A stretch of 64,000 nucleotides of DNA from Octopus vulgaris (taxonomy: Eukaryota), in the NCBI GenBank assembly GCA_951406725.2, contig OX597817.1:82088001-82152000 (forward strand). The letters are read 5' to 3'. The position numbers were made by a program, and so were the translations under genes. Below are positions 1 through 64,000 of this stretch, piece by piece (positions within the stretch are counted from its first letter, which is position 1; each line of letters begins with the position of its first letter). A model generated the notes under the pieces. That model saw nothing but the letters and a program-made list of their open reading frames with translations, was not told the DNA's origin and did not search any database.

Positions 1-383
1 TGAGTCAAAGTTATCTGCTTTGAAGACAAACTGTTTTGTTGGCTTACTAGCAATGACGTTCAGTTGGTTATAGTCAACACTAGGTCCAATACCAATGGTG
101 AATAGTTTTGTACCAGAATCCTTTACTTTTTTCGCTTCTTGGACCACATTCAGTCTACCATTGGGTCGACCATCAGTGATCATAATCGCTATGTGGCTTA
201 CATTTGATCTCATTCCAGCCGCCTTAGACATGCTAGTTTCTCGAAGACGTTTTAGAGCTTCTCCCATATGTGTCATACCGTTTCTAGTTGGAATCTTGCC
301 GACTGCCTTTAATAAGCTCTGTTGGTCTTTATGTTGATTCATTTTGAACTCAGTTCGACTTCCGCTGTCAAATGTGTCGACAC
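1..383 (-). CDS. Multi-VWA protein exon: VWA domain 5, C-terminal part (continues past window edge)
   Basis: ttttcttag|GT GTC GAC; open to position 1: GVDTFDSGSRTEF...GMTHMGEALKRL...HIAIMITDGRPN...LFTIGIG...FVFKADNFDS. Confidence 0.92.
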
Positions 384-430
384 CTAAGAAAAGAACATGA
401 AAATTTATAGATAATTATAGATAATTATAT

Positions 431-591
431 GCGCAAGTGTGGGTGTATGGCAAGAAGCTTGCTTCTCAAACACATGGTTCGAGATTCAGTCCCACTGTGT
501 GACACCTTGGGCATGTGTCTTCTACTGTAGCCTCGGGGTGCCCAAAGTTTTGTGATTGGATTTGGTAATCGGAAACTGAAAGAAGCCCGTC

Positions 592-635
<44 letters not shown>

Positions 636-845
636 TTATAGGTGTGTGTGCCTTTGTGTCTGTGTTTGTCCTGCATCATCGCTTGATAGCCGGTGTTGGT
701 GTGTTTACATCTCCGTAACTTACCAGTTCGGCAAAAAACACCGCTAGAATAAGAAACAGGTTTTCAAAAAATAATACCACAAAAAATTCTTCAAAGAATT
801 GACCGCAGTATAATGACCGAAAAAAGTAAAAAGTAAAAAGGTAAC
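431..845 (+). mobile_element. tRNA-derived SINE, family A
   Basis: A/B-box-like head (GTGTATGGCAAG ... GATTCAGTCCC), internal microsatellite and a tail shared with many copies in the window. Confidence 0.75.
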
Positions 846-1066
846 AAATTTCTGGATTACTGTCTTCGTCTTTAGAACGCATATCAACAGTCTTCATTAA
901 CAATAGAGCTGGGCTCATCCTTAGATGTTTTGGTAGTGTGTGCATCCTATATATATAGTCCCTGATGAGATTTGAACTAGGAAAGTTTATTTCTAAGCAG
1001 CGCGAATGCTTTTTGTCACTTGAGTAATGAAACTAAGCCAAACACTCCCCCACACACACTCAAGGA

Positions 1067-1147
<81 letters not shown>

Positions 1148-1972
1148 ATTTATCTATCTATCTATCTATCTGTCTGTCTGTCTGTCTATCTATCTATTTA
1201 TCTATCTTAAACATCTTGAATTGTAATTAATTTTCAATGAGTTGACCACAATGACACACTATAAGTGAAAAGAAAGCTTCTCTATCTCTGTATTTGGCCT
1301 TCATCTTTTACTTCTTCTTTTTTCTTATCTTCCTAAAATTGACATCCTGAAAGGTCATTTAGCCATTACCTTCTACTTTCCTCCTCTCCTTCTTTCCTAA
1401 TTCAGAAACATATCAATATGTATATACTGAGAAAATGTGTATATTTACAACTATGTTGACACGTATATAATGAAAGAGAAAAACGATGCTTTCAAAAACA
1501 ATGACTGAAACAAGAATAACATCTTGAATTGTAATTAAATTTCAATAGACTGACCACATCAATATGATATTATTGAAAAGAGACCTTTCTCTCTCTGGCT
1601 ATCTTTGCCCCTCTTTGTTTTTCTTTCTCTTTCTCGATTATCCTGCTCTCTATCTTGCTTTTTTTCTCCCTTTCTTCAAGAAAAAAAAATTTTCCCCTTC
1701 TAAACGAGAAAAAAAGTAAAGCAAAATCCGCTCTTCGATTCATATAATAGATGAAGAAAACGTTCTGTTTTTATTATTTTGGTTTTAATTTTCTTGAAGT
1801 GTTATGTTAAACGAACAAAAGAGCAAATAAAGAATTATCCAAAATTCTGACTGCCTCTTTTTCCCTAATATACAATATCGTACATAGGCGTAGGAGTGGC
1901 TGTGTGGTAAGTAGCTTGGTTACGAGCCGCATGGTTCCAGGTTCAGTCCCATTGCGCGGCACCTTGGGCAAG

Positions 1973-2385
1973 TACCGAGGGGGACGGGAAAAGCCCTATG
2001 GTATGACAATTTTCCCGCTCCATGGCGGTAGAATTCTCATCTGGGATGCCACATTTTGTGGTACCTTCTCCAGCCTCAGTTGGTGCGTTCTGCTATCAGC
2101 CCAGGCTCCGCTGCTCGTGAGGCTGAGAACTGCGAACTGTCAAAATATCGTTCATTCTCTGACAAACTTATGGTCGAGCCTGCGGCAGTGGAAACCACCG
2201 TTCTCGGCCTCCGGATCATACCTCTGTTCTCTGCTCTCGGTCCAGAGATGGCTATCCGTAAGTACGAGTCCCGTGTATCAGAGTGGTTGTTCCTCGCTAT
2301 CATCTGGGGCAACGCCTTTTCCATTTTATCTACTGGAAACATGAACCGGTTTGGAGCCCAGGAAATTTTACGTTCCACTCCTTAA
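1973..2385 (+). mobile_element. Degenerate restriction-like endonuclease fragment of a CRE-like non-LTR retrotransposon
   Basis: KPYGMTIFP...LIWDAT then, frameshifted, GSAAREAE..ELSKY...PAAVET...AIIWGNA; fused to a truncated SINE head at 1886-1972. Confidence 0.6.
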
Positions 2386-2576
2386 TGTAAAGTTACTCGT
2401 AATAGTATTTAACTTACAAATAAATAATAGTTAAGACACTCACAGGAAGCATGAGCTCAAAGATGATAGCAAATCTCTCAGCTGGAATCCTTTAAGTCAT
2501 CAACCACCTGTTCGACCAGAAGTGGATTCGATTTAAGCAATAGCAACGGCAGCATCAGGCAACAACAACAACAACA

Positions 2577-2611
<35 letters not shown>

Positions 2612-2678
2612 ATCATCGTAATCATCGTCATCCACAGCAACAAGAATAATATAAAAGCAGTATAAGCGTACTACTCAC

Positions 2679-2816
2679 CAATCTGTACTTCATCGGGGGC
2701 GATATTAAAGCTTTTCGATACAGTCTCTACAAAGCGGAGCATTTTCTGGAAGTTAGCTCTACCCACACTGCCAGAACTATCCAAAATGAAGACGATATCA
2801 GCTTGTGCAGGACATT
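2679..2816 (-). CDS. Multi-VWA protein exon: VWA domain 5, N-terminal part (absent from ORF track)
   Basis: ctgaacag|AA TGT CCT ... CAG ATT G|gtgagt; 138 nt; CPAQADIVFILDSSGSVGRANFQKMLRFV. Confidence 0.92.
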
Positions 2817-3104
2817 CTGTTCAGAGAAAGGAATTAATTATGTATACATATTTTTTTTAAAAATCGAGACAAAATCTTGTGTAATAAAGGACATGATTAC
2901 GAACAGTTGCAACCTTGCACATTTTACAGCTGTTTTGAGAATTGGGTTATTGTTGTAATTATTACTCTAAGTCTACAGAGAATTATGAAATACAGGCACA
3001 ATATCAATTTTCTGGAACTTTTGGTTCTAAAGGTTTTTCAAATTACTGATTTTTCCGAACCAGAGGAGGTCACCTCTAAATTAAATATTAAATTTCTCTC
3101 TCTC

Positions 3105-3154
<50 letters not shown>

Positions 3155-3442
3155 TTCATAAAAAAGAAAATGAAGCAAGAGTCAATTACTATATATCATT
3201 TATAAGATAACTGATGCATATTTTAGATTAAACAATGATACTGGAATAAGGTTGTGAGCTGTCAGAACTGTTAGCACACTTAGTAATATATCATCCATCT
3301 ATATATTTTGAGTTCGACCTTATCGAGATCGACAAAATAAGTACCGGTCAAGTACTGGGGTCGATGTAATAGATTTCTTACCTCTCCTCAAAAAGATGCT
3401 GGCCCTTTTACAAATTTTTTAACCATTAACTCATTTATATAT

Positions 3443-3509
<67 letters not shown>

Positions 3510-4199
3510 TATCTCACTTAATTTAGAATATTTATTTACTATCAAGCCGTCTTAGAGACAATATAAATGATATAAACTTTGTGCATATAATAAAGTATGT
3601 TTTCGATTTCGTGATATAGTTAAAGCTTTACGTAAATAAAGCATAGCGGTATAAGATTACAGACGTGTTAACACATTAAATTTATGTTAATAGAAATATG
3701 TTAATAAACAACAACAAGCTACAAGAATATTTTAATATTGTTGTACCTCCTACCAGAACCTGAAATCAAGCCAAGCATAATAAGATAATCTCAGTAGCAG
3801 GAAACTGTGGAAGCTTGACAAATGAACTGAATCTATAATCAAATGAGCTAACCGCGTTACACACTGTCGTAGAGTCTGCTCGACGGTTATAGTAACGGTA
3901 GAAATGTATGCGATATACTCATTCAGTTACACTGTATTCAATGATTGGTAATTCGTTTGATCAAAGCATTGAAAGACTTATCATAGAACTCGAGACGTGA
4001 TCTTAAGGAGTAGAAAGTATTCTGAATGTATTTTTTTACCAAAATACAACGTTAATATTCCTTTGAAAACTGAATTTCAAATAAAATCTCTTATCCAAAG
4101 TATATAAGATTTGAGTTTTAATTATATTCATAATATAAAATTCCAAGAGGGAAAATAATAAACGTAAACAATAAAAAAATAACGAACGAATATACTCAC

Positions 4200-4232
4200 T
4201 TCGGATTTCTGGTTCGGTTTTATTTTTACCAA
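4200..4232 (-). CDS. Multi-VWA protein linker microexon (VGKNKTEPEIR)
   Basis: ttcatttag|TT GGT AAA ... ATC CGA A|gtgagt; 33 nt, phase 1-1, at the expected place between VWA4 and VWA5. Confidence 0.75.
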
Positions 4233-5283
4233 CTAAATGAAAACAAAATAAAAAAAAAGTTAGATAAAGATTTTCAGAGATGAAGATTTATTATCGTAAT
4301 GAATCATTTAAATATTAAATAGATAAGTTTTTAAAAAATGACGAAAAGAAAAACGGGAATGAAAGAAAGGAAAAAGAAGATATCCATTATTGAAATGCAT
4401 TTGGTTATCAGTTTCGAATTGTATTTTGTAAAGAAAATTGTCAGTGGAAAACGAGGGTTAAACGACTGAAGGGTTAACATTGAAGTATCAACTTGTGGAA
4501 AACCGTTCAATTAAATTAACCCGTTACTCTTGGTTCTGGAAAGATTTCTTAATTGTATAATATCCCTTAAGTTCTTACTTTCTAGTTTTGTTAAAGCGTT
4601 AGAGGAACTGTAGAACTCATGACCTCTTGAAATTCCTCTAAGATTGGAAAGAGGAAAGGAAGTAAAATCCAACAATAAAAGATATCCTCAAGCCTGAAAC
4701 ATGATAAAAGTTTTGCTAGAGGTGATACTGTTAAAACCAAGCAAATAATTAAATTTACCATTTGTAAACAAAGAAAGACCGTCTGATTTCAAACATAAAG
4801 CTTCAGTCGATCCAGGTTACGGCACTTGGCCAAATTACTGCACAGTTATTTTAGGATCGAGCCTAAAATCAAGTGATAGCGAAAAGAAGTTCAATCTTTG
4901 CAGAAATAACTGTAATAGCGAGCTTTCCAGGGAAGAATTATTATCAAGTCCCTTCGTAATGGAAACACAAAAGGCAAATGAAATACATAGAAACAAGTTA
5001 TAACATAAAGTTAGAAATTTTAAATAAAGATTTCTAATTTTTACATGAGGCATCATCTTTCTCATAGCAGGGTAGAACATAGACATTAAAGGATTAAAGA
5101 ATCTCTAAGTATATGGCTGGTATTTCATATCTATATTATAAAGTTGACCCTGGTAAGGTTTGAGTTCACATCGTAAAGAGAACTACTTAAATACAACGAG
5201 ATATTTTGTATTCATGATATACCTAGAAACGTATTCTAGTTTCGACATCTATTTCTGCCAATCTATCCATCTCTCTAATACGC

Positions 5284-5418
<135 letters not shown>

Positions 5419-5486
5419 GGTAAGACAACAAAAGAAGGAAAGAGACCTCGATATTATGTAAGTAGAGGAATTTATCTGTAAATGTA

Positions 5487-5721
5487 ATATGTAACAATTA
5501 TTCGGTAGCCATGATAAAACTCGAGTTTCGGATGTCGGGGCGGAAACCCACGCCGCCATCTTTTCAAATATCTGGCCATCGAAAAAATGCCTCAACTGTG
5601 GAACTACTGCAGTCCTGATATTTTTCGATGGCCGGATAACTGAAGAGATGGCGGCGTGGGTTTCCACCCCGACATCCAAAACTCGGAGTTTTATCATGGC
5701 TATCGAATAATTGTCACATAT
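5487..5721. repeat. Foldback / MITE-like imperfect palindrome
   Basis: Arms of about 100 bp (ACAATTATTCGGTAGCCATGATAAAACTC... / ...GAGTTTTATCATGGCTATCGAATAATTGT) between (TA)n tracts. Confidence 0.85.
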
Positions 5722-5724
5722 ATT

Positions 5725-5778
<54 letters not shown>

Positions 5779-5827
5779 GTGTGTGTGTGTGTGTGTTTGC
5801 GTGTGTGTGTATATATATATGTATATA

Positions 5828-5885
<58 letters not shown>

Positions 5886-6208
5886 CACACACACATATAT
5901 TTAATTAATTAGGGTAAAAAATTGAATATTAATTTAATTAATATCAATTTAAACCAGTGGCCTATCTTATTGAAAAAGTCTGAAGATCCAGAAAAATTAT
6001 ATTACATACATCTCTCTTATATGTATGTAATATATATATATATTTACGTTATTGACGTCATAAGAACATACAAACTTCCGAAAGAACGGACAGGCATCCT
6101 TCGATTATTTCAATGCAAAAGGATATTTCAAACAAATATTTACACGCTGTTGTTTATAGCTTCATATATTCTTTGAGATCCAAATTCCAAAACATTCATA
6201 TGTATGTG

Positions 6209-6266
<58 letters not shown>

Positions 6267-7340
6267 CATACATATATGCATATGTTTATATATGTATATA
6301 TGTACACACACATATCTATATATACACATATATATGTAGAGCCTGTGTTATAACAAACCAATTTGCTGTGGAAGAATAGTTTTGGATGATTTGTCCGTAG
6401 GAATATGACTAACTGAATTTGCAGAGAGATTTTTGAAACAATCCAGGTGAAAGAAAATCATGTTGATAGAAATTTGGGCATCCATAATTGATTTTTCAGA
6501 CATAAGTGGATTATTGAGAGAAGAAAATGTTTGAAAATATACCACGAGTTCAGCCAGTGTGTAAAACAATATATTGCAGTAAATGTTAACTCTTAATACA
6601 AAATTGTACGAACAAAAAGATTGCGAAAGTAAGGGAGAAAAATAGAAGACCAGATTAAAATATATTAATGTACCGAAGGTTCGTCTTTCTAGATTCTGAA
6701 GATACATTATCGTTCATTCAACCGGAGTTGAAAAATATAAGTCTCTCAGCGAGTTAACCGCGTACAAATAATTGGTTTTCTACCAGAGGAAGAAACTGCT
6801 TGGGGAGTGAACCAAAGAGGGCACCTCACCGAGTCGATTGATTTCCTTGAGATAGCAACAAAATAGCCCTCAATTTACACACTCTACTATTTTGTTTTTA
6901 CAAAAAGAGGGCATATTCAAAATTATAATCCAAGATATAAAAAGATAAATATATAAACGAGTTGATAACGGTTGGAACATCTCTGCTCATAGGTCAGCTC
7001 GATTGCAAATGACATAGAGAAAAACAGCAACAAGAATATCTGCAAGAAGAGCAACAACGATAGCGACAACAACAAGCTACAAAAGAATACACATTTAGTG
7101 TTTGGAGATTATAAAGGGAAGTTTAACTAATTTTAATATGCGGCACCTTCCGTTCCGTTACGTAATGAGAGAAATATTTTGACATACGGTTAACACAGAT
7201 GTTAATGAATGAAATAAAAAGGAAAAGGAATTTGTTTTGTCTTGCTTTTTGAACCCGAAGCCAATATTTCAAATACAACATCGATTTCACCTTGTCCAAC
7301 ACTCTCTAAATTAAACAAATATTAATCTTACTCATATATA

Positions 7341-7570
7341 TTTCTTTACTGCCCATAAGGGGTTAAACACAGAGGGAACAAACAAGGACGGACAAACGGA
7401 TTAAGTCGATTATATCGACCCCAGTGCGTAACTGGTACTTATTTAATCGACCCAGAAAGGATGAAAGGCAAAGTCGGCCTCGGCAGAATTTGAACTCAGA
7501 ACATAGCGGCAGACGAAATACCGCTAAGCATTTCGCCCGGCGTGCTAACGTTTCTGCCAGCTCGCCGCCT
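7341..7570 (-). mobile_element. SINE-like repeat, family B
   Basis: GGCGGCGAGCTGGCAGAAACGTTAG...GAGTTCAAATTC (B box); related copies near 3255, 21850, 32500, 34670, 55730 and 61270-61800. Confidence 0.75.
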
Positions 7571-7584
7571 TACTCATATAATTT

Positions 7585-7960
7585 GCGCAGGCATGGCTGT
7601 GTGGTAAGAAGTTTGCTTCCCAACCACATGCTTCGGGTTCAGCCCCATTGCGTGACACCTCGGGCAAGTGACTTCTACTTTAGCCTCGGGCCGAACAGAG
7701 CCCTCTGAGTGGATTTGGCAGACGGCAACTGAAAGATGCCCATTGTATATACATGTGTGTGTGTGTTTATGTCTATCTCTTTCCCACCACCATCACTTGA
7801 CAACCGGTATTGGTGTGTTTACGTCCTCGCTCGAAGAGATCAAAAGAATAAGTACTAGGCTTTAAAAAAGTAAGTACTAGGGTCAAGTCGTTCTACTAAA
7901 CTTCTTTAAGGCGGTTCCCACACATGGTCGCTGTCTAATGACTGAAACAAGTAACAGATT
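7585..7960 (+). mobile_element. tRNA-derived SINE, family A
   Basis: Same head and tail as the other family A copies; head-to-head with the family B copy. Confidence 0.75.
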
Positions 7961-9238
7961 AGAAGACTATAAAGGATTAACTAAAGGAAATACAGGAACC
8001 AGTACATTAGAATAAATTATACAAGTTTATTGATACTGTACTGTGAAAGATACCATTAACCTAGCTTGGTGGCTGCGGAAATTTCAAGTTCCTGCATATT
8101 TCACTGTTAGTCACCAATATCCAAATTTATATTGTTATATATCTATGTGTGCGAATATATTTCAATAAATATGCGGTCAGTATTTAAATGTATTATATTT
8201 TTATAGCAACTAATATCGAAAAGTATATCGTTTTATTAAATCTCTCTGTGCGAATGTATTTCTGTCTTTATGTTGTCAGTATTTGAAAATATTTTTTATT
8301 ATTATAGCCACTAAAATTCAATATTGTGTTACTATGACAACAATGTGAACGTATTTCTAATACATTTCGTTTTACTTGGTACTAATTTGGTCTCTTTTGT
8401 TATATACCTGTAGTTCGTCTACGCTGAATAGAGCTGGTCTCCGCACTTAATTTCTCAATAACTAGGTAAAACAACACTCAAACAAAATTGTGAAAAACAA
8501 AAAGAAACCAAGGTTAAGAAAAAATAGTACTCTTTCTTGGTTTCGTAGTTCCTGAGATAACAAAGTGGACATAAAAAAAATCAATGAAGCAAAAAAATTG
8601 TATATCAAGAGAGACAGCCAATTTGTTGGTTGCTGAGATGTTGGGTGGAAGGGACAAAAGCGAGACTGCTTAATACAAATCTCGAGTGAAAGAGAGTCGG
8701 TGTCAGATGAAATTCAAAATGTAGAAGGAATATGTTAAACACATTGAAAAAAATATTAAGAATGTTCGGAATACAGGAAAATCAACAACAAACAAAATCA
8801 CATGAGTTTATAATATATTCCGGCCTGAAGTGTATTATCCAGTACAGCACTTCCATTTTTCACTTTGTGTGTGAAGATATGAAGCAGCTGCAAAGTGTAA
8901 GCCTGGAAAAAGTTGCTGAATGTTTCTGATAAACTTCATCCCAAAGTAAAGATGCAAAAAGATAAAAAAAAAGAAAAGAAAAAAATGAACACATCTCAAA
9001 AATTAATTGGATCATTGATCGGAGAAAATTGGAATGAGCGTGCAGGTGTTATCGGTTATTTATATGGAAATGCAATGGAATGGCAGCTGCCAATGTCGCC
9101 TTCTTAACAGCCTCTTCGTGGACCACCTTCATCTTTTGTGCTCGCTTTTCTAACAATATTAGCTCTGCTGTATCCATCACCAACATACTTCATGCTAGCT
9201 AGTCCAATCCACAAAGACATCATATATATGTGTCATAA

Positions 9239-9297
<59 letters not shown>

Positions 9298-9364
9298 ATA
9301 TTTATATATCATATATATATATGTATATATATATTATACATATATATATATGTATATATATATG

Positions 9365-9406
<42 letters not shown>

Positions 9407-9409
9407 GTA

Positions 9410-9455
<46 letters not shown>

Positions 9456-10734
9456 CATTCTTATATGAATATGTATATATGTCATATATATATATGTAAA
9501 TATATTTATATATATGTCATATGTATATATATTCAACAAAAACTCCATTAAACTATAAATTCCATTAACGAGTTTAACCCTTGCCAGAACCAGAATTTCA
9601 ATGAAACACATTTATACAGATCATGGTATGATCATACAGCTCATAGTATAATACATTAAAACCCCATCATAAACTATAAACTCTCTATATAAGTTTAACC
9701 CTCACCAGAACTAGAATCGCAATAAAAGATAAAGAGAATACAAGATACAAAAGGATCACAGTCAACAGCATATGTGACTAAACAAACATCAAACGTATGT
9801 ATCAACAGTCAGCAACTTAACAGATATCATTATGGTTGGCCAGTATCCTTCAAACCAACTGTCAAAAGCACAGACATAAGCAAAACATCAGAGCACAATT
9901 CCCTAACTGTGCTCTGATGTTTGAGAGATAATTGCTCCCACTGTAGAGCAACAGTTTCCCTGTTTATTGTGTTACTTTAATGAGTTAATCAAAGGGGAGG
10001 AGGGCTCTGCTCATGACCATTTTTATGGCCTCAGAACATGGTGGAAAGAAAATAGGAAGTTATTCGTTGACCTGGACCAAATGCTTAACAGAGTGGACTC
10101 CACTAAAAGTATCTAAGAGAGTTACGTGGTGTTGTTAAACCGAAATAGCGATGACGACCGCGGTCCACGAACAGGAACTCTCTCTCTCGGACAGGCTTCT
10201 CTAAGATTTATGTTAAACCAAATTTTAGTGACAAGGGTTTTGAGGATTAAAGTAGATCGGAATTAAGTGTGGTGACCTAGTAGATAATTTAATCAGAGAT
10301 CTTACATATGAAGGCACAACTTGCTACTATAAGCAATTTTGAAAAAAGGAAAGAAACAAATAACAAAGAAACCACAATGTATTGCTTATATGAGAAATAA
10401 CGAAATGATCACGACAAATTGATGATGATGAGGATGATGATGATGATATTGATGGTGGTGACGATTATGTTGGTGATAATAGTAGTAGAGATGATGCTGT
10501 TGCTTTGCTGATGGTAACATGTTGCTGCTGATAATGATAATGATGATAAAATAATGCTGCTGTTGCTGCCGAAGGTGGTGATTATGCTGAGATTTATAGG
10601 GATGAGATCAGTGGCAATGATGATGACGCTGACAACGGATCTTGTAATGGAGGCGGTGGCGGTGGTGTAGGGAATGGTGATAGTTGTGCTAAAGAATATT
10701 AAAGAAAAAAGAAATTAATAATAACAAGATATAC

Positions 10735-11024
10735 CTTCACAAGTTCTTACAGCAAGCGCGGCCCTGATTTTCTCCAAAGCTTTGAAGTTGCTGACAGTGA
10801 AAACATGATCGGCGTCTGGATCTGTTGAAATATCTTTCAGTTCTCGATAGAGTGCTTGGGAACCAATACCAATGGAGAAAACAGTAGCCAACTTCTTCAG
10901 TTTCATAGCTTCAGAAGCTGTTGATGCCGGAACGTTTGACTTGCCATCCGTGACGACGATAACGATATTGGGAATGTTTGGTCGATTACCGTTTTGCGGT
11001 AAAAGACTAATTGTTCTAATATAT
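10735..11024 (-). CDS. Multi-VWA protein exon: VWA domain 4, C-terminal half
   Basis: tctttcag|A TAT ATT AGA ... TGT GAA G|gtatat; 290 nt, phase 2-1; RPNIPNIVIVVTDGKSN ... VFSIGIG ... RTCE. Confidence 0.92.
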
Positions 11025-11057
11025 CTGAAAGAAGAATAGTAAATATTTGGTTTGATA

Positions 11058-11962
11058 TCTACTACATATGTGGAAAATCGGTGTGTGTTTGTTTGTGGCG
11101 TTGTTAGCTAACTCCTCCTACATCGTTTTCTCGATTTTGATAAAACTTGACAGGTGGGTAGAACTCATGTCTGGATACAACATGACATACTTAGATTGTT
11201 GAAAAAATCGATAATACGGCCCTTGGAAGGGACCATTATATGTACCTTATATAACTAATCATTTTTTTAAATACCCAAGGGAAATAACTCATACCCCTAT
11301 ACAATATGTTTTTAAACACTCAAGGGAAATAAACCATTTCATTGTTTATGCTGGATTACTTTGAACCAACGATCAGTCGACCTAATTCTGCATTTCACTA
11401 CTCACAGTTTTGAAATGCTAAGCATTATTATTGCACTTTATTAATTTGAATCTCTTCATTCATACATTTTTATACATGAATACATTTTTGAATGCCCATT
11501 ACTCCGATAACTCTTCAATTTTACAGTTACACTTTTTCCATGACAGTAGATAAATTTCTTTTATTTCACAACGTATTTGTAGTGGCTCCGTACACGCATA
11601 TTGTGGATTCGGTCCTCGATTGCCAAAATTTCACGTAACACTTCAAGAGAGCTTTTCTCACAGTAAAACAATAGTTTTTCTGTGAATGACAGCAGTTATG
11701 CATTTCCCAGATGCCTTCTCTAAGCAGAATAATGTCTTTGCCTCTTGCCAACCTCAGACACCCTCTCTCACCAACCTCCAAAAGCCTCTCTCGCCAACGT
11801 CCAACAATCTCTCCCTCCTCCAGCTGTCAGTTTTTTGTACTTTTTCGTGACGGAAAATACACCTTTTGTGGCAGTTATAAGGAAATTGCTTTCTTCTATC
11901 AGAGTAATAAGGCGTTTCAATAGAATATATTTACCCCCGGAATTTCCGGGTACACCAGCTAG
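11058..11962 (+). mobile_element. Non-autonomous Helitron
   Basis: A|TC 5' end; subterminal hairpin CCCGGAATTTCCGGG then CTAG|T; sits between A and T with no target duplication. Confidence 0.7.
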
Positions 11963-12171
11963 TGTATATATTATATATAAATATATATATATATACGTTT
12001 AAATATTTGTTGTGCAAGATTTTTTATGTGAAGTCGTGTGTTGAAACAGATATTGTTATATTTCGGAATGGTCATATTGCCAGTTTAGCCAATAAAAACA
12101 CACGCACTATATATTTGGTGTTATTTTGCTTCAGTGATATTTATTTTTTACATTAATCTTAATCTTATTTC

Positions 12172-12216
12172 GGCCAAAGTTCTTTCGTCACACTCCTGTG
12201 ACCGCATCAGTGGTCC
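12172..12216 (-). ncRNA. Minimal, variant-core hammerhead-like motif in the Penelope pLTR
   Basis: GGACCA-CUGAUGCG-GUCACA(GGAG)UGUGAC-GAAA-GAAC-UU-UGGCC. Core deviates from CUGANGA and stem III is vestigial. Confidence 0.55.
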
Positions 12217-12679
12217 TTTGTTTTCTTCTCTTTACTTGTGTCTCTCCTTACTAACCGTCAGCCATTTTGTATTTCTATTGTATGTCTTCATTTGCGCATG
12301 CTTATATCTCTATGTGCGTCTATGTTTATTTAGTGTGTGGGGGGGATGCCTGTAATATTTGTATCTTCTGGTTATATACATTCTTGTAATTTGTATTTTG
12401 TTTTTGTTGTTGTTGCTTTTGTTCTAATTTTCTTCATGTGTTTATATCCACCCATTATTATCATTACATATGCTTGTATGTATGTATAACAACAATATTA
12501 GTAATAATAATAATAAATCTAATCGAAAAAAAAAATATATATACATATACATATATATATATACATACATATACATATACATATACATACATATATACAC
12601 ACATACATACACATATAGATATCCATTTCTATTTCTTTAATTACCTGTGTATTTATTATGTTTGCAGGATCCACTATTG

Positions 12680-13950
12680 TCATATGTTGTGGTGTGCGCT
12701 ATTGCTCCATTCTAGTTTTCTATTCAGGCTAGGTTTATTTTCTATTATATGTGTAGCTTCTGTAATTTGTCTAATTGTTGCATCTGTTCTATGTGTGGAC
12801 AATATCTTAATCTCTATGTTATTGATTGATCCCCCGTGTTCTTGTTCGGCGTGTTGGTACAGAATCGATGAGCTTTTACCTTCCTTGAGTTGTCTCCAAT
12901 GTTCATTCACCCGCTCACCAATGCTTCTTGCAGTTTCCCCTACGTATGTTACTGTCTTGTTACTGCATCGTCCCTCTATACATCTTATACTATAGACCAC
13001 ATTTCTGGCTTTACAGTTCGTTTGTGGGCTAAATCTACATACAGTGCAATAGTTATCCGTACAGAGAGTTCTACTAAAAGGATAGCTTCTACCAATTATA
13101 GATCTGATAGGGTTGCCTGGCTTTTCAACAACCTTAATTCTTAGTTTAAGTTTATCTAGGGTCCTTCTAAAGCGGTACGCTAGTTCACCTCCAGGGGTGG
13201 TGTCAACGAACATGACACTCTGGTATTTATGGCTATCATACCAAGAGTTGGCCTTCCCTATTTTCTTTTTTGTCCTTTCTATAGTGTTCCATGACTTGTT
13301 CCTATAGAGTGGGCAAATCCCATTCCTATCATTACATAATATATTATCAAATTTCTTCATGGCTCCTTTGTATACTCTGATCCTTTCTTTATGGCTGTAA
13401 CCTGAGAACTGCATGCGGTGAATGAAATACTGTATGTGTCTCTTTAATTCTGTAGGCTCGCACATGCGTGACACATTTCTCATTATTCTGACGAGGTCTG
13501 CCATCAAAATATTGAATTTGGCATTGCCCGCAATGGCTGAGTTCCGGTGGATCAGGTATTTTGAGGCCATAGGTTTTGCATAGTATGAATGAAGGATTTG
13601 GGTTTTATTTTTCACAATTTCTAGCCAGAGTTCAGTGTCTAGTACTGGTAGTCTATGGTTGGGGTGTTTAGTGGGGTAGTCTATTGTGACCTTAATACTC
13701 TGGTGGATGGAGTTAGCTATTTGCTGGATGCTCTCCATAGTATTAGTTTCTATTACTATATCAACAGTACTCTCTTGTGGGGGTGCCTTTACTACTATAT
13801 TGATATCATCAACATAGCGAGAGTACATGTTTACGAGTATGGATTTCTGCAGTAGGCATTCTTTAAGCCTTCTGTCCCACCATACCATGAAGAGGTTGGC
13901 CACATCACCAGCGATACTAACACCGATGGCTGCCCCCTCGTCCTGGGCAT
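12680..13950 (-). CDS. Penelope-like RT C-terminal part plus GIY-YIG endonuclease (5'-truncated, open frame)
   Basis: QDEGAAIG...ANLFM (RT motif B), YVDD, Cys-rich linker (CTDNYCTVC...C), VVY...YVGETARSIGERVNEH and E...LN motifs of GIY-YIG. Confidence 0.9.
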
Positions 13951-14280
13951 ATATTTTATTATTAAATTTAAATTAGATTTATTATTATTATTACTAATAT
14001 TGTTGTTATACATACATACAAGCATATGTAATGATAATAATGTGTGGATGTAAACACATGAAGAAAATTAGAACAAAAGCAACAACAACAAAAACAAAAT
14101 ACAAATTACAAGAATGTATATAACCAGAAGATACAAATATTACAGGCATCCCCCCCCACACACTAAATAAACATAGACGCACATAGAGATATAAGCATGC
14201 GCAAATGAAGACATACAATAGAAATACAAAATGGCTGACGGTTAGTAAGGAGAGACACAAGTAAGTGAGAAGAAAACAAA

Positions 14281-14325
14281 GGACCACTGATGCGGTCACA
14301 GGAGTGTGACGAAAGAACTTTGGCC
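14281..14325 (+). ncRNA. Minimal, variant-core hammerhead-like motif in the inverted pLTR
   Basis: Reverse-complement copy of the motif at 12172-12216. Confidence 0.55.
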
Positions 14326-14439
14326 GAAATAAGATTAAGATTAATGTAAAAAATAAATATCACTGAAGCAAAATAACACCAAATATATAGTGCGTGTGTT
14401 TTTATTGGCTAAACTGGCAATATGACCATTCCGAAATAT

Positions 14440-14513
<74 letters not shown>

Positions 14514-14560
14514 ATATTTCGGAATGGTCATATTGCCAGTTTAGCCAATAAAAACACACG

Positions 14561-14602
<42 letters not shown>

Positions 14603-15738
14603 TTATGTATTTATGTATGTATGTATGTATGTATGTATGTATGTATATATATATATATATCAAACTTCCCTAAATACTATCTGTAATTCTGCAATGACTC
14701 AAACGGAAAAATGTGTCGCTCAAGAAGGACTTCAGTCTGAACAATTTTCATGATGTTTCATATTTAGATGCTTTTATTAAATTCATTCAGTTGGATTTAA
14801 ATGGTTTTGATTTTGGCCAACACTGTATATATATATATATATATATATATAAGCATAACTACATATATGTACCACCTCGATTTTGTTGCCTCATAACTTC
14901 CAGAAAAATGGATACATTTTAACGAAATTCTGAACAAACTCCACTTAGAGTATATGGCGATTTGTTGCAGAGAAAGTTTCCGAGGAGTTGGGGAGAGGAG
15001 TATCAAAAAATTCACACGATCCGACATTTATTCCATCATAACTTTCAGGAAAATGGGTATATTCTAATGAAAATTTATACAAATACTCTTCAAACGTCAT
15101 AGATTACGACTATAAAGAATTTTGTGGTAAAATGTTCGAAAAGATGGAGTTTCGGGTCAGGAAGACAGACCACAAGAGCTGGAATTTCTCCGTTTTGATA
15201 GGGATTTTACCGATTTTTTTCCACCAAAAGCTTCGAAATGATGGGGGTGGGTTGGGATAGTGAGGGCATCTCTTTATGAACAAAAAGCTTTTAAATTCAT
15301 TTTTCTTTATTCTCCCCTCTCTCCATCCCACTGCGCACCGATTTGGGACAATTGTTTTTGTACTAAAAAACCATAGGAGGAGATTTATCGGTAAAAAAAA
15401 ATGTAAATATTTTTAGAGGAAAAAGTGTGTGATTTAAGGAAGATTTGGCTGGGAGGCAAGCTTCTTAAGCACATAACTACGTCTGCGCCTTGAGTTTTAC
15501 GTATACAAATGTGTTCCCTTATTTATATGTACTTATGTACTTATGTATGCATGTATGTATGTCTGTATATATATGTACATATGGTATGTTTGTATGTATA
15601 TATATATATATATATATCACAATCAAGGAACGGCCATAATAGGCCATTCACCCACTAGAAATAACAGCCAAAAGCTTTAACCGCAAAATAACGTCAATTC
15701 CGTAAACCAGGAGAAAATTAAAAAACATTTACCCTGTA

Positions 15739-15845
15739 ATTTCTTAGACGATGCACCGTTTCATCTACCGTTTAATGGAAAACTAACCTGATTGAATCAA
15801 ATCAAGCCAATCTACCATAGGCCCTTAGATTCATCAGTAAGAAAT
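15739..15845 (-). ncRNA. Type I hammerhead ribozyme with long stem II insertion
   Basis: Stem I AUUUCUUA/UAAGAAAU; core CUGAUGA; stem II AUCUA...UAGAU; GAAA; near-palindromic stem III CGGUGCAUCG; GUC cleavage triplet (cut between 15747 and 15746). Confidence 0.8.
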
Positions 15846-15888
15846 AGCCAAGCCGGAACAGATATTTTTCACGAGGCATTCTCGTTGC

Positions 15889-16256
15889 TACCTCGTCAAT
15901 ATCTGACCTAAAATTTTCAAATCGTCGCACTCGCGCCAAATTTATCGGCAGCAAATAAATATAAGCCGCCGATTCCATTACGGAATTAACCAGAAAATTC
16001 ATAATTAATCAATATAGGGTAAAAAAATTTTGTAGAATTCTTTTGCCACCAGCGGCCTAGTGGGAAAAAATGTTTTCCCACTAGGCCGCTGGTGGCAAAA
16101 GAATTCTACAAAATTTTTTTTGCCACCCTATATTGATTAATTATGAATTTTCTGGTTAATTCCGTAATGGAATCGGCGGCTTATATTTATTTGCTGCCGA
16201 TAAATTTGGCGCGAGTGCGACGATTTGAAAATTTTAGGTCAGATATTGACGAGGTA
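15889..16256. repeat. Near-perfect inverted repeat (about 180-bp arms, 4-nt spacer)
   Basis: 15889-16068 is the reverse complement of 16073-16256 apart from one small indel. Belongs to a (TA)n-flanked element at about 15618-16306. Confidence 0.95.
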
Positions 16257-16940
16257 TATATATATATTTCTTACTGATATATATATATATATATCGTCTA
16301 AGAAATATGTATGTATAGACACATACACACACACACATACATGTAGGTGCGTGAGTGTCAGAAATGCTTTACGGTATAGCTTCCGGCTCGCAACATTCTG
16401 AGTTTAAATTACATCTGTCTAGAGAAGGCCAGTATCCTCCAGGATCCTTCCACTTATGCATACATTCACAAGTAACTCACTGAATTCACAACGTCGCATC
16501 AAAGTCATACCGGGGTACACTCACTGTATGTATTCCACCTCCACTATAGACTCCAGATCCAAACGTATGGGAAGTTCCGTGTTAGGTGAAGAATAAATAA
16601 CATAGATGAGTTGCAGTTGATGTATGTGTATATAATATATTATTATATAACATAATGTATATATATATATATATATATATAAGTTTAACAATTAAGGATA
16701 ATCTCTAAATAAGGGATCTTAACAAGAAATTATCGGGTAGCTAGCGTGAAAACCTCATAAAAGAAAAGAATCCGAAAATAATTTTTTTCTTTTGAACAAA
16801 TTAATTATATCTATATTGTATAGAGGGCATTATTACACATAAATGCCTCACACTAGGAGGGACAAAGTCATTACTACCAAAATTATACTAATCATACCCA
16901 AATGCAGTTTTTCAAAGCAAGACATTTAAAAAATGAATTT

Positions 16941-16998
16941 AGTTCTGTATCACCGTGATTTCACATTCAACTTACGTCTAATGATCGTCAGCAGAACT
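16941..16998 (-). ncRNA. Type I hammerhead ribozyme (unit 1)
   Basis: AGUUCUG-CUGACGA-UCAUUAGAC(GUAA)GUUGAAUGU-GAAA-UCACGGUGA-UA-CAGAACU: 7-bp stem I, canonical core, GNRA-capped stem II, near-palindromic stem III, AUA triplet. Confidence 0.85.
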
Positions 16999-17420
16999 GA
17001 TTCTGAACACATCATAAATAAACTACCAACCTTACGTAGCGAAGACGAACAGACAACTGCTCACTCCGGCCAAGCACATGGAATGTTTATAAATCATATA
17101 TCCGGTAAATGGCGGGCTTTTTATGAACTGCATGTCGGGTAATGAAAAGTATTTCGGAATAAGTTTAACAATTAAGGATAATCTCTAAATAAGGGATCTT
17201 AACAAGAAATTATCGGGTAGCTAGCGTGAAAACCTCATAAAAGAAAAGAATCCGAAAATAATTTTTTTCTTTTGAACAAATTAATTATATCTATATTGTA
17301 TAGAGGGCATTATTACACATAAATGCCTCACACTAGGAGGGACAAAGTCATTACTACCAAAATTATACTAATCATACCCAAATGCAGTTTTTCAAAGCAA
17401 GACATTTAAAAAATGAATTT

Positions 17421-17478
17421 AGTTCTGTATCACCGTGATTTCACATTCAACTTACGTCTAATGATCGTCAGCAGAACT
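17421..17478 (-). ncRNA. Type I hammerhead ribozyme (unit 2)
   Basis: Identical to the unit 1 motif, exactly 480 nt away. Confidence 0.85.
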
Positions 17479-17870
17479 GATTCTGAACACATCATAAATA
17501 AACTACCAACCTTACGTAGCGAAGACGAACAGACAACTGCTCACTCCGGCCAAGCACATGGAATGTTTATAAATCATATATCCGGTAAATGGCGGGCTTT
17601 TTATGAACTGCATGTCGGGTAATGAAAAGTATTTCGGAATAAGTTTAACAATTAAGGATAATCTCTAAATAAGGGATCTTAACAAGAAATTATCGGGTAG
17701 CTAGCGTTATTCCGAAATACTTTTCATTACCCGACATGCAGTTCATAAAAAGCCCGCCATTTACCGGATATATGATTTATAAACATTCCATGTGCTTGGC
17801 CGGAGTGAGCAGTTGTCTGCTCGTCTTCGCTACGTAAGGTTGGTAGTTTATTTATGATGTGTTCAGAATC

Positions 17871-17928
17871 AGTTCTGCTGACGATCATTAGACGTAAGTT
17901 GAATGTGAAATCACGGTGATACAGAACT
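17871..17928 (+). ncRNA. Type I hammerhead ribozyme (inverted copy)
   Basis: Same motif read directly on the + strand; predicted cut after 17921. Confidence 0.85.
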
Positions 17929-18049
17929 AAATTCATTTTTTAAATGTCTTGCTTTGAAAAACTGCATTTGGGTATGATTAGTATAATTTTGGTAGTAATG
18001 ACTTTGTCCCTCCTAGTGTGAGGCATTTATGTGTAATAATGCCCTCTAT

Positions 18050-18096
<47 letters not shown>

Positions 18097-18333
18097 CCAA
18101 ATGAATAATAACAGACCTTAGATAATTGTCAGCTCCATCGTTTGTTATTATTCATTTGACTATAACACACCATAGAGATTTACGACACGTCGGAAACTCT
18201 GGAGTAAGCCAACAATGTATAATCACCGTAACGTGTGCTTCGGACCAGCAGCTAGGCGCTAAATACTCATATGGCTGGTTTTCTCTGTGTACCAGAACTC
18301 ATCTTTTCAAGTAACCGATTCTCTCTGAATCCT

Positions 18334-18379
<46 letters not shown>

Positions 18380-18480
18380 ATGCGCGCGCACACACACTCA
18401 CACACACACTCACACACACACACTCACACACACACACTCACACACACACACACAAATACACACACGTTTATATAAATTAC

Positions 18481-18757
18481 CTGAGAGCGTCTGCAGTATT
18501 CGTAGAGCCAGCTTTGTACTTGACGTTCGATATAGCTTTGTCCAACTCTGATGCGTTGAAATATTTGTTCAAATGGAACTCAAGTACAGAGTTATCAGAA
18601 AAAGTGACCAGTCCTACTCTGACATCATCTTTACCTATGTCGAACGATTGTACCATACGATGAACAAAAGTCAGCATTAACTTGTAGCTATGTTCATCCA
18701 CACTTGCCGAAGTGTCCAGTGCAAATATTATATCAGCCATCGTGCGATTGCAAACAA
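18481..18757 (-). CDS. Multi-VWA protein exon: VWA domain 4, N-terminal half
   Basis: ttttcag|TT GTT TGC AAT ... GCT CTC AG|gtaatt; 277 nt, phase 1-2; ADIIFALDTSAS ... GSTNTADALR. Confidence 0.92.
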
Positions 18758-19470
18758 CTGAAAAACAGAAACAAAAAATTATATGGATAATGACATTTAA
18801 CAGAAGACCGTCATACAATAATATTATGGTGTGATGGTAGGCTGAAAGAAGACACTACTCTAGGTAAATCAGTCGAGTTAGAAATAATAATAATTATATA
18901 TACAGTGAATAAAAGCACTCTCTATGCTGTTCATATGATAAAGCTAAACATTATATGTATCCACACACACACACACACACACACACATTACGCATCACTG
19001 TCCTCTTAGTGATGATAGCAACGTGATGTAGTACATCCTGTCGTGTGCTCGCGACTAAATTGGCTACCACATCGAGCTTGCTTGGTAAGGAAAGCAATTC
19101 TTTAGTTGGACACTTTGCAGGGCAAACAATAAAACTTGTCGAGAGGCGGATTACCTCGGGATCGTCAAATGACATCGAACAGCTGGGAGTGAGAAAACCC
19201 CTCCGCCATGTCTTTGTTAAGAGATATCTCTGGGAGAAGGAATATTCTGATATAACACATGCGCCTTCATTTGTATCTAATGAGACTACTTCTTTTTAGA
19301 CAAATGCTGCGTTGTTCAGAGAGTGGAATTGGTCTCATGCAAGGCAAAACATTAGGCACAGGCATCACTTGATGGCAGACTGTAGCTGAGAGAGATTAAA
19401 CACTCACTGAAAAATGGAATAATTAGCAAGTAATGCAGTGTTGAATACTTATTCTCACAGCTCGATTTTA

Positions 19471-19562
<92 letters not shown>

Positions 19563-19598
19563 ATATATTTACATATATATATTTACATATATATACAC

Positions 19599-19709
<111 letters not shown>

Positions 19710-22700
19710 GTGCCAAAAGTCACCTGACAGTAAATCAAACCCATTTAATTCCAAGATTTATCTATGTTTAACAACTGAATAAGTTTAATAAAAGCATCTA
19801 AATACGAAACACAATGAAAATTTATTCAAACTAAAGTTCTTCTTGAGCTGAAAAAAGAAAGAAACAAAATTGTATTCGATCACAACAAACCTATTATATT
19901 TTGAATAATTTTTTGAATTTGGAATGAGATTTTCCTCTGGCCACTCTTCAACGTATTTCGTTTGGTGAACATTTCTAACAAAATATTTTCATCTAATGAT
20001 CAAATCTATTTTACTGTAAATTATGAATTCTTTCGTGGGTATCGATACAGCTTAGTTGAGAGAACACTACACTGAAGGTTTTTGATTCAAGCCAAGAATT
20101 CGACTCACTGAAATTATTATTTTAAAAAAATGTCCATCGTTTCAGTTTGAGGAAGTAAGAGAAGGGTCTATTTCAATCTCATATTTTTCCATATCCACAA
20201 ATCAATGTAATTGTATATTTTTTTTACTGTCTAAATTTCATTATGGTCTTGCCCTTTCTATCCATGCATCAAATTCCAGATGCTTTTTTCTTTTTAGCTT
20301 AGATTCTTACATTTCCATTCAATTGAAAGCACTCTGTTCAATATATATGCAGTTCTAGAAGTGCTTTTTACGCTTCTAGTTGAAATCGTTTACCAGAATC
20401 AATTTAGCTTTTACATCCCTTCAGGGTATATAATATATCTACCATTAGCATTTGGCTTTGATACAAGAGACTATAACCTTCCTTCATTATGTTGCTTTCT
20501 ACTACTACTGATTGTGAGGATCACATCGTTAATATCTTTATCACTGCCTCCTTCCACTGCATGCCTTGCCACAAGCTGTTTAGCAATAAACATATGCAGT
20601 TTTCGTTATATATTTCCTGAGAATAACTTGCATAAGATGCATCAGCGAGTGACTAGTTTTAGTATTCTATATTATGAATATTTTAAGCTTTGCTTTTCAC
20701 TTTTACTCTGATCGATAGAAAAGCAGTTATAATGAAACAGGGAGTCGATTCACTCGACCATAACCTTCTCATATAAATGTGTGATTCTTTTCTTAGTCGT
20801 TGAACATAATTATCATTAGTAGCAAAGTGACAGTCTGATATGTGTCCGTATATTACTGATTTGTGGCTTTATATCAAACTGCTTTGACACGTCCTGGACA
20901 GGTCTGACTATAAGTCAACTATCTCGTGAACATCAGCCCATCGCCTTCCTTTGACCACAAAAAGAGTAGGTAATCTTCCTCAGGTAGTCTGGACAATAAA
21001 AGGAGTGGAGTGTATACAGTTGAAATGTTTGAAGATAGAACTTTCCTATTCAGGTTGAAATCTCATTAATTACGATTTGAAGAGAAAGGTGTAGCGAGAG
21101 TGCGTGGGGCTGCCCTTCGGTAAATGAGAGATAATGGAGAAACTGACAGGGGCTACTCGAATTGTGCGCCTGTAGTAGAAATAAGACCTGGAAGAAGGCA
21201 CTTGGTAGTCCGGGATTTATATTGACTACAGAAGCAGTACAAACGTTGGTGCAAAGTATAAGTATCGGTGGGCTCGATCGTTTCGTGGATGTCATCTAGG
21301 ACAGTCTGTACTGTCTCTTCTTGTAAACCTTAATGTAGAAGATCATAGACAATTTTCCAATAACTTGATATGGAAAGGCTCTAGGCGGGGCATTGCTTCT
21401 TCGGCTTGCTTCTTCGGCGTAAATTCTGCCATTACAGAAGTCCAGCGGTCAAATATTTAGATGCACACAGAGCGACGGAATCATCCAGGTTTTACTCACT
21501 CAAAGTCAGTGAATTGCCGACACGAAAATTTTTGTTGAAAATCTGCTATCACATGTAAGAAGAGTCTAGCTATCAACCAAGATTATTGTAAAGATCCATT
21601 TACTGCCCTCCCTTAGCTAGAATGGCTAGTTAGTCTCCGTCTGTCTATTGGTTATCGGGGAGCATGTTTTCTGGTTGATAGAGCTCAATGGTTAATGGAC
21701 AGAGCTTTCTTTTGTAGCTCTCGTTAACTTCTTCAAAACCCATTTAAAATGGAAGTTGAGGGTGAAGAGGGAGTCGCTGGTCTCCGGTGTGTTTAACGAA
21801 TGTTGGTAAAGGGCAATGTAACTCTCGATGTTAAACCAGTCAAATCTTGTTAAGTGTCGGACAAAATGCTTAGCGGAATTTATTCCCTCCTTACGTTCTG
21901 AGTTCAAATTTCGACGAGGTCGATTTTGCCTTCCATCTTTTCAAAATAAGTGCCAGTGATGCACTGTGATCGATGTAATCGACTAGTTCCCTCCCACCAA
22001 ATTTCAGGCCTCGTGCCTTTACAAGAAAGGATTGTTATTATTTTCATTATTATCATTACAACAACTACTACTACTTGGTTTCAAATTTTGGCACAAGGCC
22101 AGCAATTTGTAGAAGTAGTAGTAGTAGCAGCCCCAACAGTATAGATGTTAAGGTTAATGGCTACTATTAATAATTAATTTCAAAATGTCCTAAATGAGCT
22201 ATTGTTATTAAGATTCTAATTTTTCGGATTATTAACCTTAATATCCCCTCTGAAGTAAAGGTTAATTGTCAGGAAAATTAGAATCTAAATTAATATAATT
22301 AGTAGAAGGCCAGTAGAAGGTATAATCGGATAAAATATTTGCCTTCCCATATTTCATTGAAACTAATTAAAACTGGGAGCAATGCTGCCTTTCTTCCGTG
22401 AGGAATCGGTAAGATAAAATTCCAATTGAGTACAGATATCGATTTAATCCCTTATATTACCAAATTTCTATCTGCCTGTCCTTGTGTTTATATTTTAACC
22501 ATTATTATCTGGATTTCATCCTTGTGAAAACCAAGACTATGAATGCCAGAGACTGTGAAAAACGTCGGGTGTAGACCCGTCTGTACAAATCGGGCAATGT
22601 GATGGCTGGATTGTCCAGGGTAGCGTTCCGTAAAAGCTGTAAATCTATAACAATCAGCTGGGTAACTTATAGTAATCCTGACCTGGCAGAGCTACAGGGC

Positions 22701-23214
22701 GGCTCTACCAGTTCAAGCCAAACTTTGTAGTCTACAGTCGACTGGAAGATGAAATCTTTCTGCATGTATTCATTTAGTGGTCGATCGTTGTTCATTTGAG
22801 GTGTTTTGTGAAGCAACTCTTGTTATCTGTAGAACAGAACTGACTCTCAGTTGAGTCCACCGTGAAGATCCCCCAGCTGCCTTCTTTTTGCTGATAAGGC
22901 CACGTCAGAACATATTGTGTGGTGAACGCAACTGAAAATATTAAAGACTGACGCTTTCCTCTTTCGGCTAAGTTCGACTTGGAGAGGACGGTCAAGCTGA
23001 ATAAGAAGATACTTCCCCATTTACATTCCTTGAAAGGTTGGTTTGAATGGCGAATATGGCCCACGTGGACAAACCTGCTATAAGCACATGTCTGTAGACT
23101 GAAAAATAACAGTTGAGAGATGACAATTAGCCTTGACTCGAGCCTGTGGGTTTCTTTGGTTCGACTTCAATAACCTTTACCCTCTGGTCTTTTAATTTTT
23201 ATCGTATATATATT

Positions 23215-23578
23215 TTAGTTATTAAACTGCAGCCATGCTGGGACACCGCTTTGAAGAATTTTAATTGAACTAGTCGACCCACGTACTTAACATATATATA
23301 TATATATATTGTACTTATTCAGCCTCTTTTACCAAACCAGTAGGTTACAGGTACATAAACACACCAACACCGGTTGTCAAGTGGTGGTGGGAGACAAACA
23401 TACACACACGCATATATATCTACGGTAGGCTTCTTTCAATTTCTATATTCAAATTCATTCACAAGGCTTTGATTAACCCAAGGCCATAGTAGAAGACATT
23501 AACTCGATGTGCCACGCAGTGGGACTGAATCCAGAACCATGTGGTTGAAAAGCAGACTTCTTACCACACAGCCACATC
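23215..23578 (-). mobile_element. tRNA-derived SINE, family A
   Basis: Diverged reverse-complement copy. Confidence 0.7.
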
Positions 23579-24078
23579 TGGGCCTGGTCGGGACTTTCTG
23601 TCTTAGTATATTTTAATGCCATGTTTGTTATTTTCTTTTGCGTATTATGTAAATCTCCGCTCCATTCTATCTCGTTATTTGTATGGTCCTCAGTGTCTTC
23701 GGAACCTTAGGCTAATAAAGAAAAGTATTGTCCTGTATTATATTATATCTTGTATTATTCCCAGTGTTTGCAAGACCACATGGCAATCATGTCCTAATTC
23801 AAAACAACAAACAATAATACTCGGCCTGACTGATCAGCCAATGCTTTGTGGAGATGGAAGCTGTTTTTAGTAGGGACACACGCATTATATGATGTAAAGT
23901 GTCAACAAGGGATTGCAATGCTGACCTTGAGTTGAGAAGACCGCACTTATGCACACATATCATCAAATTTGGCGTCATTCGTTAAATTTTAATCTCTGAG
24001 CTTTTATATATCTCACCCTCCTCCCCTCACCTCACAACGTTACTGACATCAACGCGAACGTCGTTATAACCAGCGCTG

Positions 24079-24113
<35 letters not shown>

Positions 24114-24489
24114 CCATCATCGCCATCATCGTCGTCGTCATCATCGGCGTGGTCGTTGTTGTGGTCGTGGTTGTTGTTATCATCATCAATGATAACAAAT
24201 AACCCACGAGGAAGCTTGTACATAGTCGGTGATCGATCTGCTGGAAATACTAGTCAAATCTCGTTCAAGTCATGACATACTGTCTTAAAAGCTGAAAGTC
24301 TACATCGGATAATGTAGCTCGGGATATGAGAAATCTAAAACAAAATGGGACGGTCATGGCTGGATTGGAATACCTTTCGTCATATATCAACTCAATCAGG
24401 GCTGACCTGCGATTGGCTAAACGACAACACAAACTTTATAACAAACAACAACAACAACAGCCGTTATTAGTTGTAAAATTTTTACTTAC

Positions 24490-24528
24490 CGGGTGATTTA
24501 GTTGGTGGCAATGGAGTATATTTTTGGG
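24490..24528 (-). CDS. Multi-VWA protein linker microexon (AQKYTPLPPTKSP)
   Basis: tgtttccag|...TCA CCC G|gtaagt; 39 nt, phase 1-1. Confidence 0.85.
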
Positions 24529-25322
24529 CTGGAAACAGAAATGAAAATAGAAAACAAAAATATAAAAAATATATACAAATCATTTGTTCATAATTTCGTA
24601 AAATTATATTGCATTTTTTACATGTTCCAGTTATTGAACTGCGACCATGCTGAGGTGCCTTGAACTGTCTAGTCTAACAAATGAACCTCCAGTACTTATA
24701 TTTTTTAAAGGTTGGAACTTATTCAGTTGGATTCAACCCTCATGCAAACACTAACACAAATCTCCCCTCACGCACATGCACAGACGGACATACATATGAC
24801 GCACGTACACATGTTTAAAAGCTCACGCATCACTCACAGTCAGTATGACTTGGTGGTTTGAACCACGCTTTTGTTAATTATTTACGAAATCTCTGTAGTC
24901 GTGAGCAGATAAAAGTACTATTTCTGTCCATCTACCCTTTACCACGTGGCACATCGACGATTTGACAGCTGCAGGGACAAAGAGCTACATTTGTGGTCAG
25001 CTGGTACTCGTTTACGGCGCAGTAGTGGGAGCAACGTGAAATGAAGTGACTTGTTCGAGAATCGAACTCAAGAAGTGACTTGTTCGAGTCAGAAGCAATT
25101 ATGTGGACAAACAAATTAGATATGCTAAATATAACAGATTGGGTTATATTTAAAATATCTAACTTTTTTATCTGCATAATTGCCTCTATATCCGCTCAAC
25201 TTGATCCCTCTTACAACCATACTTTACCCCTTGGAATTGATCCCTTGTAAAGACATCGGAGTCTAATTTTTGAATTTTTTGAGCACTAGTAAGTGTTTCA
25301 GTATCTTCTGTACTGAATCTCA

Positions 25323-25370
<48 letters not shown>

Positions 25371-25582
25371 TTCTTTTTGTATAATTTAACACATTAATAA
25401 AAACTTTATTGCAGGTTTTATTCATCTGTTACTTATTTTAGATCCCCGTTCTGAAGTTCTAGGCCCTACTATAATATTGCTATGGCCTACCTGTGAGGCG
25501 TGTACCCTACCTTGAGAAACATTGATCTATAATCAAAACACCAACAAAATGCTTAACAAAGAAACAACAATCCATTACTGAC

Positions 25583-26149
25583 CTTCACATGCTTTTATCG
25601 CCAGTTCTTTTTGGATGCTACCGAAGGCCGAAAAGTCTGAGACAGTAAAGACATGATCCTTGTCAGGGTCACTAGCCATGTTGTTTAGTTCCTTTGTATT
25701 GACCCCAGATCCAACACCAATGGAAAATAATATCGTTCCAGCCTGTCTTAAAGCTTTTGCTTGAGCAGCAGTTGACAACGGATCGTTAGACTGACCGTCA
25801 GTGATAACAATAGCTATATTTGGTGCAGTAGGACGGTCCCCTGAGGCAGCCGTGAAAACACTACTCCGGAGCAAGCTGATAGCAGATGCTGTATTTGTAC
25901 TACCTTGGTAATAGGGGAGTTTGCTGATAGCATCTATAATTAGACTTCGGTTGAAATAGGTATTCAAGGCAAAATGCTGGACTGGTTGGTTTGAAAAAGA
26001 TGATACGCCAATTCTTACAGTGTCTTTACCGACATCAAAACCGTTTACCATATTCTTTACAAACTGAAGCATCTTCTGGAAATTGGAAGCTCCAACACTT
26101 CCTGATGAATCAAGGAGGAATACAATATCTGCCATGGATTGGTTGCATG
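25583..26149 (-). CDS. Multi-VWA protein exon: VWA domain 3
   Basis: ctttctag|CA TGC AAC ... TGT GAA G|gtcagt; 567 nt, phase 1-1; ADIVFLLDSSGS, TNT, ITDG. Confidence 0.93.
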
Positions 26150-26557
26150 CTAGAAAGGGAATATGAAAAACGAAATAGTAAGAAGGAAAACAAAATAGTA
26201 AATATAGGAGTAAACTGGTAATTAATGCTAAAATTTATAAATAATCAACAGTTGATAATTTTGATAATTGCTATTTGTATAAATATTCATTAATTAAAAA
26301 CTTATAAAAATGAATTAATATGAAAATAACGAATGATGTTATTTGCAAGATTAACGGGTCCATTAAAGTTAAGGAAGTTAAGGAAGTTATTAAAACTTGA
26401 AACCCATCTGTAACTTTTGAGACACCCTGAACAAGTACCTATGTATACGCATACACCTTCTCCACTATATATATGTATATATATATATATACACACATAC
26501 ATACATGCATACATACATACATACATACATACATACATACATACATACATACATACA

Positions 26558-26604
<47 letters not shown>

Positions 26605-26967
26605 ATTATCGACCGCACATATACAATGCATGTGCTTTGCTGGTTCACTGCGGGATGAGTCTTTCATAATACTGGGTGTTAAGCACCTGGAAGTTATGGC
26701 CAGGTGTGACAACTCTCCTCTGATTCCCTTCAGGAGTGATGGATACCGATATTTCGCCTTTTTTTGTGACGTATCAACATCACGTGCCCGAATCAAACCG
26801 GGGACGAGTCGAATCACCAGTCTATAACTATATAGAAATAGTATAAGAACCATTCGCTGGTATGCCATACGTACGACTAAATTCAATTATGAATTCAAAG
26901 CGGCGCTAATATTGTGAACATTTTCAATCGCACATACTTATTAAATGTGTTTTGCTTGTTCATCTCA

Positions 26968-27025
<58 letters not shown>

Positions 27026-27221
27026 CAAAAAATGTATCAAATAGTGGTTCGGCAAAAGAGAACGATAGAATAAGTACTAGGCTTACAAAGAATAACAAAT
27101 TTACAATTATTTAAGGTGTGTATACATTTTTTGGGGAGAGTTTACGAAAAAACAAAAGACGAAGACAGGTGGTGTACAAAACAAACAGATGTATTAGTAT
27201 AACGCTCAGGAATAGAAAAAG

Positions 27222-27259
27222 TCTTTTACGTTTCGAGCCTACGCTCTTCTACAGAAAGA
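27222..27259 (-). ncRNA. Minimal hammerhead-like motif with variant core
   Basis: UCUUU-CUGUAGAA-GAGC(GUAG)GCUC-GAAA-CG-UA-AAAGA. Stem III is replaced by the palindrome ACGU; A6 appears as U. Confidence 0.5.
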
Positions 27260-27318
27260 GACACAGAAAAAACAAGGAGAGAAACATATATATGTATGTG
27301 AGAAACAGGGAGAGATAC

Positions 27319-27351
<33 letters not shown>

Positions 27352-28099
27352 TGTATGTATGTATGTATGTATGTATGTATGAATATATAAGTACGTGTAT
27401 CCTTGCGTGTGTATGATTATGTTCTTATATACAAGAACATCCGTTCTCATGGTAGTGTTTAGATCAGTGAAAACTAGTACTGTGTTTAATTTATATTCCT
27501 TTCACGCCCCATATCCTAATGGTTCCATAAACAAAGATCGCAAAGAAAATAATAAATTACAAATGACGCTCTCGATGTGGATCGAACCGCTCTCGTCATT
27601 ATTACTCATCATTAGATTTGTTGTGATTATCGCTCGCAAATTTCTGTTTTGATTTTTATGCGTATCAGAACGAACCTAAAAACACAGAAATCGGCTAGTC
27701 GACCAGTTTTGTCTCCGTATCTACATAGCAATTGTAATTATAGTAACTAGTAATAAAATAATCAAACGGTAGCGAAGCACGTTCAATACAATTCAAGTGA
27801 TACGTACTAGCCATAAGTGCAATAACGTAATTTCATGTAGATACCATTCTAGGCAATCTAGTTTAGTCACGTTTAAATTAACAACGAAAAACTCAGGAAG
27901 GTGAGAAGATATTGTTATAGAGTTCATTACAGTTCTATCAATATTCTATGGGAACCTACCGTGATTCAACTGTTTGACTTTCGAAATTGATTTATGTACA
28001 ATTTTGATATGAGAATCAGATCAGTAATCTAAAGGTTAGATACAATATATAACAACATTTAACATAGATGGTGATTAGCAAACTTGTATGAATGAATGA

Positions 28100-28840
28100 A
28101 TGTATGTATGGAGAGTTAGCTAAAGGAGAACGACCTCCACATAAACCAAAAAAGAGGTATAAGGACTTGCTGAAGGCTTCCTTAAGAGATGCTTGCATCT
28201 CTCCTGACACATGGGAAGGCATAGCTATTGATCGTAGCAGGTGGAGAAGGATTGTGCACGAGGGGACAACCACTTTTGAGAAATCTCGAGTTGCACATGA
28301 GAAAGTAAGGAGGGATGTCAGGAAGGGCATCGCTGTTACACTTCCAGATGGGAAAGGTCTTCCTATGATGCTGACATGCAGTGTCTGTGCAAGACCCTGC
28401 CTCAGTATACCTGGTCTCAAGAGTCATCTTCGTAGTCATAAAGCGAGACAGATGAGTGACAACCTGGCCACTGGTGGTGGTGTTATACACCATACTAATC
28501 ATATCTCTCAGGCATGTGGAAAAGAGTGTAATTCGGCAGGAGGACTTAAACGACATGCAAAGGTACATGAAGCCCAGTTACAACTACAGCCGGCTATTAC
28601 CGGTAAAGGTTTTAGTTGCCAATTCTGTACAAGACATTGTAGATATTTGGCTGGTCTAAAAAGTCACATTCGATCACAGCACCAGCTTCATGAAATGGCC
28701 ATACCCGATAACGAGGGGGCAGCCATAATTTATGTATGTATGTATGTATGTATGTATGTATGTATGTATGTATGTATGTATGTATGTATGTATGTATGTA
28801 TGTATGTATGTATGTATGTATGTATGTATGTATGTATGTA
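28100..28840 (+). mobile_element. RTE-clade LINE 3' fragment with C2H2 zinc fingers and (TATG)n tail
   Basis: YGEL..G.R....PKKRYKD.LK..L......WE..A.DR..WR (typical RTE post-RT segment), then three C2H2-like fingers and a microsatellite tail. Confidence 0.8.
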
Positions 28841-28899
28841 TGCATGTATGTATGCGTGTGTGTTTGTGTGTGTGTCTGTGTATATGTCTCTTTTACTGT

Positions 28900-29298
28900 T
28901 TTACTCTTTTACTTGTTTCAGTCATTTGACTGTGGCCATTCTGGAGCACCGCCTTTTGTCGAGCAAATCGACCACAGGGATTATTCTTTGTAAGCCAAGT
29001 ACTTATTCTATCGGTCTCTTTTGCCGAACCGCTAAGTTACGGGGACGTAAACACACCAGCATCGGTTGTCAGCGATGTTGGGGGGACAAACACAGACACA
29101 CAAACGTATACACTTACACACATACATATATATATACATATATACGACGGGCTTCATTCAGTTTCCGTCTGCCAAATCCACTCACAAGGCTTTGGTCGTC
29201 CCGAGGCTATAGTAGGAGACACTTGCCCAAGGTGCCACGCAGTGGGACTGAACCCGGAACCATGTGGCTTGTAAGCAAGCTACTCACCACACAGCCAC
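28900..29298 (-). mobile_element. tRNA-derived SINE, family A
   Basis: Well-conserved full copy; source of the recurring RRASFSFRLPNP pseudo-ORF. Confidence 0.8.
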
Positions 29299-29423
29299 TC
29301 GATTTGATAAAACGTTATATTTTCTGACATCCAAAATATTTGGTATGATTGCCGTTTGCCATCTCTATCAATCCTAACGCAGAGGAAGATTACTTGAGAT
29401 AATACACACACACACACATACGC

Positions 29424-29464
<41 letters not shown>

Positions 29465-29543
29465 CACACACACACACTACACACACACACACGTACGCAC
29501 GGACGCACACACATATATACACACACGCACACACATGTGCATA

Positions 29544-30186
<643 letters not shown>

Positions 30187-30224
30187 TATGTGTGTGTGTG
30201 TGTTAATCTCTCTGCCTCTCTTAT

Positions 30225-30638
30225 CTTTTACTAGTTTCAGTCATTGGAGTGCGCCCAGGAGTTATTTTAAAATCCAGTCACTCATTCTATCGGCGTCTTT
30301 TGCTGAACCACCAAGTTATGGAGACGTAAACAAACCAACACTGGTTGTCAAGCGGTGGTGGAGGACATGCAAATGCACACGCACACACACATACACATAC
30401 ACACACACGCACACACGCACGCACGCACACACACAAACACTCTCACACACACACACACACTCTCACACATATATATGATAGGCTCCTTTCTGCTTCCGCC
30501 TAGCAAATCTACTCAAATGGTTTTGGTTATCCCGAGGTTATAATAGGAATCACTTGCGCAAGGTGCCACGCAATAGGACTGAACTCGGAACCATGTAATT
30601 GGGAAGCAAAACTTCTTGCCGCACAATCACACATGCGC
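30225..30638 (-). mobile_element. tRNA-derived SINE, family A
   Basis: Diverged copy with an internal (CA)n tract. Confidence 0.65.
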
Positions 30639-31410
30639 TTTTTGGCTTAAACCTATAAACCTTATTTTATAGAGTTGGGCTTCAAAGCATCTGCTGTACA
30701 GGCTGCTCTGAATTATATCTTTTAGCTCATTTTCGATTAGATTAAACAAATTACGAATGTTATAAATGACTTCTAACCATTTTGAATAGGTTTAAGCCCG
30801 TTGAGTTTTGGAGATAAAGTTGGAAAATTCTCGTGATAACGACGGTTATTGAGCCGGAAACAAGTATCGATGAATGTCTTATATCCAAACAATAAAACTG
30901 GTCTTTTCCTCAATGGCATGTCGTCTTTGGAGAATCCTCAAGCCTTACATTATCTCCCCCTTCTCAAGTGGAACTGGTCTGAGTTGTATATATACGACAG
31001 GCTCCCACACAATTGTATATATAAAGGTTAGAATTTCTTCCATTCTTTTCATTCTAGTGCTTTATCGGCGTACCTTTAGAATTATTTTTTCGTGGTTGCG
31101 CTCAACTGTCCTTTTCAGCGTGTAAGAAGTCCTGCCATGGTTCATCTTTGTGTATATATCTTTATACACCCTTATTTATGTACGCATGCGAATTACTGGT
31201 AATAAATTATTCTAATTTTTTGCCCTTATGATTTACACATTAAACTTTGTAATTCTGCGGTTTATAGTACGCAGTTTTAAAAATTTATTATTTTCTTCCT
31301 GTTATGTGAGTGTACCCGATCACTTGATTTATATCCATAATGCTACAAGGATGATCTGGCACGTGTTTTTTCGGGACGTATTATTGCTACATAATTATGC
31401 TTTCTTTAGC

Positions 31411-31482
31411 GATCCCACTGATGAACTACTGATGACAAATTAATTTATTTGCTCATTAATAGGGAAACTCAAGTATGGGATT
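31411..31482 (+). ncRNA. Type I hammerhead ribozyme, probably partly decayed
   Basis: Stem I GAUCCCA/UGGGAUU; CUGAUGA; long stem II with an A-G mismatch at its base; GAAA; short stem III CUCAAG; GUA triplet. Lies in a diverged direct repeat with period of about 455 bp. Confidence 0.7.
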
Positions 31483-32274
31483 AACTAAAAATAATAATTC
31501 CTTTCATTCTACTGTTTTATCGGCGTGACTTCAGAATTAAGCCTTCGCATGCGAACTACTGGTAATAAATTATTTTAATTTTTCCCCCTTATGATTTACA
31601 CAGTGTATATATATATATATATAGTTCGCATATATATATATATATAGTCAGTCGCCATATCACAGTGGCTGTTCCATGTTGCTACTAGTTTAACCCCATG
31701 CAGATTTTCTGCCAGCTGGTTATCGGTGTGACGCTGTACTCATTCTATACAATATATATTGCTAGCAAGGGGAGCGAACCCCTATCACCCTCTAGCAGGT
31801 AATATACACACACATACACGTACGCACGTACATACAGACATATTTGTGTTATTATGAATATATAATTTTATTAATTATTAAATGATAAAAAGGAACAGGT
31901 GTTATATTCAGGAACAGGTGTTATATTAGCCGCTTTCAATAGAGCTATTTAACTTCATATTGAATGTTTATGAGCCGCTGATATTCGATGAATATTCACA
32001 CAATCAAACATAATTGAAGCTTACAAAGACCGGTTGAAATTTCATGCTGGTATTGTGTGCAACTGCATGTTTGCAAATGGCTGAGTTTTTGTAATATAGT
32101 AAATACATAAGTATTCAGTTGTTAAAAATATCCATTAACTTTATGCGAAAATTAATGGACTGAGGTAGATTCACAGTGTTAAATATAAGGAGTTATAATG
32201 AGAAAATGGAAATATCTTATAAATATAGATATAGGTGATTAATAAATAAAATAGTTATAAAATATCAGATTTAC

Positions 32275-32304
32275 TTATTGCTGGTTCCGTTGGAATAATC
32301 TGGG
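32275..32304 (-). CDS. Multi-VWA protein linker microexon (AQIIPTEPAI)
   Basis: tttttcag|CC CAG ATT ATT CCA ACG GAA CCA GCA ATA A|gtaaat; 30 nt, phase 1-1. Confidence 0.8.
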   Translation of the reverse strand, partial: PRLFQRNQQ

Positions 32305-33681
32305 CTGAAAAACAAAGAAAAAAACAAAATAAAACAAAAAATAATAAATTTAAAAATACATGCGTTTATGGAGAAACTATATAGCAATAAAAATAATAAT
32401 CATTTGTATAATAGGCACAAAGTCTGATATTTTGGGGTAGAGGTTAAGTCAATCACATCGACCATAGAACTCATTTTATCGACCCCCGAAGGGATAAAGG
32501 AAAGGACATAGTTGGTACTTAATTTATCGACCCCGAAAGATGAAAGGTTAAGTCAACCTCGGTGAAATTTGAACTGAGAACGTAGCAGCAGACGAAATAC
32601 CGCTAAGCATACCGCCCAGCATACTAACGATTCTGCCAGGTAGCCGCCCTACGACAATAACAGCAACAACAAAAACTACTACTACTACTACTACTACTAC
32701 TACTGTCACCGAGGTCAAAGTTGTTTAATCCCGCCAATGGTCGATAAAATAAGTACCATTTAAGCACTTGCGTCCATATAGTAAAATTTCCGCCCCTTAA
32801 AATTTCTGGCCTTGTGCCCAAATTAGAATTAGTAGTAGTAATAATAATGGTGATAATAGCAATAACAACAACAGCAAATATTTGCCCAATACCACAGATT
32901 TGTTTGTTATTTGCTTGACTGTAACCATTAGGGCATCTCTGATCACAAGTAGGAGTAGTGGGAGAGCATCAAAGCTATGCGTTGAGAAGGATTCTTTGGG
33001 GTTTGAATCATTCACCCCTGAAAAGATGGGTTTTCGTTCAACATCCTTAAAAAGCCTTTATTCAGGAACTTTTTGAGAAGGCTACTCAACCTTACAAAAA
33101 CTCTAACTGGGCCCACATGCAAGGTCATGCACTGTTTTTCTTGATACGAGGTCACCATGTCGTGCAATTTCAGTTGTGATGCATGTGCCTGGTGCACCCT
33201 TATGAAACGAGTAGTCATGATGGGTATACTAGGCTTCGTATTTGTACTCCAGTGTCACTTTGATGGCATGCGCTGCTCTCTCACTCAATAATAATAAAAC
33301 GGAAAAAAACTACTGGTGGCCTGCATCAGCAAGATTTGTATTAATTAAAAAAATCGGCAGAAAGAGTGGAGTGCAATTGAGGAAAAAGTTGGTCAGAGTG
33401 AAGTTAAAGACAGTAGGGTTTAGCATCATGTGTATTTGTGTTGCAGTCAGTTATTTAAGATTACAAGATGTAAAACTTTGCGTGGAAAGTTTTCCTACTC
33501 TTTACGCAGTCTTCCCAACTGACTTAGTGCTGAACAACAATAACAACAGCAGCAAGAACAACAACAATTCCAACAGCAGTATTACATATTATTCATATAT
33601 TAGCATATTTTACCTATATTTCATTAAATTCCTCATGTAACACAGGAAATATAAGTAGATATCAATTGTTCGTTTACCTAC

Positions 33682-34242
33682 CTTCACAAGTTTTTATGGC
33701 CAGGTTTTTCTTGATGTTTTCTAGAGCCTTAAAGTTAGTCACTGTGAAGATATGAGATTTATCTGAGGCTATAGATTCAAGTTCTGATTGGCGTACATTT
33801 GATCCAACACCAATTGAGAACACTGCAGTGCCTGTATTCTTCAACTGTAACGCAGCATCGGTGGTTTGAATCGGATTGTCAGAATTTCCGTCTGTAATAA
33901 CAATGGCAATGTTAGGAGCCCCACTTCGATCACCATGAGGGGGTTGAAAGCTGATTGTTCTAGCACGAGTTAGAGCATTTGCAGTGTTTGTGGAGCCAGT
34001 AACTCGCGAGATTTGTCCTATAGCTTTCAGTAAGGCGGCCTTGTCGAAATATTTGTCGAGATGAAATTTTTCAACGGTACCTCCAGAAAATATACTAACT
34101 GCAACTCGCACCGTACTATTGCCAATATCGAAACCTTTTACCATTTCTTTAACAAAAGTAATCATTCTAAGAAAGTCAGGATTTGCTACACTTCCGGATG
34201 AATCCAGAATGAAGAGAATGTCAGCCATTGATACATTACAAT
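33682..34242 (-). CDS. Multi-VWA protein exon: VWA domain 2
   Basis: tctttcag|AT TGT AAT ... TGT GAA G|gtaggt; 561 nt, phase 1-1; DSSGS, TNT and TDG motifs. Confidence 0.93.
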
Positions 34243-35727
34243 CTGAAAGAAAATAAAGTACATACTAACGTAGAGTTAAACGGAAATGATTATTCTTGTT
34301 TTACTACGAACAAAGCAAAAGAAAATATTATATTGTAATGTTCATACCTTTTCGAAGAATATCACCTAGTGTAAAAGCAGTGAAACGATTTCAATATCTT
34401 CTCGAAACAACAGGCTAAAAGGAGGGATTCGTTAGATGATGGGTTTCTAGAGAAACTGTGACTGAGAAAAAAATAGACGGGAATGTTGCACTTGAAGCGT
34501 CTTTGTTAACTAATTGGCTCGATATGGACGCACTGGTTGGAGTGTCAACAATAATACCATCAACAACATGGCACTCCTCCAATAATAAGAAGGCTCTGCA
34601 AGACGGCAATTATAGCAAGGCTGCACTAAGCAGGAAACAAAACTTGATTACGTAACATGAAGTTGATTGGCAGAGATTTTAGAGCGTCGAACCAAATGAT
34701 GCGGCATTATTCTAGCACCTCGCATTCTGAGTTCAAATCCCGTCGAAGTCAACCTTACTTCTCCCCTTCTGGGGCCGATAAATAACTTATCCTTATAGGA
34801 AGTTGGGCTGACAGAAATTTCAGAGCAGATGCTTTGTAGTATATTTTCTGATTCGTTGATTTCTAAGTTCAAATGTAGCTGACGTTAATCCATTGCCTGC
34901 CATAAGTCCCATTTGTGGATCTGTTAAAAACAACCTCTCTGCCGATTGCTCCTTGTATTTAAAGTGAATTGCTTATGTACATTGCATTTGCAGAGGTGTG
35001 TTTAACAATATTTAGTAGTTAAAGTTCGGCATTTTTAGCTCTGGCTAATTCTAGAGGACATTTTATGTCATAAATCGCAATTTTTGAGCCACAGAAATAT
35101 TGATTGCTTTGAAAACGTTGTTTTTTTTTTACATTTCCCATCTATATCATTCATTGATATTTCATACACATTCACATTTGATACTATAGTTTCAAAAAGC
35201 CCCTAAAATGTCTATTATTGCAATTGAATAGAAAAGGATAAATATGCTTTTTTTCAACGATCCCCATTTGGGACTTTTCGAAAAATTTATAATTTCCAAA
35301 ATAATTCACATATGAAGAAAATTTCAATACTATATATTATTTTAACCCCTAAGACACTTGGCAAAGCCAAAAAATATGAGTATAAATTTGGCAGCTAATG
35401 GGTTAAAGTGGTTGAATTAGTTCGTCTTTCGGTTTAACATCATCATCGGCTCCTTTTGTATATTAAGCGGGAGACATTTCTGGTTTTAGCCTCTGGGCTA
35501 GGTCTGAGGTTACGTTCCTTCTATACTCTCGTTCATCAGTTTCGGAGGACCTGTAAACGCTCATGGGCATATTGCTTTCCATGTAATTAAAATATAATAC
35601 ATTGTAAAAGAGAAACGGGCAAGAAAGAGAGGTACACATAAATAAACTGCAAAAAGGGAAAATTTGGTGGTAATAGAGGAAGGAGAGAGAGGAGAACCAA
35701 GGAAGGGGAAATTTTGTAAGTACTTAC

Positions 35728-35769
35728 CTGGTGCATCTGTCGGAATAATTGTTGGAATAATTTTCTGAG
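35728..35769 (-). CDS. Multi-VWA protein linker microexon (AQKIIPTIIPTDAP)
   Basis: tatttcag|...CCAG|gtaagt; 42 nt, phase 1-1, Pro/Thr-rich and similar to the other linkers. Confidence 0.85.
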
Positions 35770-36050
35770 CTGAAATAGAACGAAATGTAAAAATTTTGAG
35801 TTAATAACAATATGAAAATTAACCCAATTCTGAAAACATTCGCATCACGTCACCTACTGTAATTTTTTTGGTGGTCATAATATTTTACAGTAATACATTA
35901 TGGTACCATATATACTAATATCAATATATATCCACACAAACACTAATACATTGTGAGTACGCGTATGAACATATATATATATATATGTATACACACGCGC
36001 ACACACATATATACATATATACAAATACCATCTACATACATACGTACATG

Positions 36051-36151
<101 letters not shown>

Positions 36152-37081
36152 CAGCGACGGAAGCAGTATTTGTTCAGAACAGCACTCTATATATCTTACT
36201 TGATGTGGATATACCATCGAAAACCACAAAACTGTAGTATTCATCTTGATAAATCTTCTAGTGTAGATGTAACAAACCATGTAAGTTTTGCTTAGATGAG
36301 AAGGCAAGAATCTTAAAAAGCTTGCTCGACCCATTTAAACTCCCGGAAAGAAGTATATAATCAATGCCCACATTTCAAACGATTCTTACTCCAGACTTGG
36401 AATTCCTCATCCGTTGAATATTCCCGCCACAGCTCCTTCGAATATTACCATGACCGGAGCCAGTATGAAGGGGATATTTTGTTTCCAAAATCAACTGACA
36501 GTTACATATTTCTTCCTCCTGTTGTAGGGAGATTATGCGCCTTTACCCATTTGAGTCCGATGTCACCTTATACTTCTAAGTGCTACAGTAGTGCGAAACC
36601 AGTGGTCACTCTATGACCGGCCATAACTTTTAACTTCATATTACATACACACACGTACGCACATCCCCTCACACACTATATACTGTTAAGCAACAGAGTT
36701 CCGCCGGTTTCGACAATGAAGTTTGTGTTTCACTCAGCTAACGTACCTGCTAAATTGGAAAACTCTGAACGTGGCTGAATATGCAGATGCCCTTCGTAGA
36801 CAGTTAAATGGTGAATAATATTTGCTGAAGACATAATGCAGTAACATCGACACCGAGACCTCCTGAACGAGGAGCGAGCATCTTACACATTTGGCTACAC
36901 TTTCACCAACAACAACTGCAATAATGCACATACACAGGTACGTTGTTACGGGGTTCGCTTTGCAACATGAGTTCTTGCGTTCGTTCCAACAACATGGTAT
37001 TTTGGGAAAGTATTATTGTTATATGACATTGAATTAATCCACACGGGTTGAGAGAAATTGGGAAGACGGAACTGTGTACAT

Positions 37082-37221
37082 GTAATTCTAAGGTACGTCC
37101 ATGTCACATGGCGTCAAGTTGTTCCTCTTAATTAGGGTTAGGGTTAGGGGAACACTTGACCCTAACCCCAATTAAGAGGAACAATTTGACGCCATGTGAC
37201 ACGGACGTACCTTAGAATTAC
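37082..37221. repeat. Palindromic MITE-like element with internal TTAGGG repeats
   Basis: Arms of about 50 bp around (TTAGGG)3 ... CCCTAACCCC. Confidence 0.85.
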
Positions 37222-37295
37222 TTTGGTCACTAATTCAGTAAGTCAGTTAATCGAAATCCTTGAGGCACATAAGTCAAACAACAGAATACACACAC

Positions 37296-37390
<95 letters not shown>

Positions 37391-37404
37391 TGTATGTATG
37401 TATG

Positions 37405-37468
<64 letters not shown>

Positions 37469-37471
<3 letters not shown>

Positions 37472-38635
37472 GGTGTCCAGAAAAATGTATGCACTCTTTA
37501 CCAGCTGATAACTCAATTGATGATTTTTCTTTCCAGATTAAACTGATTGAAATTAATGATGCACTCAGACTAAGCTTTGAACAAAGGAAATTCATTCTAA
37601 AATGTTGCTTGAAGTGTGAAAACGCAGTTGAAGTGCAAAAACAGTTTAGAAGGGAGTTTCAAACCCATCCACCAACACGACTCACCGCCACTCGAATTAG
37701 AGATAAGTTTGAAGCCGATGGAACTGTTCAGAATGTCCACGAGAAGCGTTCCGGAAGACCACGAACATCGAGAACCCCCACAAAGTAAGAAGGAGTGCTG
37801 GAAAGGTATGACCAAAGTCCAAGAAAATCTGTGCAGCAAGCAAGTCGTGAGGTAGGTATTCCAAAATCGTCTGCCCAATGCATTTTGAAGCGTTGTCAAT
37901 AGAAAAGTTACTTTCCAAGATTAGTCCATGCTATTAATGACGTTGATCCAGACTGAGATGTGCAGTATTGCGTGTGGTACTTGGCACGATGTGTAGAAGA
38001 AGCACACTTTCCAACAAAGATTGTGTGGGGTGATGAGGCTACATTCAATTCATTTAACCGGTACAATTGCACCTACTGGAGACCTGAGAATTCGCACGTT
38101 ATGGTGGAATACCATGTCAATTTACCAGGAGTTACAGTGTGATGTGGTTTATCGTCAAAGGGATTAATTGGATCATTCTTTTTTGACGCTACTGTAATTG
38201 GTCCCGTTTACTTGAACTTGCTGCAACAGTCTGTCATGCCAAGCATTAGAGAAGATGAGGAGTTTTATTTTCAGCAAGATGGGGCACCTCCACACTACCA
38301 TTGCGGATCCTTTGAATACCCTCCGCGTTAACCAGACCTCAGATCACAAGACTTTTTTATGGGGATACTTAAAAGATAAAGTCTAAGCTATGAAACCTGC
38401 AACAGTAGCTGATTTGAGAGCAGCCATTGAACGAGAATGCACACAAATACCAAACGATTTGTTTCGTGATGTTTGCGATTCTATTGTTTCGCGTTGTCAG
38501 CAGGTTGAAAACAGGCGTTGGAAAAAAAATTAATTAATGTCTGTAGATTCTATTAAATTTTGAAAATGAAATGTATTTTGATAAACCTATTTTACAATTA
38601 TTTAAAGTGTGTATACATTTTGTTGGAACACACTA
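37469..38635 (+). mobile_element. Decayed Tc1/mariner-superfamily DNA transposon
   Basis: TA|CAGGGTGTCC... with an imperfect inverted end at about 38603-38635. Transposase remnants ([11 protein letters not shown]...[35 protein letters not shown]) carry stops and frameshifts. Confidence 0.88.
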
Positions 38636-38729
38636 CAAATATGCATATGGGATTTCTTTCCATAAATTCACAAAACATCATAAACAAGTATATATATATA
38701 TATATATATATATACTTTTATATTTCATA

Positions 38730-39026
38730 TTTGACTGCGGCCATACGGGGACGTAAACACACCAGCATCGGTTGTCAAGCAATGCTAGGGGGACAAACAC
38801 AGACACACAAACATACATATATATATATACATACATACGACAGGCTTCTTTCAGTTTCCGTCTACCAAATCCACTCACAAGGCTTTGGTCGGCCCGAGGC
38901 TATAGTAGAAGACATTTGCCCAAGATGCCACGCAGTGGGACTGAACCCGGAACCATAACCATGTAGTTCATAAGCAAGCTACTTACCACACAGTCACTCC
39001 TGCGCCTATACACAGCCACTCCTGCG

Positions 39027-39028
<2 letters not shown>
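38730..39028 (-). mobile_element. tRNA-derived SINE, family A
   Basis: Copy with a locally duplicated 5' head (CACAG[T/C]CACTCCTGCGCCTATA twice). Confidence 0.75.
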
Positions 39029-39074
<46 letters not shown>

Positions 39075-39443
39075 CATATATATACATAAACATACACACA
39101 CACACACACATATATATATCTATACACATATACACACACATATATTTGTTTTGGAATGGAGACACTCGAAGCAGATACAGCTATAAATAATTGCGTGCAA
39201 ATGTGCTGGAAACACTATGGATAGAAAAGTCACCTATATGTATGTATACATAGATACACACACACATACACACACATATATATATGTACTTATGTGGAGG
39301 TGAGAGCTGTGTATGTATATATGCATTTATACTCATACGCACGCATAGATATATACAGGTGTATATTTTCAATTATAAATCTTTGTCATTGAGCGATATA
39401 GTACTGTAATGAAAAATGTATTATTATTGGTATTATTATTATA

Positions 39444-39502
<59 letters not shown>

Positions 39503-39846
39503 CATCATCATCATTATTATTTGTAAGACAATATGAAACTGCTATTATAGTGGTGAAATCTCATTAATAATAAGTGGAAACAATTATTCTTACTCACTAC
39601 TCGTCTCCAAACATTATTCTTACTACCTGTCTGCAATAATTTATATGTAGTTTGGCTACTGACGAAGGAATTGCTTTCGTTGCTTGTGTTTTTGTGTGTA
39701 TACGCACTTGCCTGCATAAGTTTATACGCTCTTGCTTGTATACGTGTATATGCGGAAATATGTGTTTGTGTACTACTTATAACTTGTGAAATATATCTCA
39801 ATATTCTTGGCCTTCTTCACCGTTATCGTCATCGTCATCATCATTA

Positions 39847-39961
39847 TCCTCCTCCTCCTCCTCCTCCTCTTCTTCTTCTTCTTCTTCTTCTTCTTCTTCT
39901 TCTTCTTCTTCTTCTTCTTCTTCTTCTTCTTCTTCTTCTTCTTCTTCTTCTTCTTCTTCTT
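39847..39961. repeat. (CCT)n(CTT)n microsatellite, representative of many (TA)n, (CA)n, (TATC)n, (TATG)n and (TAA)n tracts
   Basis: Directly visible; such tracts explain most of the low-complexity ORFs in the supplied track. Confidence 0.95.
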
Positions 39962-40084
39962 GAAAAATTGCTCAGCACTTTTACTGAGTTAAAATTTCGC
40001 AGAGGTCGACTTTGTCTTACAGCCTTCGGGATCGATAAAATAGGCATTAGTTGAGGTCAAAATTTTTGTGGGTTACTCTTTTAC

Positions 40085-40453
40085 TTTTTGGAGCAACGCC
40101 TTTAGTCGAGCAAATCGAACCCAGGACTTATTCTTTGTAAGCCTAGTGCTTATTCTATCGGACTCTTTTTGCCGAACCACTAAGTTACAGGGACGTAAAC
40201 ACACCAGCATCGGTTGTCAAGCGATGTTGGGGGGACAAACACAGACACACAAACATACATACACACACACACACACACACATATATATACGACGGGTTTC
40301 TTTCAGTTTCCGTCTACCAAATCCACTCACAAGGCTTTGGTCGGCCCGAGGCTATAGAAAAAGACACTTGCCCAAGGTTCCGCGCAGTGGAACTGAACCC
40401 GGAACCATGTGGTTTGTAAGCAAGCTACTTATCACACAGCCACTCCTACGCCT
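40085..40453 (-). mobile_element. tRNA-derived SINE, family A
   Basis: Near-full-length copy. Confidence 0.78.
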
Positions 40454-41390
40454 ATGAAAGAATTTAAAAGGAAAGACCCCCGCCTAAAGAAAAGTGAGCT
40501 TCAAGAAAGATTTGAATGCGTAAAGCGAATGATGTCAAGGACAGAGTAGAGAGAAGATGGTTTCCGATTATCAGCAGGAGAGAGATGGGGAGAAAGAGAA
40601 AGAGAGAAATAGAGAGATAGAGAAAGAGAAAGATAGAGAGAGAGAGGTGAAGAAAGAGAAAGAGAGAAATAGAGAGATAGAGAAAGAGAGAGCAAGAGAG
40701 AGATAGAGAGAGAGGGGAGAGAGAAAGAGGAACAGAGAGAGAGAGAGCGAGAGAGTGTGTGTGTGTGTAAGAGAGAGAGAGAGAGAGAGAAAACGTGTGT
40801 GTGTGTGAAAGAAGGAGAGAGAAAGAGAGTCAATGAAAGAGAGAGACCGACCATTGAGCATCGTCTTACAAGAATATGAAATTCTATATCTTACCCACGA
40901 GGATGTTGCAGGCTATCTATTATCTACATCACCCGTCAAGATACTCACAGGCTCTTTCCCGACCGACCAATTTATAGTATTTGGATAATAAATACGTGAA
41001 AGCGGAAAATGGACACGATCGTTTCTGACTGCTGAATATGCTCTAGTTCGTTGAATTGTTTAGCTGCTCTTGGCTTAATCGTTTCATCTTCGTTTCTTTA
41101 TCTAGTATAATCTTAATGTTCTTGATTAATTTCCTTCTCCTCAACATTGCTTTGGTGCATTTTCCGAATCCGTATTTCATATCCTTCTCACTACTGTCTG
41201 CAGTAGCTCTTTTAGTTGTTTATCATCTGTAGTTTACAAATTGAGGTCGTTAATATACAGATAACATTTTCTGCTATAGGCACAAGGCCTGGATTATGTG
41301 GAGAGGGGAACAATCGATCACATCGTCTTATTTCGTGTTCAGTGGTGTTTAACTTGTCGGTTAAATGCACCAGTACCAAATAGAAAAGGG

Positions 41391-41432
<42 letters not shown>

Positions 41433-41964
41433 GCAGGCAGAGAATCCTCTTAGAATATCCTACCTCTAATGGAAATTGGTTTAGTATGTTTAATCCCCAC
41501 TTTTGTCTGTGTTCTCTAGAAAAGGCTACTTAGCTGATTCTCATTGACGCACAGAATTTCTGTCTATACAACGCTTAAGTGGAAGTGCTAGCAGGCGAAA
41601 TGCTCGAACGGTTAAGAACTCTGAGCACCTGATAATATTCCGAACGCCAAGCACCGAGTCTTGGTGTTTGCTTCACTCAGAGAAGTAACACCATAAAGAA
41701 ATGTGTTGTGGGAAAACGTGACATACAAAGTGCATTCACACCTGCTTACCGTCTAAGTAAGGTATCTCTGGAATCGCTGCAGCTTCAATTGATAGCGAAC
41801 CTACCACTTAGACGAATCCATTAGGAAGATAAACTTGTATTCTTTTGGCTAGAAAATGACAATCAGATACCATTCTGTTGTGTCTATTGCAGAAGAGGTT
41901 GTATAGTGGACACATTCAGAAGAACAGAAGACAGACTCAGTCTTCTTCAACTTAACTTTCTTTC

Positions 41965-42313
41965 TTTAATTTGTTTCAGCCATTTGACTGCGGCCATGCT
42001 GGAGCACCGCCTTTAGTCGAGCAAATAGACCCCAGGACTTATTCTCTGTAAGCCTAGTACTTATTCTATCGGTATCTTTTGCCGAACCGCTAAGTGACAG
42101 GGACATAAACATACAAGCATCGGTTGTCAAGCGATGCTGGGAAGACAAACATACATATATACATATATATGACTGGCTTCTTTCAGTTTCCGTCTACCAA
42201 ATCCACTCACAAGGCTTTGGTCGGCCCGAGGCTATAGAAGAAGACTCTTGCCTAAAGTGCCACGCAGTGGGACTGAAATCAGAACCATGTAGTTGGTAAG
42301 CAACTCCTGCGCC
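41965..42313 (-). mobile_element. tRNA-derived SINE, family A
   Basis: Near-full-length copy. Confidence 0.78.
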
Positions 42314-42669
42314 TTTTTCAAATTTCATTTGGGGAGGAGTCTATTGTGTTTCAGCGAATCTGCTTAAGGATGGAGTGTGGCGAGATATTTTCGAGCAAAT
42401 ATGTCTCCGCACTAGAAGCACCGACATTATGGAGAAGAAGGCATTGGAGAGAACAATTAATTGCAAGCTAATACTGGATCTGTGGCGTTTCTTGATTTCT
42501 CCTAATTTGTTGTTAGCACGATGTGGTTAGTCACAGTACTGTTGTTATATTGCTATTTGCTGGCACAGATAACTGTCATTTTAACTCAACACCACTTCGT
42601 TCTGTATTTCGTCCTTGTATTGTTCATACAGTGCTAGGCTCTTGTGGCAAATGACAAAATAACTAACTA

Positions 42670-42727
<58 letters not shown>

Positions 42728-42858
42728 TTACTACTACTACTACTACTAGTGATAATGATAATAAAAATTGTTAATATTATTAGTTATTTTTGTTATTATT
42801 ATCATTACTATAGGTATTAATGCTATTATTGTTGTTGATACTTTAATTGTTGTTGTTG

Positions 42859-42911
<53 letters not shown>

Positions 42912-43294
42912 ATTTACAAAAAGAAAGTCTTATGAAAACATAGATCTGTGTTTTTTAAACGCTTCTTTCCTTGAAATATATAGAAATTCAGAACAGTGAT
43001 GAGAAAACTAACAAAACAAAGAGCAAACAGGCAAATAAACAAACACACTATGTTTAACCACAATTGCATAGCGATATCCACAACCACCACCACCAACACC
43101 ACTAGCATTAGCTACGAAAAAAAAAATGAAGAATATCAGAAACATCAACAACTCTGTTATCTGAAATGGAAAATGTGCAAACTCCGTTTTTACTGCTTGA
43201 CTATTATTTTTGTATTAGCACGGATTCGTTTGCATTTCATTCAGTGATACAAAATACTCAAAACAAAATACGCAACAGCTAACGACTGATGTCG

Positions 43295-43343
<49 letters not shown>

Positions 43344-43679
43344 TATATATGTATATGTATGTATATGTATATATATATATGTATATGTATGTATATATAT
43401 ATATACATATATACATACATACATACACACACAATCAAAAACTCATATATATATATATATATATTATATATGTGTGTGTGTGTGTGTATGCACGTATATA
43501 TATACGTATGTATCTCTATCTATCTTATGTATATCCAAATGGGCAAACGTATTTATATACATATTAACATGAACAAATGCATGTAAACGCTCATAGACAT
43601 ATATATTTCACACACCAACGCAACCACACACACATACACACACATACACACACGCACATCTCTCTATATATATGTCGTG

Positions 43680-43720
<41 letters not shown>

Positions 43721-43810
43721 GTACGTATTTATGTGTATATATGTATTTATATATGTATACATATGTATATATTTATGTGTATATATGTACATATATACCA
43801 ATATGTATGC

Positions 43811-43861
<51 letters not shown>

Positions 43862-43929
43862 CCGATACATATATATGCATCATACGTTTATACACATACA
43901 CTCGCGCGCGTGCACACACACACACTCAG

Positions 43930-43989
<60 letters not shown>

Positions 43990-44296
43990 TGTGTATGAGA
44001 ATGTGTGTGAGAGTGTATTAAGTATGTTCAAATATCTCCTTCAATTTTGTTTTTTGACAAAACCATATTTATTGCTGATTATTTTTCCATTTGCTTCTCT
44101 TCCTTCCGCCCGTCATTCTTTGTTTCCGTTTTCTTCCTTTTCTTTCTTCCAGCTTTCATCTCGCCTCTCGTTTGTGATTTACATTGCTTTTACAAGTGAT
44201 ATATATTTTTCACAGGACTACGAAGATTGTTTTGGTGAAAACAATTACAACCTCATATTTTCCAAATAGAAAACGATAGATAAATAAATATCTATC

Positions 44297-44392
<96 letters not shown>

Positions 44393-44459
44393 GTGTCTAT
44401 GTCTATGTACGAAGGTATGCATGTATCTATGAACATTAGTATTTACGTACGTATGTAAG

Positions 44460-44555
<96 letters not shown>

Positions 44556-46118
44556 ATATGTGTGTGTGTGTGTATAATCTGTTTTTACATCATTAATTTA
44601 TTGTCGTTCGTTTTCGTCTCCATCACTATCTCCCGCCTCTCTCTCTCTCTTTCTTGACACATACACGTATAAATCTTTTCCATTTGTAAATTCTTCACGG
44701 AGCTGTCTTTTTGCTTCTTTGTCTTTCTTCTTCCAGTGTGTACATACACACACATGTACACATATATTTCTGGTTATGCCACATAACTTGGCAGAATTTT
44801 ACCTTCGGTTTGCAGCCGAATATTGCACCAATGTAATATGAATGAACCTTAAGGTATGCTGTGCAAAAGCCTATATCTTCTTTAACGCTGTTTGTTCAGT
44901 TGTGCCCAAAAGCTGGAATGAAATTAAGTCAAAAATATTTTTGGGAAGAAAGAAAGTGTTATTCACCATGGGTGGGTAAAGTGTGTACCCAAGTTCAGAA
45001 ATCGATCTGAGCACGTTAAAACGAATTTGTGTGTATAAGGGCACCAACCTTAAAATTTCACTCTTCGAATTTAGGAAGGCGCCCAGTTCGTGTGAATACT
45101 TTAGGATATTTCTGTTCTTTTGGAAGTAGAATCTGTTTTACTTACTTCCATCAAGATACAGTCTGCACCATTTTCCCAAACTCCAGCTAATGTTATACGG
45201 TGTTGTGTTCAGTTACGAACTGGGTCTAAAAATATTGGTTGCCGGGAGACTAAAGGAGCTCACCCGCAACTACAATGTTAGCATTTAATTTTCTTTTTTT
45301 TATTAAAATTATTATTTTCAATTGTCTACAAACACAGTCCGGATGGAATAATGCATTCTTCCAGGAGTGAATAAAAAATTCTCAAACTTGAGGGATAGGC
45401 CCCTTAGATACTAACATGACCCCCATATATGGATTCCAATGGTGCAGGGGCCAACTTGCCATCGGGCAAGCTGACAGCCTGGCCAGTCCGCCAATGGTTG
45501 TGTTCATATAGATATGTATGCATGTGTGCTTATGTTTTTAATTAGCACATTATTCCTTGTTGATGTTCATGCATGTATTCAGTAACAGGGGGATTTTCTA
45601 TATTTATTCAGGACAGTCTTTCTTCCGAATGACATTGTATTTTGTTTTTGTGACAACTTCATGTCGCATCGGGAGTTAATACCTTGATAGCATTGTTAGG
45701 CAGGAGACATCACATGTGTAATATCTTCCACTGAAATGTAGCATACTCTATAATTTCTGTTGCATCTTGGAAACCCAAAGGCTTCACTGTCCTTTTTATT
45801 TATCAGGTATTTCGTAGCACTCCTCTCTTCCTTGGGTACAAGTGTACAGCCTTCGAAGAGAGACGTAATATAGCGGTCACAAATGAAACAGATGCTGCAC
45901 TTCGTGTCGATATTTCTGTCTTCTTCAAGCCTTCAGGAAACATACCCATGCATATTTTGGTATGCTGAGCGTTTCGCAACCAGGTCTCCTATGAGGTATG
46001 CTAATCCGACTGTTCTAGGATTGTATGGGAGGTTATCAAGAAGAGATTGCTTCATGAGGATATTCTTTTGTAGGAGGAGAGCTCCAACTGCTATGATTTT
46101 CATATTCTGGCATATATG

Positions 46119-46150
<32 letters not shown>

Positions 46151-46402
46151 TACATGCGTGAGCCTGTGTGTGTGAGTATGTATGTATTTATGTATGCATG
46201 TATGCATCTATGTATAAAAATTAATATAAAAGTAGTTTTAGAAACAAAACTACCTTCAGCTCAATCAACACTGAAAGATATTATACCCGACCACTCAATA
46301 AAAAGTTAAATATTAAATCTTATACGAACTATATCTATTCTGAATCCAGTATTCAGAATACTGTGTACTCGGAAGTAATATTCCCTAATAATTATAATAA
46401 TA

Positions 46403-46486
<84 letters not shown>

Positions 46487-46689
46487 AGCATTGCATATAT
46501 ACATATATACATGTATATACACACGTACACACATATACGTAGTGTACTAATATCTTAGGGATTGTCATTCACTGTGCATCAAGAAATACGCTTCGTCCAG
46601 TTGTGAAATTCCGCAGTTTCTCACCATCTGATCTTTGATCCTGTGTTTAAATTTCGAAGTCCTAACCCTAAAGTTTTAATATGTAATCA

Positions 46690-47010
46690 CCAGATTTGCG
46701 ATTGAAATGTGATCGTTTGACTCTTTTTATTAATAAACAGGCGAGAAGTGTTTCTACTCACACGTGAAAAATGTTGAACCGTGGAGTTTAATATTTTGCC
46801 CTTCGCTTAAGTATAGTTACTATTACAACCGTTACAGGCTTTTCCTTTGGCAGCAATGCCTCATTTTAATGGGGCCTTGTTTTCTCCTACGATTACTAGT
46901 TCTTGTTGCTATACCTGAAGTAATGGATATGTTAGAAGTTCAACTCGGTGTATTTTTACATTTACTTTCGGACAGCTGTTTTTCTAGATGTTTGACTGTG
47001 GTTGTAGAGG
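46690..47010 (-). mobile_element. Possible decayed Penelope GIY-YIG 3' fragment
   Basis: Broken frames resemble the GIY-YIG C-terminus (LYNH..., IAAKGKACNGCN, LLIKR); weak. Confidence 0.3.
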
Positions 47011-47298
47011 GGTGAACCTTTGTTGCCCAACAGAATTTATATTAAAAAATTTATAACAATTATGTAAAGTGTATATGTGTGTATTTAGCAATGTTTGGCA
47101 GTTACTCGCTGCATTTGTAGATACATTTAATAAAATCAAAGTTGGTGGTGAATTATAATTCTCAGCCTAAAACTGTCAGAGGAAGTCAATGCGTGATGTG
47201 CGCATAAGTTAGATGATCCAGAAAAACACTTGTGATCTGGCATTTGAATTTATATACTGATTAATTTTCCATCTCACTGCAAAAAGAAGGTCCCTAAT

Positions 47299-47384
<86 letters not shown>

Positions 47385-47401
47385 GATCGATCGATCGATC
47401 G

Positions 47402-47475
<74 letters not shown>

Positions 47476-47538
47476 GTTTGTCTGTCTGTCTGTCTTAGTA
47501 CGCGCGCGCAGGTATATTTAAACTCTTACAAGTCTTTA

Positions 47539-47592
<54 letters not shown>

Positions 47593-47774
47593 GTTGATTG
47601 TTGAGATAACATTTTGTAAAAAGGTGAAACTCTGCGCGTGTTTCATATATTGAGTTTCACGTTTGAAAGTAATTCATTTCCACTGAGTGAATTTCACATA
47701 TACATACATATTTATGTTATATATATTTGTACATTTTATATTTATATGTAATACACACATACACACATACACAC

Positions 47775-47826
<52 letters not shown>

Positions 47827-47827
47827 G

Positions 47828-47880
<53 letters not shown>

Positions 47881-47953
47881 TCCTCTATTTTCATAATATC
47901 GAGGTCTCGTTCTTTTGTTGTCATTTTATTATTATTATTATCATTATTATTAT

Positions 47954-48010
<57 letters not shown>

Positions 48011-48733
48011 ATGCGAATAAGTTCTGAATCAAGTTTAAATATATTTCAAAGGATCAATGAAACTTATTCTCTCCAGTTTTCATTCAGCTTGGCATTTAGT
48101 ACGGTCAATAGCTGTATCTTCTAAATTTCCTCTCTTACTTTCTACACTATTTCTCTGCTCATTTATAAAAAAAAAATGCATTGAATGCAAGATGTTCTTT
48201 CTTTGGTTATCTGCTATTCATTCTCGGAAGGATTAACGTCCTTACTGTTCGATGCTCATTCCAAAACATGAACTTTTGCCTGCTTTTAGACACGCTTGAA
48301 TTAATTTTGTAGTCGAGCTTCTGTCGTCCATTACCCTTTTGAAACAGCATATTTTCTCTTTTGATAGTGAGCTAAATGTAAAAGTGTTCAGTATTTTCAA
48401 GAATGTCGTTAGTAGCGGAAAAAAGAGCAAAGGTGAATCTATCTATCAGCTAAAAATGACGGTTAAGCGAAAATCAACTAACAGTGCCAGATCAGAAAAA
48501 AGCTACGCTTATGTAGTTTATGAGAGACAAATAAACACTATATTTGTGTCTTAAAATTTTTGATCATATGTCGTCTTCATCAGAACTGATCAATGATCAA
48601 TCATTTAAAGAGGTCAAACAAGTTCGCTTAGATAATATTGTATGCCAACCTATTGAACTATAGAAGTGTCCATTAATTAATGACAACGAAGAGAAAAGGT
48701 ATTGTATTATCTTACACAAGTTGTTTAATGACG

Positions 48734-48793
<60 letters not shown>

Positions 48794-48823
48794 ATTATTT
48801 GTGCGTGTGTGTGAGTGTGTGCG

Positions 48824-48854
<31 letters not shown>

Positions 48855-49588
48855 TAGTTACCAAATATTGAATTTTCAAAACTTTCGTCTATTTTAGTAT
48901 TTCCTAAATACATTTTATATTCGTTACGAAAATCTCTTTAGCTTTAATGGCGTAAACATCAGATATCAGAAATTGGTTTATTGAAAACTCTCACAGTATA
49001 TATTTCAATTTTATGTATATTAAACTCTAGGGCAGTTTATATTTCATGTTTGTCCATAATAAATGTATTTTTCATGATGGTTGTAAAAGAACATCAAATG
49101 TTAATTTGCCGATAATTGCCCAAGAATATCTCTTGATAATTTCATATTTTAACAATGAAACTGAGTTTTTCTATTAAACCCAGATAATTTAAGACCTAGC
49201 AAAAGAGTACCATCGACTTTATAGGCTTTGTTTGTTATTAGTATCTCTTGGTTTAGTTATTTTTTATTTTCATTGTCACTGGTTTGAGTTCATAGAGTGC
49301 AACGAAGATGTTGTAACACTTTCAAATATATCGATTCTAGTATTTATTCTGGCACTAGTTTTTTTTATTGATCACTTCTATCCGATTGCTAAATTAACCC
49401 ACTGAGTTTCGCCTTTTAACAGAGTTACCTTCGTTTTGAATATTTTAATGTATCATTATGCGCGTTTCCACAATTCACATGTTTCTTAAGTCTTACAGTT
49501 CGTAATATCCATAGACATCGGGTAGATCATGTTCATGTGTTCATTTCTTAGGGCGAAATGGCATTTCAATATTTAAAATTCCAGCCGT

Positions 49589-49688
<100 letters not shown>

Positions 49689-50569
49689 ATTTATCCTACA
49701 TGAGAACGGCACAGCTCGGTGTGACCCCCAAAAACCAATATTGGCAGCTGACATCATTAGGCTGTAGCCAGCATAATAAAATGGGAACTTTTATATGTAT
49801 ATTCAAAACGTTTCACGTAAAAGAACTTAATGGATATATATATATCGGGCAAATTTAGATTCAGTAGGGGATATAATACCACTTGCTAAAATCAGAGTCG
49901 CGCCTCGAAGCCACCATAAAGTCACAATAAAGATACACACGGGTAATGCAATGAACGTATTAGAAATAGGCTTACCTTTGCGTTGAATACATCAGTAAGG
50001 ACTCTATATTTCAATACAGATTGATTTCATCCTCTGTATGTCCAATATTTTACGATAGTTTTCTTTTAAACGGAGCAGAACGTTTAAAGAAATTAATGCA
50101 CGCTAGCTAATGTAGTGAATATTTTAGAAATAGATGTTAAAATGTTATTTTCAACTGAAGATCCCAGAGTATGTTGGTCATACAGAGGGTGAAATCAATT
50201 GGTATTGAAATATAGATTACTTACTGATGTGTTCAACGCAAAGGTAAGCCTATTTCTAATATGTCCATTGCATTGCTCGTGTGTATCTTTATTGTCAGTT
50301 CATGGTGGTTTTCGAGCCTTGGCTCTGATTTTAGCCAATGGTACTATATACTTTACTGACTCTAAATTTGCTTTATATTGTGCCTATAACGGTGTGAACT
50401 TGCTGACCATTTTATTATTACCTTAATAACGGAAACAATACATCGTTATTTAATATATGTATATATGTATATATATATGATACGGAGCCATTTCTACATA
50501 ATTATCTGTAACGTAATGCAATAAAGTGTCCTCTGATGTGCAGTTTTAGTTGATCATCTTCGAGATTGG

Positions 50570-50762
50570 AGGCTGAAAAGATCCTGGCTTTGGGTAAAAC
50601 AAAATACAGGAGGATCAGTTAATTATGATTTTATTCAACATATTCACCCATATTCACACGCTTATTGAGGTAAACCTTCAATTTTTCCAAGCCCCGTAAA
50701 AGGACTCGGGAGGTTGGGTTTTCCAACCAGGCCTTTCGTGAAATTTTCAGCACCCCCTTGTA
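50570..50762 (-). mobile_element. Internally deleted mariner remnant
   Basis: TACAAGGGGGTGCTGAAAA terminus and a mariner-like C-terminus (NKRVNMGEYVE*). Confidence 0.55.
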
Positions 50763-53479
50763 AATGCACTTGGAACAGCTATTGTTGGACTCCGAACAAC
50801 CGAAATAGTAAAACGCGCGTAGCAACTATAATATGAATTGTGTTCATCCTTATATATAAATATGTGTGTGTCATATATATATGTGTGTGTGTGCGTGTGT
50901 GTATGTGTGTGTGTGTATGTGTGTGTATACATATAGAAACTTAGACAAAACTTAGATAAGCGTAGCCATATTATGGGCAAATTTGGCCCAGACCATGTCT
51001 AATTTGATACTGCAGTCTGACATAATCTGTTAAGTCTTTTGAAGTCGGTTTTTGTGGTGTTGTAGCTAATCGAAGTAGGGAGTTGTTGACTGAACCATAT
51101 ATAGGTGTAGTAGATTAATTTGATATCTCTTGAAATTTGTTATGGCCTATTTTTATTTGATCGGTTGTGGGATAACATTAGATAAGCTCTATTGGAGAAA
51201 AATTGTGTTGCATTCCGGTTTGTTGTAAGTCTGATTTGGGTTAAGGGCGTCTCAGTCTTCGTTGGAAGGTAAACTTTATGACAAGATCACCTGGGCAATG
51301 TTCATCGTATGTTCTCCACTTTGTACAAATGGAGCGGCATTCACGCTAGTATTAGAGGTAATAGAGCTTCAATGACTTTAGACAGTCCCAATAAACCAGA
51401 TCAGTCACAATATTTTCTTTTTGTGCTAAATATATTTAACAGTTAAGCGTTACATTGAGCACTGCTTAATGTTTTTGTAGAATACCTTTTCCTTCTGTAA
51501 GTTGAATACATACATAAATGCAAGCACACACACTCATATATGTATATATATATATATATATATATACCCCCCTTTTGTTATAAATGTAAATGTACACCTC
51601 TCTTGATTACACACACATACACACATATCAGTCTGTATACACATACTTATGTAGTGAATCATTAATTTTTTTACAAAATTGTTGATACTTTAAAGAAAAC
51701 TTTTTTAAAATAACTGTCTAACCTTTTAAACAATTTGAATTTTTTTGATATAATGAATTGCTTAATTAAGGTAAATTCATGAGGCTAACAATTAGTACAC
51801 AAATGTTTACTTCCAAAGTTTCGCTAGAGCTTCAAAAATATTACTTCAAACGAAATTGTACTTATTTAATTGTATCACTATATTTATATATATATCTTAT
51901 ATAAAATCCGTTGTGTGTGTGTGTGTGTGTGTGTGTGTCTTCTCGGATCTCTGATATCTTCCATCCGATTGCGCTCAAATTTGATATGTAGATACCGACG
52001 GTATCAGGGCATGTACAAATCTTGAAAAAATTACAAAAATCGATTCCAGGTGAGAATGCGATCGATAAAGCCCTTTTTGTCCCGCCTTTCTTCCGTCAAC
52101 CTGTACATAACTGCACCTTCCATTTATTGTTGTCGAAATAAATAAAACTGTTAGTAATACCATATAAATACTGAGTTTAAAACACAAAGGAAGAAAAAAC
52201 CGAAAGCTGCCCCAGCCTTTTCTATCCATAAAATTTTTAAACAAATATTTACATGCTATTATATAGAGCTTTATTTGCTTCGCGATACACCTACCCTAGA
52301 AATAATTTGTGTCGTTAAAATTATGCATACATACATACATACATTGGCTGTGTGGTAAGAAGATTGCTCCCCAAAGAAGCCCGTCGTATATATTATTTGT
52401 ATTATTATATGATCGAACACCACGCATCCTTTTCGAAGTAAGTTTTGTCTTAATAATTACGATGTGCACTCTTATTCTCTCTCTTTTCTGTCTATTTATC
52501 TCCCTCTCTTGTTCTTCTTCCTTTCTGTTTTTTCTCCCACCCTTTCCTTATTCTTCTCCTCTCCACTTCACCATTCCCCCTCTCTCTGTCACTCATCCTC
52601 CTTGACTCTCATTGATCACACGTGACTAACGGCCATTCTCTCTTTATTCCACTTCCTTCCTAAAGACAAGACGTGCTTTTATCTGTCTCTTCCCAAAGCT
52701 CGTTTTTCCAGCGTTCAGCACTTCATGTCGACTTGGCTTAACAGCCCTCACAGTTTGTTTTTAGTGTTTTATTCTCACTGTCCTGTTTTTGTTTCCACTT
52801 TCACCCTCCGCAAAATATCCCAAATTTTATTTAATTTGCTTTGCGGGAAGGATTGTTTGAACGAAGTCGCGTTTTGTCCTGACCTTCGAAAACGCGGAGT
52901 AGATAAAATAGATAAAACAGGGGACATCTGATGAAGGGAATGTACTTTATGTTGCATGTCACGTTTCTCTGTTTGTTTTTTTCGTTGTTCGAAAAAAAGT
53001 TCGTCTTCTATGTTTTCGTTTCTTATATTCTAGTTTCTCATTCCGTACACGTTTTTTTGATATCCTGTACCCATATATGCATGTATATATACATATATAT
53101 GTAGGTATGTGCATATATATATATATATATATATGTATATATGCATATATTTATATATATTATATATATTATTATAAATATATGTTTGTATATATCTATG
53201 TATGTGTGTTTGTGTCTATGTTTGTCACCACTTGCACCCTGATCGCTTGACAACTGATGATGGTGTGTTTACATCTCCGAAACTTAGAGGTTCGATAAAA
53301 GAGAGTGATAGATTAGGTACCAGGTTTATAAAAAGTAAGCCCTGGGGTTGATTTCTTCGACTAAAAAACGGTGCTGCCGCATGACCGCATTTAAACGACT
53401 GAAACGAATAAAAGAAATTTAAAAAACTAAAAGGAAATACACACACATATGTGCATATGTATCTATCTATCTATCTATG

Positions 53480-53648
<169 letters not shown>

Positions 53649-53855
53649 CTGTCTATCTGTCTTTCTATCTATAAACAGACAGACCTAATTACCCCCATCT
53701 TCAAGTTAATATAATTACCCTAACTGACACTGAATTTCCGGAAGTATACCACAAATGCCGATGACCACAAGTATGCTATACTGTGCCGGTGCTCTACTTA
53801 ACATTTAAACACACTAATTGACTTAAACTTATTAATCCAAAATATTTATTATCAA

Positions 53856-53894
<39 letters not shown>

Positions 53895-54036
53895 TTTATT
53901 TAAAAGCAGCAGAAATTCAACAAAAGCTGTTACTCGGAGTTTGGAATTTCTGCTGCTTCAAAATAAAGCATATTACTCTATCCCTGGTATTTGAGTAATC
54001 TTTTTTCCACCTTGTTTCACATTTATGTGTTTACTC

Positions 54037-54124
<88 letters not shown>

Positions 54125-54701
54125 ACTGCTTCTGTTTTGGATTTTATTTGTTATATATATATATATATGTGTGTGTCTCTCTCTCCTTATATATATATAT
54201 ATATATATATCCCTGCAGGCAATAGGTTTTCGTATTGATACGACATCAGAGAAGCTGCACATACGTGAAGTCTTCAAACTGCTTTAGAAGAACTATACTA
54301 TGTTAAAATCCAACGCCTTTAATCATAACTATACCATCCACATAGTTGTAAGCGCCTTATAGGTGTAATCAATTTATATTTTGTTAGCTAGGAATTACGG
54401 AGTTATATTCTTTGTTTCTAGCGTATGCAAAGTCAGTAAGTACTCAACGTTTATTAGTCAGATGTAGGCAAGAACCTCTAATACCTGGTGATTTACCTAG
54501 TCGTTGGGTTCAGGATTCTGTTTTCATTTGAGTGATATGTAATGACTGGTGTTCATCACTCTGTCTTATGTGAAACCCGTCACACACAGACCTCCATTCA
54601 TTACAGTATGATTCAAGCATACGCTTAGATAATAAGCCTAGCTTTCACTAGTCACTCGTTTTAAAAGAAAATGTAGTCCAAAATCTTGAAAGAATTTTGT
54701 C

Positions 54702-54742
<41 letters not shown>

Positions 54743-55028
54743 TACATACATATTTATATAAATGCATATATATATAAATATGTACGTGTGTGTTTGTGTT
54801 TGTGTTTGTCCCCCATTATCCACAGCTTGTCAATTGCTGTTGTTATGTTTACGTTCCCTTAACATAATGGTTCGGCAAAAGGCTTGGAAAAAAATCCGCT
54901 CTAGCTTGGGTCGATTTGTTAGGCTAGGCTTTTTAATGCGGTACCGTAGCATGGGCGTAGTGTAATAACTGATACAAGTAAAAGATAAAAAAAGTAAAAG
55001 ATTACAGTAAAAATAAAATGCCTCTTAC

Positions 55029-55595
55029 CTTCACATGTCTTTGTAGCGAGTTCCTTTTTGATGGTGTTGAGGGCCGCAAAGTTGGTAACCGTAAAGACAT
55101 GACTTGTACCTGGTCCTGTGGCAATCGCCTGTAATTCACTTTGCCGTATGTTAGTTCCAACACCGATGGAGAATACAACAGCTTGAGTTGCCTTCAGGCT
55201 ATTGGCTGCCTTCACTGTCAATTGGGCATTGTTAGAGTTGCCATCAGTGATGACAATTGCGATATTGGGAACTTTTGGTCTATCCCCGTTACCAGCCGTG
55301 AAAGTGATAGTGCGCGCTCTTGTAAGAGCATCAGCTGTATTGGTGTTGCCCGAAATTCTGTGAATGGCTCCTATGGCTGAGAGTAAAGCATTTTTGTCGG
55401 AATATTTGTTGAGATGGAATTTTTCAACGCCGGTTCCAGCAAATAAACTAACTGCAACACGGATTTTATCTTTGCCGACATCAAAACCTTTTACCATTTC
55501 TTTGACGAAAGTAATCATTTTATTAAAGTCGAGATTTGACACACTTCCGGACGAGTCCAGAATGAAAAGGATGTCGGCCACCGATGAATTGCATG
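55029..55595 (-). CDS. Multi-VWA protein exon: VWA domain 1
   Basis: ttttcag|CA TGC AAT ... TGT GAA G|gtaaga; 567 nt, phase 1-1; ADILFILDSSGS (MIDAS DxSxS), TNT, IVITDG, VFSIGVG. Confidence 0.93.
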
Positions 55596-55907
55596 CTGAA
55601 AATAAAATAGACAATGATTCAAACACTTTTCAAACGTGCAAAAATAGGTATCATCATGGCCACCACCACTACCATCATCATCATCATGGCCACCACCACT
55701 ACCATCATCATCATCATGGCCACCACCACGAAATGCTGAGGCATTTCATCCGCTTTTACGATCTGAGTTCAAATTCCACCGAGGTCGATTTTGTTCCTTG
55801 TCCTTTCCGAGTCGATAAAAAAAGTACTAGTTAAGTATTGGAGTTGATGTAATCGACTTAGCCCCCTCCCCAGCCGAAATTGCTAGCCTTGTACCTACAT
55901 TTGAAAC

Positions 55908-55968
<61 letters not shown>

Positions 55969-56483
55969 AACAAATACTACAACAACAACAAAAACTAAGC
56001 ACTGGCTCTCATGGCTTCTGATCTTAACTGACTGGAAGTGTTATGTACATCTTTTGTCTTCTTGTTATCTGATCTTGTTATTTGATCTTAGCCAGCGGAG
56101 CATGTCCCTTGCTGGCTGACGATGTGTGCATCTCTGATCAGGAGTAGAAGTAATGGGGGAGCATCATAACTATGTATCGAGAAGAATTCTTTGGGGTTTG
56201 AATAATTCACCTTTGGTAACATGGGTGTTTCGTTCAACATCCTTAAACGACTCTTATTTAGTGACTTCTTGAGCGGAATGGGCTACTCTACCTGAAGAAA
56301 ATTCTAGCTGGGCTCCACCTGCAAGGTCATTCATTGTTTATTTTGATATGAAATCACCATGTCACGCGCATATGGTTTTGATGCATGTGTCTGGTTTATC
56401 CTTATTAGACGGGTAATCATGATGAACATACTGAGCTTCGTATATTTTCATGGCATGCACTGCTCTCTCACTCTAATAATAAT

Positions 56484-56563
<80 letters not shown>

Positions 56564-57187
56564 AGGCACAAGGCCTGAAATTTTGGGGGAGGGGTTAGTC
56601 AATTAGATCGACCCCAGTTCGCAACTGGTACTTTATTTATTGATCCCCGAAAGGATGAAAGGTAAAGTCGACCTTTGTGGAATTGATCACGATGCAGTAA
56701 CAAGCAGTGACTGTCATGGCTTTTGATCTTTGATAATTGAATGTGCTATCATGCACATATATTATCTTGCTGTAAAAGATGGGCCACATATTCTGCTCAA
56801 TACCTTAGATTTGCTTGTCAGTTGCTTGACCTTAACCATTTAATTATATCCCTTATTGGCTGACGACATGTGCATCTCTGATCACGAGCAGGTGTAGTTG
56901 GAGAGCATCATAGCCATGTGTCGGGAGTAATTCATGGGGTTTGAATAATTGATCCCTGGAAAAATAGGTGCTTCATTTATCATCATTAAACAACCTTCAT
57001 TCAGGAACCTTTTGATCAAGATCGGCCTCTCAACCCGAAGAAAATTCTAACGGAGCCCCACCTGCAAGGTTATTCATTGTTTATCTTGACATGAGATCAC
57101 CATACTGAGCACTTATGGTTGTGATACATGTGCCTGGGTAGTCATGATGGATATATTTGGTTTTGTATATTTGTACCCTACTGTACA

Positions 57188-57267
<80 letters not shown>

Positions 57268-57269
<2 letters not shown>

Positions 57270-57823
57270 GCCCTAATGCAGTACCAGGCAGTGGCTCTCA
57301 TGGCTTCTGATCTTAACTGATTGGAAGTGTTATCATGTACATTGTTTTGTCTTGGCATAAAAGATGGGCTACAGCAGATATTCTGCTCAATACCACAGAT
57401 TTGCTTGTCAGTTGTTTGACCTTAACCAGTTGAGCATGTCCCTAAGTGGCTGACGATATGTGCATCTCTGATCACGAGCAGAAATAGAGAGGGAGCATCA
57501 TAGCCATGTGTTGAGAGGGATTCTTTGGGGTTTGAATAATTCACCTCTGGAAACATGGCTGGTTCTTTCAACATCCTTAAACAACCCTTATTCTGGGACC
57601 TTTTGAGCGGGATGGGCTACTCAACCTGAAGAAAATTCTAACTGGGCCCCACCTGCAAGGTCATGTGCTGTTTATCTTGATATGAGATCACCATGTCGCG
57701 CACATATGGTTGTGATGCATGTGCCTGGTGTACCCTTATCAGACGGGTAGTCATGATGGGTATATTGGGCTTCGTATATTTTACCCCAGTGTCACTTTGA
57801 TGGCATGCACTGCTCTCTCACTC
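57268..57823 (-). repeat. Interspersed repeat of about 550 bp associated with (TAA)n; diverged copies at about 32880-33290, 56000-56475 and 56690-57185
   Basis: Direct similarity among four copies in the window, each next to (TAA)n or (ATA)n; no intact ORF; strand is tentative. Confidence 0.7.
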
Positions 57824-57905
<82 letters not shown>

Positions 57906-57906
57906 T

Positions 57907-58376
57907 GTGAAAGACCAAAACAATAAAGTTTGCTTATTGATTGACATGAGCATCCCCTGTGATCATAATATCTCAGCGAAAGAGTTTGACAAGCTCAGAA
58001 AATATAAAGACTTACTCATTGAAATTGAGAAAATGTGGCATCTCAAGGCGGTTACAATACCAGTGATCGTAGGAGCACTAGGAATGATCAAGAAGGGAAC
58101 CGAAAATTATATGAGAATGATCCCTGGCTTACCATCCCTGCAAGAAGTGCAAAAGATTGTCTTAACTGGTACATCACACGTATTGAGAAGAGCATTGTCG
58201 ATGTGAGAACTGTTGCTGCTCATGTATTTTAATTTAACTTAAAAAAAAAAAAATTAAATGAACGAACTATTGAGTTTGGTTTAATGGCCTACCAATGAAT
58301 ACTATGAGTTTCTTTGCCCTAGGAGTCGGGAAGACACTCGGCAAGAAATGGAAGCAAATTTGAAAGAAGAAAAAAA

Positions 58377-58431
<55 letters not shown>

Positions 58432-58432
58432 C

Positions 58433-58474
<42 letters not shown>

Positions 58475-58615
58475 TTTAAAAAAATAAAAAAAAGAACGAA
58501 CTATTGAGTTTGGTTTAATGGCCTACCAATGTATACTATGAGTTTCTTTGCCCTAGGAGTCGGGAAGACACTCGGCAAGAAATGGAAGCAAATTTGAAAG
58601 AAGAAACAAAATGTA
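57907..58615 (+). mobile_element. R4/Dong-like non-LTR retrotransposon 3' end in (TAA)n with duplicated 3' UTR
   Basis: LIDMSIP.D......E.DK..KY.DL..EI..MW......PVIVGALG (RLE domain); 3' UTR present twice (about 58240-58378 and 58476-58615); (TAA)n flanks. Confidence 0.8.
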
Positions 58616-59186
58616 ATAATAATAATAATAATAACAATAACAATATTTCGAAACCATTATTATTTTATCTATAAATTAATGCGCTATGGTCGAATGCATT
58701 ACGTGATTAGTTGAAGGGAGAAACGAAGAGTGAGACAAAAAGAGGGAGAGAAATGTGTTAACGCTGTGAGGTAGGGTGAGAATAATAGTTATTACGTGGT
58801 TAAAAAGTTAGATGAAGGGAGGGATCTATACAGAGTTAGAAACACAAGGCTTAGCAGAGTAATGATGTTCTTGTGTTGAGGTTAGGAAAATACAGGTAGA
58901 AAGATAGAAACAAGAGGGAAATTTTAGGAAGAATGAGATGCGGATATATTGAGGGTAGTGACGCAATACCAGCCAATGCTTTACGTTGTCACATAGTGAG
59001 AAGAGAAAAGAAAGAGAAAGAGAAATGATAACGGTGTGAAGAGGGGAATTACACGGTCAAAAAAATTGCTGAAGCTAGAGGTAGAGAGAAAGAGTGAGAG
59101 AGAAATACATATAAAGTGGGAAATTTTTAAACAGTATATATTACTGTGACTGACAAGAAAATAACATTTTAATATTCAGTCTTTTA

Positions 59187-59286
<100 letters not shown>

Positions 59287-59859
59287 GACATTGACAAATA
59301 CATCGATGAGTGGATGGTGGAAAGAAGTCTTGTATTGGATATATTAATAAAAGTATTACAGACAGAAAGATGGATTGGTTTCAAACGACAACAGGACTAA
59401 TGGAATGTTACTACAGAAGGAAACTTGCAAAATAGGATACACGAAAAGGATGTGCAAAATATAGATAGTGGAAGACACCCTATTTCACAAAACAAAGACT
59501 TCTAATCCAGAAAATTTAATCGGGAAAAGACAGTGGCTATCCCAGTTTGAACTGGAAGAGATCTACACAACAATGAAAGAATAAAAACACGAATACGTAG
59601 AACAAGAAGAGGAAACTAAAAAACAAAATAGTAGGAGGTCCAATAAGCTAGCAGGAGAGAAATAACAAACCGGTTGAAAACAAATTTTACTTTGTGGAAG
59701 GAAAGGATGTTCCAGAGGGGGAAAGGAGCTTACTTGAACAATTAAAAGAAATTTCAAGTTTTGAGAGGAATCGAAAGAGAAAACTACGGATTGCAGTAAA
59801 GTAGATGAGCGAGCTGTTCATAAGATTTCACACATCAAGATTATTTTACAAATATATTG

Positions 59860-61150
59860 GGGTGCAGTTTGTAGTAAATAAATGTGAAATGTCATAAATT
59901 CTAATGGTCTAAAATTAACGAAAGATGATATTAGTTCTCTGAGAAATAATGAGGGGTACAGTAGAATAATGAAAGGAGAAATACGAAAGAAAATCTCCAA
60001 ATAATCCAAGAGAAGGATTAGAAGGATGCTCGAAACAATATTAAAATAAAGATTTATTATCAAATCAAAGAATACATGGGCCATGCCAGTTTTTATATAC
60101 CCTCCTACTTTTCTAAAAGTGGATTAAGAGAGAGCTACTTAAACAGGGCCGGAAACTGCTTACAATGCACAACACACAACACTCTGAAAGGAATATTGAT
60201 AAGCGGCATCTACCATGAAGAAAAAGAGGCAGAGGTTTGCTAAACGGAGAAGACTTATTGAAAAACTATGTTGCACGTAGTGAAGAAAGAATAGTATTAA
60301 CGGCTAGAAATATACAAGTTATTGAAACTCTAGGAGAAGTCAAGAATTGAAGGAACAATAACAAAATCAGTAGTTAGTAAGAGAAGTGTTTACATGGCCG
60401 GTTCATGCAACAAACAGAATCTTAGTTGTAAAGAAAGCTGGTTGTGATTGACTGATGAAAACCTAAAGCGAAAGACTAAAGAACTAATTATAGCCGTTCA
60501 AGAACGAGTTATTAGAACGAATTGGATGAAAGCAAAGATTGATAGAATTTAGTCAGAGTAGATGCAGAATCTGTGGGTTAGGTTTATGAAAGTATGAATT
60601 GTCTCTTGAATAAATGCAGTAATTTAGCACAAAAAGAGCATAAGCGCAGGCGTCACTGCATCAGTAAAAGAGTGCATCGAAAAGTTAACCGAGTGTGTGG
60701 ATTCAAAATAGCAGAAAGTGGCATGAACACAAACCAGAAGCTCTCTTCGAGGATAGCAATTACTAGATTTTATGGGATTCCCCATATAGACTGACCATAC
60801 TATTGAAGAAGACTAGATAAGATTGTAGAAGACAAGAAAATTAATAAAAAAAATCAAGCAAACACTAAGATTCTAAACTTTGCAATAACATATAATAATA
60901 GAGCGGATAACAAAGAAACTGAGAAAAATATGAAACATCAGGGCCTTGCCAGAAAAATGCTGAGATTATAGACGACCAAAATGACAGTTATTCTTCTGGT
61001 ATTTAGTGCACCTGCAAAAACTTTCAAACTGCTAAGAGGCTGAAGAATATTAGAATTGAGTCTCGCATTGTCGAGGTGCACAAAAGTGCCATCTCGTATT
61101 CTGCAAAAATCATGACAGAGATTGTTGAGATTAGAGGAGACTTGTTAGCA
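59860..61150 (+). mobile_element. Heavily decayed R4/Dong-like LINE fragment
   Basis: Fragmentary IIAVQERVIRTN, CRIC, CSNLAQKEHKRRRH, ILWD and RLE-like motifs broken by stops and frameshifts. Confidence 0.6.
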
Positions 61151-61933
61151 AAGCGCAAGGCAAAATCCTTGCTAACTAATGTATGTAATAATATAAATAA
61201 CAATGTTTTCAAATTTTGGCACAAGGGCAATAATTTGAGGAGAGTTTTACTTAATACACTGACACCAGTACTCGACTGGTACTTTATTTTATCAATTCCA
61301 AAAGGATGAAAGGCAACGTTGACCTTGGTGGTATTCGAATTCTAAACGTAATGAACCGGAAGAAATGATACTAAGTAAGTTGTCCGACGCGCTAACGAGT
61401 CTACAAGCTTGATGATCATGATAATAATCCTTCCTACTAAAGGCACAAAGCCTGAAATTTTTGGCGAGGGAACTAGTCGATTATATTGACCCCATTGTTT
61501 GACTAGTGCTCAAATTATCTTCACTGAAAGGATGAAAGACAAAGTCGACCTCGGCGGAATTTGAACTCAAAACGTAAAGACTAACGAAATGCCTATTTCT
61601 TTACTACCCACAAGGAGCTAACACACAGAGAAGACAAACAAGGACAGACAAACGGATTAAGTCGATTATATCGACCCCAATGCGTAACTGGTTCTTATTT
61701 AATCGACCCCGAAAGGATAAAAGGCAAAGCCGACCGCGATGGAATTTGAACTCAAAACGGAAAGACTAACGAAATGCCATTAAGCATTTTGTCCGTTAAG
61801 CAAACAATTCAGTGAGCTCGTGACAACTGATTGCATTTATAATATGTTTAAAAATATATATTCAACAATCTAACATATACTTGTAATGCACATATAACCA
61901 GTATAAATAATATATATGTATATAAATATATAC

Positions 61934-62033
61934 CTGCTGAATCATCTTCGACTGCGACACCTGATGGGATTGTGGATGTAAAAGTTATTAAAAATAAACA
62001 TATTAACCCAGAAGCAACGCAGACAAGCTTCAT
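61934..62033 (-). CDS. Multi-VWA secreted protein, probable first coding exon (signal peptide)
   Basis: ATG at 62033 gives MKLVCVASGLICLFLITFTSTIPSGVAVEDDSA (basic residue, hydrophobic core, polar region). Ends G|gtatat in phase 1, matching the next VWA exon. A candidate acceptor (ttcacag) at about 62054 suggests an upstream UTR exon. Confidence 0.65.
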
Positions 62034-62948
62034 TTTAGAGAGTCTGCTGCTGTCTGTGAATAATTGTTTGTATCAAGCTAGTTAAATAGATGTTAGAAGT
62101 AGTATAACTGTTATCTTTAATTTGGTTTAAGTATCTGACTTATCAGTTATATCACTTTGCACACAAAGATACCTTGATTACTTCACCACTCGAAATGCAA
62201 CGAAACATGCATATTATGTTTGTACATGTTGGGTCAAGAGTATACAGGATGTTCATAGGAACGTGAACAATTATATCAATATGCTATTTACATTAAACAC
62301 CCAAAATATATTGGAACTCGAAAAATTAGTAACCGACATATTTTACCCTGAGAAGTTGACCTGAGAAGTCAATATTGCATGTGAATAAGTACAGCGAGAT
62401 CACTGGTTCTTTATGGATGATGTACATAAATTTATAAATTCTTGCTGATACAATTCAACAAGATTTATTTCTAAGTCAAGACAATTCACTCAGAGGCACC
62501 AATACTGGAAATGCTGTGTTGAGGTTTATGATGTAGGTCACCTGAAATGGCTATATTTACAAGTTGTAGTCATGATAATTATATAGTGGCAAGATTACGT
62601 AAAAATGTATTACTGATATTGTATATTATGTATAGTTGATATTTTCATATTAACTATATAACATGAATGAAATTAATAATAAATCTCTGAGCGAGGTATG
62701 AACAGTAGCTGCACAACATCGTGAAGTAAATTTGTCACTTAACTGTGGCTAACCCCTAAGGGTGGATGCTACTGTAGCTTGTAGCCCCTGGAGGACACCT
62801 CCTCTAGCTGGCTATTGACACACTTTCTTTTTGCCCTATCAGTATTTGCAAAGGGACGCCATCCTTCCCATCTTCAACCTGTGAATGAAATTGTTTTTGT
62901 TTGCATATACGAATAATGTTGTGTATGCAAGTTGTACCGCGTGAAAAG

Positions 62949-63014
<66 letters not shown>

Positions 63015-63016
63015 CC

Positions 63017-63055
<39 letters not shown>

Positions 63056-63660
63056 ACTACTTAGAATACAATGCCAGAATTTTGGGGACATACTGGAAAA
63101 GATAATTACTGAGTTGAACAACATTAATAATATTTGTTGTTTAATGAATGGCTTTTTTGTAGGCCGGATTGGAAAATATTGCGGAAAGCGACCAGACGTT
63201 GTCACAGAAAGGCCACCTATTTCAAGGAACAAACAAAATACTTTGTTTAGTAAGTAAGGTAGGAAATAGACTTCGATTATAACCTCGTATAGGCAGTCTA
63301 CCTTTCAAAATATTTACAATCAATAATGTTGTGAATGATTATATTAAAGATAAAATTCGAAAATAATTAAAAAGTGAACAATATCCATAGCTTAAAGCTC
63401 TGCTGTAATTTGTTGCAATACTTCATTGGCGTTTATAATATTTGAGTTTACAGAAACGATATAATTTTTAACTATGCCAAGGTCAATTTTAGTTTATGCT
63501 TTTTTTTTTAAATCTGCATTTCTGGTTCGGAAAAATATTTGCTATTCTTCAGATAATATATAGCTTGCCCATAAAAAAGACGTTCTACTGTGTTAGTTAT
63601 GACTTTGCTCCGTTATTGATTATATTACAAATTTTGGAACGATATATCAATATCTATCTA

Positions 63661-63707
<47 letters not shown>

Positions 63708-63861
63708 GCCTGCCTATCAGTCTGTCTGTATACACACACAAACACACACACACACACACATATATTTATACATTTATACATGCATATACATCTGTATGTT
63801 TGTCTGTGTGTAAGTAGCATGTATGTATGTATTTTAAATATATATTATCTATCTGTATATA

Positions 63862-63911
<50 letters not shown>

Positions 63912-64000
63912 GTATGTATGAGTTAGAGGTGAAGTAACCATCTAAGGGATATTAAATATCCAATATACTACTGGATGTATACCGACGTATTTATATCCAA

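What the first reader, a model, noticed from the sequence alone, without database searches (positions are those of the whole stretch)
11025..18480. One 7.5-kb intron holds six hammerhead motifs from three unrelated elements
Seen: sense (minus-strand) motifs at 17421-17478, 16941-16998, 15739-15845 and 12172-12216, and antisense copies at 17871-17928 and 14281-14325. All are in the intron that splits VWA4, and each element lies in or beside (TA)n. I found only two such motifs in the rest of the window. Inference: this is a hotspot for Penelope-type insertion into TA microsatellites. The pre-mRNA may be cut co-transcriptionally mid-domain, so splicing would have to cross a severed intron or the transcript would be truncated after VWA3.
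Basis: partly seen in the sequence, partly recalled or inferred. Interest (0 to 1): 0.75.

Follow-up and report, generated by a model that had tools for sequence, protein, structure and literature searches.

The report
Three ribozyme retroelements share one intron
The six hammerhead (self-cutting RNA) motifs in this intron come from only three recent insertions of jumping elements of known kinds that are abundant in this genome; most are predicted to be masked by their own mirror copies, and an RNA contig shows the intron spliced out correctly.

Summary
The six motifs are real and sit at the stated coordinates in a 7,456-nt intron that splits the fourth of six VWA domains. They come from three insertions. 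A is a 5'-truncated Penelope-like element, probably Neptune-type (2 motifs, non-consensus C9 core). B is a 480-nt tandem retrozyme (3 motifs). C is a ~490-nt retrozyme (1 motif). All three families are young and multi-copy, end in (TA)n, and have two fixed 3' ends, the Penelope 'tail' footprint. Tandem and head-to-head copies come with such insertions, so 'six' overstates the case: 6 of 40 other retrozyme loci carry six or more from one insertion. Background is about 22 elements per Mb. Families do not co-cluster (20.8 vs 22.5 per Mb), and chance predicts a few hundred three-element intervals, so no special hotspot is needed. In the pre-mRNA, antisense arms are made first and are predicted to mask three of four sense motifs. 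One RNA contig is spliced across the intron and runs on to the next exon; whether that animal carries the insertions is unknown. The scan found the same element types in other introns of this genome. Known kinds; cleavage untested.

The parts
18481..18760 (-). Host exon: first half of VWA domain 4 of a six-VWA extracellular-matrix-type gene; donor AG|GT, phase 2
   Evidence: joined to 11024 in the X8 contig
10734..11024 (-). Host exon: second half of VWA domain 4
11025..18480 (-). Intron, 7,456 nt, GT..AG; same position and phase as the intron in VWA6, so older than the insertions; A, B and C fill 63% of it
16679..18063 (-). Element B: 480-nt non-coding tandem retrozyme; about 2.1 units sense to the gene (16679-17707) plus a 357-bp inverted arm (17707-18063); ends at monomer positions 269 and 142, both in (TA)n
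17871..17928 (+). Hammerhead B, antisense copy in the inverted arm; transcribed first in the pre-mRNA
17421..17478 (-). Hammerhead B1 (sense); predicted cut after 17428; predicted buried in a 357-bp duplex with the inverted arm (stem I probability 0.0-0.02)
16941..16998 (-). Hammerhead B2 (sense); predicted cut after 16948; the only sense motif predicted free (stem I probability 0.86); U10.1-U11.1 mismatch, palindromic stem III
15617..16256 (-). Element C: truncated copy of a ~490-nt tandem retrozyme family; sense arm 15617-16070 ending at monomer position 130 in (TA)n, inverted arm 16073-16256
15739..15845 (-). Hammerhead C (sense); consensus core, 8-bp stem I, long stem II, GUC site; predicted cut after 15747
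16267..16306 (+). Two 13-14-nt fragments of hammerhead C (its two stem I strands) separated by (TA)n, continuing the inverted arm in order; antisense in the pre-mRNA and predicted to block stem I of C
11965..14447 (-). Element A: 5'-truncated Penelope-like element with pLTR 12050-12540, 85-bp tail to about 11965, and an inverted pLTR arm 13949-14447 ending in (TA)n
12683..13972 (-). C-terminal 430 aa of the element A ORF: end of RT, CX4CX2C linker, GIY-YIG-type nuclease read by eye; full-length copies elsewhere have 1,310-1,312-codon open frames
12172..12216 (-). Minimal hammerhead A (sense); core CUGAUGC plus one extra G (C at position 9); single copy on this strand; covered by the upstream antisense arm; predicted cut after 12177 if active
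14281..14325 (+). Hammerhead A, antisense copy in the inverted pLTR
14506..14570 (-). 65-bp 3'-terminal fragment of element A embedded in (TA)n
11052..11960 (.). Unclassified multi-copy repeat, not ribozyme-bearing, next to element A

Best explanation
The six motifs are the footprint of three separate, recent insertions into (TA)n tracts of an old intron, one Penelope-like retroelement and two non-coding retrozymes likely mobilised by Penelope enzymes, and they likely have little effect on splicing of the host gene. Shown: three young multi-copy families, each with two fixed 3' ends 85-127 nt apart, joined to (TA)n, often in tandem and head-to-head arms. Inferred: a Penelope RT/GIY-YIG protein nicks AT-rich DNA and starts reverse transcription at two internal sites of a tandem or circular RNA, depositing several motifs on both strands per event. 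Inferred: their meeting in one intron is the upper tail of about 20 such elements per Mb. Predicted: the arms point 3' ends outward, so the host pre-mRNA makes the antisense arm first; this masks B1, A and (through two short fragments) C, leaving B2 free without its dimer partner. Any slow cut is likely tolerated by exon tethering.
For: Motifs real. Family sizes: B 1,496, C 1,639 and A 309 first-look candidates, best copies 99-100% identical; 3,772 A-type and 833 B-type exact core patterns against 6 and 0 in controls; 98 of 98 scored A protein copies at 99-100%, several with full 1,310-1,312-codon frames. 3' ends next to (TA)n: B 21 of 26, C 38 of 40, A 27 of 39, each in two clusters. This matches the two RT start sites and tail shown for an anole Penelope (PMC11167929); A's two ends lie inside the start of its ORF as there. 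Motifs on both strands at 14 of 20 A, 12 of 24 C and 4 of 16 B loci. Six or more own motifs at 6 of 40 B/C loci. No co-clustering: 10 of 60 vs 13 of 80 stretches. Compensatory stem I changes in a 71%-identical sister family of B. Folding. Spliced contig. Same intron position in VWA6.
Against: 0 of 60 comparable young loci had two other hammerhead families nearby, and none had another of A/B/C. If only 5,000-10,000 loci are this young, chance gives 0.3-2.3 such triples. Random stretches were mildly over-dispersed (5 of 80 with two families, p about 0.03). B and C share no sequence with A, so the mobilising partner is unidentified. Masking rests on equilibrium folding, not co-transcriptional kinetics. 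The RNA evidence is one contig from one run of unknown genotype; run X15 did not cover the exon. Rfam listed no hammerhead hit, and Pfam gave only a weak RT hit for the truncated ORF and none for the full-length one.
Confidence: 0.78

Rival explanations
1. The intron is a true local insertion hotspot: exposed (TA)n tracts in a strongly transcribed gene attract Penelope nucleases, and each insertion leaves new TA flanks for the next.
For: Three young families in 6.1 kb, against 0 of 60 comparable loci with two other families. Extra tiny fragments of A and C in the TA tracts here, not found by the same test at 0 of 24 C and 0 of 16 B loci. High depth of the spliced contig in X8. A review states that PLEs tend to insert in or beside existing PLEs (PMC6765202, passage).
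Against: Other-family density near young copies equals background. The 200 kb of flanks hold 2 motifs. TA density of the intron (7 tracts of >=10 units) is within the random range (mean 5.1, max 25 per 10 kb). One of 3 background motifs tested has 100% identical peers and another 95-98%, so young elements are common.
Confidence: 0.25
2. The free ribozyme B2, perhaps with C, cuts a sizeable share of nascent transcripts 1.5-2.7 kb after the donor and 4.7-5.9 kb before the acceptor, lowering or tuning output of the gene, as proposed for CPEB3.
For: B2 keeps stem I at probability 0.86, and C has a consensus core. A coral retrozyme cleaves at about 0.8 per min during transcription (PMC7229834). Fast intronic ribozymes lower splicing (Fong 2009 as cited in PMC10919898).
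Against: B2 has a U-U mismatch at 10.1-11.1 and a stem III built for dimers whose partner is masked. In Xenopus 8 of 9 retrozyme dimers showed no cleavage in vitro, and about 43% of copies lie in introns. Hammerhead-cut introns were still spliced (PMC2995048). The spliced contig is abundant in X8. The elements are too young to be a conserved control device.
Confidence: 0.12
3. Part of the complex is an assembly artefact (fold-back or duplicated arms).
For: Perfect 549-bp tandem overlap and long palindromes; public contigs could not bridge the junctions.
Against: The same tandem, inverted and tailed layout with fixed ends recurs at dozens of other loci and is described for PLEs (PMC8557442). 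The arms differ by 0.6-3%.
Confidence: 0.04

Closest known systems
Metazoan non-LTR retrozymes (Cervera and de la Pena 2020, PMC7229834, part 2 of 6 read; Li, Clavereau, Pollet 2026, bioRxiv 10.64898/2026.07.22.740005, parts 1-3 of 5 read)
   Same: B and C are non-coding tandem units, each with one type-I hammerhead with a palindromic stem III, strongly self-paired as circles (z -5.0 and -5.6), dispersed as monomers to multimers, many of them intronic.
   Different: Units of 480 and about 490 nt are slightly above the 150-450 nt range of the 2020 paper (within the 51-972 nt of the 2026 preprint). No related pLTR was identified. Twin fixed 3' ends and inverted arms are evident here. Circular RNA was not shown.
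EN+ Penelope-like elements, Neptune/Nematis type (Craig et al. 2021, PMC8557442, passages read; Cervera and de la Pena 2014, PMC4209133, parts 1-2 of 4 read)
   Same: A has RT followed by a C-terminal GIY-YIG-type domain, a CX2-5CxxC linker, a pLTR with a minimal hammerhead and an extra nucleotide after position 9, 5' truncation with an inverted arm, a tail, and (TA)n targets.
   Different: Core position 9 is a pyrimidine, mostly C, in about 3,770 copies; the tail is 85 bp rather than 30-40; the clade was not placed on a tree.
PAc (Poseidon) of Anolis, in vitro mechanism (Frangieh et al. 2024, PMC11167929, parts 1-2 of 4 read)
   Same: Two internal RT start sites giving two fixed genomic ends inside the start of the ORF; AT-rich target; there the hammerhead was not needed for insertion.
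   Different: Different clade and tail length; here the same footprint is also carried by two non-coding families.
Intronic self-cleaving ribozymes: CPEB3 (PMC10919898, passages) and engineered hammerheads (Dye 2006, Fong 2009; not seen, cited through PMC2995048 and PMC10919898)
   Same: A sense ribozyme several kb upstream of the next exon could cut before splicing.
   Different: CPEB3 is a single conserved HDV-like ribozyme with measured activity; these are young transposon copies, mostly predicted masked, with no measured activity.

Membership tests
Type I hammerhead ribozyme | Core CUGANGA...GAAA...UH | tested here: met
   B and C match exactly.
Type I hammerhead ribozyme | Core A9 (motif A) | tested here: not met
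   A has C9 plus an extra G; the pyrimidine-9 pattern occurs 3,772 times. It is built like a minimal PLE hammerhead but is not a consensus member.
Type I hammerhead ribozyme | Stems I, II, III closing the core, ends in stem I | tested here: met
   Stem I 5-8 bp, stem II 4-6 bp, short palindromic stem III; B has U10.1-U11.1, reported as a natural variant in PMC3088659 (passage).
Type I hammerhead ribozyme | Compensatory changes among relatives | tested here: inconclusive
   Seen by eye for stem I of B against sister families; A and C copies are too alike; no formal pair count was run.
Type I hammerhead ribozyme | Match to an Rfam hammerhead model | tested here: not met
   None among the 150 rows shown of 189 at E<=1.
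Type I hammerhead ribozyme | Site-specific self-cleavage | not testable with these tools
   Only contigs, no raw reads, were available.
EN+ Penelope-like element (A) | Single ORF with RT and C-terminal GIY-YIG nuclease | tested here: inconclusive
   1,312-codon frame in full copies; YVDD and YSIRC..YVGET motifs read by eye; Pfam gave RVT_1 at E 0.011 for the truncated ORF and nothing for the full one.
EN+ Penelope-like element (A) | pLTRs with hammerhead; partial tandem, inverted 5'-truncated arm, tail | tested here: met
Neptune/Nematis clade (A) | CX2-5CxxC linker between RT and EN | tested here: met
   CTDNYCTVC in the ORF; definition from PMC8557442.
Neptune/Nematis clade (A) | RT phylogeny | not tested
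   No named reference PLE sequences were at hand.
Non-LTR retrozyme (B, C) | Tandem units each with a type-I hammerhead | tested here: met
   480-nt and ~490-nt spacing, up to 7 and 11 motifs per 10-kb locus; the C copy here is a sub-monomer.
Non-LTR retrozyme (B, C) | No coding capacity; highly self-paired monomer | tested here: met
   Longest ATG frames 69 and 66 aa; circular fold z -5.0 and -5.6.
Non-LTR retrozyme (B, C) | Expressed as linear and circular monomer RNA | not testable with these tools
   Contigs of tandem repeats cannot show circles.
Non-LTR retrozyme (B, C) | Descent from a PLE pLTR | tested here: inconclusive
   No similarity to A's pLTR; other PLEs of the genome were not compared.

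The most novel reading that the evidence does not exclude
Head-to-head Penelope-type insertion is self-silencing: whichever strand a host gene transcribes, the antisense arm is made first and buries the hammerhead, which is why tens of thousands of ribozymes are tolerated in this genome's introns. Only surplus tandem copies such as B2 stay live, and here B2 cuts nascent RNA of a highly expressed matrix gene, making a natural, probably polymorphic test of splicing across a severed intron.
Probability: 0.12. Interest if true: 0.6.

Novelty: new member of a known kind. Interest (0 to 1): 0.27.

Why it matters
As a locus it is ordinary for this genome: about 20 hammerhead-bearing elements per Mb, of described classes. 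Its use is as a test bed. One intron holds three unrelated young ribozymes in masked and unmasked states, in a gene whose spliced product is easy to detect, so it could show whether transposon hammerheads cut host pre-mRNA in an animal and whether inverted arms neutralise them. The shared two-ended tail of a coding PLE and two non-coding families adds to the case that retrozymes use Penelope enzymes.

Tried and rejected
Rfam scan: only microsatellite-driven miRNA hits among the rows shown. Insertion polymorphism: contigs of X1, X2, X3 and X8 on 16236-16708 matched the unique spacer exactly, but the tool skipped the TA-rich ends, so no verdict on filled or empty sites; none for A either. The run search listed no holder on record as RNA; X8 is treated as RNA only because its contig joins exons on both sides. 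X15 did not cover the exon, which is no evidence either way. Idea that an insertion created the intron: rejected, VWA6 has the same intron position and phase. Idea that families co-cluster genome-wide: rejected. Idea that TA-punctuated fragments are a family-wide signature: not supported, 0 of 24 C and 0 of 16 B loci; the 8 of 20 A hits were the element's own TA-rich 3' region; L016 looked similar by BLAST. Shared RT-start sequence among A, B and C: none above shuffles. Release of a 480-nt circle from B1-B2 here: unlikely, B1 is predicted masked. Fong 2009 and Lunse 2017 were not held. A search for A9 mutants gave one unrelated listing, so the effect of C9 is open. Look-ups of earlier findings by place and by sequence were empty. 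The 80 background stretches came from 16 contigs, within coordinate ranges known from earlier hits, so they are not a uniform sample; 80 of 100 drawn positions were fetched. My descriptor misses weak and permuted hammerheads, so the background is a lower bound. No supplements were read.
Full report
1. Observation. All six motifs are present at the stated coordinates and strands. A type-I hammerhead descriptor found exactly these six at score >=26 in the window, against 0.1 in 20 local dinucleotide shuffles. They are three sequences: B three times, A twice, C once. B and C have the consensus core. B has a U-U mismatch at 10.1-11.1, a natural variant noted in PMC3088659 (passage). A is a minimal motif with C at position 9. 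Rfam listed no hammerhead among the 150 of 189 rows shown. The intron is 11025-18480, minus strand, GT..AG, and its exons join in frame to a VWA domain. The gene has six VWA domains. The intron in VWA6 has the same position and phase, so this intron predates the insertions.

2. What the elements are. The genome has 2.8 Gb in 227 contigs; an octopus is my inference. Element A (11965-14447) is the 3' part of a Penelope-like element. It has a 430-aa open frame ending in a CX4CX2C linker and a GIY-YIG-type domain read by eye, a pLTR and an inverted pLTR arm. All 98 scored genomic copies are 99-100% identical in protein, and several have 1,310-1,312-codon frames. In full copies the hammerhead lies about 100 nt before the ORF start. 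Pfam support is weak. The linker points to Neptune or Nematis (PMC8557442, passages). Element B (16679-18063) is about 2.1 tandem units of 480 nt plus a 357-bp inverted arm. Element C (15617-16256) is a truncated copy of a ~490-nt tandem family. Both are non-coding, fold strongly as circles (z -5.0 and -5.6), and have 1,496 and 1,639 first-look candidates with best copies 99-100% identical. They fit non-LTR retrozymes (PMC7229834; bioRxiv 10.64898/2026.07.22.740005). A sister family of B, 71% identical, keeps stem I by compensatory changes. A, B and C share no sequence above shuffle level.

3. How they got there. In each family the free 3' ends fall in two clusters: B near 142 and 269 nt after the predicted cut, C near 130 and 235, A near 127 and 212. 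These ends abut (TA)n in 21 of 26, 38 of 40 and 27 of 39 cases. An anole Penelope starts reverse transcription at two internal sites on nicked AT-rich DNA, which gives the tail, and does not need its hammerhead for insertion in vitro (PMC11167929). I infer the same route here, with B and C borrowing a Penelope enzyme not yet identified. Copies run through the cleavage site several times, which implies a tandem or circular template (inference). One event leaves on average 1.8 (A), 3.4 (B) or 2.8 (C) motifs, on both strands at 14 of 20, 4 of 16 and 12 of 24 loci. Six or more motifs from one family occur at 6 of 40 B/C loci. Earlier unchecked notes of this scan describe the same twin-armed retrozymes in other introns, and 814 of 1,723 notes on this genome fit the word hammerhead; these are not independent support.

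4. Is it a hotspot? Eighty randomly drawn 10-kb stretches held 19 motifs at the same cut-off, in 13 stretches (shuffled mean 2.0), or 18 distinct elements, 22.5 per Mb. The intron is therefore about 34-fold denser per motif and 18-fold per insertion, but it was picked for being dense. At 20-30 elements per Mb, chance gives about 190-590 intervals of this size with three elements, and 0.8-2.4% of 64-kb windows. Around 60 other young A, B and C loci, other-family motifs were no denser than background (20.8 per Mb; 10 of 60 vs 13 of 80 stretches). The 200 kb flanking the window held two. Against this: none of the 60 had two other families, random stretches were mildly over-dispersed (p about 0.03), and if only 5,000-10,000 loci are this young the expected number of triples is 0.3-2.3. 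Youth is not rare, however: A-type cores alone number 3,772, and of 3 background motifs tested one had identical peers and one 95-98% peers. A mild local preference stays possible but is not required.

5. Effect on the host RNA. The arms point their 3' ends outward, so the pre-mRNA makes each antisense arm first. Equilibrium folding buries B1 in a 357-bp duplex (stem I probability 0.0-0.02). It blocks C through the two short antisense fragments at 16267-16306 (0.0 with them, 0.36-0.57 without). It leaves B2 free (0.86). A's 499-bp antisense arm gives a duplex of about -800 kcal/mol, although its partner is made 1.4 kb later. B2's stem III is a palindrome suited to dimers and its partner is masked. 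Metazoan minimal PLE motifs did not cleave as monomers and cleaved poorly as dimers (PMC4209133), and 8 of 9 Xenopus retrozyme dimers did not cleave, whereas a coral one cleaved at about 0.8 per min. Introns cut by a hammerhead were still spliced, whereas a fast HDV ribozyme aborted splicing (Dye 2006 and Fong 2009, seen only as cited in PMC2995048 and PMC10919898). In run X8 a 3,369-nt contig at depth 1611 covers the downstream exon, continues on one side into 18485 onward and on the other into an exon ending near 4230; its intronic contigs have depth 3.9-6.8. The gene is thus made as a spliced transcript beyond VWA4 in at least one sample. Whether that animal carries A, B and C could not be told, and contigs cannot show cut ends or partial losses.

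6. Novelty. The parts are new members of known classes, and intronic location is common (about 43% of Xenopus copies). A search for retrozyme with octopus listed two papers, neither about octopus retrozymes by title or abstract; an Octopus vulgaris repeat annotation has no occurrence of 'retrozyme' or 'ribozyme' in its main text (PMC13282606). These families may therefore be undescribed, within the limits of those searches; supplements were not read. The more interesting leads are masking by the inverted arm as a general rule and the C9 core in a young PLE family; both are untested.

7. Verdict. Observation confirmed. Penelope-type insertion into (TA)n is supported; a special hotspot is not needed; truncation after VWA3 is not supported. 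Interest 0.27.

Noticed in passing
window 16257-16306: The inverted arm of C breaks into two 13-14-nt pieces, exactly the two strands of hammerhead stem I, kept in order and separated by (TA)n. It may record RT skipping or repeated abortive priming. Not found at 24 other C loci; L016 (family B) looks similar.
   Followed up: partly
window 12172-12216 and genome-wide: A young PLE family with intact full-length ORFs carries a hammerhead with a pyrimidine (mostly C) at core position 9 in about 3,770 copies: either an active variant or a dispensable relic.
   Followed up: partly
window 14383-14570: A 188-bp palindrome: the end of A's inverted arm, (TA)n, then a 65-bp copy of A's 3' end facing back; similar short end pieces occur in L028 and L031.
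   Followed up: partly
window 55596 to about 8.8 kb left of the window start (L215): The host gene has six VWA domains; domains 4, 5 and 6 are split by introns, 4 and 6 at the same site. Best solved relatives of domain 3 are collagen VI alpha 3 and mussel proximal thread matrix protein 1. The gene was not named.
   Followed up: partly
window 50147-50212 (+) and 31411-31482 (+): Two further hammerhead-like motifs, antisense to the gene; the first also has a U10.1-U11.1 mismatch.
   Followed up: no
G000:C1:64638300-64655000 (L249-L264): An array of about 30 units of a 480-nt sister family of B (71% identical in L244) with compensatory stem I changes.
   Followed up: partly
window 11052-11960: A multi-copy repeat without a hammerhead; its start is also present at this site in runs X1 and X3, which carry different species labels. 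Unclassified.
   Followed up: no
window 14718-14871 and 19658-19848: Two diverged (69%) inverted copies of another small repeat.
   Followed up: no
window 28092-28700, 37500-37788, 57904-58206: ORF fragments that by eye resemble ends of other transposons (LINE-like, Tc1/mariner-like, restriction-like endonuclease); labels recalled, not tested.
   Followed up: no
L097:8355-9760: A randomly drawn 10-kb stretch with three different hammerhead motifs within 1.4 kb (one scoring just under my cut-off), showing that such clusters occur elsewhere.
   Followed up: no
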